The translations under genes and the position numbers were made by a program. Under the pieces are notes generated by a model. It was not told the DNA's origin and made no database searches. It saw only the letters and a list, made by a program, of their open reading frames with translations. A stretch of 64,000 bases of DNA, from positions 1-64,000 of IMG/VR virus record IMGVR_UViG_3300033075_001504; one strand, 5' to 3'. The first letter of the stretch is position 1; each line of letters opens with the position of its first letter. Below, piece after piece: positions 1 to 64,000 of this stretch. This DNA is from a virus (taxonomy: Duplodnaviria; Caudoviricetes).

Positions 1-527
1 GCGGCGGAGTAGGAGGTCGGGCGGACCAGCAGCGGGGTGATGAACTGGCGCATCCCGCGCTCGTCCAGGCCGTAGCCCATCGCAGCGCGCCGCCAGGCCA
101 GGTCGGCGTTCCAGCCCGCGTTGACCTGGGCCTTGAAGCCCGACAGCAGCGCGTCGGCGCTGGTCTCGTGCGCGTACTCGCCCAGGGACTCGGCGTAGGC
201 GTCCGCGATCGCCTCCAGGTCCGCGCTCTCCATCCCGGTGGTCCGGCCCAGCTCGATGGCGTAGCGCAGCGCGGGCACGGCGACCTGGAGCCAGGTCGGG
301 GCCACCTTGCGCCAGACCCGCTCCAGCAGCGCCCGGGCCGCGCCCTCGGTGGCCGGGGCGGGCTCGGTGCGCAGCGCAGCCGCCATCAGGGCGAACGTGG
401 TCAGCAGACCGGCGGCCACCACCACGCCCACCCGGTCGTGGGCCGCCTCGGGGTCCTCGTACGCCTGGACCCCGGCGTTCAGGTAGGCCTGGGCCGGGTC
501 CACCGCGAGGTCGGGGCCGATCGTCAC
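1..527 (-). CDS. Head-associated protein, possibly MuF-like minor capsid protein (partial, runs off left edge)
   Basis: GTG at 527 overlaps the upstream TGA (GTGA coupling); open to the window edge; helical sequence downstream of the portal. Function inferred from position only. Confidence 0.45.
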   Translation of the reverse strand, partial: MTIGPDLAVDPAQAYLNAGVQAYEDPEAAHDRVGVVVAAGLLTTFALMAAALRTEPAPATEGAARALLERVWRKVAPTWLQVAVPALRYAIELGRTTGMESADLEAIADAYAESLGEYAHETSADALLSGFKAQVNAGWNADLAWRRAAMGYGLDERGMRQFITPLLVRPTSYSA

Positions 528-3500
528 GGCACCAGCCCGAGCTTGCGCAGCATCTCCTGCATGGACGGGTCGGTGATCTCACCCTTGAGCTGGGGCGTCG
601 CTCCGCCCGCCTCCACCGCGGCCACCTGGGCGGCCGCCTGCTGCGGGCTGACGGTCACGATCCGGGTCACTTCGGGCTCGACCACCTGGCCCTGAATTGC
701 CTCGACCTGGGCCTTGCCGTCGCGGGCGCTCTTGGCGTGCTCCAGCGCCGTCATCGCCTTGTCGATGCCGCGCAGGTCCTCGGCGATCAGGTCACGGTCG
801 GCCACACGGGGCGCGGTCATCCCGAGCCGCGCCGCCGGGGTCGCCGCGTTGTAGCGGTGCTCCATCGCCGCCCAGGCACCGAGCTGGTCCATCCGCTGCT
901 TGCGCAGCGTCACCAGGCCGGAGGCCAGCGCATTGATGTCGTCGGCCTCCAGGCTGTTGCGGCGCAGCACCTGGCGGATGTCGGGGTCGGTGTCCAGCAG
1001 GCCCATGAAGTGCCGCTCGGGGTCGTCCCCACCCGCATCGGCAGCGAAGTCCGGACCGAAGTCGAACGTCGTGGCTCCACCGAGGACCGCCTCGATCGAC
1101 CAGGGCGGGGACTTCTTGGCCTGCGCGCCGAGCGCCGGACCGAAGTCCACCCCGTCGAACACCTTGTGGTCCTGGGCCTTGCGCATCTCGGCCTTGGCCC
1201 TCTGCTTGAAGGCGGGGTCGCTGGCCCACTTCTGCTCGAAGTCCGGGTCGCGCAGCGCCGGGAACTGGTCGGCGAGGAAGTCCTCGGGCAGCGGGCCGCC
1301 CCGGTGGTTGGCCAGCGGCCAGTCGGCGATGCTCACGGCGTCCGGACCGATCTTGGTGGCGCGGCGGACCTGCTCCGCGACCTCGAATGCGGCCTTGCGC
1401 TCGGCGACCAGGCCCTGGAGGTCGGGCGCCTTCTGCTCGGCACGCTCCTCGGCCTTGGGCGCCACGGCGGGGACGGGCGATCCGCCGTCGTCGTCGGGGT
1501 CCTTGGGCTTCTTGGGACCGAGAGTGGGGCGCAGCCCGCCACGGGCCACCCGACCCCGGTCCTTGCCCCCGGCCAGCGTCCGCGAGGAGTACCGCGAGAT
1601 GTAGTAGGGGAACTGCTCCTGGAGCGCCTTGCCCGCGTAGTCGTAGCCCTCGCCGTTGAGCTTGAGCGGTGCGGTCGCCTTGCGGGCCTCGTTGAGCCGG
1701 ATCGCCTTGACCCGCTCGACGCGCTGCCCGACGCCCATCGTCTCGACGGCGGCCTCGGTGGTGCCCCACTTCTGCGCGGCCACCTGGCTGGCCATCTCCT
1801 CGAGCTCGGTGCCCAGGTAGCGGCCGCGGATCGCCGCGATCTCGTGCTCCTGCACCTCGGTGAGGTCCTTGGCGTCGTAGCCGTGCTCGGCGGCCCAGTC
1901 CCGGGCGGCGTCGTCGGCCACCTCGGCGGTGATCGCCTCGGACTGGGCGCGGGACAGCCGGGGGTTGAGCTCGGCGCGCTGGATCTCGTTCTTCACCATC
2001 GTCTTGTACTCGGCGGGCCGCTCGACCGGGTCGTAGCGGCGGGCGGCGTCCTGCTCGATCTCGGCGCGCAGGCTCGGGTCGATGCCGCGCAGCACCACGT
2101 TGCCGCTCTGCACCGCGTCGAGCAGGAAGCCGTAACGGCTCACCATCCGGGCGGCCTTGTCGTTGAGCCGACGCCCGCCGCGGAAGGTGTCGTCGAACTC
2201 CAGGGTGAAGACTCCGGAGTTGGACACGACGGTGACGCTGCGCGCGCCCGAGACCAGGCCGGTGTAGACGTCCTCGGTGGTCAGGCCGCCGTAGGCGCGG
2301 GTGCGGACGTACTCGCCGCCCTTGAGCGCCTTGAGGTTCTTGAGGTTGAACGGCAGGTACCAGTCCTCGCCGTAGCCGACCGCCTCGTGCGCGACCCGGC
2401 CGTGCCGGTCGATGATGACGCCCTGGCTGGGCGGCAGCGTGCCGCCCGCCTGCTGGAGCTGGTAGAGGTCGGGGTTGGGCAGCCGCTCCTGGAAGTAGCG
2501 GATGAGCGGGCTCTCCACGAACTCGCTCTGCGAGGTCATCCCCGGCCGCTTGCCCGGGACGGTGCGGGTGTGGCCGTAGACCACGGCCTCGCGCGCCCGG
2601 GTGTTGATCTCGGCCTGGCCCATCCCGTCCTTGGCCTGGTTCTTGCTCGCGCGCACGGCAGCGTCCACGGTGGCCTGGAGGCGGGGGTCGGGCTTCTTCT
2701 CCACCCCGCGGTAGCGGTAGGAGGCGCGCTGGGTCGGCGGGCCGAGCACCGCCTGGGCCTCGGGACCGTGGGTGCCGACCCAGGTCGCGGTGGCGGCGGC
2801 GAGCTTCATCTTGGCCGGGGCGTGCTCGCCCATCACCAGGGTCGCCAGCTCCCCCGCCGAGCGCAGCCGGTGGTAGACCTTGTCCGAGCGCGACTTGCTC
2901 TCGCCCTCGAGCTGGCCGTTGACGATCTGGCGCAGCGGCTTCTCGTCCATCTTGGAGTCGAGCCGCTGGAAGCCCTGGCCGATCTGGGCCGACGCGGTGG
3001 GGTTGCCCATCGCCGTCATCAGGTCGTAGGCGGCCCCGCCCGCGGACAGGTTGGGCTTGGAGGTCAGGCCGAGCTCGATGAGCCGGTCGCCCTTGCGGAA
3101 GGCGTCCTCCTGGACGATGTTGTTCGGGTCCAGGCCCACGCCGGACTTGATGTAGGTGCGGCCCTGGGGGTCGCGGTAGGCCGCGGTCCAGAAGGCGTCG
3201 GCGGCGTCCATGCCGGACTCGATCGCGGCGTCCACCTCGTCGGCGACCTGCTCGTAGGCGGCCTTGTAGTGGTGGGCCTGGGAGGCCTTGAGGGTGCCGT
3301 TGTAGGTCTTGCGCTCGGGCTTGGCGCTGGACTGGGTGTAGCGGATCGGCTTCTTGCGGCGGCTCTCCTGCGCGGCGAAGCGGCCGTGCTGGTCGCGGTC
3401 GTAGCGGTCCCCGCCCAGCGCCTTGGAGATCGCCCGCATCTGCGGCTCCAGGGCCAGGTCGAGCGCCTTCTGGATCACCTCGTGGTGGTCGAAGATCGTG

Positions 3501-3634
3501 TTCTGGACGTCCTCGTGCAGCGCGAAGGGCAGCACCGCGAGGGCCTCGTCGTAGTTGTCCATCACCCAGGCGTAGGCCTTGTCCGCCTCGGCCTGGTTGA
3601 ACCCGGCGCCCTTGCTGATCGGCTGGAGCTTCAC
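524..3634 (-). CDS. Large head-associated protein (1036 aa) with RDxxGRF motif and a degenerate JAB/MPN-like domain
   Basis: GTG start overlaps the portal TGA; RYDRDQHGRFA motif near the N-terminus; segment SQGVIIDRHG...LKGGEYVRTRAYGGLTTED...VVSNSGVFTLE follows the JAB-like pattern of phage head proteins. Confidence 0.6.
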   Translation of the reverse strand: MKLQPISKGAGFNQAEADKAYAWVMDNYDEALAVLPFALHEDVQNTIFDHHEVIQKALDLALEPQMRAISKALGGDRYDRDQHGRFAAQESRRKKPIRYTQSSAKPERKTYNGTLKASQAHHYKAAYEQVADEVDAAIESGMDAADAFWTAAYRDPQGRTYIKSGVGLDPNNIVQEDAFRKGDRLIELGLTSKPNLSAGGAAYDLMTAMGNPTASAQIGQGFQRLDSKMDEKPLRQIVNGQLEGESKSRSDKVYHRLRSAGELATLVMGEHAPAKMKLAAATATWVGTHGPEAQAVLGPPTQRASYRYRGVEKKPDPRLQATVDAAVRASKNQAKDGMGQAEINTRAREAVVYGHTRTVPGKRPGMTSQSEFVESPLIRYFQERLPNPDLYQLQQAGGTLPPSQGVIIDRHGRVAHEAVGYGEDWYLPFNLKNLKALKGGEYVRTRAYGGLTTEDVYTGLVSGARSVTVVSNSGVFTLEFDDTFRGGRRLNDKAARMVSRYGFLLDAVQSGNVVLRGIDPSLRAEIEQDAARRYDPVERPAEYKTMVKNEIQRAELNPRLSRAQSEAITAEVADDAARDWAAEHGYDAKDLTEVQEHEIAAIRGRYLGTELEEMASQVAAQKWGTTEAAVETMGVGQRVERVKAIRLNEARKATAPLKLNGEGYDYAGKALQEQFPYYISRYSSRTLAGGKDRGRVARGGLRPTLGPKKPKDPDDDGGSPVPAVAPKAEERAEQKAPDLQGLVAERKAAFEVAEQVRRATKIGPDAVSIADWPLANHRGGPLPEDFLADQFPALRDPDFEQKWASDPAFKQRAKAEMRKAQDHKVFDGVDFGPALGAQAKKSPPWSIEAVLGGATTFDFGPDFAADAGGDDPERHFMGLLDTDPDIRQVLRRNSLEADDINALASGLVTLRKQRMDQLGAWAAMEHRYNAATPAARLGMTAPRVADRDLIAEDLRGIDKAMTALEHAKSARDGKAQVEAIQGQVVEPEVTRIVTVSPQQAAAQVAAVEAGGATPQLKGEITDPSMQEMLRKLGLVP

Positions 3635-5361
3635 TTCTTGCCACCCTTCGGAGCGGGCTTGGCCGCGGGCTTCTTGGCCGCCGCCTGCTGCTTGGCGCGC
3701 TGGGCGCTCTGCGCCATCCGGAACTTCTGGTTCTGGTCGGCGTGCTGGCTCTTCTGCTTGAAGGCCGCATCGGCGTGCGCCATCTTCTGCTTGGCCGCGG
3801 CCAGGCCCATCTGGTGCTTCTCGTCGGCCTGGGCGAGCGCCTGCTGGCCCTGGGCCTGCTGGAGCGCGTCGGGACCCTGCTCGAGCTGCTGGCGCTGGGC
3901 CTGGTTGGCCAGCGCGCCCTGCTCCATCTGCTGGGAGGCACCCACCGCCTGGGACTGGAGGGTGATCATCTCCATCCGCTGCTGGGCCAGCCGCTGGACG
4001 AAGGACTGCCGCTCCATGATCTCGGCGACCTCGATCTGGTCCTCGTCCATCTCGGGCAGCCGGGCGGCCTGGCGCAGGAACTTCTCCAGCGTCGGGTCGG
4101 GGAACCACTGCACGCCCGCGTTCTGCATCGCGGTCATGAACTGGCCGAGCTGGGCCAGGTCGGGCGGGTCGACGTCGGCCGGGACGATCTTGGGCAGGTC
4201 GTCGAGCTTCCAGTCGTTGAGCTCGAACAGCCGCGGCACGGCGTAGCGGTTGAGCACGTCCGCGATGGACTGCGCGATGGAGTTGATCGCGGAGCGGAAC
4301 AGGCCGGACTTGTCGGTGTGCAGCGCGTAGGAGCCGACGTTCTCGTGCCCGACCAGGATGAAGTCGGCCAGCACCGTCATCAGGATGCGCTGCTCGTAGC
4401 GCTGGATGATGCCGTTGGTGTCGAACTGCCGGGAGCCGCCCGAGGTCATCAGCGAGAAGTCGTAGAGGTCCTGCTTGGTCTCGGGGTCCACCTCGCGCGG
4501 GAAGACCACGCCGTCCTGGGCGTCGCGGCGCACCGCGCGCACCAGCTTCCGCATGCCCTGCATCGCCTGGTAGTCGGTGGTCCCGGTCTTGGCGGTGAGC
4601 AGCCGCATCGGCACCCGGGCGATCGGCATGCCCGCCAGGTCGCGCTCGGCGCCGATGCCCTCGATCTCCTCGATGCGCTTCTTGTAGAACCAGGGCCGGT
4701 AGGCGTTGCGCAGCAGGCTGCGGCCCTCGGGGTTGCCCTTGATCGAGTTGACCCGGAACAGCAGCGACTTGTCGATCGGGATCGGCACCGTCTGGTAGGT
4801 CGGCGGGCTGATCTGGATCATGCCCTGGATGCCGCCGCGCTCGTCGAAGACCCAGCGCAGCAGCGTCTCCTGCGCGCGGATCGGGATCTTGCGCCAGCCG
4901 ATCTTGCCGTCGGTGTACTTGGAGCGCTGGGAGGGGTCCTTCTCCCACGGGCCGACCCGGCGCTTGTAGCAGATCTCGTGCCAGGACCAGCCGTAGGGCA
5001 GCATGGTCAGCACCTCGGAGATGAAGTCGTCCCAGGTGTGGGACATGTCGTCCTTGCACTCCTCGAGGAACTTCGCCGCCGCCTCGGCCTCCGGCCCGTC
5101 GCCGGGCTCGACCCGCCAGTCCAGGTTGCGCAGCAGCCGGTCGATCGCGAACAGCAGCGCGCCCACCACCGGCTCGTTGTCGGCCATCTCGCGGTAGACC
5201 TGGACGGCCTTGCGCCCGCGGAGCTGGGGCAGGAACTCCTCGTCCACGTAGCCCGCGGCACGGCGCAGACCCGTCAGACCCGCCTCGGAGAAGGGCGGGT
5301 AGGTCGGGATCTCGTCGCCGGGGAGCGGCGTGTCGATCCCGTTCAGGTCCTGGGGCTCCAT
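3631..5361 (-). CDS. Portal protein (DUF935/Mu gp29-like)
   Basis: 576 aa directly after the terminase; motifs GNPEGRSLLRNAY, ERDLAGMP, GSYAL; Gln-rich C-terminal tail. Confidence 0.9.
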   Translation of the reverse strand: MEPQDLNGIDTPLPGDEIPTYPPFSEAGLTGLRRAAGYVDEEFLPQLRGRKAVQVYREMADNEPVVGALLFAIDRLLRNLDWRVEPGDGPEAEAAAKFLEECKDDMSHTWDDFISEVLTMLPYGWSWHEICYKRRVGPWEKDPSQRSKYTDGKIGWRKIPIRAQETLLRWVFDERGGIQGMIQISPPTYQTVPIPIDKSLLFRVNSIKGNPEGRSLLRNAYRPWFYKKRIEEIEGIGAERDLAGMPIARVPMRLLTAKTGTTDYQAMQGMRKLVRAVRRDAQDGVVFPREVDPETKQDLYDFSLMTSGGSRQFDTNGIIQRYEQRILMTVLADFILVGHENVGSYALHTDKSGLFRSAINSIAQSIADVLNRYAVPRLFELNDWKLDDLPKIVPADVDPPDLAQLGQFMTAMQNAGVQWFPDPTLEKFLRQAARLPEMDEDQIEVAEIMERQSFVQRLAQQRMEMITLQSQAVGASQQMEQGALANQAQRQQLEQGPDALQQAQGQQALAQADEKHQMGLAAAKQKMAHADAAFKQKSQHADQNQKFRMAQSAQRAKQQAAAKKPAAKPAPKGGKK

Positions 5362-5387
5362 GCGTCCATCCTCCCGGAGTTGTCCAT

Positions 5388-6929
5388 CTAGGCCAGGAAG
5401 GACACCATGCCCTCATCCTCGGCGTCGGTGATCCAGACCGCGCCGTCGCGGGGCGGGGAGACGCCGGTCTCGGCATCCACGTCGCGCCGCGGGTTGATGA
5501 ACATCTGGTCGTCCTTGGTCAGCTCCTCGGGGTCCTTCTCCATGAGGGCAGTTTCGATCTCAATGCCCCCGCGCAGCTTCTGCCCCGCGCGCCAGGCCAG
5601 CGCCAGCGCGCACACCTCGTCGGGCAGGTGGTACTGCTGGCCGGTCTGGTAGAGGTCGCCGACCTGGGCGTACTTGTGCGCGAGGTAGGCGGTAGGGATC
5701 TTGGGGAAGGAGAACCGGTCGCGCTCGACGGCGTTGACGTACTCGGTGAGCATGTTGGCCCGCTGCGCGCCGGTCATCAGGAAGCCCCGGGCCCGCACGT
5801 CGAGGTAGTCGTTGACCGCGTTGCCCACGCCCGTGCCGTCGTGGATGGCGGCCGCCGGGTTGTAGGTCTGGATGGCCCGGTTGTAGAGCCCGATCATGTA
5901 CGGGTACGGGCGGCGGTTGACCCGCACCCAGTGCACCAGCTCGATCGGCTCGCGGTCGATGCGGACCACCGCGATGACGGTGTAGTCCTGCTCCTTGGCC
6001 CAGTCAGCCGCCACCACGTAGACGCCCTCGCGCTGGGGCCGGGCCCAGGTGAACAGCTCGAAGTCCTTGCTCTCCTGGCAGTCCAGCAGCTCCTCCTTGA
6101 CGAAGGGCTTGGCGAAGGTCCGCTCGACGGCCTCGGAGTCGAAGGCGCGGTTGCCGATCGAGGGCTCGCCGAGCTCGTACTCGACGCGCCACATCTCCGC
6201 CGGGATCTCGCGCTTCTTGGCCTCGATGGTCTCCTGGGAGAGCCAGCCGTCGACCTCGTTGGCGCTCTCCCGGTAGCACCAGGCCTTCATCGGCATGCCC
6301 CGCTCCTCGAAGCGGCGCTTGATCGTGGTGAAGGTGCCCTCGGGGTTCTGCCAGGTCGAGCACATCACGGTGTAGGGCTGGACCACCCGGCCCAGCCAGT
6401 TCTTCTGCGGCAGCGGCTGGCCCAGGGCCGCGTCGAGGATCGCGAGCTCCATCTCGTCGATCTCGTCCAGCAGCAGGGTCGGCGGGTGCGGGCCGCGGAC
6501 GGTCTTCTGGCTCGCCGTGAGCGGGCGGATCTTGGCCTTGTTGGCGAAGGTGATGCGCTCGATGCCCTCGTGCACGATCGAGTCGCGCGGGGCGTCCTCG
6601 TAGTCCAGCGCGGCGCGCATCGCCTCGTGGACGTTGGTGGACTGCGCCATCGAGCCGCCCAGCAGGTTCACGTCCGCGCCGTTGAACAGCGCGTCGGTGA
6701 GCCCGAGCACCGAGAGGGTGTAGGACTTGCCGCTCAGACCTCGAGACCCGTGCCAGAAGGCGATCGACCCGTCCCGGCGGAAGAAGGCGTCGGCGAAGGC
6801 GTCGAAGGGCGCGACGTGGTCGGGGCAGACCCGGGTGCGCGGGATGGTGACGCCCCACAGCGCCCGGACTGCCCAGTAGAGCTCGTCGTCGGTCTCGGGC
6901 GCCCGGGGAAGGACGAACTTGGTCGCCAT
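5388..6929 (-). CDS. terL: Terminase large subunit
   Basis: Walker A-like GSRGLSGKS, Walker B LLLDEIDE, nuclease domain AADWAKEQDYTV and HDGTGVG, C-terminal HLPDEVCALALA. Confidence 0.92.
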   Translation of the reverse strand: MATKFVLPRAPETDDELYWAVRALWGVTIPRTRVCPDHVAPFDAFADAFFRRDGSIAFWHGSRGLSGKSYTLSVLGLTDALFNGADVNLLGGSMAQSTNVHEAMRAALDYEDAPRDSIVHEGIERITFANKAKIRPLTASQKTVRGPHPPTLLLDEIDEMELAILDAALGQPLPQKNWLGRVVQPYTVMCSTWQNPEGTFTTIKRRFEERGMPMKAWCYRESANEVDGWLSQETIEAKKREIPAEMWRVEYELGEPSIGNRAFDSEAVERTFAKPFVKEELLDCQESKDFELFTWARPQREGVYVVAADWAKEQDYTVIAVVRIDREPIELVHWVRVNRRPYPYMIGLYNRAIQTYNPAAAIHDGTGVGNAVNDYLDVRARGFLMTGAQRANMLTEYVNAVERDRFSFPKIPTAYLAHKYAQVGDLYQTGQQYHLPDEVCALALAWRAGQKLRGGIEIETALMEKDPEELTKDDQMFINPRRDVDAETGVSPPRDGAVWITDAEDEGMVSFLA

Positions 6930-6936
6930 GCCAGCC

Positions 6937-7122
6937 TCACAGGTAGTGCCGGACGGTGGTGATCCTCACCGGGTCGTAGGCCTCGTAGTAGGTGATCTCG
7001 AGCAGGACGGCCCCGGTGTCGGTGCCGGTGGCCCGCCAGTACGCCAGGTCCGAGGGGTCGGGCAGCAGCCCGGGTGCGAGGTCGTAGAACTGCCGATAGA
7101 CGTCGCGCGCCAGGCTGACCAT
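6937..7122 (-). CDS. Hypothetical protein (61 aa)
   Basis: ATG overlaps the upstream TGA; ends 7 nt before terL. Confidence 0.65.
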   Translation of the reverse strand: MVSLARDVYRQFYDLAPGLLPDPSDLAYWRATGTDTGAVLLEITYYEAYDPVRITTVRHYL

Positions 7123-7535
7123 CACGGTCCCTGCCTCGCCCCGCGCTCCTGGCGGTCCTGGCTTCCCTCGATGCGCGCCATCCGGTCGGAGAGGCCGTCC
7201 ACCTTGGTGTCCAGCTCCTTGACGGTGGCCTCGGTCCGGTTGGCCGTGTCGCGCAGACTGGACCCCCGATTGGGCTGGACCTGGTACTCGATCTTCATCA
7301 CCTGGGTCTTGAGCGTCCCGAGGGACGCGGTGTGCTCGGCCTGGACCTTGGCCAGCGCATCGGCCTTGGTCACCAGGACGTCGACCTTGTCCTCGGTGGG
7401 CTGCATCGCGTTGCGGACCGCGCTGATGAAGGTCCGGCGGAACAGAGCCCAGACCGCGGCGATCAGGAGGACGTCCCCCATGATGACCCAGGCGATGAAG
7501 TGCTCGTCGAAGATGTCGACGGCGAGCGTGAGCAT
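7122..7535 (-). CDS. Lysis-cassette membrane protein (N-terminal TM plus coiled coil)
   Basis: One TM helix then a coiled coil with PNRGSSLRD, a motif typical of actinophage lysis-cassette membrane proteins; follows the endolysin. Confidence 0.7.
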   Translation of the reverse strand: MLTLAVDIFDEHFIAWVIMGDVLLIAAVWALFRRTFISAVRNAMQPTEDKVDVLVTKADALAKVQAEHTASLGTLKTQVMKIEYQVQPNRGSSLRDTANRTEATVKELDTKVDGLSDRMARIEGSQDRQERGARQGP

Positions 7536-7547
7536 GTGCTCCCCCGT

Positions 7548-8339
7548 TCAGGCGTGTCCGGTGATGGTCTTCCAGGTCAGCGGGCCCACCCAGCCGTCGG
7601 CAGTGCCGAGCTTGCGGTTGCGGCGCTGGACGTCCACCACCGCGGCCTTGGTCTGGGGGCCGAACACCCCGTCCACCGGCAGGTGGTAGTGCAGCGCGAC
7701 CAGGTGCTTCTGGAGCTCGGTGACGTAGGCGCCCTTGGCCCCCGGGCCGAACCGGCCGGGGAACACGACGGTGTGCTTCGGGGGCACCTTGGCGGGCACC
7801 TTGACCGGCTTCTTGGGGCCGTTGATCGTCAGGCCGAGCCGAGCGATGACGTCCTTGACGTCGGTGGTGGTGACCGGCGATCCGACGCCGGGCTCCCAGG
7901 CCTGGCCGATCTCCCAGTGCATCTCGTCGCAGGCCTTGCCGACCTTCCAGTCCCCGCCCCAGCCCAGGATGCGCTTGCCCCGCGAGGTCCGGTAGTGGTC
8001 GAGGATGGCGTGCGCGGCCACGATCTGCTTGGCCGTGGCGTAGCGCCGGTGGTCGGCCTTGAAGTGGTCGTAGCGGACGTCTACCGCGGCGGCCGCGGCG
8101 TGGTTGCTCAGGCGCGAGCCCGAGGCCAGCCGGGGCGGGCGGTAGGCCCAGCAGTCCGGTCCGTAGCCGCCGTCGATGGGGATGATGTGGGCGTCGATGT
8201 CCATGAGGACGCAGACCCACAGCGGGGCCAGGAACTTGGTCGTGACGATCTTCGACCTCGTCCCGGGGATGGGCACGGTGGTGAGCGCGGGGTTGTCCCT
8301 GGTGGGGATCGCGGACCACCCGGAGAGGGTGAGGGCCAT
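7548..8339 (-). CDS. Endolysin: M15-family peptidase plus peptidoglycan-binding domain
   Basis: SNHAAAAAVD and DEMHWE zinc-peptidase motifs; C-terminal GAYVTELQ...DGVFGPQTKAAV...DGWVGPLTW PG-binding motif. Confidence 0.88.
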   Translation of the reverse strand: MALTLSGWSAIPTRDNPALTTVPIPGTRSKIVTTKFLAPLWVCVLMDIDAHIIPIDGGYGPDCWAYRPPRLASGSRLSNHAAAAAVDVRYDHFKADHRRYATAKQIVAAHAILDHYRTSRGKRILGWGGDWKVGKACDEMHWEIGQAWEPGVGSPVTTTDVKDVIARLGLTINGPKKPVKVPAKVPPKHTVVFPGRFGPGAKGAYVTELQKHLVALHYHLPVDGVFGPQTKAAVVDVQRRNRKLGTADGWVGPLTWKTITGHA

Positions 8340-8818
8340 CACTCGCCTCCGGCGTCCGGAGGCACGTCCACGCCGTCGGCCGGGATATCCACAGGGTTGT
8401 CCACCGCTGTGGACGGGTCCTCGTGCGGCTCCTGGTCGACCGCAGGATCGGTCTCGTAGCCGGTGGAGGAGATGGTGGCGCCGTCGGGCTTGCCCACGCC
8501 GCCGGGGTACTTGGCCGCGATGGAGCCGTCCGAGCCGGTGACCGTCAGGGGCTTCCAGATGCTGTAGTGGGACAGCACCGAGGTGAAGAAGACAGTGCCG
8601 ATCGAGATGAGAGCGATCTTCCAGTCGAAGTCGCTCCACGACTGCGTCCCCGAGACGAACGGGGTGATGAAGCCGACGACGGCTGCGAGCAGCGCGGTCA
8701 TCAGCACCTTCACCTGCGGGGGCGCCTGCACATTGGTGACGAGCTGCTGCACCAGCGGGATGATCAGCGCGAGCACGCCGTTCAGCACCGCGAGGAGCTG
8801 GAGGTTGTCAGCGTTCAT
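8339..8818 (-). CDS. Holin
   Basis: Three hydrophobic segments and an acidic C-terminal tail; directly upstream of the endolysin. Confidence 0.8.
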   Translation of the reverse strand: MNADNLQLLAVLNGVLALIIPLVQQLVTNVQAPPQVKVLMTALLAAVVGFITPFVSGTQSWSDFDWKIALISIGTVFFTSVLSHYSIWKPLTVTGSDGSIAAKYPGGVGKPDGATISSTGYETDPAVDQEPHEDPSTAVDNPVDIPADGVDVPPDAGGE

Positions 8819-8846
8819 GCCTCCATCCTCGGCCGCCCGTCCAGGC

Positions 8847-9236
8847 TCATGCGTCCTCTGGGTGGGCGAGGTCGTACAGATCCCGGACGTCGCGCGGCAG
8901 GCTCCCGGCGATGGGCACCCGGATGCCCAGCGAGGCGGCCCAGTAGCGCATCCGCCCCTCCTTGGTCAGCGTGTGCTCGGGGTGGCGCTCCAGGACGTTC
9001 TCCACCGTGGTGTGGGTCTGCACCCCGAGAGAGGTGCGGGTGGCGTCGGCGATGTCGTAGAGCTCGAGCAGCCGCTCGCGGGTGCGGGCCGGGCTGGGGA
9101 TGCCCTCCTCCAGCAGGCCGCCGATGCCCGAGGCCATCAGCTCCATGGTCAGCCGGAGCCGCGCCACGTCGGTGGCGAGCTGCTCGAGCAGGGCGACCGG
9201 GACGACAGCCGTGCTCCTGCGGCGCGAGACCCCCAT
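8847..9236 (-). CDS. Protein with C-terminal Lsr2-like DNA-binding domain
   Basis: C-terminus MRYWAASLGIRVPIAGSLPRDVRDLYDLAH resembles the Lsr2 consensus IRxWAxxxGxxVxxRGRIPxxVxxAY. Confidence 0.6.
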   Translation of the reverse strand: MGVSRRRSTAVVPVALLEQLATDVARLRLTMELMASGIGGLLEEGIPSPARTRERLLELYDIADATRTSLGVQTHTTVENVLERHPEHTLTKEGRMRYWAASLGIRVPIAGSLPRDVRDLYDLAHPEDA

Positions 9237-9243
9237 GGCGGCC

Positions 9244-11229
9244 CTAGAAGGTGACCACGATCGAGTTGGCCCCGATCCGCAGCTCGGCGCTGGCCAGCAC
9301 CGGGATGGGTGCCGGGAGCGCCTTGGCGATGAGCATGTGCCCGCCGGTGAGGGCGTCCATCACCCCGATGTGGCTGACCGTGCAGGCCGGGAGGTTGAGG
9401 AAGCGCAGCGCCCCCAGCCCCGAGCTCTTGGACCCCGGCGCGCTCCAGGAGCACAGCAGCCGGGCGTAGGAACCGCCCACGACCTCGTTGGCCGTGCTGC
9501 CCAGCGCGGTGGGGTCCGCGGTGAACAGCGCCAGGTAGGAGGGGTTGTCGATGAGGTAGCGCTGGAGGATCGCGCCGCCCAGGTAGTTGGTGACGATCGA
9601 GCCCACGTCGTCCACTCCTGTCACGTCGGTGGCCGGGATCACCGGCTGGATGCGGACCAGGCAGTCGGTCCCGGTGTCGAGGTCGTTCTCGGTCCAGGCC
9701 AGCACGCCGCGGCCGCTGCCCAGGATCGCCGCGGTGAGGTTGCCGTAGTTGCGCTGGGTGCCGTCCACCGCCAGGCCCGCCGTGGCGGCCGTGCCCGGGG
9801 CCACGATGACCGTGGCCAGGTCGCCCGGGGCGATGGTGGTGACCGTGGTGGTCGTGGTCGGGGTCTCGACGGTGGGCGTCGTGGTGGAGGCCGGGGGAGC
9901 CACCGTGCCGCGCGAGGTCGAGGTCCCGTAGTACTGGAGGTCCTGGACCGCCGGGTTGGAGACCACCGTGATGGGGGAGACCACGCTGGCGATCGTCGTC
10001 CCGCCCCGGACGATCTCCGCCGAGATGGTGCCAGTGCCCAGCGGCGCGGTGTAGGCGTTGATCCCCGCGGGCGCGGAGAACGAGGTGACCGAGCCGTTGA
10101 CGTTGATCTTCACAGTGGCCGCGGCGGTGAGGAAGACCAGCGCCTCCACGGTGTTGCGGGCCGATCCGGTGCGCAGCGCCTGGCGCCTGGACTGCCCGCC
10201 GGTGAAGGTGTTGATGGTGTAGTCGTGCTTGCGGTGGGTGAGGTAGAGCACGTCCTTGGCGATGGGCGGCTGGGCCCCGGTCTTGAACCACTGGATGTAG
10301 TAGCTGGCGATGTCCAGGAAGGTCGAGCCGTGGTTCTGGCTCGGCGCGATCTGAGCACCCTCGGAGTAGTCGTTCCAGGTGGGGATCTGGATCCAGTTGG
10401 CCGTGCCCTCGATGGCGATCTGGAAGGTCTTGCGCAGGTTCTCGGTGTTGTTGGCCTCGTCGTAGATGTTCTGGTTGGGCCGCTCGTCCTGCACCGAGAC
10501 CGGCTGCATCCAGATCTTGCCGTGGCTCTGGACGGTGGTGGCCATCCACTTCTGGGTGCCCGTGCCGGTGCCGGTGGAATTGGACCCGGGGTAGCGGTAG
10601 CCCCAGATGCCGTAGCCGCTGGCGACCGAGTCGTACTCGCCCGAGGTGGCGTAGTTGTAGTCGTTGAAGCAGGGCACGAAGTAGACGCTCTGCCCCGTCT
10701 GGTCGATGATGCTCTGCCAGGTGGAGGGGCTGAACTTCTCGGCCTTGAACGCGGTGAATACGAAGGCCCCGCCGATCTTGTAGCGCGAGGCGTAGTTCCA
10801 GTAGTGGACCAGGGTGTTGGCGATGGCCGAGGTGGAGTCGCCGTTCAGCCCGTTGCAGTCCAGCATCGGGATGCAGTAGAAGCCGCCCACGTCGGCGGCC
10901 GCCTGGAAGACCGCGTCCTGGAAGGTGAGGTTGTTCCCGGTCTGGTAGGTCTCGGCGAGGATGTCGCAGACGAAGCCGTCGATCCCCGCCTCCTTGGCCT
11001 GGGCCACCTCGATGCGGGCGTTCTGCACCTGCCAGTTGCCCGACTTGGACGGGGTGGGCTCGGGCCGGTCGCGCAGCAGGCCGCCGTAGGAGTCCGCGCC
11101 CTTGGGGTCCGGGCCGCTGGAGGAGAACGGGTAGAGGTAGCGCCGGGAGTACCAGTCGACGCTGGAGTCCTTGTTGTCCAGGCTCAGCGGGTAGGGCGGG
11201 AAGTAGTGCGCGAAGACGAGCTTGGCCAT
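9244..11229 (-). CDS. Virion-associated GH71-like glycoside hydrolase fused to a tail-fibre-type domain
   Basis: VFAHYF, AKEAGIDGF and TWNDYSEG motifs of GH71; no signal peptide; Thr-rich linker; C-terminal YLALFTADPT...EVVGGSYAR domain. Confidence 0.75.
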   Translation of the reverse strand: MAKLVFAHYFPPYPLSLDNKDSSVDWYSRRYLYPFSSSGPDPKGADSYGGLLRDRPEPTPSKSGNWQVQNARIEVAQAKEAGIDGFVCDILAETYQTGNNLTFQDAVFQAAADVGGFYCIPMLDCNGLNGDSTSAIANTLVHYWNYASRYKIGGAFVFTAFKAEKFSPSTWQSIIDQTGQSVYFVPCFNDYNYATSGEYDSVASGYGIWGYRYPGSNSTGTGTGTQKWMATTVQSHGKIWMQPVSVQDERPNQNIYDEANNTENLRKTFQIAIEGTANWIQIPTWNDYSEGAQIAPSQNHGSTFLDIASYYIQWFKTGAQPPIAKDVLYLTHRKHDYTINTFTGGQSRRQALRTGSARNTVEALVFLTAAATVKINVNGSVTSFSAPAGINAYTAPLGTGTISAEIVRGGTTIASVVSPITVVSNPAVQDLQYYGTSTSRGTVAPPASTTTPTVETPTTTTTVTTIAPGDLATVIVAPGTAATAGLAVDGTQRNYGNLTAAILGSGRGVLAWTENDLDTGTDCLVRIQPVIPATDVTGVDDVGSIVTNYLGGAILQRYLIDNPSYLALFTADPTALGSTANEVVGGSYARLLCSWSAPGSKSSGLGALRFLNLPACTVSHIGVMDALTGGHMLIAKALPAPIPVLASAELRIGANSIVVTF

Positions 11230-11232
11230 CAG

Positions 11233-12999
11233 CTACCTCCCCAGCACCCGGACGTAGTCGACGTCGTAGGTCTGGCTCAGGATGGTCGATCCGTCCGGGT
11301 TGCCGCCGTAGGACCCACCGATCTGGAGCTGGACGCGCAGGTGCCAGCTCACCGAGCGGTCGAAGGCCTCGGCCCGCCAGGTGGCGGCACTGGTGGCGTC
11401 CCAGTGCAGGACGTCGTCCACGTAGAACTTCAGGCTCCCGGCCTCCTTCTCCACCGCGTAGGTGTGCCACTGGGTGGGGTCGAAGGTCGGGTAGGTCAGG
11501 TGGCTGGACTCGACGTGCGGCGTGCCGGTGTAGTCCCGCCAGATGGTCATGTGCAGGTCGTTGGGCGCGGGCCAGCCCTCGAAGACGTCGATCTCGCCCA
11601 GCCCGCTGTCCTCGGGGCGCAGCCAGAACGCGGGCCAGAAGCCGTGCGCGGTCGAGCCCCAGGGCATCCGGGCGCGGATCTCGAAGCGCCCGTAGCGGGT
11701 GGCGAACTTCCCTGCGGTGGTGAGGTAGGCGCAGGTCCACGGCTTGAGCGCGGGGTCGATGTCGTTGTCGGTGCCCGAGCGGATCGACAGGTAGCCGTTG
11801 GCCACCGTGGCGTTGCGGGCGAAGTTGCGCCCGGAGTGGTTGCTCTGCACGTCGGTGCGGACGTTCCACTTGGTGGTGTCCACCGCCGCGCCGTCGAAGT
11901 AGTCGCTGAACAGCACCGTGGTCCAGCCCGCGGGCAGTGCGCCGGGCGCGGGGCTCTCCGGGGTGGGGCCGGGAGCACCGGGGTCCACCGGCTGAGGGAC
12001 GGGCACCACCACGGTGGACTCGGTGGAGGACACCCCGTCGAGCATGAAGACGTGCTGGGCGCCCACCAGCGCGCCCTGGCTGGCCTGGCTGTCGCTGCCG
12101 GTGGCGGTGAGGATGGTGGTGGCCACGTAGGAGGGGGTCGAGCCCGAGCGCGAGGGGACCAGGTAGGAGTCGGTCGTCCCGGTACGCAGCACGAAGCCCT
12201 TGCCCTGCCCGCCGTCCAGGCCGCCCTGCCACACGCTGGTGGAGTCGGTCCCGCTCACCGCGACGTGCCCAGCAGAGGTGACGCTGGATCCTGAGGCGCC
12301 GATGAGCTCGATGTCCTTGACCCCGGCCTCGGCGTCGCCCGTCCCCTGGGCCACCGCGAAGTAGGTCGAGTCCAGCCACACCGCATGGCGCACCACGCCC
12401 GAGCGCGCGTAGCCGGTGAAGGGGTTGACCGTGCCTCCCGCGCTCAGAGCCGTCCCGCTGATCTGGAGGGTCTGGTAGAAGCCGGTGTTGACGCTGGCCC
12501 CGTCGGTGAGGTTGTCGCCCCAGAGCAGGACGTGGGTCGGGCTGGCGGCCAGCACGGCGTACTGGATGGTGTTCCACGGGCTCGCGGTGAAGTTGGCCGC
12601 GTCGTAGGTCCACGGCGTCCCGATCACCGGCGTGGAGGGGTTGGACCAGTCCACCAGCCAGACCCGGGTGAACGGGCCGTAGGTGCCGCTCATGACGTGG
12701 GGCACGGAGTAGAAGACGGCGAAGACCCCGTTGGACACCGGGCGGAGCCGGAACTGGTGGTCGCCCGAGACCTGGGAGGCCGCGCCGTAGCCCGACCAGG
12801 CCAGCGAGCCCACCTTGGAGCCGGTCTCGGTGTAGAGCGAGAGGCGGTGGGTGAAGGCCTTGGCGTCCCAGGTGCACACCACGAAGGTCGAGGTGGCGCA
12901 GGCCACGACCGTGTCCACCGGTCGGTCGCAGTAGTGGGCGTCCACGTCGGTGGGGATCGCGTCCCGGTGCACCAGGGGGAGGCCGAGGATCGCGCTCAT
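11233..12999 (-). CDS. Minor tail protein with C-terminal GH16 glycoside hydrolase domain
   Basis: Catalytic GEIDVFEG, YGRFEIRARMP, GFWPAFW and VDYVRV motifs; N-terminal beta-rich region and Pro-rich linker. Confidence 0.82.
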   Translation of the reverse strand: MSAILGLPLVHRDAIPTDVDAHYCDRPVDTVVACATSTFVVCTWDAKAFTHRLSLYTETGSKVGSLAWSGYGAASQVSGDHQFRLRPVSNGVFAVFYSVPHVMSGTYGPFTRVWLVDWSNPSTPVIGTPWTYDAANFTASPWNTIQYAVLAASPTHVLLWGDNLTDGASVNTGFYQTLQISGTALSAGGTVNPFTGYARSGVVRHAVWLDSTYFAVAQGTGDAEAGVKDIELIGASGSSVTSAGHVAVSGTDSTSVWQGGLDGGQGKGFVLRTGTTDSYLVPSRSGSTPSYVATTILTATGSDSQASQGALVGAQHVFMLDGVSSTESTVVVPVPQPVDPGAPGPTPESPAPGALPAGWTTVLFSDYFDGAAVDTTKWNVRTDVQSNHSGRNFARNATVANGYLSIRSGTDNDIDPALKPWTCAYLTTAGKFATRYGRFEIRARMPWGSTAHGFWPAFWLRPEDSGLGEIDVFEGWPAPNDLHMTIWRDYTGTPHVESSHLTYPTFDPTQWHTYAVEKEAGSLKFYVDDVLHWDATSAATWRAEAFDRSVSWHLRVQLQIGGSYGGNPDGSTILSQTYDVDYVRVLGR

Positions 13000-13751
13000 A
13001 GGTACACGTTCCCACCTTGGACCAGCCTGGGCGGGGACTGGCGCTGGAGGCTGGAGGGCGCGTTGCCGATGCCTGTGTGCCCGCCCAGGCGGGCCGTGCC
13101 GACCTTGCCCAGGTCGTCGTCGCGCTGGAACAGCCGCAGCGGCGGGGCGACCCCCTCGATGTAGACCGTCAGGCGCAGCGCCCACTGGTAGTAGTACGGT
13201 CCGCCCGGGTTGAAGAGCAGCTCGAGCGGCGTGACGCCCAGGCTGGCATCGACGTGCTGGTTGTAGTGGACGTCGACGGACTCGTTGAGCTGCGCCTCGG
13301 TGGGCATCACCGTCGGGGTGTTGAGCACCATGTAGTAGCGGTAGGGGTAGTTGGCCCCGCCGACGTTGACCATCTCGTGGAAGTCCGGGTCGCCGGAGTA
13401 GGCGATCGCGGAGGTGAAGACCATCGGATCGGGCTGGAAGACAGCATTCAGGTTGTCGAAGAGATGGTTGTAGACAGGCCCGCCGGGGCTGGAGTAGTTC
13501 ACCACGACCTGGGTGGAGATCAGGCTCATGCCCTCGACCCACGACGTGAAGTTCCCCTCGTCGGTGGTGTAGTGGTTGATGTAGAGGACCTCGATCTTCA
13601 GCGCATGTGCGACCTTGCCCGCCCAGTACGGGATCATCGCCGCCTTGAGCCGGAAGTCGGTGATGAAGTTGCCCGCGTCGTCGAAGGCCGTGGTCCCGGC
13701 GTCGTAGTCGTTGATGACGACCGGGGTGTAGAGGCCGGGGTTGAACGTCAC
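12996..13751 (-). CDS. Minor tail protein (hypothetical)
   Basis: GTG coupled to the upstream stop; lies in the minor tail block. Confidence 0.6.
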   Translation of the reverse strand: MTFNPGLYTPVVINDYDAGTTAFDDAGNFITDFRLKAAMIPYWAGKVAHALKIEVLYINHYTTDEGNFTSWVEGMSLISTQVVVNYSSPGGPVYNHLFDNLNAVFQPDPMVFTSAIAYSGDPDFHEMVNVGGANYPYRYYMVLNTPTVMPTEAQLNESVDVHYNQHVDASLGVTPLELLFNPGGPYYYQWALRLTVYIEGVAPPLRLFQRDDDLGKVGTARLGGHTGIGNAPSSLQRQSPPRLVQGGNVYL

Positions 13752-15880
13752 GTCCCGGGCTCCTGGCGGTAGAACCGGCCGAGGAAGTAGACGTTGTCCG
13801 GGTAGTCGGTGTAGACGGCCGCGTAGACGGTGATGGCGCTGACCGGCAGCTTCTGCCCCGGCTTGGCGTTCTTGTTGAAGTTGGGGTTGTTGATGTTGTC
13901 GAAGGACCAGGACGCCTCGTCCACCAGCGAGCCGGTCAGCGGGTTGCTCGCGGAGAAGGAGCCGGGGCTGTAGCCCGCGGGCTGGTCGTTGTTGCCCCAG
14001 CCGATGATGATGCTGGGGTCGGGCGCGAGGAAGTTGCCCGCGGGCCAGGGCTGCCCGTTGGGCTGGGTGGACTCGAAGGCGCCGGGGAAGAACGGGCTGT
14101 GCTGCCCGCCCGACATGGGCATCGCCGAGACGGTGATGTTGGTGTAGTAGAGGCTCAGGTGGAAGCGGGCGGCCAGCGGGGTGCCGTGGATGTCGTAGGC
14201 GTGCATCTCCAGCCTGCGTACGGTGCCCTTCTGGCTGGTGAGCACCGGGAAGATCGCCCACCGCCCGTTGGGCTGGGGAGCCTGGCCCTTCACCCGGACG
14301 TAGTACTGCGGGTAATGCTTGGGCGGGTAGGCCTTGGTGAGGCTGGCCCACGGGTAGGTGTGGCTCACCGCGTTGTGCCGGAACAGCGCCACGCTGGCCT
14401 TGGGCATGAAGCCCGAGCCCGCGGTGTAGTCCCAGGGCGCGATGATGTCCTCGACCAGCACCTGGCGGCGGTTGACCTGGAGCTGCTTGCTCGGGGTGAG
14501 CGGGTCGCGGGTGCGGGCGACGACCTCCTCCAGGGTGAGCAGGTCGCGGTACTTGGTGTCCACCTTGCAGGTGACGCTGCCGTCCTCGGGGTTGCACACC
14601 ACCTCGGCGATGTGGAACGGGATGCCCTGCTCCCCGCTGCCCGCGAAGCCCTTGACCAGGACGGTCATGCCCGCGCTGATCTGCCAGCGGCTCAGGGTGT
14701 CGCTCGGGTCGATCTTGATGACCATGGTGCCCACCCAGCCGGGGTCCAGATCGCGGGCGAGCTGCTTGCGGCTGGTGTTGATCGCCGCGCTCTGGTCGAA
14801 GCCCGAGCCGAAGCGCTGGTAGGTCTCGTAGACCATCCGGCCCTTGTCGAAGGCCACGTTGTCGGTGGCCGGGTAGACGGTGGGCGACCAGGCCAGCGGG
14901 GCGTAGTCGGTGTTGGACCCGTCGTCGCTGATGACCGCGTTGCGCCAGTTCGTGCCGTCCAGGCTCACGCCCTCGCCGTAGTAGACGTTGGCCTTCTGGG
15001 TGGAGTCGTGGGTGAGCTGGGGGAACAGCACGCCGACCTGGCCGTACCAGACCGAGAAGTCCGGCACCCGGAAGCGGTCGCGCACCTCGAGCACGGGCTG
15101 GCGGGCGGGCTCCTTGCGCACGGTCCACTGGTTGCCCGGGGTGACGCCCGAGTCCTCCTGGGTGAACATCACGGCGAGCAGGGACTGGATGAAGCCGGTC
15201 AGGCTGCGGTCCCAGGTGCCGGTGTCGCGGCTGGAGTAGCCGGTGATCTTGGCCCCCACGCTGGCTCCGAGCGGGGTGAACAGGTTGGGCGTGCCCGCGG
15301 GCATGGTCTTGTTCCAGCCCGCCGGGAAGCGCACGATCAGCGGCTTGGTGCGCAGGTTGGGACGGCGCTTGGGGTCGAACTCCTTGACCATCATCGACTC
15401 GTAGGTCAGCGGCCGCGGCGGGAAGGCGGGCTTGGCCAGGTAGCGGTCGAGCTGGAGCAGCGCGCCCTGGCACTGCACCACCAGGCTGCTGCCGTCCTTG
15501 GTCCCCTCCACGTCGTAGGAGGCCACGATGCCCTCCCAGACTGAGACGGGCGTGCCGTAGGCCCGGCTCAGAGCCCCGGTGATGGGGTCCACGATCTCGC
15601 TGCCCGCGACCGCAGGCACCCAGTAGATGTCGACGTTGGCCTCGTCGGACAGCCAGGAGCCCACGTCCGGGCCGGACAGGTCGTCGTAGCCGGTGATCTG
15701 GGGGAAGGTGAGCTGGCACAGCGAGTCGCCGAACGGGTCGGTGAAGGAGTAGTTGTCGATCCTGGTCGGCATCCCCCGGAAGTCGGTCACGTCGGTGGGC
15801 GCTCCCCCGGGCGCGGTCAGCACGATGCGCCACCGGCCCGCGACGGCGGTGGTGTAGTCGAACGACCAGGGCTGGGGCAT
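13748..15880 (-). CDS. Minor tail protein (baseplate hub/Tal-like)
   Basis: 710 aa; YSFTDPFGDS, WEGIVASYD and FHIAEV segments resemble siphovirus hub proteins; tail gene context. Confidence 0.7.
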   Translation of the reverse strand: MPQPWSFDYTTAVAGRWRIVLTAPGGAPTDVTDFRGMPTRIDNYSFTDPFGDSLCQLTFPQITGYDDLSGPDVGSWLSDEANVDIYWVPAVAGSEIVDPITGALSRAYGTPVSVWEGIVASYDVEGTKDGSSLVVQCQGALLQLDRYLAKPAFPPRPLTYESMMVKEFDPKRRPNLRTKPLIVRFPAGWNKTMPAGTPNLFTPLGASVGAKITGYSSRDTGTWDRSLTGFIQSLLAVMFTQEDSGVTPGNQWTVRKEPARQPVLEVRDRFRVPDFSVWYGQVGVLFPQLTHDSTQKANVYYGEGVSLDGTNWRNAVISDDGSNTDYAPLAWSPTVYPATDNVAFDKGRMVYETYQRFGSGFDQSAAINTSRKQLARDLDPGWVGTMVIKIDPSDTLSRWQISAGMTVLVKGFAGSGEQGIPFHIAEVVCNPEDGSVTCKVDTKYRDLLTLEEVVARTRDPLTPSKQLQVNRRQVLVEDIIAPWDYTAGSGFMPKASVALFRHNAVSHTYPWASLTKAYPPKHYPQYYVRVKGQAPQPNGRWAIFPVLTSQKGTVRRLEMHAYDIHGTPLAARFHLSLYYTNITVSAMPMSGGQHSPFFPGAFESTQPNGQPWPAGNFLAPDPSIIIGWGNNDQPAGYSPGSFSASNPLTGSLVDEASWSFDNINNPNFNKNAKPGQKLPVSAITVYAAVYTDYPDNVYFLGRFYRQEPGT

Positions 15881-15887
15881 CCGTCCC

Positions 15888-17171
15888 TCACATGTGGTAC
15901 TTGTTGAACTTCCAGGTGGCGGCGAGCTGGTTGAAGGTGGCGTTGAGCGCCACCGTCCCCAGGGCCTGGGTGTAGAAGCGCACCTCGAAGACGGTCATGT
16001 GCGCCCCGAGGTTGTCGCTGACGTGGTTCTGGCGGCGGCCCATGAGGAAGTAGCGATGGGTGTGGTTGTCCACCGTCCCGCGCTTGATGTGCCGGTTGCG
16101 CAGGTCCCAGGCCCCGATGTAGCTCGCCGAGCCGTTGAAGATCCCGAAGAACATCTTGGGCCGGGGTGCGAAGTCGCTGCGGGCCAGGACGTGGTTGCCG
16201 TTCTTGACCGCGTCCTTGCCGGTGTGGGTGGCCAGGATGGCGGTCTTGTACTGGTAGAGCATGAGGCTGCGGTAGGACATGCCCTCGCTGATGGTGTGGT
16301 CCAAGCCGTCGGCCAACCCGCCCGGAGTGGGCTTGCCCGCGTCGAGCAGGTAGTGACCGTACGTGCGCGTCGGGTAGTAGTGGATGATCGCGGTGATCAC
16401 CACGGTGAAGGGCTGGGCCAGGTTGCTCCCGTAGTCCATCCACATGTGCTGGACCTCGGTGGCGTCGAAGTGCACGCCCGCCGAGTAGGTGTGGTACTGG
16501 TCGTTGGCCCCGTAGAGCACGGTCTTGATGACCCGCGGGGCGTACTCGGTGGTGGACTTCCACTGCGGCCCGGTCCCGCCGTGCGGCTTCCACAGGCCCA
16601 GGTGGTAGGAGCTGGAGCGCGGCGGGGTGAGGTCCTTGACCGTCCACACGTAGGCGGGCGTCACACCCCCGGGGTAGGGGTTGACCGGGTTCACCACCGG
16701 GTCGGGGTCGGGGATCATCTCGATCCCGCCCGGCCCCACGCTCAGCGCGATGTTGGAGTCAGGTCGCACCCAGTAGTCGGGGACCAGCGGCTTGCCCGCG
16801 ATGATGGCGGGCGTGGTGAAGGTGGGCCGCACGCTCTGGCTCATCCGGATGCCCTCACCGGCGTAGACCGGCATCGGGGAGGGGACGACCTTCAGGCTCC
16901 CGGTGGCCCGCACCCGGAACAGGCCACCGCGCTCGGTGGTGACCTCGCCCGAGCTCTGCCCGGTACCCATCCCGACGGTGCGCTGCGGACCGAGGGTCTG
17001 GGAGAAGTCCAGGTAGACGTAGAACGGGGCGACGAACTCGACGTAGCGGACCCGCTGGGTCGTCAGCGATCCCGTGAAGGTCAGCGTCCCGCTCTTGGAG
17101 GTGCTGACCGAGCGCAGGAGGGATCCTGCGAAGCTCAGGGCGCCGCTGAGGGCCTGGTTGAAGACGGTCAT
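15888..17171 (-). CDS. Minor tail/fibre protein with N-terminal ALSFxGS repeats and C-terminal lectin-like domain
   Basis: N-terminus NQALSGALSFAGS...LTFTGS matches the repeat of 59176..63702; C-terminus ends EVRFYTQAL, a LamG-like ending. Confidence 0.6.
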   Translation of the reverse strand: MTVFNQALSGALSFAGSLLRSVSTSKSGTLTFTGSLTTQRVRYVEFVAPFYVYLDFSQTLGPQRTVGMGTGQSSGEVTTERGGLFRVRATGSLKVVPSPMPVYAGEGIRMSQSVRPTFTTPAIIAGKPLVPDYWVRPDSNIALSVGPGGIEMIPDPDPVVNPVNPYPGGVTPAYVWTVKDLTPPRSSSYHLGLWKPHGGTGPQWKSTTEYAPRVIKTVLYGANDQYHTYSAGVHFDATEVQHMWMDYGSNLAQPFTVVITAIIHYYPTRTYGHYLLDAGKPTPGGLADGLDHTISEGMSYRSLMLYQYKTAILATHTGKDAVKNGNHVLARSDFAPRPKMFFGIFNGSASYIGAWDLRNRHIKRGTVDNHTHRYFLMGRRQNHVSDNLGAHMTVFEVRFYTQALGTVALNATFNQLAATWKFNKYHM

Positions 17172-17173
17172 GG

Positions 17174-17566
17174 CTAGAAGGAGAAGCCGATGATGAGGTC
17201 GTTGGCGGCGAACAGGTAGGCGTCTCCCGCCGCCAGGGTGACCGCGGTGTCGAGGATGCAGTAGGCCAGCAGCGTTCCGCCGACCTCGGTGTCGAACAGC
17301 CCCCAGGCTGTGACTGTGGCGGCCGGGGCGCTGGCGATCCCCCCGGACACGGTGAGCAGGCCCGAGCTCGTCCCTGCTGTGGTGGTGATGGTCCAGGTGT
17401 CCAGGTTGCCGCGGCTGTAGCCGACGGCCTCGGTCCCGCCGCCCGCGCTGGTGGGGTTGGCGGTGAACAGCGCCATCCAGGCCCCGGTGCCGAACGCGTC
17501 GTTGATGCCCAGGAAGTTCTCCAGCATCCGCTGGGCCCCGGCATCGGTGAGGGCGAGGAAGGACAT
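17174..17566 (-). CDS. Small tail-fibre-type protein
   Basis: WMALFTANPT...GGTEAVGYSR...WGLFDTEVGGTLL pattern; coupled start. Confidence 0.7.
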   Translation of the reverse strand: MSFLALTDAGAQRMLENFLGINDAFGTGAWMALFTANPTSAGGGTEAVGYSRGNLDTWTITTTAGTSSGLLTVSGGIASAPAATVTAWGLFDTEVGGTLLAYCILDTAVTLAAGDAYLFAANDLIIGFSF

Positions 17567-18006
17567 CAGAGCACCATCGCTTCCGCAGGCCCGGACACGC
17601 CCAGGGCGATGTAGCCGGTGGGCATGGTCGCTGTGTCCCCGGTGGTGACCAGCACCTCGGCGGACAGCTCGCCCCAGCAGATGAGGTTGCCGCTGGTGGG
17701 GTCGTCGCACAGGGCGTAGTGGTTGAGGATCCCCCAGTCCGCGCTGGCCTGGGCCCAGGTCAGGTCGATCGCGGTGGAGGAGGTGCCGTTGGCCCCCTGG
17801 GTCCAGCGCACCGTGCTCATGTCCAGGCTGACCCGCGCGTAGCCCGCGGAGGTGGGCGGCTCGATGGTCTGGAGCACCGTGCCGTCGTAGCCCGCGTCGG
17901 GCTGCTGGACGCACAGCGCCACGTAGACCGTGGTCGGCCTGCTCGCCCACCCGGTGAGGATGTCCACGAACAGGTTGGCCCCGTAGTCGCTGACCCCGGC
18001 CGCCAT
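17566..18006 (-). CDS. Small tail-fibre-type protein (paralogue of 17174..17566)
   Basis: YVALCVQQP...GYARV...WGILNHYALCDDPTSGNLI pattern. Confidence 0.7.
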   Translation of the reverse strand: MAAGVSDYGANLFVDILTGWASRPTTVYVALCVQQPDAGYDGTVLQTIEPPTSAGYARVSLDMSTVRWTQGANGTSSTAIDLTWAQASADWGILNHYALCDDPTSGNLICWGELSAEVLVTTGDTATMPTGYIALGVSGPAEAMVL

Positions 18007-18449
18007 CAGAACTCCCCAGCGATCGCCAGCGGGCTGCGCGGGACGCTGAGCACCAGCTTGATCTGGTTGGCCGCCACGCGTCCGGTGTTGATCTCGTAGG
18101 CCCAGTCCGCGCGCTGGCAGCGCCAGGTGTGGGTGTGTCCCGCGATGGTCATGGTCATCGTGTACGAGGCCTGCTTGAAAGCGGCCAGGGCGGCCCCGAA
18201 GTTGGCCATGACCGCGGCGTAGTTGGCTCCCGTCACCTCCAGGCCGATGGTCTCGGTGATGTTGGACAGCCTCGCGTTGATCTCGATCTCCCCGTCCATG
18301 TAGGCCGAGGAGTCCAGGTTGCGCGTCCAGCGCCCCTCGCCGCCCAGCACCGGCACGCTGATGGCGTAGTTGATGTGGTCGTTGAGGTCCAGGTCGGGCA
18401 GCGCCAGGCTGGTCCGGGTGACGCTGGCTGCCAGGGTGAAGTCAGGCAT
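18006..18449 (-). CDS. Minor tail protein (distal-tail-like)
   Basis: 147 aa beta-rich protein, first gene of the minor tail block. Confidence 0.55.
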   Translation of the reverse strand: MPDFTLAASVTRTSLALPDLDLNDHINYAISVPVLGGEGRWTRNLDSSAYMDGEIEINARLSNITETIGLEVTGANYAAVMANFGAALAAFKQASYTMTMTIAGHTHTWRCQRADWAYEINTGRVAANQIKLVLSVPRSPLAIAGEF

Positions 18450-18564
18450 CGTCGTCCACCGGCTTCCCGCCGCACCAGCTCATGTGCGCCATGACGGTCT
18501 CGGCGCTGTCCTGGCCCAGGGTGTAGCGCTGCCCGCACTTCCCGCACACGATGTCGGTGCTCAT
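18442..18564 (-). CDS. Small Zn-finger-like protein (40 aa)
   Basis: CGKC...H..WC; coupled start. Confidence 0.55.
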   Translation of the reverse strand: MSTDIVCGKCGQRYTLGQDSAETVMAHMSWCGGKPVDDDA

Positions 18565-18683
18565 CCCACGTCCTCCCTGAAGCAGGAGAGCCAGCCCATG
18601 TGCCCGACCGGCTGGCCGCAGGTGCACTTCCCGGCCCGACGACACCCGTCGGTCCAGAAGGCCCAGGCCGTGTAGACGCTCAC
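18561..18683 (-). CDS. Small Cys-rich hypothetical protein (40 aa)
   Basis: GTGA coupling upstream and ATGA coupling downstream. Confidence 0.5.
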   Translation of the reverse strand: MSVYTAWAFWTDGCRRAGKCTCGQPVGHMGWLSCFREDVG

Positions 18684-19132
18684 GACGCCCTGCCCTCGAC
18701 GTGGGACTGGAAGGTCTTGGCGAAGTCCTCGGGCCGCACGATGACGGTGTTGTTGGTGACCCGCTCGCTGCGGTCCTCGAAGCCCCAGAGCTTGGCCATC
18801 TGGACGATGATGCGCAGCGCGGTGTCGATCGCCTTGAGGTCGCCCTCCTCGACGTGCGCCCAGGCCTTCTGGAGCAGCACCTCGAGCCGGTACATGGTCA
18901 GGTTGAGCGCCTCGACCCGGTGCGCCTCGTCCACGGCCATCGCGGCCCGCTGGATGTAGGCGGTGACGCTGACCCGCGCCTCCACCTCGTCGGTGAAGCC
19001 CTCCTGGGTGGCGATCTCGGCCCACGGCATCCCCTGGGCGCGCAGCAGCGAGGCGCGGTAGGAGCGGTCGTCGCTCTGGATGAACGGGACGAGCTGGCCG
19101 TCCTCGCGCGGCTCGGCCTTCTTCCTGGGCAT
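18680..19132 (-). CDS. terS: Terminase small subunit (probable)
   Basis: HTH RASLLRAQGMPWAEIA followed by helical AIDTALRIIVQMAKLWG, typical of actinophage TerS. Confidence 0.65.
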   Translation of the reverse strand: MPRKKAEPREDGQLVPFIQSDDRSYRASLLRAQGMPWAEIATQEGFTDEVEARVSVTAYIQRAAMAVDEAHRVEALNLTMYRLEVLLQKAWAHVEEGDLKAIDTALRIIVQMAKLWGFEDRSERVTNNTVIVRPEDFAKTFQSHVEGRAS

Positions 19133-19600
19133 CTAGATCACGTCCTTGAGTCCCGCGGCCAGGCTGTCCTGGAAGTTCTTGAAGGCATGGGCGTTGCCCT
19201 CCTCGATGATGTCGATCACCGTCTCCACCGTCATCAGGCCCGCCTGGATGAGATCTCGCGCGCGCTCGCGCATCTTGGTCGTGGTCCCCGCCCAGACCCC
19301 ATAGTCCTCGGGCTCGGTGAGCGCGTGCAAGGCGCAGATCCGGATGACCGGGCACTCGTAGCAGATCTGCTGTGCGCGCTGCTGGCGGTCCTGGTTCATG
19401 CTCGCACGGGTCTCCTCGTTCTCCCCGAAGAAGACCTCGTCAGCGCCCTCCACGCCCCGGCAGGCGGCCTCTGCGTGCCACGCGGGCATGTACTTCGACC
19501 AGGACGGGGTAATCACATCCTCGTCACTGTCCGGTCGAGGATTCTCAACGATCTCGGTCCGCAGCGCCTCGTTGGCTGAGCGCCAGGACCGGGCGGTCAT
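19133..19600 (-). CDS. whiB: WhiB-family transcription factor
   Basis: W..AACRG...FF...AQQICYECPV..C..HAL...YGVWAG four-Cys motif. Confidence 0.92.
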   Translation of the reverse strand: MTARSWRSANEALRTEIVENPRPDSDEDVITPSWSKYMPAWHAEAACRGVEGADEVFFGENEETRASMNQDRQQRAQQICYECPVIRICALHALTEPEDYGVWAGTTTKMRERARDLIQAGLMTVETVIDIIEEGNAHAFKNFQDSLAAGLKDVI

Positions 19601-20070
19601 TCCTGGTCCGCCAGGACCTCGGCACGGTCCATCACCAGCCTGCCGTAGAGGGCGATGCAGGCGGCGTCGATGAGGTTCTGGTTCTCCTTGCACGCGACGT
19701 GCATGTCCAGGCGGTGGGTGAACAGCCAGTCCTTGACCTCGTCCTTGGTGGCGTTGCCCTTGCCCACCACGTCCTTCTTCCAGGACATGACGTTGACCGT
19801 CCGGCCCCCGACAGCCGACAGGAGAGCCCCCAGCGTCTGGTTGAGCTCTCCGAAGGTTCCGATGTTGCGCGGCCCGGCCATCGGCGGGGCCTCGATGAAG
19901 ACGTCGTCCTCGGGGGCGATGAACTCCTTGGCCTGGGCCACGATGCGATCCAGCTCCAGGGAGCGGACCACCTTGCCCGGGCTCTCGATCTTCTCCGCGT
20001 AGGCGATCTCGTCGCCGTCCAGGCAGACGAGGTAGGCGGAGCGGACGCCGATGTCGATCCCCCAGATCAA
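19597..20070 (-). CDS. ruvC: RuvC-like Holliday junction resolvase
   Basis: WGIDIG, VFIEAP, SWKKDVVGKGNATKDEV and NLIDAACIA motifs; TTG start. Confidence 0.85.
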   Translation of the reverse strand: MIWGIDIGVRSAYLVCLDGDEIAYAEKIESPGKVVRSLELDRIVAQAKEFIAPEDDVFIEAPPMAGPRNIGTFGELNQTLGALLSAVGGRTVNVMSWKKDVVGKGNATKDEVKDWLFTHRLDMHVACKENQNLIDAACIALYGRLVMDRAEVLADQE

Positions 20071-20074
20071 GGCG

Positions 20075-20105
20075 ACCCTCCTGGACTCGAAGTCAACAGG
20101 AGGGT
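20075..20105 (-). promoter_or_regulatory. Hairpin sequestering the ruvC Shine-Dalgarno
   Basis: Minus strand ACCCTCCTG-tt-GACT-tcg-AGTC-CAGGAGGGT; the 3' arm is the SD and ends 4 nt before the TTG. Confidence 0.6.
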
Positions 20106-20154
20106 AGCGCCTTGATCGTTATGAAGGGGTGGCGGAGCGTTCGGGCGTGTCGTG

Positions 20155-20490
20155 TCAGAGGCTGACGGCCGCGACCTTGACGTTGGTGACTGCCGAGTAG
20201 GTGATGTTCGCGACACCCGGGCTGGTGCCCGGCTGGAGGAAGGTCGAGTCGATCGGGCCGACGAAGGCGTAGGCACCGGCAGCCACAGTGACCGCGAGGT
20301 CGGGCTTGGCCACGCCGTACTCGGTGTTGCCCGGGACGTCGACGGTGACCGTCTTGCTCGAGGCGTCGCCGTTGCGGATGTAGAGGAAGATGCGGTCGCC
20401 CACGCGGATGGTGTCCCCGCCACCGGAGGCCGTGCCCTCGACGAGGGTGAGGCCAGCCTTGGTGATCGACTGGGTGGTCAGAAGCGCCAT
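20155..20490 (-). CDS. Small beta-rich virion protein (decoration-like)
   Basis: 111 aa, GGGDT...FLYIRNGD..SKTVTV; strong AGGAGG RBS. Function inferred. Confidence 0.55.
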   Translation of the reverse strand: MALLTTQSITKAGLTLVEGTASGGGDTIRVGDRIFLYIRNGDASSKTVTVDVPGNTEYGVAKPDLAVTVAAGAYAFVGPIDSTFLQPGTSPGVANITYSAVTNVKVAAVSL

Positions 20491-20555
20491 GGGAATGTCC
20501 TCCTGTGATGTCCTGAGTCCAGGCTAGGTACCTGCGCCACCTTCGTCGCGCCGGG

Positions 20556-20729
20556 CTAGCCCACCCTGGCCGATCCCCAGCGGTAGTGCTCCCGCGGGCC
20601 CTGGTAGTCCTTCTTCCAGTAGTACTCGTTCTCGGGGTACTTCTCCCGGTTGGACTTGGTCTGGGCGTCCTGGGACCGGTCGTAGACCCGATCCGCGATG
20701 GTCTCGATGCGGATGGTGTCGTCAGCCAT
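20556..20729 (-). CDS. Hypothetical protein (57 aa)
   Basis: ATG overlaps the TGA of the interrupted gene upstream. Confidence 0.55.
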   Translation of the reverse strand: MADDTIRIETIADRVYDRSQDAQTKSNREKYPENEYYWKKDYQGPREHYRWGSARVG

Positions 20730-20950
20730 CAGGTGTCCGTGTCGCAGGCGATGGCGGCGTTGGCCCACATCAGCGCCTCCTGAAGCGCCGTGAGCGCGAG
20801 GGCCTAGTGCCGCCCCGCCGGGAGCCGGTCGGCCCAGGCGTGGGCCAGGGCGAGCGCCTCGGCCCGGTTGGCCTCGAACAGCGGCTTGGTGGTCTCGGTG
20901 ACCGGGTGGTAGGACAACCGTCGGTCGATCTCGTCATGGACGGCGTTCAC
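20729..20950 (-). pseudogene. Acb2/Tad1-like helical-hairpin (nucleotide-sponge-like) gene interrupted by in-frame TAG
   Basis: MNAVHDEIDRRLSYHP...LPAGRH*ALALTALQEALMWANAAIACDTDT; TAG at 20806-20804; coupled to both neighbours. Absent from the ORF track. Confidence 0.75.
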
Positions 20951-21294
20951 GACTGCGCCACCTCGGGCACGGAGCCATCGAGCAGGTAGGCCTCGATCAG
21001 CGAGGCCTCCTTGAGCACCTGCTCGACCGGCTTGGTGTTGTAGTCCGCACGAGCGATGGTGACTGCGAAGGACATCGCGTTCATCCGGACCGCCTCGGCC
21101 GAATAGTCCTCGTGCTTGTAGACCGTGCGGTCCACCACCACCTCGTTGACCGAGGTGCGGTCCACCACCACCTCGTTGACCGAGTGCAGGTGGGCCTCGC
21201 TGATGAGGAGCTTGCTCGCCTCCCCGGGCGCTGCCTTGTCGATCGCCTCCTGCACGCGCTCGGCGGACAGGTTCAGGTGGGTCTCGTGGGTCAT
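20947..21294 (-). CDS. Hypothetical protein
   Basis: 115 aa ORF with internal 10-aa duplication. Confidence 0.7.
   Translation of the reverse strand: MTHETHLNLSAERVQEAIDKAAPGEASKLLISEAHLHSVNEVVVDRTSVNEVVVDRTVYKHEDYSAEAVRMNAMSFAVTIARADYNTKPVEQVLKEASLIEAYLLDGSVPEVAQS
21125..21184. repeat. Perfect 30-bp tandem duplication
   Basis: GTGCGGTCCACCACCACCTCGTTGACCGAG twice; encodes SVNEVVVDRT twice. Confidence 0.95.
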
Positions 21295-21295
21295 G

Positions 21296-21697
21296 TCATT
21301 CCTCTCGCATCTGGAACATGAGCTGCTCCTGGGTGAGGCGTCGCGAGCCGAGCTCGGCCGCGCGCTTGGACAGGTCGAGGAACGATCGCAGCTCCCCGGT
21401 CCTGAACTTGTAGAGCGGGCTGCCCCGCATCACCACGCCCTCGCGCTCGGCGGCGTGGATGAGCATGTCGATCTCCTGGGCGCGGCAGTAGTAGGCCGTG
21501 GCGATCTCCGCGAGCGCGAGGTAGGCGGGGAACTCCACCGGGGCGGGCTCGCGGCCCAGGATCACGTCCACGTACTCCTGGAGCTCGGCCCACAGGTCGT
21601 CCACCTCGGGCAGGCCCTGCGCGGTCGGGGTGGCGATCGCCGCCTGGCCGAACTGGACGTGGGCGCGGTCAGGCCGTCGGATCGTCAGCGGACTCAT
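21296..21697 (-). CDS. Hypothetical helical protein
   Basis: 133 aa ORF in the replication operon with normal codon usage. Confidence 0.7.
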   Translation of the reverse strand: MSPLTIRRPDRAHVQFGQAAIATPTAQGLPEVDDLWAELQEYVDVILGREPAPVEFPAYLALAEIATAYYCRAQEIDMLIHAAEREGVVMRGSPLYKFRTGELRSFLDLSKRAAELGSRRLTQEQLMFQMREE

Positions 21698-21884
21698 GCC
21701 GGTACCACCTCACCATCACGTCGAAGGAGCCCTGGACCTCGGCATGGACCTGCTCGCAGAACCACTTGATCCGGTCCTGGATCCAGTCGGTCTCCTGCGA
21801 AGTCCTGTCCTCGTAGGCGACGATGGCGATGCTCGGCTCGGCCCAGTCGTAGAACACCATGGTGTCCCGGCCGAGGATGAGCAT
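21669..21884 (-). CDS. Hypothetical protein (start uncertain)
   Basis: Fills the gap between operon genes. Confidence 0.5.
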   Translation of the reverse strand: MLILGRDTMVFYDWAEPSIAIVAYEDRTSQETDWIQDRIKWFCEQVHAEVQGSFDVMVRWYRHESADDPTA

Positions 21885-21891
21885 CTCCTGC

Positions 21892-22188
21892 CTAGGCCTG
21901 GACGGGCTCAAGGCGCTTCAGCCCCTTCGCGACCCCGATGATGAGCTTGTCCCACTGGTCCCGACCCTCCTTGTCGAAGATCTGGACGATGCCCGAGTCC
22001 GGGTCGTAGCCCGCCTCGCGGATCGAGCGGTAGAGCTTGGCCATGGTGGCCAGGTAGCCCGAGGTCCGCCACGAGTAGTCGGGGATCTCGTCGGAGACCT
22101 CCATCACGTCGGTCACCACCCAGGCCTCGGGGATGCCGAAGCCGTCCACCCAGGTGGGGGAGCCCTCGCTCCAGTGCACTGCGGTCAT
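21892..22188 (-). CDS. Hypothetical protein
   Basis: ATGA coupling to the Cas4-like gene. Confidence 0.65.
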   Translation of the reverse strand: MTAVHWSEGSPTWVDGFGIPEAWVVTDVMEVSDEIPDYSWRTSGYLATMAKLYRSIREAGYDPDSGIVQIFDKEGRDQWDKLIIGVAKGLKRLEPVQA

Positions 22189-22973
22189 GCTGCCAACTCC
22201 TTGTTCCGGCTCTGGGCCACGGCCTTCTTCCACGTCGTCATCAGCGGGCAGAGGTCGCGGAAGGGGCAGTTCTTCCACTCCGCGCCCTCCTGCGCCACGC
22301 ACTTGGGCTGCATCGGGGGCAGGCTCTTGGACTCCCACCCGCCGATCAGCGCATCGAGCTCGCGGTCCACGTCGGCCATCACGTCGGGGTCGAGGTGCAC
22401 GCGGAACTCCACCCAGTCCTGGGTGTTCTTGTTCTCGTAGGTGATCGACCCGACCACGATGACCGCAGCCTTGAATCCGTAGTGCATCTGCATGACGTGC
22501 TTGCTGTCGGGGCCGAAGGTCGTCACCCCGCCGAAACCGCGGTCGTTGATGCTCTTGTGCTCCCACGTCGAGCCATCCCACAGCAGCCCGTCCAGGGTGG
22601 TGCCGATGTGCAGGTCGGGGCGGTCGGCAGGGACCTCGGCGGCCGCCAGCCAGCCCTCGGTGAGCCCGGCCATCTGCCAGCGCAGGTGCACCGCGTTGCC
22701 CTCGTTGAAGATGTTCTGGAGCCGGGTGTCGTGGTGCACCCGCTCGCCCACCTGGAGGCGGGAGAACATCCGCTTGCGCAGGCACTGCCCGGCCCCCGAG
22801 GCGCGGAAGAGCGGCGTGCGCTTGCCCCGCTGGCCGCCCACGTTGCGGGTGTAGACGGCCACCGCGTGGTCGATCGCAGCCTGGGAGTAGACCGGGTCGC
22901 CCTGGGCCAACCAGCGCTCGTGGCGCGTGGTGATGGGCAGCGCGGCTGCCTTCATGATCTTGGCCAGGCTCAT
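22185..22973 (-). CDS. Cas4-like PD-(D/E)xK exonuclease
   Basis: RASGAGQCLRK, GNAVH, GTTLDG...EHKS, YENKN and C-terminal PKC...NCPFRDLC (four-Cys staple). Confidence 0.82.
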   Translation of the reverse strand: MSLAKIMKAAALPITTRHERWLAQGDPVYSQAAIDHAVAVYTRNVGGQRGKRTPLFRASGAGQCLRKRMFSRLQVGERVHHDTRLQNIFNEGNAVHLRWQMAGLTEGWLAAAEVPADRPDLHIGTTLDGLLWDGSTWEHKSINDRGFGGVTTFGPDSKHVMQMHYGFKAAVIVVGSITYENKNTQDWVEFRVHLDPDVMADVDRELDALIGGWESKSLPPMQPKCVAQEGAEWKNCPFRDLCPLMTTWKKAVAQSRNKELAA

Positions 22974-23362
22974 GAGCGCTCCGGGTAGGCGAGGGAGAGG
23001 AACTCGTCGGGGCCCCGGTAGACCGGGTAGCCGCTGGGCGCGGTGTAGACCTCGCCCGGGATGATCAGACCGCCCGCCACCGACTGCGCGACCGACGAGT
23101 GCGCCTGGCGGTGGTGGCGGTGGCACAGCGCGATGAGGTGGTAAATCTCGCCCCACTGGTCCAGCAGGCTCCCGCCGCGACGCCGCAGCAGCGCGTGGTG
23201 GACCTCCACCCCGGTGTCGAAGCACCGGGTCCAGATGTCCTGGTACTGGATGATCTGCCCCATCTCGATGGGGTTGCCCGGGATCTGCACCAGCGCCTCG
23301 CAGCGCCCGTGACTGCGCTCGTAGACGCGCCTGCGCTGGTCGTCGGTGGGGTAGTCGCTCAT
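22970..23362 (-). CDS. HNH endonuclease-like protein
   Basis: RRRVYERSHGRCE...EVHHALLRRRGGS...LIALCHRHH..AH. Confidence 0.75.
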   Translation of the reverse strand: MSDYPTDDQRRRVYERSHGRCEALVQIPGNPIEMGQIIQYQDIWTRCFDTGVEVHHALLRRRGGSLLDQWGEIYHLIALCHRHHRQAHSSVAQSVAGGLIIPGEVYTAPSGYPVYRGPDEFLSLAYPERS

Positions 23363-23712
23363 CGGCTGGTGTAGGAGGACGTGTTGGCGGCGAAGGAGGA
23401 CAGCCAGCCCCACTGGTTGCGCACCAGGGTGGCGAACTCGGCCTGGGTCAGCTCGATGGTGTCGCTCTGCGCCCACTCCAGCATGTCGATGGCGCGGTCG
23501 TAGTCCTCGGTGTGCTCCTCGGGGATCGGCAGCGTGAGGCTGCGCCGGATCACACCCGCTCGGGCATCGGCGAGCATCCGCTCGATCTCCACGATGCACC
23601 GCTCCTTGTAGACCGACACGGCCTCGAGGTACTCGGCATGGTGCGCGTCGCGATTGCTCTTGAGCCGCCGGATGAGGTCGTCCTTGTTCACGGTGATCTT
23701 GTTCAGGTCCAT
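23359..23712 (-). CDS. Conserved phage hypothetical protein
   Basis: 117 aa, HTEDYDRAIDMLEW; RBS present. Confidence 0.75.
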   Translation of the reverse strand: MDLNKITVNKDDLIRRLKSNRDAHHAEYLEAVSVYKERCIVEIERMLADARAGVIRRSLTLPIPEEHTEDYDRAIDMLEWAQSDTIELTQAEFATLVRNQWGWLSSFAANTSSYTSR

Positions 23713-23720
23713 GTCTGCTC

Positions 23721-23948
23721 CTACCTCGTGATCCGTGCCTGGATGACGACCTGGTCGCCGTTGTCCTTGTCCTGGTCGATGAAGGTCTTGAGCGTGAAGG
23801 CACCGGCGGGGATGGTCATGTCCTCCTGGGAGAGCCGCACCTCGCCCCCAGCCTGCTCGACCAGCAGCGCCACGACGCGCTGGTACTCGGTGAGGCGGCG
23901 CTCCACCTCCTTGTTGACCATCCGCTCGATGTCCTGGCCGATGTTCAT
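23721..23948 (-). CDS. Hypothetical protein
   Basis: 75 aa, coupled to dnaE. Confidence 0.7.
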   Translation of the reverse strand: MNIGQDIERMVNKEVERRLTEYQRVVALLVEQAGGEVRLSQEDMTIPAGAFTLKTFIDQDKDNGDQVVIQARITR

Positions 23949-26647
23949 GCTGCTCCTTCGATGAGGGTGTCCATGGCCCCGGAGTCCAGCAGGATGCCCA
24001 GGTGCCCGATGGTCTTGTCGCCGGTCTGGAGGTAGGGCTTGATCCCGGTGATCTTGCCGCTGGTCTCGTAGCAGCGCCGGGCGAAGTCGTCCAGGTCGGC
24101 GAAGGGCCGGTCCCCGCGCGCCTTGATCAGCTCGGTGGAGACCACCGCACCGATCTTGGGGATGGACAGCAGCCCCTTGCGCACACCGCGCTTGTCCACG
24201 GTGTAGGTCGCGCCCGAGAGGTTGATGTCCGGGGACAGGATGCGCACCCGCCGCTTGCGCGCGGCGCGCAGGTAGGTCTGCTCCTTGGTCCGCCCGGTCT
24301 TCTTGTTCTTGTTGCTCTCCCCGGCCGCCACCGCCAGCAGCGCCGCGTAGTACTCGACGGTGTGGTGGGCGATGAGGTAGGCGCAGGTGTAGGCCATCAC
24401 GCCGTAGGCCGTGGCGTGGCTGATGTTGAAGCCGTAGTTGCCGAAGCCCTCGACCGCGTGCCAGAACCAGGTCCAGTCCTCGTCGGTGAAGCCGATCTCG
24501 CGGGCGGTGGTCTCGATCATCGGCTGGTACTTCTCGATGATCCCGCGCGCCCAGGTGATGTTGTCGTTGGAGGACTTCACCGCCTTGAGGAACAGGGTGA
24601 GGTCGTCGGGCCCGAGGCCGAGCTCGCGCAGCACCGAGATGACCTGGTCCTGGAACAGGATGATGCCCTGGGTCTTCTCGGTGTGGCGCATGAGCAGGTC
24701 GTGGCGCTGGGGCAGCCGCTCCTGGCCGTGCTTGCGCTTGATGTAGGACTCGGTGTTGCCCGACTCCATCGTGGCCGGGCGGAACAGCGCCATGGCCGCG
24801 ATGACCTCGTTGATGGTGGTCGGCTTGAGGCTCTCGCAGCCCCTGCGTGCGGCCCAGCCGTCGAGCTGGAACACCCCGTCAGTCAGGCCGTTGCCGATCG
24901 CGGTGTAGGTCTTGGAGTCGCTCCACGGGATCCACGAGCGGTCCAGCCAGTCCTCGTAGCCCTTGCCGATGAACTCGAAGCAGTGCCGGATCACCGTGAG
25001 GGTCTTGAGGCCCAGGGCGTCGAGCTTGACCAGCCCGAGGTTCTCGACCTCCTTCATGTCGTACTGGGTCACCATCGTCTTGCTGGAGGCCACCTGCATG
25101 AGCGGCACGAGGTCGCGCAGCTCCTCCTCGGTGGTGGTGAGCACGAGACCGGCCGGGTGCACGCCGTAGGACTTGCACACCTTGCGGTCGTGCAGCGCCT
25201 TGAGGTCGCGCTGGTCGGAGGACGGCATGTCCTTCCACTCCAGCTTGGGCAGGTCCTGCCGGTTGCGCACGGTGTTGTACGCGACCAGCAGCGACCCGGC
25301 CTCCGAGCCGTCGTCGTCCTCGTCCGCGTCGATCTTGTAGCGGGTCCAGGTGCCGATCTGGTGGACGGCGAAGCGGCCGCGCAGCCAGGCGATGAAGTCC
25401 TTGCGCCGGTCGTGCTCCACGTCCAGGTCGATGTCCGGGGGCTTGGTGCGGTCCCGGCTCAGGAAGCGGTCGAAGGGCAGGCCCCACTTGATCGGGTCGA
25501 GCTGGGTGATGCCCAGCAGCCAGCAGAGGATGGAGCCCGAGGCCGAGCCGCGGGTGGAGAACAGGATCCTGTTGTCCCTCAGCCACTCGCAGCACTCCTT
25601 GACCAGCAGCAGGTAGCCCGCCATGCCGGTCGCGGTGATGACCTCGAGCTCCTCCTCGATGCGCGCCTCGTAGCGCGGACCCAGACGCTGGCCCGACAGG
25701 CGCATCGCCTCCAGCGCCGTGTAGACGTCCCGACGCAGGTCCCCGTCGGGGTCCGCGACAGTGAGCGGGATGTTGTAGGCGTAGTGGTCGAGCGCCGGGA
25801 TGCTCAGGTCATGCGCGGCGAGAAGGTCCCTGAGCCCTTCACGACCGGCACGAAGACGCTCGCCAGCGTGGTGACGAAGGAACCAGGACGTGCTTGCGAG
25901 GTGGAATCCGTCTCCGGGGAAGACGGCGTCGTCGGGGTCGTCACCGTAGGCGACGAGTCGCTTGAAGTTGTCGTGGTCATCCTTGTCCTCCGGCATCACG
26001 TAGTGGGCATCCTGCGTGAGCACGCAGGGCAGACCCATCTCCTGTGCTATCCCCAGCATCGCATCGGCTACCAGGCTGTCGTCCCAGCCGTCGCCGTGGT
26101 CGATGCCGTGGTTCTGGAGCTCGACGTAGAAGCGGTCGAAGGCACGGGCCATCTGCCCGAGGATCGCCCGGGTGCCCGCCTCCTCTCCCGCTGCGAGCAT
26201 CTGGATGGGCAGGCCGAAGTAGCACCCGGAGGTGGCGGCCACGCCCTTGAGCAGCCCGGCCTCGGACCACTCGGTGATGTCACCGAGGTCGATGAGGGGC
26301 TTGTGGTAGAAGTTCTGGTGCGTGAGCGTGGACAGCCGCACCAGGTTGCGGTAGCCCTCGGTGGTGTAGGCCAGCACGCACATGTGGTGGCGCTTGGCCT
26401 TCTTGTCCGCGCGGTCGCGCACGACGTAGATCTCGCTGCCGGGGAAGGGCTTGATCCCGGCCTTGGCAGCCGCGCGGTAGAGCTGGGTGGCCGCGGCCAT
26501 GTTGCCGTGGTCGGTGATCCCCAGCGCGGGCTGGCGCATCTCCGCGACGCGGTCCACCATCGACTGCACCGAGGGCATGCCGTCCTGGTAGGAGTAGCGC
26601 GAGTGGCTGTGCAGGTTCCAGATGTCGGGGTCGGCAGCGATCCTCAT
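23945..26647 (-). CDS. dnaE: DnaE-like DNA polymerase III alpha subunit (900 aa)
   Basis: PHP HSHSRYSYQDG and ITDHG; RGSASGS; catalytic PPDIDLD; KLDALGLKTL; GFNISHA; HhH GLLSIPKIG. Confidence 0.95.
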   Translation of the reverse strand: MRIAADPDIWNLHSHSRYSYQDGMPSVQSMVDRVAEMRQPALGITDHGNMAAATQLYRAAAKAGIKPFPGSEIYVVRDRADKKAKRHHMCVLAYTTEGYRNLVRLSTLTHQNFYHKPLIDLGDITEWSEAGLLKGVAATSGCYFGLPIQMLAAGEEAGTRAILGQMARAFDRFYVELQNHGIDHGDGWDDSLVADAMLGIAQEMGLPCVLTQDAHYVMPEDKDDHDNFKRLVAYGDDPDDAVFPGDGFHLASTSWFLRHHAGERLRAGREGLRDLLAAHDLSIPALDHYAYNIPLTVADPDGDLRRDVYTALEAMRLSGQRLGPRYEARIEEELEVITATGMAGYLLLVKECCEWLRDNRILFSTRGSASGSILCWLLGITQLDPIKWGLPFDRFLSRDRTKPPDIDLDVEHDRRKDFIAWLRGRFAVHQIGTWTRYKIDADEDDDGSEAGSLLVAYNTVRNRQDLPKLEWKDMPSSDQRDLKALHDRKVCKSYGVHPAGLVLTTTEEELRDLVPLMQVASSKTMVTQYDMKEVENLGLVKLDALGLKTLTVIRHCFEFIGKGYEDWLDRSWIPWSDSKTYTAIGNGLTDGVFQLDGWAARRGCESLKPTTINEVIAAMALFRPATMESGNTESYIKRKHGQERLPQRHDLLMRHTEKTQGIILFQDQVISVLRELGLGPDDLTLFLKAVKSSNDNITWARGIIEKYQPMIETTAREIGFTDEDWTWFWHAVEGFGNYGFNISHATAYGVMAYTCAYLIAHHTVEYYAALLAVAAGESNKNKKTGRTKEQTYLRAARKRRVRILSPDINLSGATYTVDKRGVRKGLLSIPKIGAVVSTELIKARGDRPFADLDDFARRCYETSGKITGIKPYLQTGDKTIGHLGILLDSGAMDTLIEGAA

Positions 26648-26817
26648 GATGCCCTCCGACGACGGCCCTCGGCGGTGAGCCTGGCCTGGAACACACCCGG
26701 GCGCTCTACGACGTACTGAGCATGGATCAGACCGGCCGCCCAGTAGGCGAGCACGACGGCAGGCTCAGCCCGCAGCGTCGCCCATCCGCGCAGCGGAAGG
26801 GACTCCAGGAGACTCAT
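26644..26817 (-). CDS. Hypothetical protein (57 aa)
   Basis: ATGA coupling on both sides. Confidence 0.55.
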   Translation of the reverse strand: MSLLESLPLRGWATLRAEPAVVLAYWAAGLIHAQYVVERPGVFQARLTAEGRRRRAS

Positions 26818-27047
26818 TCCATCTCCAGCCTGAACACCGGGCCCTTGGTGCGGGCGAGCAGGCTGGTCCACCACTCCTGGTTCTCCACCGTGTTCTCGTC
26901 GGTGGGCATGCGCACGATGGCGGTGAAGTAGAGCCCGGCCAGCGGCGTGACGCTGTAGGCGAGCGGGGTGGCCTTGCCGACCATCCCGAGGCGGGCGATC
27001 ACGGCACGGGCGACGCGGGTGTCGTTGGCGACGACGGCGACCTTCAC
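26814..27047 (-). CDS. Hypothetical protein (77 aa)
   Basis: GTGA coupling. Confidence 0.6.
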   Translation of the reverse strand: MKVAVVANDTRVARAVIARLGMVGKATPLAYSVTPLAGLYFTAIVRMPTDENTVENQEWWTSLLARTKGPVFRLEME

Positions 27048-27373
27048 GACGCCAGCCTCTTGTAGACCTCGCGCCCCTTGGGCGTGATGCGGCAGACGAT
27101 GCGCTCCACACCAGCCTCTCCCGTCGAGGTCTGTCCGGTGTCCTCGATCAGGCCATCCTGGCGCAGTTCGCCGCACCGCTTCCAGTAGCAGGTCCGGGTG
27201 AGGCTGGCGTAGATCGCCGCCTCCTCGTCGTTGAGCCCCTCGGGCCACGCGTAGTAGACGCTGAGCAGGATGTGCTTCTGGCTGCCCGCGCGGTAGGTGA
27301 CGGACTCGGCCCCTGCGATGGAGGTCTCGTAGTCGTCGGCGCGGACCATGCCCTTGCGGATCTTGATCGTCAT
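27044..27373 (-). CDS. Winged-helix DNA-binding protein
   Basis: GLNDEEAA...YWKRCGELRQDGLIEDTG...VCRIT pattern. Confidence 0.7.
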   Translation of the reverse strand: MTIKIRKGMVRADDYETSIAGAESVTYRAGSQKHILLSVYYAWPEGLNDEEAAIYASLTRTCYWKRCGELRQDGLIEDTGQTSTGEAGVERIVCRITPKGREVYKRLAS

Positions 27374-27409
27374 GGGCGTTCCTTGCATGAGGGGGAGCCG
27401 ATGGCTCCG

Positions 27410-27467
27410 TGCGTGCGCTGGTGGGAATCGAACCCACTCCGTCCGGACGGATCACCTTGCAGCGCGC
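27410..27467 (-). ncRNA. Anticodon-less tRNA-like element (acceptor stem plus T-arm)
   Basis: GCGCGCTG/CAGCGCAC acceptor-like stem (one C-A pair), 8-nt linker, TCCGTCCGGACGGA hairpin, canonical T-arm GTGGG-TTCGATT-CCCAC; no CCA. Confidence 0.5.
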
Positions 27468-27510
27468 CCCAAGCACCTCAACGGCGCTTGGATCTCCCAG
27501 GGAGGGAGTC

Positions 27511-28308
27511 CTAGTAGGGGATCTTCTCCGCGGCGTTGACGATCGCGTCGATGATCTCCGCCTTCTCCTCGAGCTTGGAGGTGTCGATCCCCTCCTTCTC
27601 GGCGAGCGCGAGCAGCTCGGACAGCTTCATGGAGTGGAGCTGCTCCTCGGTCAGCACCACGTCCTCGTCCGTGCCGGTCTCGCCCTCGCTGCTCTTGACC
27701 TTGCCCTCCTCCTTCCACCGCTCGATCTGGTCGTCGACCGTCTCGCGGCGGCGGGGCTTGCGCACCTCCGTGTCCTTGGCCTTGGGCGCAGCGGAGGCGA
27801 ACTCCTCAGCCGAGCCCGGGCCCCAGACGTCCTCGAACATCGAGAGCAGGATGTCCTGGATGTCGGGCAGGTCGTACTGGGAGGTGTCGATCTTGTACTT
27901 CTCCTCCTGCTCCACGTCGTACTCGGTGTTGAGGGACTGACCCTCCTTCACCAGGGTGAAGTCGCGGGAGGTGATGCTGCCGTCGTTGCGGGCGGCCCGG
28001 CTCTCGCACTTCTTCTTGATGGTGGTGGGGAGCTTGAGCGGGACCACCTCGCCGGTGTCCACCTTGAGCACCACCGTGCCCCAGCGACGGGTCGCCTTCT
28101 GGACGCTCTCGTCCTCGTGGGTGCAGCCCGGGCAGGTCATCCGGTCGCCCGTGCAGGGGAACGCCTGCTTGTTGGTGTAGTGCTCGTAGTAGCCGATCCA
28201 CTCCGGGATCTCCTGGAGGAAGCGGACCTTGGTGTCGCCGGACTTCAGCGGGCGCAGGTACTCGCCCGAGGTGTCGCTGGTCTCGCTGGCAGGGGTGCCG
28301 AATCGCAT
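27511..28308 (-). CDS. ssb: gp32-like single-stranded DNA-binding protein with C-terminal helix-extension-helix domain
   Basis: GDTKVRFL...YYEHY...PCTG..CPGC Zn site; acidic linker; MKLSELLALAEKEGI...KAEIIDAI tail. Confidence 0.75.
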   Translation of the reverse strand: MRFGTPASETSDTSGEYLRPLKSGDTKVRFLQEIPEWIGYYEHYTNKQAFPCTGDRMTCPGCTHEDESVQKATRRWGTVVLKVDTGEVVPLKLPTTIKKKCESRAARNDGSITSRDFTLVKEGQSLNTEYDVEQEEKYKIDTSQYDLPDIQDILLSMFEDVWGPGSAEEFASAAPKAKDTEVRKPRRRETVDDQIERWKEEGKVKSSEGETGTDEDVVLTEEQLHSMKLSELLALAEKEGIDTSKLEEKAEIIDAIVNAAEKIPY

Positions 28309-28381
28309 GCTGTCTCCTGTGTGTGCGGTGCCCCGGCGGGGCGTGCAGGTCAGTTCTATCGCCTGGATCTGACAGTGGGCA

Positions 28382-28399
28382 ATAGTCAGTTGTGACTAG
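28382..28399. promoter_or_regulatory. Palindromic operator TAGTCA-N4-TGACTA abutting the putative ssb promoter
   Basis: ATAGTCAGTTGTGACTAG, 16/18 identical to 34004-34021; followed on the minus strand by TTGCCC-18-TAGAAC. Confidence 0.7.
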
Positions 28400-28574
28400 T
28401 CCTCTTGCGCCGCGCCTTGCGCTCGGTGTGGTCATCGATCGCGGCCTGCCCGGTCAGGACGGTGGTCTCGGGCATGGGCCGCTGGTAGAACTCGCCGGTG
28501 CGCACCTTGGCCGTCCTGGGCTCGCGCTGCTTGGAACCGTGCGGGTCGAACGGGATCTTCTTCCACATGCCCAT
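28386..28574 (-). CDS. Small basic hypothetical protein
   Basis: 62 aa ORF with RBS. Confidence 0.6.
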   Translation of the reverse strand: MGMWKKIPFDPHGSKQREPRTAKVRTGEFYQRPMPETTVLTGQAAIDDHTERKARRKRTSHN

Positions 28575-28577
28575 GTG

Positions 28578-28868
28578 CTACTCCTTGGCCTCGGCAGCGA
28601 TCTCCTGGCCCGCGGCGACGATGAGGTTGGCCACGGCGCGCACCACGACGGCGTTGGCCGCGTCGATGGCGTCCTCGGAGTCCTCGTAGCCCGCACTCTC
28701 CCAGGCGATCTTGGTGTCCACGAACACCTGGCCCAGCCAGCCGTCCTGGGTCTGCACGGCCTTGGTGGCGACCAGTGCCTTGGGGGCCTTCTCCGGGCGC
28801 GAGCCCTGCGAGGGGAGGATGGTCCAGGTCGTCCCGGACGTGGTGATGTTGGTGCTGTAGTCGGCCAT
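28578..28868 (-). CDS. Hypothetical protein
   Basis: AGGAG RBS then ATG (MADYSTN...). Confidence 0.7.
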   Translation of the reverse strand: MADYSTNITTSGTTWTILPSQGSRPEKAPKALVATKAVQTQDGWLGQVFVDTKIAWESAGYEDSEDAIDAANAVVVRAVANLIVAAGQEIAAEAKE

Positions 28869-28876
28869 GACTGCTC

Positions 28877-29080
28877 CTACTCGTTGTCCATGATGCGCTG
28901 CACGGTGGCGTCCACGACCGTGTTGAGCGCCTTCTCCAGCTCGGCCTGCGTGCGGGCCAGGTGGTCGTCGAAGGCCTCGCCCTCGACCGCCTCGATGGTG
29001 ACCTCGGCCTTGGGCCAGGCCTTGGCTCGGTGCTTGCCCACGGTGATCTCGTGGGTGCACCCCAGGGTGATGCTGTTCAT
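28877..29080 (-). CDS. Hypothetical protein
   Basis: 67 aa, coupled start. Confidence 0.7.
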   Translation of the reverse strand: MNSITLGCTHEITVGKHRAKAWPKAEVTIEAVEGEAFDDHLARTQAELEKALNTVVDATVQRIMDNE

Positions 29081-29634
29081 GCGGGGAAGTCCTTTCGCTT
29101 GATCTTGGCCATCCGGCCGTCGCGGTGGTGGAAGACGATGCCCTCATAGGTCCAGTCCGGCCCGGTGAGCAGCGCTCGAAGGGCCTCGTAGGAGCGGTCG
29201 GGGATGTCGATGATCTGCGCGGAGGCGTGCCAGACCAGGGTGTGCGCCTCGTACCCCTCGGGGTTGCCGTTGATCTTCGGCCCGCACAGCTCGTAGGTCC
29301 CCTCGGGCCAGTTGTCGTCCGCGCTGTCGACGTAGGCCTGGAGGAAGTACTTGTGGAACGACGAGCCCTCGATCGGCTCCCATCCGATGGTCTTGCCGGT
29401 GGTGGTGTCGTGCTGGACGGCTACGAACCCCGCAGGGCTCTCCTTGCCCGCCTTGACCTCGCGGCGGGCGAACCAGGCCCCGCTGAGCGAGTGGGTCACG
29501 CAGGTCCCGTCGTACTTGCGGGTGGCCGTGCCCTCGCCCTCGAACACCCACAGGCAGGAGGGCTCCGGGGTGCTGGTCACCCACTTGCCGTCCACGGACC
29601 AGTCCCGGACGAAGATCGTGGGGATCTTCCTCAT
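29077..29634 (-). CDS. RNA ligase (minimal Rnl2-like/DUF5565-type nucleotidyltransferase)
   Basis: Motif I ATRKYDG, motif III YELCGPKINGNP, motif IV EGIVF, motif V MAKIK. Confidence 0.8.
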   Translation of the reverse strand: MRKIPTIFVRDWSVDGKWVTSTPEPSCLWVFEGEGTATRKYDGTCVTHSLSGAWFARREVKAGKESPAGFVAVQHDTTTGKTIGWEPIEGSSFHKYFLQAYVDSADDNWPEGTYELCGPKINGNPEGYEAHTLVWHASAQIIDIPDRSYEALRALLTGPDWTYEGIVFHHRDGRMAKIKRKDFPA

Positions 29635-30110
29635 GGCTTCTCCGTCCTCTTGAGCTCGGCGTTGATCTCGCGCAGCTTGCGCTTGGCGGCGTTGATCGCC
29701 ACCTCGTGCTCCTTGGGCCCCTCGCGGGTGAGCTTGTCGATGCGGTTGCGGTAGTACCAGGCCCGGGCGGAGAGCTTGGTGCGGGCGGCGCGCTCCTCGG
29801 GGGAGTAGCGGGCCGGACGCCCCGGCAGCACCATCGCGAACGGGGTGGGTGCCGACCGCTTGGCCAGCACCCCGCGGACCCGCTCGATGTCGTCGGGGGA
29901 GTAGAGGTAGATCATCATCTTGCCGAAGGGGATGTACTGGCGCGGTGCGCCGTCCGGGTCGCCGCCCTCGGTGGCGTCCTTGATCAGCGCCCGCAGCGTG
30001 CTCTCGGGCACGCCCAGCATCTCGGCCGCCTCGGACAGCTTGTAGTACTCGCCCTCCAGCGAGCGGACCAGGCGGGTGGCGGGGTCCATCGGCTTGGCGG
30101 TCTTGGTCAC
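29631..30110 (-). CDS. HTH DNA-binding protein (MerR/excisionase-like)
   Basis: YYKLSEAAEMLGVPESTLR...YLYSPDDIERV. Confidence 0.7.
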   Translation of the reverse strand: MTKTAKPMDPATRLVRSLEGEYYKLSEAAEMLGVPESTLRALIKDATEGGDPDGAPRQYIPFGKMMIYLYSPDDIERVRGVLAKRSAPTPFAMVLPGRPARYSPEERAARTKLSARAWYYRNRIDKLTREGPKEHEVAINAAKRKLREINAELKRTEKP

Positions 30111-30556
30111 AGCGTCTCGACCTCCACCTGGAAGCCGTAGCCGTAGTAGAAGGGATTGCCGCACGACCAGGCCACCTTCATCTCCAGCACGTCGCCCGCG
30201 TCGGCGTAGAAGTGCCAGGTGGTGTAGAGGTCGGTGGTGCCCACCCCGGTGATGATGTGGTCGATCTTGTCCGCGTGCAGGAGGAACTCCTCGACCTGGG
30301 TGTAGGCGCAGCAGTCCTCGATCCCCTTGACCCGTGCACGGGTCCCGTCGTCCAGGGTGATGACCAGGCCGGGGCTCCATCGTGCACCGTCCTGCTCCAC
30401 CGCGACGATGCGGTGCCCGACCACCGCTTCGGCGACGCGCTCCAGGCTCGCGGGCATGGTCCCGTCGTCCTCGGCCGTGGTGGTCGTGTAGGTGTAGCCG
30501 TTGCGGGACGTGACGGTCGTCTTGATGTTGAGCTCCTCCGCGGGGTACTCAGGCAT
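30107..30556 (-). CDS. Conserved actinophage hypothetical protein
   Basis: VVGHRIVAVE...DCCAYT...CGNPFYYGYGF. Confidence 0.7.
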   Translation of the reverse strand: MPEYPAEELNIKTTVTSRNGYTYTTTTAEDDGTMPASLERVAEAVVGHRIVAVEQDGARWSPGLVITLDDGTRARVKGIEDCCAYTQVEEFLLHADKIDHIITGVGTTDLYTTWHFYADAGDVLEMKVAWSCGNPFYYGYGFQVEVETL

Positions 30557-30950
30557 CGGGGTCCTCCTTCACGGTGGAGAGGCTGATGGTGGGGCGCTTG
30601 GTCTTCACCTCGAGGTACTGCCCGGCGACCAGCGGGTCCACCTCGCCGTTCTCGATGGCGGCCTTGAGCAGCGGCTGGGAGAGCTTGGTCACGCTGACCT
30701 TGCGCCAGACCTTGGCTCCCAGCGCCTTCTTGAGCCCGCGCTCGTCCACATTGGCGATGTAGTCGCTCTGACTGCGGGTGACGCGCAGCTTGCGGTCCCC
30801 GTAGTCCACGGTGAATGACTTGAAGCCTGCCAGCTCCAGCAGGGTGGCCACGCGGTCCTGGGCGTCCTCGCGGCGCTCGGTGGCTGCGGCCTCGGCGGCC
30901 TTGGCGGACTCGTACTCCAGGACGGCCTCGGCGAGTTCTCGATCTGTCAT
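30549..30950 (-). CDS. Hypothetical protein (coiled coil plus beta domain)
   Basis: 133 aa ORF after the primase. Confidence 0.7.
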   Translation of the reverse strand: MTDRELAEAVLEYESAKAAEAAATERREDAQDRVATLLELAGFKSFTVDYGDRKLRVTRSQSDYIANVDERGLKKALGAKVWRKVSVTKLSQPLLKAAIENGEVDPLVAGQYLEVKTKRPTISLSTVKEDPDA

Positions 30951-30960
30951 GGACTCGACC

Positions 30961-31824
30961 CTACTCGATAGTGGGGAAGTGTGTAAGAGCCCGGGAGAGG
31001 ATGGTGACGCGGTCCTCGGCCTTGAGGTCGCCGAGGTCCTTGCCCGCGGGCAGGTTGGCGCTCTCGGCGAACACCCCGAGCAGGTCCAGCTCGTGCAGGG
31101 CGGCCCGCTGGCCCTTGCGTCCCCACTCGTCGCCGTTGAACGCGACGATGACGTGCTGGGGCTCCAGGCGCATCAGCAGGACGATCTGCTGGGGGTGCAG
31201 CACCTTGCCGTAGCAGCCCAGGGTGAGGACGGGAGCGAACACACGGGCGCACTCGTCTAGGTCGTCCTCGACCTCGGTGACCGCGACGTTGTCGGGCATC
31301 CCCTCGACCAGGATCACCGTGCCCGGCCAGCGCTCGTGGCGGCGGTGGTAGCCCGACAGGTGCTGGGAGGCGTCCACGCCCGAGGGGTAGCGGTACTTGG
31401 GCTTCTCCCCCGGCAGGCCGCGCTCGACCACGCCGAACACCTCGCCGTCGTCCCCGCGGAAGGGGTAGACGGCCCGGTTCTTGAGGTAGTCCCAGCCGAG
31501 CCGGTGCTTGCGGCAGGCCTCCTCGGTGAAGCGGGACAGCCAGTAGTCCCCGGGGCCGGAGCCGTCGAACTGGTCGAGCCAGGACTCGGCGTAGTAGTGC
31601 CTGCCCTCCAGGCGGTCCAGGCCGTCGATGGCGGCGTCGAGCAGCAGGTCGGGGTCGGGCTGGTAGTTCTGCGCCAGGCCCTTGGCCCCGCAGGACATGC
31701 AGACCCACTTGCCGGTCTCGACGTTTACCCGGGCCGAGGGGTTGGTGTCCTGGTGGACCGGGCAGGAGAAGGTGCGCCAGGTCCCGCGACCGGTGGCGAG
31801 CGCCTCCTCGATGGTGATCATCAT
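30961..31824 (-). CDS. DNA primase (Zn finger plus TOPRIM)
   Basis: CPVHQDTNPS...CMSC; LVEGMPD; next to the helicase. Confidence 0.88.
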   Translation of the reverse strand: MMITIEEALATGRGTWRTFSCPVHQDTNPSARVNVETGKWVCMSCGAKGLAQNYQPDPDLLLDAAIDGLDRLEGRHYYAESWLDQFDGSGPGDYWLSRFTEEACRKHRLGWDYLKNRAVYPFRGDDGEVFGVVERGLPGEKPKYRYPSGVDASQHLSGYHRRHERWPGTVILVEGMPDNVAVTEVEDDLDECARVFAPVLTLGCYGKVLHPQQIVLLMRLEPQHVIVAFNGDEWGRKGQRAALHELDLLGVFAESANLPAGKDLGDLKAEDRVTILSRALTHFPTIE

Positions 31825-32060
31825 CGTCGGCCTCCTCTGGGGCAGGTGCCGTGCCGAGGGCAGTACGTCTTGCTCTCCTCATCCTTCTCCACGCAGGGGA
31901 TGCAGGTGGAACCGTGCCCCTCCGGCTTGACGGTGGCCTTGGCCGGGTCGGGCTCAATCCCGCAGAAGGTGATGGGCTTGTGGATCTCGCAGCAGGCGAT
32001 GTGGACCTTGGGGCCCAGTGCCGCTCGCTCGTCGAGCTGCTCCTCGGTCTTGGTGCTCAC
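31821..32060 (-). CDS. Cys-rich hypothetical protein
   Basis: HIACC...FCG...CIPC...CPRHGTC; coupled. Confidence 0.6.
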   Translation of the reverse strand: MSTKTEEQLDERAALGPKVHIACCEIHKPITFCGIEPDPAKATVKPEGHGSTCIPCVEKDEESKTYCPRHGTCPRGGRR

Positions 32061-32311
32061 GACTGCCCCCTGGCGATGCGGGCGGCGTCCTGGCGTATGC
32101 GCGCTGGGGTGAGGGTGACCCTGTCCCCATAGAGGGCTAGGGGCAGCGCCTCGATGTCGGCGGCGATGCGCTCGCGGACCTCGGCCTCGATGATTGGGCG
32201 GGCAGCGGCGACGGCGGCGCGCGCCTCGACGACTTCCCACGGTGCCTTCGCATCGAACTCGGCGTGACGGATCGCCTCGGCGGCTGCCGTGACGGCGGGG
32301 TCGGTGGTCAT
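32057..32311 (-). CDS. Hypothetical protein
   Basis: Coupled at both ends. Confidence 0.6.
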   Translation of the reverse strand: MTTDPAVTAAAEAIRHAEFDAKAPWEVVEARAAVAAARPIIEAEVRERIAADIEALPLALYGDRVTLTPARIRQDAARIARGQS

Positions 32312-32565
32312 TCGCCCATCCCCTCCAGGCACTCAGGGCAGACCATCTTCAGGTCGCTGCCCTCGTTAACCCCGCACACCGCGCACGGGATGGTGATCCT
32401 CTGCTGGAGGATGGACAGGTCGCGCTGGAGCTCGTTGAGCCGGACCTCCAGGGCGAAGTTCTTGCGCCACTCCCCGCGCAGCGCCTCGATGAGGTTCTCC
32501 AGGCGCTCCACGGACATCCCGCGGAGGCCCTCCTGCTCGTAGCGGATCAGATCTGCGTGCTTCAT
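32308..32565 (-). CDS. Coiled-coil plus Zn-ribbon hypothetical protein
   Basis: CAVC...CPEC. Confidence 0.65.
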   Translation of the reverse strand: MKHADLIRYEQEGLRGMSVERLENLIEALRGEWRKNFALEVRLNELQRDLSILQQRITIPCAVCGVNEGSDLKMVCPECLEGMGE

Positions 32566-32705
32566 CGGTACACCTCCAGCATGAGGACCTCGCGCGCCCT
32601 GACGTGCGGGTCGTAGCCGTGCTCGCGGCAGTAGTCCAGCCAGTCGGCGAGGTCGTCGGCGGTGAGCTTGAGGTGGAACACCACTCCGGCGTCGTCAGTC
32701 GTCAT
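32562..32705 (-). CDS. Small hypothetical protein (possible ribbon-helix-helix)
   Basis: 47 aa, overlaps the helicase end. Confidence 0.5.
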   Translation of the reverse strand: MTTDDAGVVFHLKLTADDLADWLDYCREHGYDPHVRAREVLMLEVYR

Positions 32706-33939
32706 AGTCCTCGTTGTCCTTGATGTGCTCGGCCATCTCACGGGTGATCTCGGCGAAGTTGGCGGTGTCGACGTTGAAGTGGGACCAGAACAGCCGGTCA
32801 CTGGGGCCGTCGCGGTTCTTGTCGAGCAGGTAGACCATCGTGGAGTTGGAGAACCGGCGCATCGTCACCACCACGTCGGAGTCCTGCCCGATCGCGTCGG
32901 ACTGCGAGAGGAACTTCGCCCGCGGCGGCCGCCAGGTCCCCGTGTCGCCCTCCCGGTTGATCTGGGACAGCGCCACCACGCGGGTCTTCTTGGCCAGTGC
33001 GATCTCCTTGAGCTCGTTGGAGATCACCGCCATGTTCCTCCAGTCGTCCACCGCCCTTCCCCCGGCACTGCCGCGCATGAGGCCCAGGTGGTCCACGATG
33101 TGCAGGTCCGCGGCGTCGGCGTGACCGGCGATGGCGGCCGGGGTGATCGTCAGGTCGGAGGAGTCCAGGACGAACAGGTTGCCCATCACGTTGTCGCGGA
33201 TGGAGGCCAGCAGATCGCGGTACTCCCGCTTGGAGTAGGTGCCGCCCTTGAGCTCGTTGAAGGTGACCCCGAAGTTGAGGCACGGCGCGAGCAGCGCGTG
33301 CATCCGCTGGTGCACCTGCTTGCGTGGCATCTCCATGCTCCAGAACACCACCCGCCTCCCGGCCAGGATGGCGTCGCGGGCGATCACCAGCGCGGTCCAG
33401 GACTTCCCCATCCCCATCCGGGCGGCGAAGGTCCAGAACTGCCCGGGACCGATCCCGCCCGTGCAGGCCTGGAGGGTGTCCCAGGGGACCGGCACGGAGT
33501 CCACGAACTCCCCGTGGTGCTCGAGGAAGCCGTCGTCGGCCAGCGAGTCCACCAGTGACTTGGTGCCGGTCACGGGCGCGAAGGAGTTCCACTCCAGCAT
33601 CGCCGCGTCCAGGTCGCCGAAGCGCAGTTGCTCGACGGTGGAGCGCACCGCCTTGGCCAGCTCGCGGCGGTTGTACTCGTCGCGGACGTCGTCGGCGGAG
33701 AACCGGACGTCCTCGTTGGGGGTGTAGGAGAAGGACGGGAAGCGCTGGACCAGCACCTCGGGGGAGGGGCACTCCCCGTAGGTCTGCTGGTAGGACATGA
33801 GGAACCGGTACTCGGCCTGGTAGCCCGCGAACATCTCGGGGGTGATCCCCAGCCGCTGGGCGGCATGGGCATCGCGGAGCGAGACGAGCGCGGAGATGAG
33901 GTACGCCTCCGAGGAGTGACGACGCACACTATCCCCCAC
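32695..33939 (-). CDS. dnaB: DnaB-like replicative helicase
   Basis: FAARMGMGKS (Walker A), IVDHLGL (Walker B), LSQINR, SDAIGQDSD, KNRDG. Confidence 0.92.
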   Translation of the reverse strand: MGDSVRRHSSEAYLISALVSLRDAHAAQRLGITPEMFAGYQAEYRFLMSYQQTYGECPSPEVLVQRFPSFSYTPNEDVRFSADDVRDEYNRRELAKAVRSTVEQLRFGDLDAAMLEWNSFAPVTGTKSLVDSLADDGFLEHHGEFVDSVPVPWDTLQACTGGIGPGQFWTFAARMGMGKSWTALVIARDAILAGRRVVFWSMEMPRKQVHQRMHALLAPCLNFGVTFNELKGGTYSKREYRDLLASIRDNVMGNLFVLDSSDLTITPAAIAGHADAADLHIVDHLGLMRGSAGGRAVDDWRNMAVISNELKEIALAKKTRVVALSQINREGDTGTWRPPRAKFLSQSDAIGQDSDVVVTMRRFSNSTMVYLLDKNRDGPSDRLFWSHFNVDTANFAEITREMAEHIKDNEDYDD

Positions 33940-34003
33940 TCTCTAGTTAGTTTGCTTCTAGCGGTCGGAGCCCGAACGTATCGCGCCCTGGATGCGAAGG
34001 TCG

Positions 34004-34021
34004 ATAGTCAGTTCTGACTAT
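34004..34021. promoter_or_regulatory. Palindromic operator abutting the putative leftward dnaB promoter
   Basis: ATAGTCAG-TT-CTGACTAT perfect inverted repeat; followed on the minus strand by TCGACC-18-TACGTT. Confidence 0.7.
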
Positions 34022-34095
34022 GCCCGTGGTGCGGACCTCCACGGTCGTCCGCGGCCGTCGGCGGACACAACCTCGGGAAAGCAGCAGGCCCGCCC

Positions 34096-34124
34096 TTGAC
34101 CGGAGTCGAGAGCGGGCCTACCGT
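34096..34124 (+). promoter_or_regulatory. SigA-type promoter of the early block
   Basis: TTGACC-17 nt-TACCGT at the strand switch. Confidence 0.7.
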
Positions 34125-34374
34125 GCGTTTCGTCCAAGAAGCCGCGGATGGAGCGTATCAACTCCTCTGCGGCGAGATCCAGACCCGCAGGAGTCGAGTT
34201 GCCGCCATAGCCGCCGCATCGCGGCGTAGGTCCCCGCGCGCGAAGTAGGGACCAGCGGTTGACCAGTATGCCGGAGGAAGCACTGGCCCCGCCTCGTGTC
34301 CCACGCGGGCGCAGGTAGGGCAGCTATGCCTCGGACCGGTGGTTGGAAGCCGCTCTGAAGGGCAGTGCCCCACC

Positions 34375-34581
34375 ATGTCCACCTTCCCCAATCACCTTCT
34401 AATCCTCATCAAGACCCTCTATCCTGAGTCCGTGGTCGAGATGGAGGACTTCGCCGAGTGCAGCAGGTGCGAGTGCCTGCTGTTCCCTGGCGACCTCGCT
34501 CTCCCCGTCACCGAGGACACCATCCTCTGTGAGAAGTGCGGCCATACCCTTGCGTCCCGCAGGGTGGTCGTATACACTTAG
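34375..34581 (+). CDS. Zn-finger-like hypothetical protein (68 aa)
   Basis: CSRC...CEKC; weak RBS. Confidence 0.5.
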   Translation: MSTFPNHLLILIKTLYPESVVEMEDFAECSRCECLLFPGDLALPVTEDTILCEKCGHTLASRRVVVYT

Positions 34582-34620
34582 ATCAGAACGTCGCGGACAG
34601 TCATGCCCGCGATGAAGCCA

Positions 34621-34659
34621 CGAAGGCCCCCGCAGAAGCACACGCTGCGGGGGTCTTCG
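34621..34659 (+). terminator. Hairpin/terminator
   Basis: CGAAGGCCCCCGCAG...CTGCGGGGGTCTTCG stem, then TCGTATCGGAGG. Confidence 0.65.
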
Positions 34660-34678
34660 TCGTATCGGGAGGTTCGAC

Positions 34679-35077
34679 ATGAGTGACACGAAGGTTCTGC
34701 ACTTCGGGATCTACCCGCTCGACCGGGAGGACGAGGCTTGCTTCAGCGGCTTCAAGGACTCCACAACCGCCAAGGACTACTGGTTCAAGACGCTGGTAGG
34801 TCCGGTGACCGTCCAGATCGAGGGCTCCTGGAAGTGCTGGGGGACCGCCGACCAGGACACCGACGGGGACAACAGCCTGCACCTGTGGATGTACGTCTCC
34901 CCGCGGGTGCAGCCCAACATCCTCGGGATCGTGTGGAACGAGATCGACCGCATCGCGCGGGAGAGCGGCAACGCCGCGCTCGACTTCGCGATCCTCACCA
35001 CCGAGGACTGGTCCGAAGTGGAGTCCGTCCTGACCTTCCGGGGCGGGTGCTTCCAGTACGCCGTGAAGGAGGCGTGA
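34679..35077 (+). CDS. Hypothetical protein
   Basis: GGAGG RBS; 132 aa. Confidence 0.75.
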   Translation: MSDTKVLHFGIYPLDREDEACFSGFKDSTTAKDYWFKTLVGPVTVQIEGSWKCWGTADQDTDGDNSLHLWMYVSPRVQPNILGIVWNEIDRIARESGNAALDFAILTTEDWSEVESVLTFRGGCFQYAVKEA

Positions 35078-35514
35078 TGTTCATCAGCATGTACTTCGAC
35101 CGGCAGGGACGGCCCATCACCCAGGATGAGTGGACCCACCTGTTCTCCGACGTGGCCTACAAGCGCGTGGCGGCCGACACCATCTGGTGGAAGGAGCGGT
35201 ACTCCCGCTTCCGCGTCCTCGACGTGCTCATCACGGTCTGGCGGGTGCTGTGGAACAAGCCCGTCCGCAAGTACGAGGTCTGGGTCTCCACCGTCTGGAT
35301 GGGTCTGGACCACGGATACCGGGCCACCGTCCCGATCATCTTCGAGACGATGGTCTTCGCCGAGGACGTGCCGCTCTGGGACGACTTCCAGGAGCGGTAC
35401 TCCACCGAGGAGGAGGCACGCCAGGCGCACGAGTCCATCGTGGCCTGCATCCGCGCGGGCGGCTCGCCCGAGCGCTGGTGGAAGGACAACCCGTACCGAG
35501 AGGACGCCATCTGA
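35077..35514 (+). CDS. Conserved phage hypothetical protein
   Basis: VSTVWMGLDH...IFETMVF...RYSTEEEA..AH, a motif I recognise from many phage proteins. Confidence 0.8.
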   Translation: MFISMYFDRQGRPITQDEWTHLFSDVAYKRVAADTIWWKERYSRFRVLDVLITVWRVLWNKPVRKYEVWVSTVWMGLDHGYRATVPIIFETMVFAEDVPLWDDFQERYSTEEEARQAHESIVACIRAGGSPERWWKDNPYREDAI

Positions 35515-35615
35515 TGCTCGACATGTGGCCCTGGCTGGCAGTCTGCGCAGCCGTCTCCGCAGCGATCGTCTACGCCTACAAACTCGGCGTGGAGGTCGGG
35601 AAGGACAAGCGATGA
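35514..35615 (+). CDS. Small membrane protein (33 aa)
   Basis: Single TM; coupled. Confidence 0.6.
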   Translation: MLDMWPWLAVCAAVSAAIVYAYKLGVEVGKDKR

Positions 35616-36055
35616 GGTTCGACAGCAGCATGGTCCCGACGAGCTACCTGCGGGACTACTGCCCGCCCGGCAAGCTCCCCGAGGGTCTCGAGGTCGAGGT
35701 CCTGCTCAAGGGGAAGATCAACAGCCGCGGCAACTTCGTGGCCGTTCTTCCCGACGATTCCGACGTGATGAGCGGGTACGGGCCCGAACAGAGGTTCGCC
35801 AGTATCTCCATCACCTGGCGGTCGCTGTTCGCGCTTCCGCGCGAGCAGGTCGCCGTCAAGGACGAGGGCCCTCCCCCGGGCTCGGTCCGGGTGGACCGTG
35901 CCGGGCTGCTCTGGATGCGGGTGGGCGATGCGTGGACCCGGCTCTCCACCACCGGCCATGCGTACGCCGTCCAGACCCGCCTGCTGTGGCCGGAGCTCCA
36001 GCGCGAGCGCGGGCCGATGAAGCCGATCCCCGAGGAGATCGGAGGAGCTCGGTGA
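35612..36055 (+). CDS. Hypothetical protein
   Basis: ATGA coupling; 147 aa. Confidence 0.7.
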   Translation: MRFDSSMVPTSYLRDYCPPGKLPEGLEVEVLLKGKINSRGNFVAVLPDDSDVMSGYGPEQRFASISITWRSLFALPREQVAVKDEGPPPGSVRVDRAGLLWMRVGDAWTRLSTTGHAYAVQTRLLWPELQRERGPMKPIPEEIGGAR

Positions 36056-36204
36056 TCCCGGTCGTCGTGGCCGGGATCGTGATCGGGCTGGTGTTGCTGG
36101 CGATCCTGCTGATCAACACCGCGCCCGCCCAGGAGGACCTCGGGTTCACCGACCCTCCTTCCCTGCTCGACGACCTGGACACCGACGAAGGGACACCGTG
36201 GTAA
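36052..36204 (+). CDS. Small membrane protein
   Basis: N-terminal TM and acidic tail. Confidence 0.6.
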   Translation: MIPVVVAGIVIGLVLLAILLINTAPAQEDLGFTDPPSLLDDLDTDEGTPW

Positions 36205-36389
36205 CCCACCGCCGCAAGGCGAACAAGCTCCATCGCTGCGGTTCGTGCGACGCCGCAATCAGACCTGGGGAGGCCTACCTGATCCACACGGCCTTCCCGA
36301 GCGACCTTCTGTGGTCTGGGGCGAAGCCGCAGCAGATCAAGGAGTGCGCTACGTGCGCCACGAGGTACGGGCGAGGAGGCCTGTTGTGA
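36198..36389 (+). CDS. Zn-finger-like protein
   Basis: CGSC..AIRPGE.Y...CATC. Confidence 0.65.
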   Translation: MVTHRRKANKLHRCGSCDAAIRPGEAYLIHTAFPSDLLWSGAKPQQIKECATCATRYGRGGLL

Positions 36390-36721
36390 TCGACCCCTAT
36401 GCGGACCTGATGACCGAGCGGTACCAGGGGGTGCTCCCCGGCTGGAACGAGGAGCGCCTGGTCTGGACGGTCAAGGAGACCGACCGCTTCTACGTCGAGG
36501 TGATGCCGCTGCTGTTCACGGCGGCCATCGTCCTCACCGACAAGATGCACCCCGAGACCTACACCGACCGGTGGTGCTACGGCTCGCCGCAGGCGGCCTG
36601 GACCGCAGCGCTCGCCTGGGACCCCGACACGGTGATGGAGCCCGACGGGTGGCACCGCCACCCCAGCACCGGCCGCCGTCGCCCCGACGGTGATTGGAGG
36701 AAGGAGTACGTCAACCCGTGA
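36386..36721 (+). CDS. Hypothetical protein
   Basis: GTGA coupling; YTDRWCY...EPDGWHRH. Confidence 0.7.
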   Translation: MIDPYADLMTERYQGVLPGWNEERLVWTVKETDRFYVEVMPLLFTAAIVLTDKMHPETYTDRWCYGSPQAAWTAALAWDPDTVMEPDGWHRHPSTGRRRPDGDWRKEYVNP

Positions 36722-37245
36722 ATCGCACCTACAACAAGTACGACTGGGCCCAGCACGTCGCCAAGAAGATCCACGACTTCTACGAGGACGCCTGGGACCA
36801 CCTGGAGGCGGAGTACGGGGACGACATCTGGGAGATGTGCGCGGACGGCTGGGCCAGCCGGACCATGATGATGGTCGAGCTGCACTGCTTCGCCCTGCGC
36901 AGGCTGGAGGAGTACCGCGGCACGCACACCGGCCAGGCCCACCTCTCGCTGAGCGAGTTCATCACCTTCAACCCGTCCGCCGAGGAGTTCGCTGAGGACT
37001 TCTGGGAGAACCGCACAGTGGTGGACAGCAACAACGCGCAGCGGCTGGTCTACGCGGCCGACGACGGGGAGGGCATCCTCACCCAGCCGACCGTGGCGGC
37101 CGACATGCTCGCGCACTACGGGTCCAGTTGGGCCGACCTCTCCGACGCCGAGTTCGAGGACGTCTGGAGGGCCCACTCCCTGGAGGTCCGGCACCGGGCC
37201 ATCAACCATCAGATCGAGGCCTCGGCAGATGCCTTGACGTTTTGA
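36718..37245 (+). CDS. Acidic hypothetical protein
   Basis: 175 aa, about 33 D/E versus about 13 K/R by hand count. Confidence 0.7.
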   Translation: MNRTYNKYDWAQHVAKKIHDFYEDAWDHLEAEYGDDIWEMCADGWASRTMMMVELHCFALRRLEEYRGTHTGQAHLSLSEFITFNPSAEEFAEDFWENRTVVDSNNAQRLVYAADDGEGILTQPTVAADMLAHYGSSWADLSDAEFEDVWRAHSLEVRHRAINHQIEASADALTF

Positions 37246-37262
37246 TGGGAAGGTGCCATACT
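37234..37262 (+). promoter_or_regulatory. SigA-type promoter
   Basis: TTGACG-17-CATACT. Confidence 0.7.
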
Positions 37263-37332
37263 GTGACGTGTTCAGCCGCATCAGGTCGCCTGCTCTGCGC
37301 AGAACACAGCACGTAGCACGACCGCTCTACCC

Positions 37333-37358
37333 AGCCTCGGCCCATCCGGTCCGGGGCT
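37333..37358 (+). terminator. Hairpin/terminator ending a short leader RNA
   Basis: AGCCTCGG/CCGGGGCT stem then TTCGT. Confidence 0.5.
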
Positions 37359-37381
37359 TTCGTCATGTCTGGAGGTTCCGA

Positions 37382-37606
37382 ATGAGCAGTGACAAGGAAG
37401 TGCGCCTGGACGCCATGAAGGTCGGCTTCCTGGCGGGCTACAACCAGGCGATCATCGAGCTGATGGAGATGCTCGGCGACCGCAACGCGCCGCATCTCTC
37501 GGAGGACGACCTCATCGCCTTCGCCGAGGCCTCGATCAAGGGCGCGGACCAGGAGTCCTGGGACAAGCTCAAGACCGAGGTCATCGACCGCCTGTTCGGG
37601 CCATGA
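37382..37606 (+). CDS. Hypothetical protein
   Basis: GGAGG RBS. Confidence 0.75.
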   Translation: MSSDKEVRLDAMKVGFLAGYNQAIIELMEMLGDRNAPHLSEDDLIAFAEASIKGADQESWDKLKTEVIDRLFGP

Positions 37607-37779
37607 GCTTCCTCCAGGGCCTGGGCGTCCTGTTCTACGCACTCATCATCGCCTCGTCCTACTGGGGCGTGGTAGTCCTCGGTCTGCTGTTCCCGCTGAT
37701 CCTTCCGTGGGTGCTGCTGGCCATGCTCGCGCTGGTCCCGTTCGCGGTGGTCTGGCGCCTGGTGAAGGGAACGGAATGA
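37603..37779 (+). CDS. Small membrane protein (2 TM)
   Basis: MSFLQGLGVLFYALII...; coupled; absent from the ORF track. Confidence 0.65.
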   Translation: MSFLQGLGVLFYALIIASSYWGVVVLGLLFPLILPWVLLAMLALVPFAVVWRLVKGTE

Positions 37780-38000
37780 AGAAGGGTGTCTGGGCGCTCC
37801 GGGTGCTGATCCTCGTGATCTGCATCGTGTTCTTCGGGGTCGCCGTCATGCGCCAGAACTGGCTGGCCTGCTCCGGGTGGCTCTTCGCCTGGATCTACGC
37901 CTACCTGTGGTCGCGCGCCGAGGACCGGTGCGAGGACCTCATCGAGAAGACGAACAACGTCATCAACATCAACGAGCGTCTGCGCAGGGGCCAGTTGTGA
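37776..38000 (+). CDS. Small membrane protein (2 TM)
   Basis: MKKGVWALRVLILV...; coupled. Confidence 0.7.
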   Translation: MKKGVWALRVLILVICIVFFGVAVMRQNWLACSGWLFAWIYAYLWSRAEDRCEDLIEKTNNVININERLRRGQL

Positions 38001-38197
38001 TCTGGCTGCTCCTGCTCGGCGTCACGATCGACATCCTGCTCGCGACCTATGGATGGAAGGAACGGAACGTCATGAAGGACTTCTTCATCGAGCACCGCGG
38101 CGAGGCCGTCGCGGTGGCGGCAGGAGTGGTGCTCGCCATCCTCCTGCTCATCGTGGTCATGGTCTACGGGGCCCTGGACTGGGGGTCGGGACTGTGA
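37997..38197 (+). CDS. Small membrane protein (2 TM)
   Basis: MIWLLLLGVTIDILL...; coupled. Confidence 0.65.
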   Translation: MIWLLLLGVTIDILLATYGWKERNVMKDFFIEHRGEAVAVAAGVVLAILLLIVVMVYGALDWGSGL

Positions 38198-38481
38198 GCA
38201 CCGAGACGACGAGCGCGGTGGAGACCCTGCTCACCGTGAAGGGCTTCATCCACATGCTCCTGGCGGGACTGGAGGACGGGTCCTGGACCGAGGACCAGAA
38301 GATGCTGTTCTCCGCGGACCCCGAGGGCAACCGCTACATCGGGTTCACCAACGAGATCGGCTACGCCCCCACCAAGGTCGTGGACGGGAGGTTCGCCCCC
38401 GAGACCGTGATCGTGTCGAACGCCGAGGAGTTCAACGCCACCATCATCTTCCCGACCTACGAGATCGACCCGGAGGTCTGA
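38194..38481 (+). CDS. Hypothetical protein
   Basis: GTGA coupling; DPEGNRY. Confidence 0.7.
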   Translation: MSTETTSAVETLLTVKGFIHMLLAGLEDGSWTEDQKMLFSADPEGNRYIGFTNEIGYAPTKVVDGRFAPETVIVSNAEEFNATIIFPTYEIDPEV

Positions 38482-38672
38482 TGGGGGACGAGGAGGACAG
38501 CATCATCGCCGTCCGACTCCTCATCGACCGCTCCGAGGAGGACGACATCATCCGCCGGGCCCTGCGCTTCGCGTTCAACGACGCGAAGAGGCAGGGCCTC
38601 ACCAACTTCACCATCGCCGAGAAGCTCGGCGTCGAGGTGGAGACCATCACCCGCATCTGCAAGGAGGACTGA
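38481..38672 (+). CDS. Small HTH protein
   Basis: AKRQGLTNFTIAEKLGVEVETITRI. Confidence 0.7.
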   Translation: MGDEEDSIIAVRLLIDRSEEDDIIRRALRFAFNDAKRQGLTNFTIAEKLGVEVETITRICKED

Positions 38673-38673
38673 C

Positions 38674-39372
38674 ATGGGACTGGACGTGTACGTGCACGAC
38701 CGCGCGAAGGCCGTCGCCGTCGAGGACGACGGAGACACCTACCACGAGTGGAAGGACCGCTACGACGAGGTGGACCTGCGCTCGTCCTACAACGACAGCG
38801 GGTTCAACCACATCGTGGAGAGCCTGGTCGGGAAGTACGGCTTCTACTACATCTTCGAGCCGCTCAAGGGCGAGGATGAGGAGTACGAGTTCCCCGTGCG
38901 CGGCCGCGAGGATGTCCTGCGGCAGTGCCGGGAGCGGGCGGTCGAGATCAAGACGCTGCTGGAGACGGCGGCCGAGGCCGACGAGTTCTTCTCCTGCTTC
39001 GACATCGACATGCCGCGGAACAAGGACCTCGTCGCCCTGGACGAGAAGACGGCGTTGGGGTTCTTCCGCGACCAGAAGGCCCGGCACAAGGACGGGACCG
39101 GCTTCAGTACCTACACCACCGGCACCGGGTTCTTCTCGATGACCGGCATCGAGGTCTTCGCCATCATGCCCGGCCTCAAGCAGGACATCTTCGCCAAGAT
39201 CAACGGCAACGCCGACGGCCTGGTGCCGACGACCTACGTGGTCGTCAAGCACTCCAAGGACAGCGCGGGCTACTACATCGACCAGGCCGACCGCGCGGTC
39301 AAGATGTGCGACCTGCTCCTGGAGATGCTCCAGGACCCCGAGACCGACCCGGTCATCATCTGGTCGGCGTGA
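38674..39372 (+). CDS. Hypothetical protein
   Basis: 232 aa; MGLDVY...LRSSYNDSGFN. Confidence 0.8.
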   Translation: MGLDVYVHDRAKAVAVEDDGDTYHEWKDRYDEVDLRSSYNDSGFNHIVESLVGKYGFYYIFEPLKGEDEEYEFPVRGREDVLRQCRERAVEIKTLLETAAEADEFFSCFDIDMPRNKDLVALDEKTALGFFRDQKARHKDGTGFSTYTTGTGFFSMTGIEVFAIMPGLKQDIFAKINGNADGLVPTTYVVVKHSKDSAGYYIDQADRAVKMCDLLLEMLQDPETDPVIIWSA

Positions 39373-39381
39373 GGAGGAGAC

Positions 39382-39597
39382 ATGCAGCACTTCGCTGACG
39401 AGAAGCACGCCTGGGTGTCCGGCCTGCTGGTCGGCCACCTGCTCAAGAACGGCCTCGAGGTCTCGGTGCACACCGACGACGAGGGCAACTGGACGCCCAC
39501 GCTCGACGTGCTCATCCCCGAGCTCGAGGAGTTCGTGACGCTCCGGGTGTGCATCCCCGACACCGAGGAGGCCGCGCACGAGCCGGAGGGGACATGA
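39382..39597 (+). CDS. Hypothetical protein
   Basis: AGGAGG RBS. Confidence 0.7.
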   Translation: MQHFADEKHAWVSGLLVGHLLKNGLEVSVHTDDEGNWTPTLDVLIPELEEFVTLRVCIPDTEEAAHEPEGT

Positions 39598-39830
39598 CCC
39601 ATCCGCGCTGCGCCAAGTGCCGCAAGACCGCCACCGAGGTGGTCGACAAGGTCTACCTCGAGGAGGGGGAGACGCCCGACCACTTCATCCGGGTGAACGA
39701 GGGGACCTTCTACCCGCCCACGGAGAGGTTCCTCTGCGACGCCTGCTACATCGCGGTCGGGATGCCGTCCTCCCCCACGGGGTGGAAGGCCAGCCCGGCC
39801 AACCTACGAGCACTAGGGATCGAATCGTGA
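39594..39830 (+). CDS. Zn-finger-like protein
   Basis: CAKC...NEGT...FLCDACY. Confidence 0.7.
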   Translation: MTHPRCAKCRKTATEVVDKVYLEEGETPDHFIRVNEGTFYPPTERFLCDACYIAVGMPSSPTGWKASPANLRALGIES

Positions 39831-40819
39831 AGGGACAGTCCGATCTGCCGCCGATCACCAGCAACGAGGACCTCATCAAGAGGATCCCGCTGCTGACCGG
39901 CTACCGCCCGTACGGGGAGATCATCCTCCTGCTGGCGGGCACCCACATCACCTGGTCGAGCGTGGTGGACCCGGACTACCTCCGGGAGCTGCCGCAGATC
40001 ACCACCGGGATCCGCAACGCGCTGGACCCGCTGCGCGAGCAGAAGCTCTACCTGATCTACACCCTGCCGCTCAAGAAGGGCGTCCCGCTGGCGAGCACCA
40101 CCCGGCGCAGCGCCCTGCGCCAGACGATGGCCATGGCCCAGGACGGGGGCATGGTCTACCACGCACCGGAGCACTGCCCCGACCTCGACCTGTCCATCAT
40201 GGTGGGCTGGGACATGGGGTCCTTCCTCACCTCCGCGTGCACCGACGACAACCCCGACGACGACTGCCTGCCGGGGGAGGGGCACCCGATCACCGGGGAC
40301 CTCTACACGCTTCCGGGCGTGACCGTCTACGCGGACCGGGAGTCCTGGGAGCGGGCCTTCGAGGTGGGCCGGGAGGACATCGTCCCGACCCCCGACGTGC
40401 TGGCCCGGATGGAGGTCGTCATGACCAACCTGGGCAACCACCCCCGCGAGATGCTCGCCGAGCTGGCGACCGACCCGCGGGGCCTGGACGACGCCGGGGC
40501 GCTGGCCCTGACCCGCTACATCAAGGGGACCAACGCCGACGACGTGGCGCGGTCCTGGCTGGCCAACGGCTGGAGCATCGACAACCTGATGCGCCTGGTC
40601 CGGTGCACGTCCTCGGTCCCCGCGCGCAGTGCGGTGGCCACCACGCTGGCCTGCGACGGCTACCTGGCCTACGCCCGGTCGGTGGGCCGCACCATCCCCT
40701 CCGGGATGGGCTCGGACCTCGTGGAGATGATCCGCGGGGGCGAGGCCAACCCGATGGAGTTCATGCAGGCCCGGGAGGAGGTGGTCAAGGATCTCGACAC
40801 CTACCGGCTGTGGTCTTGA
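39827..40819 (+). CDS. DUF4192-like protein
   Basis: N-terminal EDLIKRIPLLTGYRP resembles the DUF4192 'LLAAVPxLLGFxP' motif; C-terminal RSAVATTLA helix. Confidence 0.55.
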   Translation: MKGQSDLPPITSNEDLIKRIPLLTGYRPYGEIILLLAGTHITWSSVVDPDYLRELPQITTGIRNALDPLREQKLYLIYTLPLKKGVPLASTTRRSALRQTMAMAQDGGMVYHAPEHCPDLDLSIMVGWDMGSFLTSACTDDNPDDDCLPGEGHPITGDLYTLPGVTVYADRESWERAFEVGREDIVPTPDVLARMEVVMTNLGNHPREMLAELATDPRGLDDAGALALTRYIKGTNADDVARSWLANGWSIDNLMRLVRCTSSVPARSAVATTLACDGYLAYARSVGRTIPSGMGSDLVEMIRGGEANPMEFMQAREEVVKDLDTYRLWS

Positions 40820-40845
40820 CGTTAGAAGGGAGAGTCAGATAGACT
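40816..40845 (+). promoter_or_regulatory. SigA-type promoter
   Basis: TTGACG-18-TAGACT. Confidence 0.72.
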
Positions 40846-40896
40846 GCCAGGGCAGCTGGGGGCGAGTAATCCCCCCGCCCGTCCCTGGTTGCACCG

Positions 40897-40939
40897 GAAG
40901 GCCCGTCATGCTCCCTCCCCCGGAGCGTGACGGGCCTTC
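40897..40939 (+). terminator. Long hairpin/terminator ending a short leader RNA
   Basis: 18-bp GAAGGCCCGTCATGCTCC/GGAGCGTGACGGGCCTTC stem then TTCGTATC. Confidence 0.7.
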
Positions 40940-40965
40940 TTCGTATCCGAGAAGGAAGGACTGTC

Positions 40966-41460
40966 ATGCGCAAGCTCCGCGACGCGGTGAAGGCCAAGGC
41001 CTCCGCCGTCGTCTCCAAGACCCGGGAGGTCGTCCGCACGGCCGCCTCCTGGCTGAGCAAGAACCGCGTCACCGCGCCGGTGGTCAAGGCCGCCCGCGTG
41101 GTCGTCAACGCCGTGACCGCAGCCGTGGTCGTGGTCGTGTCCCTGGTCGTCGGTCTCGTGGTGCTCGTCCTGGCCGCGGTGCTGATCGTCCTGGACGCCG
41201 TCGTCACGCTGATCCACAAGATCGTGACGCTGGTCTACATCACCGCGTCCGCCCTGCTCGGGCTGGTCCGCGACCGCAAGCACTTCCGCGACGAGCTCGC
41301 CCACGCCCGCGTGGTCCTCACGCACTGGTCGGTGGGCTCCTACCTGGAGGCCAACGAGATCCTGCTGGCGGACAAGCCGCCGGTGGTCCACGCCGTCAGG
41401 GTCAAGCGCAAGAACAAGCGCCTCATCATCGACGGTGGCCCCGAAGCGCTCCCGGCATGA
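40966..41460 (+). CDS. Membrane protein
   Basis: Basic amphipathic N-terminus then a roughly 50-aa Val/Leu-rich hydrophobic stretch. Confidence 0.75.
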   Translation: MRKLRDAVKAKASAVVSKTREVVRTAASWLSKNRVTAPVVKAARVVVNAVTAAVVVVVSLVVGLVVLVLAAVLIVLDAVVTLIHKIVTLVYITASALLGLVRDRKHFRDELAHARVVLTHWSVGSYLEANEILLADKPPVVHAVRVKRKNKRLIIDGGPEALPA

Positions 41461-41663
41461 GCGAGGTCACCCTCGAGGACGCCCTCGACGTCATCGAGTG
41501 GCTGGTGCGCCAGCACTGCTACTCGGTGGGCGACGAGTACGACACCGAGGCGCTGTCCACCAACCGCGACGCCTTCGAGCTCCTGGTCCAGGCCGGGCGC
41601 GCGGAGTACGTCGGGGAGCAGTACGGCCGTCGCGCGTTCATCAGGTTCAAGGAGGGGACATGA
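41457..41663 (+). CDS. Hypothetical protein
   Basis: ATGA coupling. Confidence 0.7.
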   Translation: MSEVTLEDALDVIEWLVRQHCYSVGDEYDTEALSTNRDAFELLVQAGRAEYVGEQYGRRAFIRFKEGT

Positions 41664-42052
41664 TCATCGAGATCGCGTCGCACGACGTGGAGTGGATCAA
41701 CGAGTCCAACGCGTGGCGCAAGGAGTTCGGGATGCTCAACACCCCGGAGTACTTCGTCTCCGACCGGGTGATGGGCAACGGGGTGGCCGTCTGGACCCTC
41801 ATCCACCCCGACCCGGGCACGCCCGACACCCGGATCCTGGTCGCCCAGGATCTCAACGACGCCCTGACCGGCAAGGTCGGCCTGGGCTACGGTCTGGCCA
41901 GCCAGTTCTCGCTGGCCAACTACTACGACCTCTTCAACGACGACATCTCCGAGATCAAGGACTGGCTGTCCGACCTCGGGTGCTCGGAGGAGGAGATGGC
42001 GTGGTTCAGCCGGACCGACACGACCCGGATGGCACCACCGAACAGGAGATGA
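41660..42052 (+). CDS. Hypothetical protein
   Basis: ATGA coupling. Confidence 0.7.
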   Translation: MIIEIASHDVEWINESNAWRKEFGMLNTPEYFVSDRVMGNGVAVWTLIHPDPGTPDTRILVAQDLNDALTGKVGLGYGLASQFSLANYYDLFNDDISEIKDWLSDLGCSEEEMAWFSRTDTTRMAPPNRR

Positions 42053-42056
42053 AGGA

Positions 42057-42353
42057 ATGGAAGACATCAGCGAGCAGCTCGACGCGATGATCCAGGACCT
42101 CGACGAGGACGACCTCACCGACGCCCTGTCCCTGCTCGAGCGGATCGAGAGCTCCTCCGAGATGGAGGTGCAGGACGGCAACCTCGCCCGACTGCTGCTG
42201 CGCGCCTACGTGGCGGGCCGGGCCACCGCGCCCGACCGCAGCAACGACACGGACCTGCTGGTGGGCATCACCCCCGAGGACGCCGCGACCCTGGTCGCCG
42301 GTCTGCTCGGCGACGGGGCGACGCTCACCTTGTCCGTCGTCCGCCATGGTTAG
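42057..42353 (+). CDS. Acidic hypothetical protein
   Basis: 98 aa. Confidence 0.7.
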   Translation: MEDISEQLDAMIQDLDEDDLTDALSLLERIESSSEMEVQDGNLARLLLRAYVAGRATAPDRSNDTDLLVGITPEDAATLVAGLLGDGATLTLSVVRHG

Positions 42354-42555
42354 GCGGCGGCACCCGCTTCCGCCAGTGCGGCGCAAGCATCCGCTGCGAC
42401 GCAGGGACGACGCCCGGCGGCGCAACGCCGGGCTCAGCGTCCTGGTGGCTCAGACCTGGGACGAGATCGCCAGGATCCGGGCTGCTCAGGGCGACCAGGA
42501 AGGAGCCGAGCGCGCTCGCGTCTCGGCACGAGCAACGTCGCCACGGCGACGATGA
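42346..42555 (+). CDS. Arg-rich hypothetical protein
   Basis: Fills the gap and overlaps both neighbours. Confidence 0.45.
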   Translation: MVRRRHPLPPVRRKHPLRRRDDARRRNAGLSVLVAQTWDEIARIRAAQGDQEGAERARVSARATSPRRR

Positions 42556-42848
42556 GAGGAGTGAACATGCTGCGCGGCGCGCTGAAGTGGCTGGCCACGG
42601 TGATCGAGAAGGTCACCGAGGCGCTGGCCGAGTACCTGGACACCCCCGAGCGTGCTCCGCAGATGCTGCCCTTCGCGGAGTTCCCGGTGGAGAAGAAGAT
42701 GGACGTGGCGGCCCGCAAGACCGTCGCGTTCGTCCTCTATGTGGTGGGCACGGCCATCGTGCTGGTCCCCTCGTTCTCCCCGAAGCTCACCCTGCCCATC
42801 GGCGACCTCATGCACCGCCTGGCCTCCCTCCTGGTGGCCGGGCTGTGA
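42552..42848 (+). CDS. Membrane protein
   Basis: One TM; start may be 42568. Confidence 0.65.
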   Translation: MRGVNMLRGALKWLATVIEKVTEALAEYLDTPERAPQMLPFAEFPVEKKMDVAARKTVAFVLYVVGTAIVLVPSFSPKLTLPIGDLMHRLASLLVAGL

Positions 42849-43417
42849 TGGAGGAGGTCGGGGACGGCATCTTCTCGTTCACCACGTTCGAGGAGATGGC
42901 CGAGCACATGGAGCGGGCGACCCAGGCGGCCATCGCCGCCATGACCCCGCACCAGCGGGGCCTGCTCGACGGGCAGGCCTTCACCTGGTTCCGCTACTAC
43001 CCGGAGATGGAGCCCGGCTTCACCATCTGGGGCCAGCGCAAGTCCCTGGCCGACCTCGCCGCGGAGTACGAGGCCAAGGCGAAGGAGTGCGAGACCAGGG
43101 ACGACCCCGAGGGGGCCGAGGAGTGGCGGGACGAGATCGAGCGGGACAAGGAGAACCTCGCTCGCGGCTACGTCTCCGGTACCGCCTACTCCACCGTCGA
43201 GCCCGGCGGCGAGTACGGCGACACCCACGCAGCGAGCATCATCGGCGTCCCGGCCGAGTGGTTCCTGCTGGCCAAGATGCACCACTGGTCGCTGGGGGAG
43301 ATGCTCCACGGCTCCGAGGAGAGCAGGCACGCCGCCGAGCTCATCATCGAGGCCTGGAACCTCAACCTCGCAGCACAGATCTCCCGCGAGATGGAAGACA
43401 AGGAGGAAGGAATGTGA
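42848..43417 (+). CDS. Hypothetical protein
   Basis: TGATG coupling; YSTVEPGGEYGDTH. Confidence 0.75.
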   Translation: MEEVGDGIFSFTTFEEMAEHMERATQAAIAAMTPHQRGLLDGQAFTWFRYYPEMEPGFTIWGQRKSLADLAAEYEAKAKECETRDDPEGAEEWRDEIERDKENLARGYVSGTAYSTVEPGGEYGDTHAASIIGVPAEWFLLAKMHHWSLGEMLHGSEESRHAAELIIEAWNLNLAAQISREMEDKEEGM

Positions 43418-43635
43418 GCATTCGGTTCACACGGGTCTGGGACGCCAACTCGTCGTTCCAGGCCCATGTGTCCGAAGACGTCACCTACGTGATCCTGCCC
43501 GTCATCGACGGCCCCCAGGTCCTGGGTTTCAGGATCTACGACCTGGTCACCGGCGAGCTGGAAGAGGAGGACTACGAGCGTCTGCACGAGGCCAAGGCCG
43601 CCGTGGAGGCGCTCGTCTCACGTAGGGGGACGTAA
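43414..43635 (+). CDS. Hypothetical protein
   Basis: GTGA coupling. Confidence 0.7.
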   Translation: MSIRFTRVWDANSSFQAHVSEDVTYVILPVIDGPQVLGFRIYDLVTGELEEEDYERLHEAKAAVEALVSRRGT

Positions 43636-43865
43636 TGCGGACATACGCGTGGGGCTTCGATGAGGGACCTCGGTTCACCGTCGAAGTGCCCGACGACTCG
43701 GAGCTGGTGACCGCCAGCACCACGTACGAGGACCTGCTGCACCCCTCGGGCCAGCGGATCCACCAGAAGATCCTCACCGTCAAGCTCTACTTCCTCGATG
43801 CGGAGGACATCGAGGACTCGGAGGAGTCCAAGGCCGTGCTTACCGTGATTGGAGAGAACGCATGA
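43635..43865 (+). CDS. Hypothetical protein
   Basis: TAATG coupling. Confidence 0.7.
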   Translation: MRTYAWGFDEGPRFTVEVPDDSELVTASTTYEDLLHPSGQRIHQKILTVKLYFLDAEDIEDSEESKAVLTVIGENA

Positions 43866-44341
43866 GGGCGAACGTCATCACGATCCCCTTCCCCTCGACC
43901 GAGCGGCAGTACCGCGACCTGTGCGAGCGGATCAAGGTCCACTGGCAGGAGCGGGTCAGCCCCACCGGAAGCGGTGGTGGCAAGGACGGGATGAAGCTCT
44001 ACGTCGGCGTCGGCGACGTCGTGATGGACACCTGGGAGGAGGTGGAGCAGCGGATGAGCCCGGAGGGATTCTTCTTCCGGATCTACTTCAACTGGCCCAC
44101 CACCGACATCCAGGACCGGATCGTGCGGGACCTGCTGATCCAGAACCTCGAGGTCAGCATCATCCCGCTGGTCTACTTCGACGAGATCGAGCTGGACGTC
44201 TCCAGCCACGACTGCTCGGGCGGGCCGGGCAACGCCCGCAACTGCGGTGTCTGCCGCTACTCCGAGGACCTCGACGTCATCGAGGCCTACCCCACTCGGA
44301 GCGCGAACGAGTCGATCCGGGAGTACGTCAGCCACCAGTAA
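43862..44341 (+). CDS. Hypothetical protein
   Basis: 159 aa; HDC...CGVC. Confidence 0.7.
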   Translation: MRANVITIPFPSTERQYRDLCERIKVHWQERVSPTGSGGGKDGMKLYVGVGDVVMDTWEEVEQRMSPEGFFFRIYFNWPTTDIQDRIVRDLLIQNLEVSIIPLVYFDEIELDVSSHDCSGGPGNARNCGVCRYSEDLDVIEAYPTRSANESIREYVSHQ

Positions 44342-44396
44342 GACCGACCGCATGAGGCATGGAACCCACCAGAGAGAACCAGGAGAAGGATCAGTA

Positions 44397-45881
44397 ATGG
44401 ACAAGTTCAGCATCGACAAGGCCGCGCACTTCGCCCAGATCGTGGACGACCTGACCAAGCTCGGGAAGGCCGGGAACGCCGGTGGCTACACCGAGCCGGT
44501 GATCTACACCCCGGGCGTGCAGATCGGCATCCCGGAGGGCATGAGCGACGCGGTCGCGATCGACACCCTGACCCAGTACGTCGCGGACAAGCGGACGATG
44601 ACGACGGTGGTCAAGGAGGACTACGGCTACAAGCCCTGGGACGTCGCGGCCGCCACGGCGCGCGTGCTGGCCAGCCAGTTCGGCATCACCACCCAGCGGG
44701 GCCGCGGCTCCCAGATCGAGGTCCAGTGCGACATCGACAAGGTGATGTACGTCCCGTGGGGCGAGGTGCAGGTGCCGCAGATCAAGGCCACCATCACCAT
44801 CGACTCCACCGACCTGGGCGACGGCATGGGCAGCGTGGGCCGCACCACGATCGAGCTGCCCAAGCTGTTCGAGGACGCCGCCCGCGGTGTGCACCAGCTC
44901 GTCGCCGCCGAGCTGGCCCAGCACTCCATCTACCGCGGCAAGGCGATCACGTCGGACGAGAAGCCCCGCTTCCTCAACCCCTACGTGACCGACCGCAACA
45001 ACATCGTGTGGTCGCACTCGACCCGCGCGGCCCTCATGGGCTCGGTCATCAACGTCATCCGGCACTCCGACCGGGCCAAGGAGCGGGGCATCGACCTCAA
45101 CCGCCCCGTGCTCTGGTACGGCGAGCCGGGCAACGGCAAGACCGAGACGATGAACATCGTCGCGCAGGAGGCCCTGGAGCACGGGTGGTCGTTCATCCAG
45201 TGCAACGGCACGCTGCGGGACCTCGTGTCCACGCTGCGCTACGCCCGCCGCCAGGGCCGCCACGTCGTCGCCGTCGAGGACTTCGAGCGCCTCATCAACG
45301 ACGCCACGCAGCAGGACCGAACGGACCTGCTCGAGGAGCTCGACGGCGCGACCAGCAAGGGCAGCGAGGTGCTGCTCGTGGCGACGACGAACTTCCTGGA
45401 GGACCTCAACGTCCACCAGGCGGCGCGTCGGCGCTTCTTCAAGGAGATCCACTTCGGTCCCCTCGACAGCCAGGGCGTGGAGAACCTGCTGCGCATCACG
45501 CTGGCGGGCACGGCCGCGGCCGACGCCGGGGAGTCCATCCCGGTCGAGGAGCACAAGCGGACCATCCACGAGGACGCGGACTACACCACGATGAACTACG
45601 CGAAGGTGACCCGCGCCCTGGACGGCTGGGGCAACTCCTACATCCGCAAGGTTCAGGAGTTCGCGCAGAGCATCGCGCTGGCCCACGCCGAGCCGCACCT
45701 CACCACTGCCGACCTGCTCGACGCGATCGAGGCCTACACCCCGGACTGGCAGGCCTACCTGGCCTCCCAGGGCCGCGCGGAGGAGCGGACCTTCGAGTCC
45801 GAGTTCCGCAAGGTCGTCCGCGAGGAGGCCAAGGCGGGCAAGGTCAAGAAGGCCGAGGAGAACGCCCCCACGATGTCCTAG
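44397..45881 (+). CDS. AAA+ ATPase with long N-terminal domain (494 aa)
   Basis: Walker A GEPGNGKT, Walker B VAVEDFE, LEELDG, ATTN, RRFFKEI. Confidence 0.88.
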   Translation: MDKFSIDKAAHFAQIVDDLTKLGKAGNAGGYTEPVIYTPGVQIGIPEGMSDAVAIDTLTQYVADKRTMTTVVKEDYGYKPWDVAAATARVLASQFGITTQRGRGSQIEVQCDIDKVMYVPWGEVQVPQIKATITIDSTDLGDGMGSVGRTTIELPKLFEDAARGVHQLVAAELAQHSIYRGKAITSDEKPRFLNPYVTDRNNIVWSHSTRAALMGSVINVIRHSDRAKERGIDLNRPVLWYGEPGNGKTETMNIVAQEALEHGWSFIQCNGTLRDLVSTLRYARRQGRHVVAVEDFERLINDATQQDRTDLLEELDGATSKGSEVLLVATTNFLEDLNVHQAARRRFFKEIHFGPLDSQGVENLLRITLAGTAAADAGESIPVEEHKRTIHEDADYTTMNYAKVTRALDGWGNSYIRKVQEFAQSIALAHAEPHLTTADLLDAIEAYTPDWQAYLASQGRAEERTFESEFRKVVREEAKAGKVKKAEENAPTMS

Positions 45882-45885
45882 ACCC

Positions 45886-46005
45886 GGTCAGGCTCGGTGG
45901 GGTCAGGCTTGGTGCGGCCCGGCGTGGAGCGGCTAGGCGTGACACGGCATGACAAGGCATGGCGTGCCATGGCAGGGCCTGGACCGGACTGGCAGGGCAC
46001 GGCAC
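45886..46005 (+). repeat. GGY-NN pentamer array A (24 units), candidate guide RNA
   Basis: All 24 units start with G, 18 with GGY; last two bases variable; begins at the ATPase stop codon. Confidence 0.9.
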
Positions 46006-46008
46006 GGG

Positions 46009-46034
46009 GGGGCGGGATCTTCGGGTCCCGCCCC
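46009..46034 (+). terminator. Intrinsic terminator closing array A
   Basis: GGGGCGGGATC-TTCG-GGTCCCGCCCC then TCTT. Confidence 0.75.
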
Positions 46035-46059
46035 TCTTCCCATCTACGAACGGAGAGAC

Positions 46060-46593
46060 ATGAAGAAGTTGATCATCCCGCTGCTGGTGGCCGCCGCGCT
46101 GCTGGCCGGGTGCGCGGACTCGTCCCAGCGCAAGGACGCCCAGGTGGCCAACGACCAGCTCGGGCAGTACCTCCAGGCGCAGCCGGTGCCGGTGTTCAAG
46201 TGGTCCCAGGAGCGGGCCACGATGGTCGCCATCATCAACGCCCGGGCGACTACGACGGCGACCACGACGTTCTTCTTCAACCAGGGCGTCAAGGACCCGA
46301 TCATGTCCTGCCCGTCGATCGGCTACCCGATCGCATCCTCGACCCAGCTCACCAACCCCGACACCGAGGTGGGCGGGCAGGGCGCGGTCGTGGCGCAGAT
46401 CGACCCGCCCGGCGTCTACACAGGGGACTCGACGGGCACCTACGTGCTCTGCACGGCCTCCTCGGGCACCCGCTACCCCTTCTACTGGGAGGGTTTCGTC
46501 GCTACGGTCGGCGGGGACGCTGTCTGGGACAGCGCGAAGGGCGAGGCCGTCATGCAGGGCGAGCCGACCGTGAAGGTGGAGACCAAGAAGTGA
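46060..46593 (+). CDS. Lipoprotein
   Basis: MKK signal with LAGC lipobox; SIGYPIASSTQLTNP...GVYTGDSTGTYVLC. Confidence 0.82.
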   Translation: MKKLIIPLLVAAALLAGCADSSQRKDAQVANDQLGQYLQAQPVPVFKWSQERATMVAIINARATTTATTTFFFNQGVKDPIMSCPSIGYPIASSTQLTNPDTEVGGQGAVVAQIDPPGVYTGDSTGTYVLCTASSGTRYPFYWEGFVATVGGDAVWDSAKGEAVMQGEPTVKVETKK

Positions 46594-46925
46594 GCGGCTA
46601 CGACAACTACGGCGACCGGCCGTCCAAGGACATGGCCCGCATCGTGATGTGGACCCTGTTCGCAGTGGTGCTGGTCGCGGCCGTCACGCTGCTGTGGGTC
46701 TACGTGGTGAGCCCGCTGCTGATCTCCCGCAACGCGGAGAACCTCCAGCGGACCTACGGGGCCCAGTCGGCGAAGATCGACGCGGCCCGCGAGGCGATCA
46801 CTGCGGCGACCGTAGCCACCAACCCGGCGAGCAAGAAGGCGCTGACCATCCAGGCGTGCCATCTCATCGCCGACGTGAACGACCCTCCCGGAGACCTCGC
46901 CTCCTTCGAGGCGACCGACTGCTGA
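46590..46925 (+). CDS. Membrane protein
   Basis: Single TM; GTGA coupling to the lipoprotein. Confidence 0.75.
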   Translation: MSGYDNYGDRPSKDMARIVMWTLFAVVLVAAVTLLWVYVVSPLLISRNAENLQRTYGAQSAKIDAAREAITAATVATNPASKKALTIQACHLIADVNDPPGDLASFEATDC

Positions 46926-47151
46926 GCCACGGCGTGGCACGGCGTGGCCGGATAGGGCGGGGCAGGTCCAGCCCAGGTCTGGCAAGGCATGACTCGGCAG
47001 GGCATGGCACGGCATGGCCGGACCAGGACAGGCATGGAGGGGCTGGGCAAGGCAAGGCTAGGACTGGCCCGGCGAGGCGCGGTTTCGGCCCGGCAAGGCT
47101 AGGCAAGCCCCGGCAGGGCCGGGCTTGGCAAGGCACGGCAGGACGTGGTCA
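46926..47151 (+). repeat. GGY-NN pentamer array B (45 units)
   Basis: 31 pentamers, one hexamer (GGTTTC, 47081-86), 13 pentamers; starts immediately after the TGA. Confidence 0.9.
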
Positions 47152-47171
47152 TCACAACTCTGGAGGTCCCG

Positions 47172-47696
47172 ATGAAGTACACCTGGTTCCCTGACGCTTC
47201 GCGGTTCATCGAGGAGTGGGGGCTGTCGCACGCCGACGTCGAGGACGTCGCCGATCACCCGACGACCGTCGCGGTCAACGCGCTCTCGGTGAGCAAGGGC
47301 TACCCGGTCGAGGACCGGCGGCGCGGTGACGTGACCGTCGTGGTCGGTCTCCGCGAGGAGCAGCCGTCCATCCTCTACGTCCGGGTGCACCTCCCGATCC
47401 ACACCACCAGCGGCCTGGGCTCGCAGCAGCCGAGTGGATCGGGCTCCGAGCTTCCCCGCACGATGCGGGGGCTCCGATCCAAGATCGTGGCCGAGGGCTA
47501 CCGGATCGAGGCCGGTGGCAAGCACGACCGGGTGCTCACCCCGGACGGCGACTTCCTCTGCGCGATCTCCGTGACGCCATCGGAGTACCGATCGATCGCC
47601 AACGACTGGCTGGCGTTCCGGCGAGCGGCGGACAAGCACGCAGTCAAGAGCCGCGCGCTGCGCGGTTCCCTCTACCTCGAGGAGACCGCCCCCTGA
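47172..47696 (+). CDS. Two-domain putative RNase: RelE/DUF4258-like N-terminus plus HicA-like C-terminus
   Basis: C-terminal GYRIEAGGKHDRVLTPDG..CAISVTPSEYRSIAN resembles the HicA-like fold; N-terminal assignment tentative; GGAGG RBS. Confidence 0.55.
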   Translation: MKYTWFPDASRFIEEWGLSHADVEDVADHPTTVAVNALSVSKGYPVEDRRRGDVTVVVGLREEQPSILYVRVHLPIHTTSGLGSQQPSGSGSELPRTMRGLRSKIVAEGYRIEAGGKHDRVLTPDGDFLCAISVTPSEYRSIANDWLAFRRAADKHAVKSRALRGSLYLEETAP

Positions 47697-47701
47697 CCTA
47701 C

Positions 47702-47881
47702 GGCGCGGCTGGGTGAGGCACGGCCAGCCTCGGCGAGGCGTGGCTGGACAGGACAAGGCCAGGACGGGTTAGGCAAGGCAAGGCCAGGACAGGCGTGGCA
47801 GGTCTCGGCTTGGCAAGGCAGGACCAGCCTTGGTCGGGCTAGGCATGCACGGGTTCGGCGAGGCGCGGCGTGGCACGGCTG
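47702..47881 (+). repeat. GGY-NN pentamer array C (36 units)
   Basis: Unbroken 5-nt phase over 180 nt; starts 5 nt after the TGA. Confidence 0.9.
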
Positions 47882-47882
47882 C

Positions 47883-47910
47883 GGGCCCCATCACCGCGGT
47901 GGTGGGGCCC
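47883..47910 (+). terminator. Intrinsic terminator closing array C
   Basis: GGGCCCCATCACC/GGTGGTGGGGCCC then TTTG. Confidence 0.75.
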
Positions 47911-47918
47911 TTTGCTGT

Positions 47919-48149
47919 GCCAAGGCGAGCCGGGACATGGCGTGGCTTGGTAAGGCGTGACACGGCGTGGCACGGCTGGATCTGGCCTGGCAAGGCGCGG
48001 CTGGGCAAGACCGGGCAAGTCTGGGCCCGGCAAGGCGGGCCAAGGCGCGCCGAGCCGTGGCGACGGCGAGGCACGGCAAGCCCGGGCGTGGCGAGGCAGG
48101 GCGCGACACGGCAAGCCCGGTCTCGGCGTGGCACGGCAAGGCAAGGAAC
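47919..48149 (+). repeat. GGY-NN pentamer array D (46 units)
   Basis: 29 pentamers, one extra C (48064), 17 pentamers; ends 32 nt before the RAMP gene. Confidence 0.9.
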
Positions 48150-48181
48150 CATCCATCGAACAGGAAGGCAAGGACAGAACC

Positions 48182-48847
48182 ATGGCACGTACGAGCACGA
48201 TGAATCAGGAGCCCGTCGCCCTCGGTGGTGACGTGAGCAACGCAGGGGAGAGCGCGATCCTCACGGGGGCGCCCTACATGGCGACGGTGACCATCAAGGG
48301 CACCGCGCCGATCCTGTTCCACCGCTGGCAGACCGACGCGGTGGAGGCCAAGGCGAAGGCGGCCAAGAACTCCACGGCCAAGAAGACCGACGACGTGGAG
48401 TCCTACGTCTACCGCGACGAGCAGGGCGTCATCTGCCTGCCCGGCGTCTACCTGCTCGGGTCGATCACCGACCCGCGCAATGGCGCGGCCAAGTACCGGC
48501 AGGACCCGCGGTCCCCGCGCAAGAGCGCGCTGGACCTCTACAAGGCCGGGGTCATCGCGATGACCGACCTCGCGCCGATCACCCGTGCCGACGGCGAGCT
48601 CGCCACGGCGTGGGACTACACCGACCGCCGCCGGGTCACCGTGCAGCGGGCGGGCATCACCCGCGAGCGCCCGGCGTTCGCGGCGGGCTGGTCGGCCACG
48701 GTCGACTTCATGGTCACCACGCCCGAGTACATCAAGCCCGCCGACCTGCTCGACGTCCTCACCAAGGGCGGCCTGCTGGTCGGCGTCGCGGACTACCGGC
48801 CCACCTTCGGCCGGTTCCAGGTGGTCAACTTCGCGGAGATCCCGTGA
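48182..48847 (+). CDS. Solo Cas7/RAMP-like protein (candidate Vipr-type effector)
   Basis: Beta1 ATVTIKGTAPILFH; ICLPGVYLLGSI (compare Cas7 'YIPGSSLKGAL'); thumb-like RRRVTVQRAGITRERP; C-terminal G-loop GLLVGVADYRPTFGRFQV. Confidence 0.78.
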   Translation: MARTSTMNQEPVALGGDVSNAGESAILTGAPYMATVTIKGTAPILFHRWQTDAVEAKAKAAKNSTAKKTDDVESYVYRDEQGVICLPGVYLLGSITDPRNGAAKYRQDPRSPRKSALDLYKAGVIAMTDLAPITRADGELATAWDYTDRRRVTVQRAGITRERPAFAAGWSATVDFMVTTPEYIKPADLLDVLTKGGLLVGVADYRPTFGRFQVVNFAEIP

Positions 48848-49293
48848 GCATCCACCTGCGCAACGGGCTGTACACCGCCTGCGGGCGGCAGGTCTCCGGC
48901 ACCATCCGGGCCACCCAGGACACCTCGGCGGTGGACTGCTACCAGTGCCGTTCCACCAACGCGTACGGCGATCGTCTCCGCGCAGACCGGAACCTGACCG
49001 CCCCGCTCCTGAACAGCAACCTCACCGCCGACCAGCACGCCATCAAGGTGGTGCTGGACCAGGTGTTCGAGTCGGCCTACCGGGAGGCGGACGACCAGGG
49101 ATACTGCGACGTCTTCGACGACATCGTGGGCGACATCACGATCCCGTCCTGGTACACCCTGCCTCCGCGCAAGAAGAAGTGGCGGATCTCGGCCCGCTAC
49201 GACTCGACGGTCGACGCGGCCACCGAGGAGGAGGCCCTTCAGGTGATCGCCGAGAACCCCGGCGACTACCTCAGCGTCTACAAGGACTCCTGA
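48844..49293 (+). CDS. Hypothetical protein with N-terminal Zn-finger-like motif
   Basis: H...TACG...VDCYQC; GTGA-coupled to the RAMP gene. Confidence 0.7.
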
Positions 49294-49339
49294 CGTTCGA
49301 CACCGGCTCTATCGTGAGGGACAACCTCGAGGAGGACGC

Positions 49340-49888
49340 ATGATCAAGGCCCTGGCCACGCTCGGTGTGGCCGCCCTGCTGACGCTCGGCACCGCCGGGA
49401 CGGCCAGCGCGCACGAGCACCACCCCAAGCCGTCCTGCTCGCCGTCGGCATCCCCGACCCCGACCAAGACGCCCACCCCGACGCCGACTCCCACCGAGTC
49501 GACGCCGACCCCGACTCCCACCACGGAGTCGCCGACCCCCACGCCGACGACGCAGTCCCCGACTCCGACGCCGACGACGGAGTCACCCACCCCCACCCCC
49601 ACGGAGCCCACCGAGTCGCCCTCGGAGTCTCCGTCCGAGTCGGACTCGCCCAGCGCGACACCGAGCGAGTCCACCGCAACGCCCACGCCGAGCGAGTCGA
49701 GCCCGTCCGCGACGGGGACCCCGACTCCCTCGGTCGACCCGTCCACGACCCCGTCCCCGAGCGTCACGCCTCGGGAGCTGGCGCACACCGGTGACGAGCC
49801 GGGGGTCGTGCTGGGGCTGGGCCTGCTCGCCCTGGGGATCGGCATCGTCTCTCTGCTCGTCACGAGGCGGAGCGGCAGCCACTCCTAG
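49340..49888 (+). CDS. Secreted Pro/Thr/Ser-rich protein with LAxTG sortase anchor
   Basis: Signal peptide ending ASA, (PT)n/TESPTPTP repeats, LAHTG plus TM plus RR. Confidence 0.85.
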
Positions 49889-50017
49889 GCACGTCGCACG
49901 GACGTCAAGGCCACTGCGGTCCTGTCTCGCTTGCTCTCAACGGGACCGGGAACCATGGTGGGAGAGTGCGCTTGGAACCTTCCGCACGTAGACACCACCA
50001 GCGTCCTGAGACGACAG

Positions 50018-50049
50018 AGCCCCCCGGCCCCTTCGGGGGCCGGGGGGCT
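50018..50049. terminator. Terminator between convergent transcription units
   Basis: 14-bp AGCCCCCCGGCCCC-TTCG-GGGGCCGGGGGGCT then TT. Confidence 0.85.
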
Positions 50050-50064
50050 TTGCCATGTCCGGAC

Positions 50065-50352
50065 TCAGCCGATGAGGACGTCCAGGACCGGAGAACCGGC
50101 CGAGGAGACCACGAAGGTGTTGCCCAGGCCCTCGACCTCGGTCAGGGTGATGACCGCTCCCGGCTTGAGCCGGTAGCCGGTGGGGGCCGCGGCCGCCGAG
50201 TACCCGATGAGGATGTCGTTGGTCGCGTCGTTGTTGCGCAGGATGACGTTGCCGCCCCCGCGCGGGACGTACTGGAGGATGTCGGTGACGCCCAGCCCGC
50301 TCAGCAGGCTGGCGGGCGTGGTGGTCACGGTGACCTGCTTGCCGAGTGCCAT
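50065..50352 (-). CDS. Small beta-rich virion-type protein (95 aa)
   Basis: AGGAG RBS; directly after the tape measure gene. Confidence 0.6.
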   Translation of the reverse strand: MALGKQVTVTTTPASLLSGLGVTDILQYVPRGGGNVILRNNDATNDILIGYSAAAAPTGYRLKPGAVITLTEVEGLGNTFVVSSAGSPVLDVLIG

Positions 50353-50360
50353 GGGTGCTC

Positions 50361-53300
50361 CTAGATGGTCGACCCGCGCAGCTTGTTGGCGCGGGAGATT
50401 GCGGCGATCTTGGCGGCCATCTTCTCGGGGTCGTTGGTCTGGACCGCGATGGTGGCGCCGGTGATGTTGTAGTTGGTGGTCGAGACCGTCCGGCTGTTCA
50501 CCGTGCGGTTGTTGGTGGTGCGGGTGCTCACCGACGCCGGGGCGTTGCGGTAGCCCGAGTGCTCGCCCTGCGTCCCCGAGGAGTTGCTGGTCGCGTCCAT
50601 CGAGGTGAAGAACTCCGGGAAGGCCGCCTTGATCGTGTTGAGCTCGTTCATGGTGATCTGGCCGGTCTTGCCCAGGTTGTTCTTCACCAGCGTCTGGGCC
50701 TTGTTGAACATCGTGGTGAAGTCCCCGACGTACTCCTTGCTCATCAGGTCCAGGTCCTCCTTGGCCCGGGCCTGCTGGGTCTTGCGCGCGGCGGCCATCC
50801 GGGCCATGCCCTTGTTGAACTCCTCGATGCCGCGGCTCATCGCGGTCTGGAAGTCCTTGGCCGAGCGGGTGTAGGACTGGTTGAGGTCGGAGGTCACCAG
50901 CGAGCTCGTCGCGCTCTGGCGGGACTTGGCCAGCGCGTTGAACTGGTTGATGTCGTTCTTGGTCATCTCCTGGGCGAGCTCCTCGACCTGCTGGGCGTTC
51001 GCCGGGTTGGCGAGGTCGAGCATGTCGATGACCTGCTGGCTCAGGCCGAGCTTCTTGAGCCTGCGCAGGTTGGCCACCTGCTGCTTGATCCGGCGGGTCT
51101 GGTCGGCCAGGTTCTGCTTGATCGTCCCGACGTCGGCGGTGTAGGTGGAGTAGACCCGCTGGAACGGGTTGTAGATCGTCTTGGCGGCGTCCTCCTGCAT
51201 CCGCTTGACGCTCTTGTGGTAGTCCTCGTAGGAGTGCCGGGACTGGGTCTGGAAGTCCTCCTGGGCGTAGCCGCGCTGGCGGTAGTAGTCCTCGTCGCTG
51301 CGCTTCATCGACCGGGCGAAGTCCTCCTGGGCCTTCACCATGTTCTGGAGGTACTGGTAGTAGGACGCCTTCTGGCCCTCGTAGGCCTGCTTGGCCTCGA
51401 TCTGGCGCTGCACGGTCTCGGTGGTGGGCGCCTCGTTCATCACCGACTGGTAGCGGGTCTGGGCCCCACGCAGCCGCCCCACCCGGCCCTGGTAGACGTC
51501 GGCGAACTGCTGGTCCACCCCGGCCAGCCCCTGGGCCTGCTTGGCGAGGTTGTAGAGCGCACCGTACTTGGCGTCCGGGGTGGACGCGCCCTCCTCGGCC
51601 AGGATGCCCTGGAGGATCGAGGGGATCTTGTTCACGTCGCCCTTGGCCTGCGCCTTGGCCTTGGCGTAGAGCTGGAGGGCGGCGTTGGCCAGCGTGGAGG
51701 AGTCCCCGCTGGTGAGCGCCTGGTTGAGCACCCCCGAGGTGATGTCGAACCCCTTGCCCTTGAGGCCCTTCACCGTGGGGTCCTCGCTGGACACCATGAG
51801 CTTGGGGAGGTTGCCCGCCGCGGCCTTGGCCGAGCCGAAGACGACGCCCTGGCCCTCCCAGGACTGCCGGTACTTCCCGAAGTCGGAGTCCGAGCCCTGG
51901 GCGGCGAGGAACTCGGCGGCCGAGCGGTACTCGCCCTTGCGCTGCATCATCGACGCGGCGGTGTAGTTGAAGTTGAAGCCGTACTGCTTCTCGATCTGCG
52001 CGATGGCCTCGGTGCGGTTGGCGGCCGCCGTCGGGCTGCGGTCGTCGGGGTTGGAGAAGACCTTGTCCAGCAGCGCGTAGAGCCCGGCGACCTTGGCCTG
52101 GTTGGCGGCCTTGTCGCCGTAGAGCGAGGCGTTGGCGGTGTACTGGCCGACCGCCCCGAGCCCCAGCTTCGTGCGCGCCTGGGCGTCGTCGCTGGCGTCG
52201 CGGCCGAAGAAGCTCCAGAACCCGCTGGAGGCCGACTGGTCGATCCCGCTGCCCATCGCGTTCGAGATGTCGTCGATCCCGAACTTGCCGCCGTTCATGT
52301 AGAGGTCGATCGCCTTGTTGCCCTCGCCGAAGGGAAGCGCGCGGCGGACGTCCTGCATCGCGGACTTGATGACGTTGGGATCGTTGGTGTTCAGCGTGCG
52401 CAGGTAGGCGGCACCCTGCTCGGCGGTGTTGATGCCCGAGGTGTTGGGGTTGGTGGTCTTGTTCCCCATGTCGGTCTTGGCCGCCCGGGCGGCCTGGGAC
52501 AGGCTGGTCACCTCGGAGGAGGCCTGGAAGGCCGCGCTGGCCAGGTTGGCGATGTTGGTGGTCGCCTGCCCGAGAGCCGAGGTGTAGGGGGTGTTCTGGT
52601 TGTAGTCGGCCATCGTCATGCCCGCGATGCGCTGCTTGCGCTCGTCGTTGGCATTGAGCAGGTAGGACACGCCCATCGCCCCGGCCAGGCCCATCCCGAT
52701 CGGGCCGCCCAGGAAGTTCAGCGCCGCGCCACCGGCCGAGCGGAGCAGCCCGCCGCCCATCTGGGCGAGGCCGCGGACGCCGCCGGTGGCCTGCGCCGCC
52801 ACGAAGGCTCCGGTGGCCTTGGTGGCGGCGAACATGGACCGGGTGAAGCCGTCCGTGCTCATCACGGCACCCTTGAGCGCCGCCCCGAGGCTGATGCTGC
52901 TGCTGCCGCGTGCCCAGCCCTCGACCGGGGACTCGCGGTAGAACCGGGCCATGTCGTTGACGCCGACCGTCCACAGCCGCGGCACCATCCCGAGCGCGCG
53001 GTCCCGCATGCCGCTCACGCCGCCCCCGGAGGGGGAGAGGAAGCCGAGGTTGGACCCCAGCCGGTAGCCCAGGGACTCCAGGCGGCCCTGGGTGCCCGCC
53101 TGGTAGCGGTTGAAGTACTCCCCGGAGGGGGCGCCGCCAGCCCGGGCGCTGCCGAAGGCCTCGCCGAAGGCGCCCCGCGCCCTGGAGTTGCGCAGCCAGT
53201 TCAGCGCCGCCACCGGGGCCAGGAAGGAGCCGAGCTGGGCCATGATGCCCGCCCCGCCCATCGCGAGGCCGCCGACCCCGGCCATTGCCCCGCCCGCGGA

Positions 53301-54485
53301 GAAGACCCCGGTGAGCTTGGCCGCCTGGCCGAGCATGGTGTTGACGACGTCGAGGCTCTTGGTCAGCGGGGTGAGCCAGAACTGGCCGATCGAGGTGCCG
53401 ATGTCCTGGGTGATGTTGCGGAGCTCCTCGAAGGCGTCGGTGAGCCCCTTGGTCGCCCCGTAGCCGGTGTCCGTGCTGCCGTCGCCGTAGCCGCCCATGG
53501 CAGTCTGGACGAGCTTCTCGATGCCACCGGCCTGGGCGGCCATCGTCTGCATCGCCTTGGCCGCGCGGGCGCCGTCGATGCCCATCCGGTCCAGGATCTG
53601 GATGGACTGCGGGCCGCCCTTGGCGATGGCGTTGAAGACCTCGAGCACGCCCTTGGTCGAGCCCAGCCGCTTGAACTGGTCGACGGTCACCCCGACGATG
53701 GAGGCGTACTTGGCCAGCCCCGGACCGCCCGACTGGGTCTGGCGGACGATGTCGGACAGCATCGAGTTGAAGGTGTTGGCGGCCACGTAGCCGTCGTTGC
53801 CCGCCTGGACGAAGGCGGCCGACAGGCCCAGGACCGCCTTCTCGTTCATCCCCGCCACGCGCGCGATGGGCGCGATGGAGTTGGAGAACTCCGCGACGCT
53901 CTGAGCCGAGACCCCTGCGGTGGCCGAGACCTTGAGCAGCGAGTCGGTGAACTTCTGCATCTGGGTCGCGCCGCCGTCCAGCGTGCCCATCTGGCGGCCC
54001 AGTGTGATCATCGCGTTGGCGATGCTGGTGGCGCTCTCCCCCGCCGCCTTGCCGGTCTTGAGGAAGACCTCGGTCATCCCGCCGATCTGGCTCTGGGCCG
54101 AGAGGCCCATCTTGGAGATGGCGGTGGCGGTCGCGGTGATCTCGCCGCGCGAGACGCCCATCTCGCGGGTGAGCTGGCGCAGCTCGGTGCTGACCCCGGA
54201 CACCGAGCGCCCGGTGATGGCCGCCTGCGCGGACAGCGTGGAGAGCTGCTTCTCGTAGTTCGCGCTCATCGCGACCATCGAGCCGAGCATCGCCAGGTCG
54301 GCGGCCGCGAACAGCGTCATCTTCTTGCCGACGCGGCGCTGGAGCCCGTCGAGCTTGGTGGCCAGGGTGTCGACGGCGTGGGCCAGCGTGTTGGTGTCCT
54401 GGGTGGCCCCCTGGACCCCGGTGCGGTAGTCGCTGACGTCGGCCTTGATGTTGACGTTGGCGTCGCGGGACGCGTCCTGGCTCAT
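50361..54485 (-). CDS. Tape measure protein
   Basis: 1374 aa helical; ANVNIKADVSDY start; AQSVAEF and YVAANTF TMP-type motifs; follows the TAC genes. Confidence 0.9.
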   Translation of the reverse strand: MSQDASRDANVNIKADVSDYRTGVQGATQDTNTLAHAVDTLATKLDGLQRRVGKKMTLFAAADLAMLGSMVAMSANYEKQLSTLSAQAAITGRSVSGVSTELRQLTREMGVSRGEITATATAISKMGLSAQSQIGGMTEVFLKTGKAAGESATSIANAMITLGRQMGTLDGGATQMQKFTDSLLKVSATAGVSAQSVAEFSNSIAPIARVAGMNEKAVLGLSAAFVQAGNDGYVAANTFNSMLSDIVRQTQSGGPGLAKYASIVGVTVDQFKRLGSTKGVLEVFNAIAKGGPQSIQILDRMGIDGARAAKAMQTMAAQAGGIEKLVQTAMGGYGDGSTDTGYGATKGLTDAFEELRNITQDIGTSIGQFWLTPLTKSLDVVNTMLGQAAKLTGVFSAGGAMAGVGGLAMGGAGIMAQLGSFLAPVAALNWLRNSRARGAFGEAFGSARAGGAPSGEYFNRYQAGTQGRLESLGYRLGSNLGFLSPSGGGVSGMRDRALGMVPRLWTVGVNDMARFYRESPVEGWARGSSSISLGAALKGAVMSTDGFTRSMFAATKATGAFVAAQATGGVRGLAQMGGGLLRSAGGAALNFLGGPIGMGLAGAMGVSYLLNANDERKQRIAGMTMADYNQNTPYTSALGQATTNIANLASAAFQASSEVTSLSQAARAAKTDMGNKTTNPNTSGINTAEQGAAYLRTLNTNDPNVIKSAMQDVRRALPFGEGNKAIDLYMNGGKFGIDDISNAMGSGIDQSASSGFWSFFGRDASDDAQARTKLGLGAVGQYTANASLYGDKAANQAKVAGLYALLDKVFSNPDDRSPTAAANRTEAIAQIEKQYGFNFNYTAASMMQRKGEYRSAAEFLAAQGSDSDFGKYRQSWEGQGVVFGSAKAAAGNLPKLMVSSEDPTVKGLKGKGFDITSGVLNQALTSGDSSTLANAALQLYAKAKAQAKGDVNKIPSILQGILAEEGASTPDAKYGALYNLAKQAQGLAGVDQQFADVYQGRVGRLRGAQTRYQSVMNEAPTTETVQRQIEAKQAYEGQKASYYQYLQNMVKAQEDFARSMKRSDEDYYRQRGYAQEDFQTQSRHSYEDYHKSVKRMQEDAAKTIYNPFQRVYSTYTADVGTIKQNLADQTRRIKQQVANLRRLKKLGLSQQVIDMLDLANPANAQQVEELAQEMTKNDINQFNALAKSRQSATSSLVTSDLNQSYTRSAKDFQTAMSRGIEEFNKGMARMAAARKTQQARAKEDLDLMSKEYVGDFTTMFNKAQTLVKNNLGKTGQITMNELNTIKAAFPEFFTSMDATSNSSGTQGEHSGYRNAPASVSTRTTNNRTVNSRTVSTTNYNITGATIAVQTNDPEKMAAKIAAISRANKLRGSTI

Positions 54486-54898
54486 GTCACCTCCTGGCGC
54501 GCGCGGCGGGCCTCGAGCATCTGGCGCTGGTGCTCGCGGTGGGCCGCCTCCATGGCGAGCTGGCGCTGGGCCGCGGCACGGGTGTTGGTGGGCTCCAGCA
54601 CGACGTAGGTACCGGGCTGGTCGGTGCCCTGGTCATGCTTCACGTAGCACCCCTGACACAGCTTCTCCACCGGCTCGTAGGCATGGCGGGAACCACCCTG
54701 GAGCGGGTCCCACTCCCAGTCTGACGTGCCGCACAAGGAACACCGGTCGTTCTTGTGCCCGAAGAAGGCGATGGCCTTCGCCTGGTCCTCCGGGGACCAA
54801 CCGAGGAACTCCGAGTGGGGGATGCCGTGCTCGGAGCAGATCGTCAGCTCGACCTCGAGCTGGCGGTCTCGCCTCAGTCGGTCCCGGTAGTAGGGACC
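54482..54898 (-). CDS. Tail assembly chaperone G-T extension (-1 frame)
   Basis: Open in the -1 frame relative to the TAC, no start codon nearby; GIPHSEFLGWSPEDQAKAIA. Confidence 0.65.
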   Translation of the reverse strand, partial: GPYYRDRLRRDRQLEVELTICSEHGIPHSEFLGWSPEDQAKAIAFFGHKNDRCSLCGTSDWEWDPLQGGSRHAYEPVEKLCQGCYVKHDQGTDQPGTYVVLEPTNTRAAAQRQLAMEAAHREHQRQMLEARRARQEVT

Positions 54899-55299
54899 AG
54901 CTCGAAGCCGCTCTGGCACAGGCCCATCGCGGTGACCAGCAGGCCGCCGAGCTCGCCGGAGGACCAGTCCGGGGACTTCCAGAGCTCGCGCCAGTCCTCC
55001 TCGGCGATCTTGGGCTCCACGACCACCCGGCTCAGCAGCGCGGGGGCGAGCTTGTCCTGGTCGTAGACGTCGCCCTTGGCGATGCCCTGCTTGGTCGGCG
55101 GGCACTCGTCGATGAGGGCGTCGAACTCCCGGCGGCTGATCGCCCGGAACAGGAAGGAGACCGGCTCGTCGGAGCCGGGGATGGTGACGGTGACCTCGCG
55201 CTCCGCACGCTTCTTGCCCTTGAGCATGTCCAGCGTGGCGCGCTTGGCGGCCTTGGACTGCTCGGTGCGGGCGGCGACGACCTCGGTCTCGGTGGGCAT
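54874..55299 (-). CDS. Tail assembly chaperone
   Basis: FLFRAISRREFDALIDECPP...ALLSRVVVEP; between major tail and TMP. Confidence 0.85.
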   Translation of the reverse strand: MPTETEVVAARTEQSKAAKRATLDMLKGKKRAEREVTVTIPGSDEPVSFLFRAISRREFDALIDECPPTKQGIAKGDVYDQDKLAPALLSRVVVEPKIAEEDWRELWKSPDWSSGELGGLLVTAMGLCQSGFELVPTTGTD

Positions 55300-55305
55300 G
55301 GCGCT

Positions 55306-55335
55306 CCTTCGGTGGGGTTAGACCTCGACCGAAGG
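55306..55335 (-). promoter_or_regulatory. Hairpin overlapping the TAC Shine-Dalgarno
   Basis: Minus strand CCTTCGGT...ACCGAAGG(AG); a TAGCCT hexamer overlaps the 5' arm. Confidence 0.5.
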
Positions 55336-55626
55336 CTAGTTGGCAGAGACGGAGACTGTCTCCCGGCGCGCCGCGCGGCCTGCGGCCTGGCGAGCACGGA
55401 AGGAGGGGCCGCGACGACGCTTGCGGGCAGGCTGGAGCGGAACGCCCACGATCAGGGGGACCGGGGTGAACAGGATGCCGTGGCAGGCCAGCACCTCGTT
55501 GCGGCGCTCCGAGCGCAGCAGGACGTCCAGCTCGAGCAGCGTGATCATCTGCGCGGTCTGGGAGATGGGGGAGTGCAGGGCGAGGGTGTCGCCCGGCGTC
55601 AGATGGATCGCACCAGGGGAAGGCAT
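55336..55626 (-). CDS. Possible hypothetical protein
   Basis: 96-aa ORF between the ncRNA terminator and the TAC; weak RBS. Confidence 0.35.
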   Translation of the reverse strand: MPSPGAIHLTPGDTLALHSPISQTAQMITLLELDVLLRSERRNEVLACHGILFTPVPLIVGVPLQPARKRRRGPSFRARQAAGRAARRETVSVSAN

Positions 55627-55639
55627 GGCCCGGACCCTA

Positions 55640-55932
55640 CAACACGAACGGCCCCCGAAGGGGCCGTTGTGTGGAAGCCGGGGTTCCTGTCTACCCGGAC
55701 CGGGGGATAGGTGCTACAGCCAGTAGTTCCCTCGGACGACGACCTACCTGCCAGCAGAGGACTTTGGGCTTGCAAGGCCCCGAGCTTCCCAGCCCAGGGG
55801 CTGAGTCTTGTTCCCGGCCCTCAGCAGGTTGCCCTCGGGCCTGGCGTCGAATGTCCTCGGTCGTCTGCGTTACAGCCGCACCTGTAGGTGCTGTTGTTCC
55901 GCCACTTCCTATCCCGGGCGCCCCTGGGAATG
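55640..55932 (-). ncRNA. Candidate ~290-nt structured non-coding RNA
   Basis: Own promoter and terminator, no convincing ORF on this strand, several nested long-range complementarities. Confidence 0.55.
55642..55672 (-). terminator. Intrinsic terminator
   Basis: AACGGCCCC-TTCG-GGGGCCGTT then CGTGTT. Confidence 0.75.
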
Positions 55933-55938
55933 GAGCAG

Positions 55939-55967
55939 AGCCTGCCGGAGAGTCGCCAAGGTGTCAA
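55939..55967 (-). promoter_or_regulatory. SigA-type promoter
   Basis: TTGACA-17-CAGGCT. Confidence 0.65.
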
Positions 55968-56040
55968 GCAGCACGCAGGGGCGGCGCAGCGTCTTCCCCA
56001 GCCGCCGTACCGCCCCTGCGATCGCTCCCCACCAGGGAGA

Positions 56041-56523
56041 TCAGGTGACGACCGCCGCCTCGTTGGGCTCCTTGTAGATCGCGCAGGTGACCTGGAAGGT
56101 CTGGAGCGTGTTGTTGGCCATGCCCGCCATCGAGCGCGAGACCACGATGACCGGCCACACCTCGACGGTGTCGCCCGTGATCGGCTTGTGCAGGGCGCCC
56201 AGGCCGCCGAAGCGGCTGATGATGAAGAAGCCCTTGGTCTTGCGCGGCAGGGTGGTCCAGGCGGTGTCGGCCGTGTCGTCGCGGTAGAAGTCCGCGCTGA
56301 ACTGTGCCGAGCTGGTGCCGACCGTCGAGGTCTCGAACAGGGTGTCGAAGCTCGGCGTGGGGAGCACGTTGCCCTGGGTGCTGGCCGTGATGCTCATGGT
56401 GAACGGGGTCAGGTTCACCGCCGCCGTCACCTCGGCCGCAGTGGGCACGAGAGCGGCAGAGGCGATGCCGCCCGAGCTCGCGAACGCGATGTAGCTCGCG
56501 TCGTTCGGGATGATGCGGGCCAT
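56041..56523 (-). CDS. Major tail protein
   Basis: 160 aa; APTAAEV...NLTP...FIISRFGG...GDTVEVWPV, an actinophage MTP pattern. Confidence 0.85.
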   Translation of the reverse strand: MARIIPNDASYIAFASSGGIASAALVPTAAEVTAAVNLTPFTMSITASTQGNVLPTPSFDTLFETSTVGTSSAQFSADFYRDDTADTAWTTLPRKTKGFFIISRFGGLGALHKPITGDTVEVWPVIVVSRSMAGMANNTLQTFQVTCAIYKEPNEAAVVT

Positions 56524-56526
56524 GGA

Positions 56527-56844
56527 TCAGTCCTCCTGCGGTGTTCCGCTGTCCTGATTCGATGATCCGGGGTCTGTCGAGTCTGCCGACTCCGGAGTTT
56601 CGATCGAAACCTCGGGCGCGGCCGGGACGACCTGGATGCCCAGGTCACCGACGGGCGCCACCTGCCCGGTCTGGATCGCGCGCTGCTCGAGCTCCCACTC
56701 GCTGAACCGACCGTCGTCCTGCACCGGAGGGCCCTCCGGCTTGTGCTCCCAGCCCAGCTCGGCCCAGGACTCCAGCGAGGTCCCGGAGACCTCGGACCAG
56801 CGGTCCAGCCCGGCGTGGTACACCCAGGTCTGCTCCTCGCTCAC
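56527..56844 (-). CDS. Hypothetical structural-region protein
   Basis: GTG start; acidic tail. Confidence 0.65.
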   Translation of the reverse strand: MSEEQTWVYHAGLDRWSEVSGTSLESWAELGWEHKPEGPPVQDDGRFSEWELEQRAIQTGQVAPVGDLGIQVVPAAPEVSIETPESADSTDPGSSNQDSGTPQED

Positions 56845-57311
56845 GACAACTCCCTGCTGACCCACACCTCGGCGGCGTCGGTCTGGATGTAGAAGGGCGG
56901 GTCGCTCTGATCCACCCTGACCACCCCGCCGATCGACGGGAAGGCCACCTTGATGATCTTGTAGTCCGGCCCCGAGGCGATCGGGACCACACTCCCCACG
57001 ATCCCAGCGATGGCAACCCTGACGAGGTCGGCGAAGTCCTCGATCTGGGTGTTCTGGATCGCGTAGTAGTTCAGCCCGTAGGGCAGGTGCCAGTCGTCCT
57101 GGCCGTAGTCCAGCGCCCCGGTGGAGAAGCTCGCGGTCTGCGGCGTGATGACGGTGTAGGGGGTGAAGATGCTGTCCGGTCCCGCCGGGGCGCCGTCGCG
57201 CCAGCCGCCCTCCTTGGGCAGCAGCGAGACCTCGGCGGGGAAGTCCGTGGAGCGGGCGGCGGCCAGGACCGCCTTGGTGATCGGTCCGCGCTGGAGCGGG
57301 GCGTGGCTCAT
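56841..57311 (-). CDS. Tail terminator-like protein
   Basis: Position after the neck gene; PYTVITP motif. Confidence 0.65.
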   Translation of the reverse strand: MSHAPLQRGPITKAVLAAARSTDFPAEVSLLPKEGGWRDGAPAGPDSIFTPYTVITPQTASFSTGALDYGQDDWHLPYGLNYYAIQNTQIEDFADLVRVAIAGIVGSVVPIASGPDYKIIKVAFPSIGGVVRVDQSDPPFYIQTDAAEVWVSRELS

Positions 57312-57787
57312 CCGTTCGGACCCTTCGTGATCAGCAGTGCGCCCGCCTCGGCGAGCCGGTCGGCCACCCCGGCCAGCTCGACCTCGACCGCGCGGCGCAT
57401 GTAGCGCTTGGGCTTCACCCCGGGGTGCTTGACCTCCTGGGTGACCACCCGCCTGCCGTCCTTGGCGATGAAGGACAGCGCGGCGGCGTTCCGGGGCCGG
57501 ATGACGTAGTACGGCCCGGGCCACTCGCCCCGCGTCGCGGTACCGAACTCCTGGTAGGGGCCGTAGGGCACGGTGGGGCCGATGGTCGCCTGGGCGGGGC
57601 CGGTGAAGGTGACGTGGATCGAGTCGCGCAGCTTTCCGGTCTTGACCGGGGCGAACTGGCGCGCGGAGTTGGCGATGCCGGTGGCGGTCGCCCGGATCAC
57701 CTCGGCCGCGGCGCGTTCGATCCCCTGCCCCGAGGCGGCGGCCAGGTCGGCGGCCAGCGAGGTCAGGTCAGCGCTCGCGGCGGGCAT
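57308..57787 (-). CDS. HK97 gp10-like neck/tail protein
   Basis: APVKTGKLRDSI...YGPYQEFGT...HPGVKPKRYMR. Confidence 0.85.
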   Translation of the reverse strand: MPAASADLTSLAADLAAASGQGIERAAAEVIRATATGIANSARQFAPVKTGKLRDSIHVTFTGPAQATIGPTVPYGPYQEFGTATRGEWPGPYYVIRPRNAAALSFIAKDGRRVVTQEVKHPGVKPKRYMRRAVEVELAGVADRLAEAGALLITKGPNG

Positions 57788-57902
57788 CGAGCCACCTCGC
57801 GATCTGGTCGTAGGCGATGACGACGACGATCGCGACGCCGAACACCAGCGCGAAGGCGTAGGAGAAGGACTTGGTCCCCAGCCACAGCAGCTCGCCGATC
57901 AC
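57768..57902 (-). CDS. Small membrane protein (44 aa)
   Basis: MIGELLWLGTKSFSYAFALVFGVAIVVVIAYDQ...; GTGA coupling; absent from the ORF track. Confidence 0.5.
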   Translation of the reverse strand: MIGELLWLGTKSFSYAFALVFGVAIVVVIAYDQIARWLDARRER

Positions 57903-58348
57903 TCCCGGCCCTCCTGCTCCCAGTTGTTGGAGTCGCCCCAGGTCGTGCAGTAGAGCGCCCGGGTGCCCCGGATCGGGTTGCCGCCGTCCACCGAGACGAC
58001 CTGGAACACCCGGCCCACCAGGGACGGGTCGTGCTCGCAGGAGGTCACGGTGACGACGTCGTCCACCCGCGGGACCAGCGTGGTCCAGGCCGGGGTCTCG
58101 GCCGGGATGGAGATGGTCGTGGTGCGCAGCGGGATGCCCGCGTCGCCGATCACGGTGTCGCCCTGGCCGCCCAGGGAGTGGATGAACGCCTTGCCGGTGT
58201 AGACCGGCAGCGCGGTGCGCCCGGTGACCAGCAGCGTGGTGGAGTCGTAGCGCGGCGGGGAGTCCATCCGGGTGATGGTCACGGTGGTGTCCATGTCCAT
58301 CGTCGCGCGGCGCCGGGCCATCGCGCGCGCGTGCGCCACCCGGCTCAC
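57899..58348 (-). CDS. Head-to-tail stopper (DUF6093-like)
   Basis: MDTTVTITR...VYTGKA...PRVDDVVTVT...LVGRVFQV. Confidence 0.75.
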   Translation of the reverse strand: MSRVAHARAMARRRATMDMDTTVTITRMDSPPRYDSTTLLVTGRTALPVYTGKAFIHSLGGQGDTVIGDAGIPLRTTTISIPAETPAWTTLVPRVDDVVTVTSCEHDPSLVGRVFQVVSVDGGNPIRGTRALYCTTWGDSNNWEQEGRE

Positions 58349-59154
58349 CACCAGCCTCCGGGATCGCCGTAGAGCGGGCTGACCGGGTCGGGGATGTCCG
58401 TGCCGCCGTAGTCCTGCCGCCCGGCGTAGCGGTTGTCGTGCATGCCCTTGTCGAAGGACAGCGGCTTGATCGACGGGTCGGGCTGCTCGTAGAGGTCGAT
58501 GTCGCCCGCGTCCGGGCCGCCGATGTCCTTGCGGGCCTGCATCGCGCGCAGCCGCATGGCGGCCGCCGCCCACTTCTCCTGGAGCTGCTCGAGCGCGACG
58601 ATGACCGCGTCGGAGGAGACGGTGACCTCGCCCGCGTAGCGCACCGAGAGGATCTCGGCGGCGGTGGCGGCGACCAGGATGTAGGAGGCGGTCACCGAGT
58701 ACCAGTCCGCGATGAGGAAGTCGAGCTCGGCGTCGCTCATCTGCGGGTCGTCGGGGTCGGTGTCCTGGAGGTAGTAGCGGACCTGGTCGCGCGGGCTGGA
58801 GGACGGGTTGCCCGAGTAGGTCCAGGTGCCCTGCGCCACCGAGGAGATCTGGAGCACCAGGTACCCGGTGTTGGGCACGGTGAGGACCAGCCCGGACGGG
58901 TAGGTGACCTCGTACCAGGCGGCGTAGAAGCCCGCGGAGACGGCGGCGTCCGAGGCCGTCCAGGCGTAGTCCACCACGCCGCCGGTGGCGTCCACGATGG
59001 TGCAGTCGCCGTTGATGACGATCCCGCTGGCGCCCTGGGCCTTGAACTTCACCCCCGTCGCGGTGGCGAGGTTGACCGGCACGCCGTCGAGCTCGAGGGT
59101 GCGGCGCTGGACCGGCATGCGGTCTCCGGCGCGCATCAGCAGGTCAGGTGCCAT
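58345..59154 (-). CDS. BppU-N-like domain fused to head-to-tail adaptor
   Basis: N-terminal MRAGD...VNLATAT...DATGGVVDY..T...Y.A.YEVTY...TVP; C-terminal RDQVRYYLQDTD...MSDAELDFLI. Confidence 0.7.
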   Translation of the reverse strand: MAPDLLMRAGDRMPVQRRTLELDGVPVNLATATGVKFKAQGASGIVINGDCTIVDATGGVVDYAWTASDAAVSAGFYAAWYEVTYPSGLVLTVPNTGYLVLQISSVAQGTWTYSGNPSSSPRDQVRYYLQDTDPDDPQMSDAELDFLIADWYSVTASYILVAATAAEILSVRYAGEVTVSSDAVIVALEQLQEKWAAAAMRLRAMQARKDIGGPDAGDIDLYEQPDPSIKPLSFDKGMHDNRYAGRQDYGGTDIPDPVSPLYGDPGGWW

Positions 59155-59175
59155 GCCTTCATCGTCCCCTTCTCA

Positions 59176-62100
59176 TCAAGGCTTGCGGGCCCGGCTGCGC
59201 CCCTGCGGACCGCGCGCGGAGGTGGTGGGCAGGTCCTCGCGGGCCGCCGTGGTCTCGCCCTTGCCCGAGGCCCGGGACCGGCCGCCGCCCAGCGCGGTGG
59301 TGATCCGTCCGGCGAAGGCGACGAAGGTCGCCAGCGTGCGGGTGGCCACCGACCCGGCGAAGGACAGGCTCGACGCCAGGAGGACCGGGAAGCGGCGCCC
59401 GAAGGTCCCGGTGAAGCTCAGGGCGGCCGAGAGCTGGTAGGGGAACCGGCGGGCGAAGCTCCCGGCGAACAACAGGGCCGCAGAGAGCGCCTTCCCGGTC
59501 CGGCGGGTGATCGTCCCGGCGAGGCCCAGCGAGGCGCTCAGCGCCCGGCTGGTGGCCTTGGTGGTGGCCCCGGTGAAGGTCAGGGTGGCACTCAGCGCGC
59601 GGGCGGGCAGACGGCGGGCGATCGACCCCGCGAAGGACAGCGCGGCCGCCAGGGCGACGGGGAAGCGCCGGGCCAGGTTCCCCGTGAAACCGACCGCAGC
59701 GGACAGCCCCTTGCCCGTGCGCCGGGTCTGGGCGCCGGTGAAGGACAGCGCGGCGGTGAAGGCGCGGGGGAAGGCCCGCAGGAAGGAGCCGGTGAAGGAC
59801 AGCGCTCCGGCCAGTGCCTTGGACGTGCGGCGGGCCTGGGTGCCGGTGAAGGTGAGGGCGGCGCTCAGCACGAACGCGGTCCGGCGCAGCGCGAAGGCCC
59901 CGGCCAGCCCCAGGCTTGCAGCCAGCCGGGTCCTCACCGCCCGGGTCTGGGAGCCGGTGAAGGTGAGGGCGCCCGACAGGCTGCGGAAGAAGGTCTTGAC
60001 CGCGGTGAAGGTGCCGGTGCTGGTCAGCGTCGCGGTGAAGGCGCGAGCGGTGCGCCGCGCGGTCGAGCCGGTGAACGTCAGGGTCGCGGCCAGCGTGGCC
60101 GGGATGCGGCGGGCGATGCTGCCGGTGAAGGACAGCGCGGCGGTCATGGTCTTGCTGGTGCGCCGAACCTGCGACCCGGTGAACGACAGCGACGCGGTGA
60201 AGGCGCGCTGGAGGGCCTGTGCCCCCTGGTTGATCGTCCCGATGAACGAGAGCACTGCGGCCATCGCCTTGCCCACCGAGCGCGTCTGGGACCCGGTGAA
60301 GGAGAGCGCGGCGGCGAGGCCCTTGCCGGTCTGCTTGGCCGCCACCGACCCGGCGAAGGAGAGCGCCCCGGCCACCGATCGGGCGACCCGGCGGACCTGG
60401 GAGCCGGTGAAGGACAGGGCGGCGGTCATCGTCCTGCCGACCGAGCGGACCTGCGACCCGGTGAAGGTCAGCGCGCCCGCCACGCCCTTGCCGGTGCGCA
60501 GCGCAGCGGAGCCCGCGAAGGAGAGCGCCCCGCTGGCCGTCTTGCCGGTGCGACGCACCTGGCTGCCGGTGAAGGAGAGCGCGCCGCTCAGGGCCCGGGT
60601 CAGGGCCAGCCCGGAGAGCAGGTTTCCGGTGAAGGAGAGCGCCCCGCTCAGGCTGCGCGCGACCCGGCGCACCACCGACCCCGTGAAGGAGAGCGCGCCG
60701 GTGAGCAGCTTGGCGACGTTCCGCGTCACCGATCCGGTGAAGGACAGCGCGGCGGTCATGGCCTTGGCGGCGCTGCGCGCCAGGGCACCCGTGGAGGACA
60801 GTGCGCCCGACACCGCCTTGGCCGTGCGGCGCACGACGGAGCCGGTGAACGACAGCGCCCCGGCCAGCGGTCGGGTGGTCTGCTTGACCTGACTGCCGGT
60901 GAAGGAGAGCGCAGCGGTCAGCGTCTGGCTGAACGCGTGGCTGCCCGAGATGAAGCTCGTAGCCACTGCCCCGGCGAAGGAAAGCGCGGCGGCGAAGACG
61001 CGCGAGGACTGCTTGGCCACCACTCCGGCGAACGAGAGGACGGCGGTGGTCGTCTTGGCAGTGCGCCGGGCCTGGCTGCCTGTGAAGGTCAGCGTCGCCG
61101 CCACGCTCTTCCCGGTCCGGCGTGCCTGGGCTCCAGTGAACGACAGCGCGGCGCTCAGCGCCTTGGGGAAGGCGCGCAGCACCGCCCCGGTGAAGGTGAG
61201 GGTGGCCGCGAGCGCCCGAGCGGTCCGCTTGGCCACCGCCCCGGTGAAGGACAGCGCGCCTGCGACCGCCTTGGAGACCGAGCGGGCGACGGCACCGGCG
61301 AAGGAGAGTGCGGCGCTCGTGCGCTTCTGCGTCTGACGGACCAGGGGCGTGCCGCCACTGAGCCCCGAGGTCCCCGCGGCGTAGAGGTTGGCGATCTCGG
61401 TCGAGGACAGCGCCCGGTCCCACAGCGCCCACCCAGCCTGGGTGCCATCGGTCGTCGCCGAGGTGTCCCACTGGTGGTTGAGGTAGATGGTGGACTGGGT
61501 CCAGGCGCTGGCGGGGGTGGCGCCGACCGTGCCCTCGGACGCCCCCTGGACGTAGAGGGTGACGAACGAGGAGACGCCGGTGAGGTTGTTGATCGTCCCC
61601 GCCACGAAGTAGGTCTGCCCGGTCGTGATCGTCGTGGTCCCCGTCGCCACGCGCCAGGCGCCCCCGTCGAACATGCCTGCGGTGAAGACCGAGCTCCCGC
61701 CGCCGCTCGCGTGACCGACCCAGAGCGGGATGCTCGACCCCGACGCCCACCCCAGACCGCAGAGGAACGGGTCGGCGGCGTTGTCGGTGCACTTCCACCA
61801 GCCCGCGAACGTCAGCGCGGTCCAGGACGCAGGCGCGGACGTGGCCACGGTGGCGTAGGTACCGCTGCTCGACGGGAACCGGACCGCGCCGCCCCCGCCG
61901 CTGTAGATCGCCGCCTGCCCCAGGGTGGGACCGCTCTGGTAGGTGCCGTTCGTGCCCAGGGACCCCGAGTCCGTCATGGTCGTGCCGGACGGCTCGTCCA
62001 TCTTGTAGAAGAACTTCGGGGCCAGCGCCAGCACCGCAGCGTTGTAGGCGATGGAGTTGAAGGACAGGGCGCCGCTCAGGGACCGGGAGAAGAAGCGGCT

Positions 62101-63702
62101 CGAGGCGAACGAGCCGGTGAAGGAGAGAACTCCTGCGACGGTCTTGGCCGTCCGACGGGCCTGGGCCCCGGTGAAGGAGAGCACTCCCGCCACGGCCTTC
62201 CCGGCACGGCGGGTCTGGCTGCCGGTGAAGGACAGCGCACCGGCCAGGGCGCGACCGGGCAGGCGCAGGAAGGCACCGACGAAGGCCAGCGAGGCCGCCA
62301 GGGCGCGGGCGGTCCGCTTGGCCGTCGATCCCGTGAAGGACAGGGCGGCGGCCGCCAGCGTCTTGGCCGTGCGGAAGGCGTCGCTGCCCGTGAAGGAGAG
62401 CGCGGCGGTCTGCTTCTTGGAGACCTGGGTCTCGAGCAGTCGGCGCATCGAGACGTTGTCCACCCAGGTGAGCTCGCCCCCGGTGGTCGCGTCGGCGTTG
62501 ATGAAGCCCAGGAAGGCTCCGCCGCCGGTGAAGCCCAGGCCGCCGGTAGGGGTGATGTAGCAGCCGATGGTCTCCCAGGTGTTGGCCGTGCCGCTCGTGG
62601 TGGCCGACAGCCCCGGCGCGGCGGAGATGAACAGCGCACCGAACAGGTCGGCGAGCTGGACGCGCTTGGTGGTGTTGCTCCGGACCCGGGCGGTGACCAG
62701 GTAGACGCCGTTGTCCAGGATGTCGGGCGGGATGTTGGTGATCACGGCCGCGCCGGAGTTCCCGGCGGACGCGGCGGGCCAGGTGAGCTGGTAGGAGTAG
62801 GTCCCGGTGTCCACCTGGGCGGTGGACTGGTCGAACGCGGTGAGCGCGGTCAGCCCGATGATGGCCCCGGTCCAGCCCACACCGCCCTCGTGGGCCAGGT
62901 CGTACTCGGCGGTGCGGTCCTTGGTGCGGATGGCCTGGTTGAACTCCAGGATCGAGGACAGCGCCTGGTTGTAGTTGTTGGCGGTCGCGGCCGGGAGGAT
63001 GGCCACGCCGATGGCCGCGTGCTCGTCGGAGGCGGCCCAGGACCACGACAGGTTCTGGTCGGTGTAGCGCCACGAGCAGACGTAGGACATGTTGCTCGAC
63101 GTGCCGCAGATGTAGCTCGCCAGGTCGAGCTGGGTGACGGCCCGGGTCGCTCCGGTGGTGGACCGGGCGGACTCGATGCCCAGGAACAGCGCACCGGGGA
63201 CCAGCGTGGGGGTCAGGGTGTCCGACGTGCCGGTGGTTGCCGCGTTCTTGATCGCGGTGGCCAGCGGGGTGGTCGCGCTGGCCTTGTAGAAGGAGACCGC
63301 GGTGGCGGCGGTCGGGATCACGCCCGAGTTGGTGACCACCACGTTGCCGGTGGCGGCAGTGGGGCTGGTCAGGTACCAGACCTCAGCCCGGCGGTTCGAC
63401 GCGTTGGCCGAGGAGAGAACGGTGTCCCACTTCGTCAGCGCCGTCCCGTTCCAGGTGACGCCCGTGGTGGTCTGCGCGCCGTTGGGTCCGGTCGCCACCT
63501 CTACCACGACGAGGTTTGCCCCGGTCGGGACGGTCAGCGACCAGCTCGCGGAGTTGGTCGAGACCCCGGAGGGGTAGGAGGAGAACGAGGCGATCTCGAC
63601 GGTCTCGTGCAGGAAGCCAGTCCCGTAGTAGGCCTCCGGGACGGAGAGCGGGTACCAGCCCGCGTACTTGAGGGTCGGCTCGAAGACCTCGCGGAGGGCC
63701 AC
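59176..63702 (-). CDS. Large virion fibre protein (1508 aa) with 18-aa ALSFTGS repeats and a LamG-like domain
   Basis: Period-18 repeat (e.g. ALSFTGSQTRRAGKAVAG); central FFYKMDEPSG...GWALWDRALSSTEIANLY LamG-like domain. Confidence 0.78.
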   Translation of the reverse strand: MALREVFEPTLKYAGWYPLSVPEAYYGTGFLHETVEIASFSSYPSGVSTNSASWSLTVPTGANLVVVEVATGPNGAQTTTGVTWNGTALTKWDTVLSSANASNRRAEVWYLTSPTAATGNVVVTNSGVIPTAATAVSFYKASATTPLATAIKNAATTGTSDTLTPTLVPGALFLGIESARSTTGATRAVTQLDLASYICGTSSNMSYVCSWRYTDQNLSWSWAASDEHAAIGVAILPAATANNYNQALSSILEFNQAIRTKDRTAEYDLAHEGGVGWTGAIIGLTALTAFDQSTAQVDTGTYSYQLTWPAASAGNSGAAVITNIPPDILDNGVYLVTARVRSNTTKRVQLADLFGALFISAAPGLSATTSGTANTWETIGCYITPTGGLGFTGGGAFLGFINADATTGGELTWVDNVSMRRLLETQVSKKQTAALSFTGSDAFRTAKTLAAAALSFTGSTAKRTARALAASLAFVGAFLRLPGRALAGALSFTGSQTRRAGKAVAGVLSFTGAQARRTAKTVAGVLSFTGSFASSRFFSRSLSGALSFNSIAYNAAVLALAPKFFYKMDEPSGTTMTDSGSLGTNGTYQSGPTLGQAAIYSGGGGAVRFPSSSGTYATVATSAPASWTALTFAGWWKCTDNAADPFLCGLGWASGSSIPLWVGHASGGGSSVFTAGMFDGGAWRVATGTTTITTGQTYFVAGTINNLTGVSSFVTLYVQGASEGTVGATPASAWTQSTIYLNHQWDTSATTDGTQAGWALWDRALSSTEIANLYAAGTSGLSGGTPLVRQTQKRTSAALSFAGAVARSVSKAVAGALSFTGAVAKRTARALAATLTFTGAVLRAFPKALSAALSFTGAQARRTGKSVAATLTFTGSQARRTAKTTTAVLSFAGVVAKQSSRVFAAALSFAGAVATSFISGSHAFSQTLTAALSFTGSQVKQTTRPLAGALSFTGSVVRRTAKAVSGALSSTGALARSAAKAMTAALSFTGSVTRNVAKLLTGALSFTGSVVRRVARSLSGALSFTGNLLSGLALTRALSGALSFTGSQVRRTGKTASGALSFAGSAALRTGKGVAGALTFTGSQVRSVGRTMTAALSFTGSQVRRVARSVAGALSFAGSVAAKQTGKGLAAALSFTGSQTRSVGKAMAAVLSFIGTINQGAQALQRAFTASLSFTGSQVRRTSKTMTAALSFTGSIARRIPATLAATLTFTGSTARRTARAFTATLTSTGTFTAVKTFFRSLSGALTFTGSQTRAVRTRLAASLGLAGAFALRRTAFVLSAALTFTGTQARRTSKALAGALSFTGSFLRAFPRAFTAALSFTGAQTRRTGKGLSAAVGFTGNLARRFPVALAAALSFAGSIARRLPARALSATLTFTGATTKATSRALSASLGLAGTITRRTGKALSAALLFAGSFARRFPYQLSAALSFTGTFGRRFPVLLASSLSFAGSVATRTLATFVAFAGRITTALGGGRSRASGKGETTAAREDLPTTSARGPQGRSRARKP

Positions 63703-63715
63703 CGCCTACCCTCCC

Positions 63716-64000
63716 TCAGTACGTGTAGACGATGCAGTACCCCGCGCCGCCTGTGCCACCAGCCCCGCCGAGACCGGGGTTCATCCCGGCCCCACCGCCG
63801 CCGCCACCACCGCCGCCCACGCCACCGGCACCACCTGCACCGCCAGAGGTCGAGGCCGTGACGGTCGTTCCGCCACCACCGCCGCCGGAGCCGCCACGGG
63901 CCGACGTTGCGCCAGCACCGGCAGCACCCGCGGTCGGGGATGCACCATCGGTGCCGACAGAGCCGCCACCGCCAGCCGCGTAGGTGCCGCCGGAGTTGCC
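63716..64000 (-). CDS. Gly-rich fibre-type protein, C-terminal part (partial)
   Basis: GGAGGAGGVGGGGGGGGG...GGTGGAGYCIVYTY stop, a typical Gly-rich tail-protein ending. Confidence 0.7.
   Translation of the reverse strand, partial: GNSGGTYAAGGGGSVGTDGASPTAGAAGAGATSARGGSGGGGGGTTVTASTSGGAGGAGGVGGGGGGGGGAGMNPGLGGAGGTGGAGYCIVYTY

Follow-up and report, generated by a model that had tools for sequence, protein, structure and literature searches.

Organization of the locus

The window analyzed here is a 64,000-nucleotide stretch of a complete, high-GC tailed phage genome of 76 kb, whose record is rated 100% complete. The genome has a GC content of 69% and encodes a portal, terminase, DnaE polymerase, primase, DnaB and tape measure protein. 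One region of the window contains four arrays of pentameric repeats, which were delimited by parsing phase and units, interleaved with small genes on the same strand. The locus has been assembled in identical form from two independent samples. Its features are as follows.

45886–46005, + strand: array 1 (A1), 24 GGY-NN units, beginning 5 nt past the stop codon of the AAA-ATPase gene that precedes it
46006–46037, + strand: GC-rich, UUCG-looped hairpin at the 3′ end of A1 (MFE −30.2 kcal/mol)
46060–46925, + strand: cargo between A1 and A2, genes for a 177-aa lipoprotein (46060–46593) and a 111-aa membrane protein (46590–46925) that overlap at GTGA
46926–47152, + strand: array 2 (A2), 45 units, beginning at the stop codon of the preceding gene
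47172–47696, + strand: cargo between A2 and A3, gene for a 174-aa protein whose C-terminal domain is HicA-like (mRNA interferase)
47697–47882, + strand: array 3 (A3), 37 units, beginning directly past the stop codon of the HicA-like gene
47883–47910, + strand: intrinsic-terminator-like hairpin ending A3 (12 bp, 9 of them G-C pairs; −28.8 kcal/mol)
47919–48150, + strand: array 4 (A4), 46 units, ending 31 nt upstream of the vipr ATG
48182–48847, + strand: vipr, encoding a 221-aa Cas7-like RAMP (AF2, Foldseek, VIA-align, hhalign, phrog_4652)
48844–49293, + strand: 149-aa ORF overlapping the vipr stop codon (GTGA), treated as cargo and not as vap

Composition and Boundaries of the Arrays

The initial annotation of this DNA described four arrays of 24, 45, 36 and 46 units, the last of them abutting the 221-aa gene. 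Our parse returns the same counts for the first, second and fourth arrays and the same placement of A4, but the third array has 37 units rather than 36. The 5-nt phase is held in all four same-strand arrays, through ∼150 pentamers in total, and the pattern reported earlier, a near-constant GGY-type triplet followed by two free bases, is what we observe. The 150 units parsed include 96 with GGC, 13 with GCC, 12 with GGT, 12 with GAC, 9 with GGA, 4 with GTC and 2 with GAT; GGY accounts for 72% of the units and non-GGY triplets for 28%. The deviant units are nearly always a single position off GGY, with the first G kept in 40 of 42, and that G is retained in all units except 2. At the NN positions all 16 dinucleotides are present, with an entropy of 3.85 of 4 bits. 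Two of the arrays contain a +1 register slip: an extra C at 47086 sets off a terminal block of 13 units in A2, and a slip at 48064 sets off one of 17 units in A4. The in-phase blocks within the arrays comprise 7–22 units, and the median for the clade is 13.

A scan of the whole 76-kb genome finds arrays on the + strand only and at this locus only, and genome shuffles (n = 200) contain 0.2 arrays on average. GGY units within the arrays number 102, compared with 0.02 once the array DNA is itself shuffled. The published array caller takes runs of GG[C/T]NN of at least 4 units, and such runs are found in these arrays. At 45%, the GC content of the NN positions is below the genome value of 69%. These dinucleotides fit codon positions 1 and 2 of high-GC genes, the two frames that contain the wobble position being rejected by more than 140 bits, and a uniform NN model fits equally well as the model of codon positions 1 and 2.

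Two of the arrays had been described as ending in strong terminators. Very stable hairpins do follow A1 and A3, and the A3 hairpin has the T-rich stretch TTTGCTGTG on its 3′ side. The hairpin after A1 is likely a terminator or 3′ cap, but it was not called by the consensus terminator scan because it has no clear T-tract. These are the only two hairpins at the array ends, where we see no conserved 3′ tail or pseudoknot, and the 3′ end of A2 passes straight into the ribosome-binding site of the next gene. A conserved tail is not supported for the clade as a whole either: the 45 nt past the arrays are not significantly more structured (p = 0.09). Folding of the array RNA itself gives a z-score of −1.1 for A2, indicating no special structure, and −2.3 for A4; with values this small, the idea that the arrays are structured RNA was set aside. 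Finally, an Rfam search over 45500–49500 returned no hammerhead, crRNA or other family, and with no match at E up to 1 a hammerhead-interspersed layout was discarded.

The 221-aa Protein Is a Vipr

The gene next to A4 encodes Vipr, a minimal Cas7-like RAMP. RAMP/Cas7 hallmarks had been pointed out in its sequence, and the structural comparison that had been proposed as a check bears them out. The AF2 model of the 221-aa protein has a mean pLDDT of 83.3. With this model as the query, the top Foldseek matches are all Cas7/Csm3 (E 1.4e-6 to type VII Cas7), VIA-align gives Z scores of 11.4 and 11.2 to Cmr and Csm3 subunits, and the best 38 Foldseek-independent rows are CRISPR RAMP subunits of the Cas7, Cas5 and Cas6 families. 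As modeled, the protein is a minimal RAMP fold with an RRM core, a glycine-rich loop and a thumb. Strand β1 is assigned to residues 32–40, RRM helix-1 to residues 88–96, the basic thumb to approximately residues 146–166 (DRRRVTVQRAGITRERP), and the G-loop to residues 197–212 (GLLVGVADYRPTFGRF). Both the basic thumb and the G-loop GVADYRPTFGRF are invariant across the clade.

At the level of families, phrog_4652 (function unknown) matches the protein at E 1.4e-20, and it is the sole match; Pfam, NCBIfam and PADLOC provide no name. Comparison by hhalign with the Vipr of phage SUSP1 gives a probability of 97.5% (E 7.9e-12) over 165 columns with 35% identity. A direct tblastn search shows no link between these two proteins, but the connection is made transitively: the window protein finds a protein of phage Medea1 (E 2e-6, ∼30% identity), which in turn finds phiSUSP1 (E 6e-44). 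The alignment maps SUSP1 residues H17, R138, D177, R179 and K33 onto H47, R163, D204, R206 and K62 of the window Vipr, and all five are invariant among 29 clade members. SUSP1 W178 corresponds to Y205, and this position is F or Y throughout the clade. In SUSP1, these residues read GGY and the skipped base, and the D177A, R138A and K33A substitutions abolish silencing (10.64898/2026.04.26.720927).

Arrays and Vipr Co-occur across the Clade

This Vipr clade comprises at least 4,900 protein clusters, and the co-occurrence of homologues and arrays that had been suggested as a check is seen in it. Same-strand GGY arrays flank the Vipr homologue in 76 of 82 viral loci, which range from 36 to 71% GC, with 3,437 units on the same strand versus 55 on the opposite one. 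For genome or MAG loci the figures are 70 of 79, with 2,013 versus 106 units. Combined, 146 of 161 independent loci from many phyla carry same-strand GGY-NN arrays. In the related phage L088, Vipr is 75% identical and the neighboring ATPase 69% identical, while the array NN are entirely different. Between homologous array pairs, mismatches at the successive positions G, G, Y, N and N number 20, 62, 172, 130 and 124.

These data bear on whether the tracts are guide genes at all. Simple-sequence or G-rich DNA (a G-quadruplex or protein-binding sites), or a region coding for Arg/Gly-rich protein, could lie beside an unrelated RRM-fold protein; GG every 5 nt could in principle make two-tetrad quadruplexes, and long ORFs span the arrays. 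Coding is incompatible with a 5-nt period, however, and these ORFs are spurious, as had been thought from the outset. The recurrence of gene-strand arrays in the 146 loci, over many phyla and GC contents, and the homology of the adjacent protein to a Vipr shown to bind such repeats likewise stand against this reading, which is strongly disfavored and to which we attach almost no credence.

Assignment to the VIPR Family

The fold, the homology to SUSP1, the residues and the co-occurrence with arrays place the locus in the published VIPR family (bioRxiv 10.64898/2026.04.26.720920, 10.64898/2026.04.26.720927 and 10.64898/2026.10.15.759431). VIPR, a CRISPR-related silencer of DNA that is guided by RNA, was first described in 2026 (10.64898/2026.04.26.720920). 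The initial annotation had pointed to such systems; the system is real, and the window Vipr is homologous to that of SUSP1. Read from sequence, the four + strand arrays are the vrRNA genes of the window Vipr. Overall, the locus is best explained, and in our judgment very probably, as a Viral Interference Programmable Repeat (VIPR) system; the tailed phage that carries it is complete at 76 kb and has a high-GC host, probably an actinobacterium. Host assignment through homologues gave no answer, the nearest cellular matches being short MAG contigs from several phyla. Because this kind of system has already been published, the locus is not the discovery of a new kind but one more VIPR member, whose guide arrays are unusually long. 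To VIPR, a recently described, compact form of RNA-guided DNA recognition and a proposed ancestor of CRISPR RAMPs, it contributes a well-supported member that is carried by a complete high-GC phage and belongs to a very large Vipr clade extending across many phyla.

The relationship with class 1 CRISPR-Cas is one of fold. The Cas7 backbone subunits Csm3, Cmr4 and type VII Cas7 have the same fold as the window Vipr (Z 10–11) with a sequence identity of 9–15%, and the logic is shared: a RAMP polymerizes on a guide RNA, and its thumb breaks the duplex periodically. The period differs, being 5 nt with 2 read bases here and 6 nt with 5 read bases in the Cas7 backbone. A class 1 locus of type III or VII has a repeat–spacer array and further cas genes, and neither is present here: there is no repeat–spacer array, Cas5, Cas6, Cas10, Cas1-2 or small subunit. 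No cas genes are detected by PADLOC on seven neighboring ORFs, or by Pfam or NCBIfam, and a tandem-repeat scan contains no CRISPR-like repeats, in agreement with what had been noted from the sequence.

None of the genes around vipr is conserved in 80 related loci, and none is a conserved vap, the accessory gene that typically adjoins vipr, although this is not stated for every VIPR type. In the closest relatives, vipr is followed directly by arrays. The 149-aa ORF was considered as a conserved vap partner and rejected, as it is missing from all 80 loci and its homologues lie away from vipr. An exhaustive HMMER search finds ∼22 remote homologues of it, of which the three with DNA context belong to phage loci without vipr or arrays. 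A word-seeded search returned only the ORF itself, a protein atlas returned nothing, and the genes downstream in DSL-LC04, Medea1 and L088 do not resemble it. The earlier description of the RAMP gene as solo is essentially right. The lipobox and signal-peptide matches of the cargo between A1 and A2 are weak, and neither of its two genes is conserved in related loci. The HicA-like call in the 174-aa protein comes from PADLOC (E 2e-8, residues 104–144), and this gene is not conserved in related loci either.

Proposed Mechanism and Comparison with SUSP1

By homology with SUSP1, one Vipr protomer would engage each pentamer and polymerize along the transcript. The protomer would flip out and clamp GGY, with H47 and D204 on G1 and R163 and Y205 on G2, leaving NN exposed. 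Such clamping of GGY and display of NN had been proposed from the sequence, and it is the mechanism that the cryo-EM paper demonstrates (10.64898/2026.04.26.720927). The string of NN would then pair with double-stranded DNA that is read as NN-x-NN-x, skipping one base that is usually the codon wobble, and the filament on DNA would silence transcription of a competing mobile element.

The published SUSP1 system is of type II and consists of an Escherichia phage Vipr with vrRNA1–4 and vap1 (10.64898/2026.04.26.720920, 10.64898/2026.04.26.720927, 10.64898/2026.10.15.759431). Our own reading of the SUSP1 locus shows one vrRNA upstream and three downstream, matching the published pattern. The two systems have in common a homologous Vipr (RRM, G-loop and thumb) with identical or conservative GGY-contacting residues, and GG[C/T]NN pentamers on the gene strand, borne by a phage, without cas genes and without self-targets. 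The third base is mostly C here and mostly T (GGT) in those SUSP1 arrays that were compared, and the Y-pocket residues of the two proteins differ.

The layouts diverge further. SUSP1 has four separate vrRNAs of ∼100 nt with 9–16 units, whereas the arrays here have 24–46 units each. SUSP1 vrRNAs end in a conserved pseudoknot tail, while the present arrays end in plain hairpins (two) or run into genes (two). Here, unlike in SUSP1, the arrays are interleaved with unrelated cargo and lack a vap1-like partner. The discovery paper describes vrRNAs of 9–16 repeats that end in a structured 3′ tail, itself conserved, and lists other architectures among types I–VII, namely staggered overlapping, hammerhead-interspersed and single-vrRNA; six vap families are named there, for types II–VII, with one type having no named vap (10.64898/2026.04.26.720920). 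Staggered arrays, too, are long uninterrupted GGY-NN tracts, each vrRNA finishing at the start of its successor, and internal unit degeneracy is likewise noted in that paper. The hammerhead-interspersed systems contain a ribozyme, and none is found here. The +1 slips and double-variant punctuation, which occur at this locus and across the clade, are not described in the accessible portion of that paper's text.

Because they start at stop codons, and because hairpins close just two of them, we infer that the arrays are carried in the 3′ or 5′ untranslated regions of transcripts from the flanking + strand genes. They may be cut or protected into roughly ten guide-sized blocks of 7–22 units, and the unit patterns suggest that paired non-GGY units or +1 register slips could act as block punctuation. 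It is possible, although we consider it rather unlikely, that the guides of this clade are carved from long, tail-less, mRNA-embedded arrays in which non-GGY pairs and +1 slips break the filament, or else that the arrays are used whole, with filaments of up to 46 protomers and footprints of ∼137 bp. If either holds, biogenesis or the ruler mechanism would be unlike that of the SUSP1 model, and if punctuation within the arrays drives processing, this would matter for what determines guide length and for the engineering of such systems. The layout itself, with ∼150 units in four long arrays that probably lie in untranslated parts of cargo transcripts, and with no tail and no vap, is unlike that of the experimentally studied SUSP1.

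Target Searches and the State of the System

No self-targets are found in the phage's own genome, and the discovery paper likewise reports none for other VIPR systems (10.64898/2026.04.26.720920). A search of the own genome and ∼0.9 Mb of related loci with skips of 0–3, queried with the window arrays and then with all 211 array segments from all loci, gives only background, with no enrichment at skip 1. Collections were scanned for exact matches to a small fraction of the possible seeds: seven of 8–10 units in the viral collection and one of 9 units in the metagenome collection. In the viral collection, 10-unit seeds of A2, A4 and A1 have no matches, nor do 9-unit seeds taken at the 3′ termini of A3, A1 and A4, and an 8-unit A1 seed has 6 that are at chance level outside the seed. 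The 9-unit A4 seed has 8 matches in the metagenome collection, and these too agree no better than chance beyond the seed itself. With as many as 3 mismatches allowed, two patterns of 13 units are absent from five Vipr-bearing actinobacterial MAGs and from 401 sampled genomes of the class.

In another reading, this true VIPR relative would use its long, part-degenerate arrays mainly as decoys or sponges for a rival Vipr, or as cis regulators of cargo genes, the latter because Vipr coating of untranslated regions would set mRNA stability or translation. Consistent with this, the searches above gave no targets, the arrays sit within mRNAs, from stop codon to the next ribosome-binding site, more than a quarter of the units are non-GGY, and orphan vrRNAs redirect the VIPR systems of rivals (10.64898/2026.10.15.759431). 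However, the phage has its own intact vipr with all RNA-reading residues present, the cargo genes are not conserved alongside the arrays, and the near-maximal NN entropy, together with the complete NN difference between relatives, fits stored target information better. We consider decoys or cis regulators improbable, and favor arrays that serve as guides.

The locus could also be decaying or inactive, its arrays being drifting remnants of a dead system. The GGY content is 72% here as opposed to 109 of 122 units (∼89%) in the L088 arrays, there are two register slips, and the searches gave no targets. Decay is nonetheless very improbable in our estimation: vipr is intact with every key residue invariant, internal degeneracy is found in published systems as well, and the deviation from GGY is constrained in position, with G1 kept. 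Moreover, the two independent samples yielded an identical locus.

Results and Discussion

Four Phased Pentamer Arrays Lie Upstream of vipr

Phasing of 45500-49300 reveals a strict 5-nt period in four tracts of the + strand, most units consisting of a GGY triplet and two variable bases (NN). Array boundaries and unit counts were obtained from a dynamic-programming parse.

Features of the locus
44397-45881, +, AAA+ ATPase with a weak IetA/IteA-like P-loop match (E 2e-10), directly upstream of A1
45886-46005, +, array A1, 24 units
46060-46925, +, lipoprotein and small membrane protein (signal peptide and lipobox LLAGC; GTGA overlap), between A1 and A2
46926-47152, +, array A2, 45 units
47172-47696, +, 174-aa HicA-like protein (PADLOC E 2e-8, C-terminal residues 104-144), between A2 and A3
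47697-47882, +, array A3, 37 units
47919-48150, +, array A4, 46 units
48182-48847, +, vipr, 221-aa product
49340-49888, +, 182-aa secreted surface protein with Thr-Pro repeats and a 27-nt tandem repeat (49478-49602)

The triplets in 150 parsed units are GGC (96), GCC (13), GGT (12), GAC (12), GGA (9), GTC (4) and GAT (2); nearly all non-GGY units are one position off GGY and retain the first G. The NN positions sample all 16 dinucleotides, with an entropy of 3.85 of 4 bits. A +1 register slip occurs once in A2 (extra C at 47086) and once in A4 (extra C at 48064). When the 755 nt of array DNA are shuffled, 0.02 in-array GGY units are left, compared with 102 observed, and shuffled genomes contain a mean of 0.2 chance arrays. 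A simple caller finds no further GGY-NN arrays outside the locus in the complete 76-kb genome, and none on the - strand.

A1, A2 and A3 start a few bases past the stop codon of the upstream gene. Folding reveals no notable structure in the array RNA itself. Two arrays, which the initial annotation saw as ending in strong terminators, have very stable hairpins at their ends: A1 is followed by one of -30.2 kcal/mol and A3 by one of -28.8 kcal/mol. At their 3' ends, A2 and A4 pass into the ribosome-binding site of the gene that follows. The initial annotation was therefore right almost to the unit (24, 45 and 46 units, phase and triplets), the one correction being A3, which has 37 units and not 36.

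The Window Protein Belongs to the Vipr Family

Pfam, NCBIfam and PADLOC hold no family for the 221-aa protein. Its sole family match is phrog_4652, whose function is not known, and its unnamed family falls into at least 4,917 groups when clustered at 90% identity. An AlphaFold2 model built from an alignment of 29 homologues has a mean pLDDT of 83.3. The top Foldseek matches to this model in the PDB are CRISPR backbone subunits only: type VII Cas7, then Csm3 and Cmr4 (best E 1.4e-6). An independent structure search gives Z scores of 11.4 for a Cmr-beta subunit, 11.2 for Csm3 and 10.5 for type VII Cas7, with CRISPR RAMP subunits (Cas7, Cas5 and Cas6 families) filling rows 1-38. The RAMP fold, and with it the earlier reading of a RAMP/Cas7-like gene, is therefore confirmed at the level of the predicted model.

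[quoted passage not shown] The link to VIPR made at the outset concerns a real system, and the window protein is homologous to its studied member. The tblastn matches to the window protein lie in phage DSL-LC04 (53% identity) and, at 30% and E 2e-6, in Pseudomonas phage Medea1; the Medea1 protein in turn finds Escherichia phage phiSUSP1 (E 6e-44), the model phage of the discovery preprint. When the profile of the 29 aligned sequences is compared directly with the SUSP1 protein, the two match at 97.5% probability (E 7.9e-12, 165 columns). In the SUSP1 locus a single array precedes vipr and three with a common tail follow it, in agreement with the published layout.

In SUSP1 Vipr, H17 and D177 read G1, R138 and W178 hold G2, R179 holds Y3 in part, and K33 touches the backbone at the skipped base; silencing is lost in D177A, R138A and K33A (10.64898/2026.04.26.720927). 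An L-INS-i alignment places H17, D177, R138, W178, R179 and K33 at window residues H47, D204, R163, Y205, R206 and K62. Across the 29 clade members none of these residues varies except the aromatic one (F or Y), and at residue level the aligned protein passes as a Vipr. The locus is a bona fide VIPR family member; given its strong homology to a system whose genetics and structures are published, it would silence transcription by the same mechanism.

Arrays Accompany vipr across Viruses and Cells

Co-occurrence of homologues and arrays, named at the outset as a check, is indeed found. GGY arrays lie on the strand of the gene in 76 of 82 viral loci (GC 36-71%) and on the other strand in 4, with 3,437 same-strand units vs 55 opposite. 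For cellular genomes and MAGs, which represent many phyla, the corresponding counts among 79 loci are 70 and 3 (2,013 vs 106 units). The clade is frequent in MAGs of Planctomycetota (Phycisphaerales), and also occurs in Actinomycetota, Proteobacteria, Cyanobacteria, Bacillota, Patescibacteria and others (loci L103-L181), nearly always with same-strand arrays.

A related phage (L088), whose Vipr is 75% identical to that of the window, has three arrays (46, 37 and 39 units) with NN unrelated to those of the window. Between alignable arrays of different loci, mismatches at G, G, Y, N and N number 20, 62, 172, 130 and 124 in 775 unit pairs; because array pairs were chosen at ≥50% NN identity, the change at NN is underestimated. 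The identical locus is present in two independent assemblies (JGI 3300033074 and SRR32380200).

Long Arrays May Be Punctuated into Guide-Sized Blocks

Whereas the guide RNA (vrRNA) of the discovery preprint has a structured tail after 9-16 YNNGG repeats (10.64898/2026.04.26.720920), the window arrays have 24-46 units and no conserved tail. No structured tail after the arrays is supported clade-wide, and no hammerhead or other Rfam family is found at the locus. Long arrays are usual in the clade, reaching 71 units in one phase and 93 (phage locus L005) with adjoining in-phase segments merged. Two related phages, L005 and L010 (IMGVR_UViG_3300045141_000130), have array sets even larger than the window's, L010 with 222 GGY units upstream of vipr. 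In several of the closest relatives an array lies directly 3' of vipr, with no second gene between.

A caller allowing one deviant unit splits A1-A4 into ten in-phase blocks of 19, 7, 9, 11, 13, 9, 13, 10, 22 and 10 units; the clade-wide median is 13. In the clade, blocks are most often separated by two deviant units (10 nt; 27 junctions) or by a +1 slip (14 junctions). From these unit patterns we infer that such junctions may punctuate the arrays into guide-sized pieces. A published survey recovered 99 VIPR-like array clusters. What is new here is confined to architecture: the arrays are very long, lack a conserved tail and alternate with cargo genes, and vipr has no conserved vap (accessory) partner.

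Neighbouring Genes Are Not Conserved

Among 80 related viral loci none of the neighbouring genes recurs, whether the lipoprotein, the small membrane protein, the 174-aa HicA-like protein, the 149-aa ORF past vipr or the 182-aa surface protein; the AAA ATPase is shared with L088 only, where it also lies upstream of the vipr arrays (69% identity), and is absent from the other 80 loci. The 149-aa ORF, which starts at a GTG overlapping the stop codon of vipr, was considered as a vap partner and rejected: it has ~22 remote homologues, and those at inspected loci have small phage genes around them but neither vipr nor arrays. Because the neighbours are not recurrent and these homologues lie away from vipr and arrays, there is no conserved vap partner.

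The lipoprotein/membrane-protein pair looks like a superinfection-exclusion pair, judging from weak, signal-peptide-level matches. The HicA-like domain is of the mRNA interferase toxin kind; no antitoxin for it is evident, and relatives do not keep the gene beside vipr. Its role may be that of a moron, a toxin or a factor for local RNA processing.

Targets and NN Composition

Targets were sought with the published 1-nt skip, using skips of 0, 2 and 3 as controls. The window arrays have no self-targets in the phage's own genome. Neither the window arrays nor the full set of 211 array segments taken from all loci rose above background against ~0.9 Mb of fetched loci, and skip 1 was not enriched. 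Exact-match scans, covering a small part of the possible seeds, returned nothing or matches at chance level beyond the seed for seven 8-10-unit seeds in the viral collection, and chance-level matches beyond the seed for one 9-unit seed in the metagenome collection. Two 13-unit patterns at ≤3 mismatches found nothing in 401 sampled genomes from the class of one Vipr-bearing actinobacterial MAG.

The NN are 45% GC vs 69% for the genome, and 28% of them lack any G or C, where wobble-containing codon frames predict ~1%. Codon positions 1-2 of high-GC genes fit better than the two wobble frames by >140 bits, and a uniform model fits as well as positions 1-2. This composition is compatible with wobble-skip logic, without proving it.

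Phage Context and Host

The viral record is complete at 76 kb, and its first 64 kb form the window, which has genes for a portal, terminase, head protein, DnaE-type polymerase, primase, DnaB helicase and tape measure. The polymerase shares only ~35% identity with its counterparts in Gordonia and Brevibacterium phages. In the 182-aa protein, an LAHTG motif, hydrophobic segment and basic tail form an LAxTG-type sortase sorting signal, which together with GC content points to a Gram-positive and probably actinobacterial host. Vipr homologues, spread over many phyla, do not decide the host.

Near the tail genes, a very long ORF contains diverged 54-nt (18-codon) tandem repeats (60238-60862 and 62113-62250), and is probably a repeat-domain structural or fibre protein; the repeats are not CRISPR-like. 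At 21125-21184 a 30-nt unit is perfectly duplicated in tandem (2.0 copies, 100% identity).
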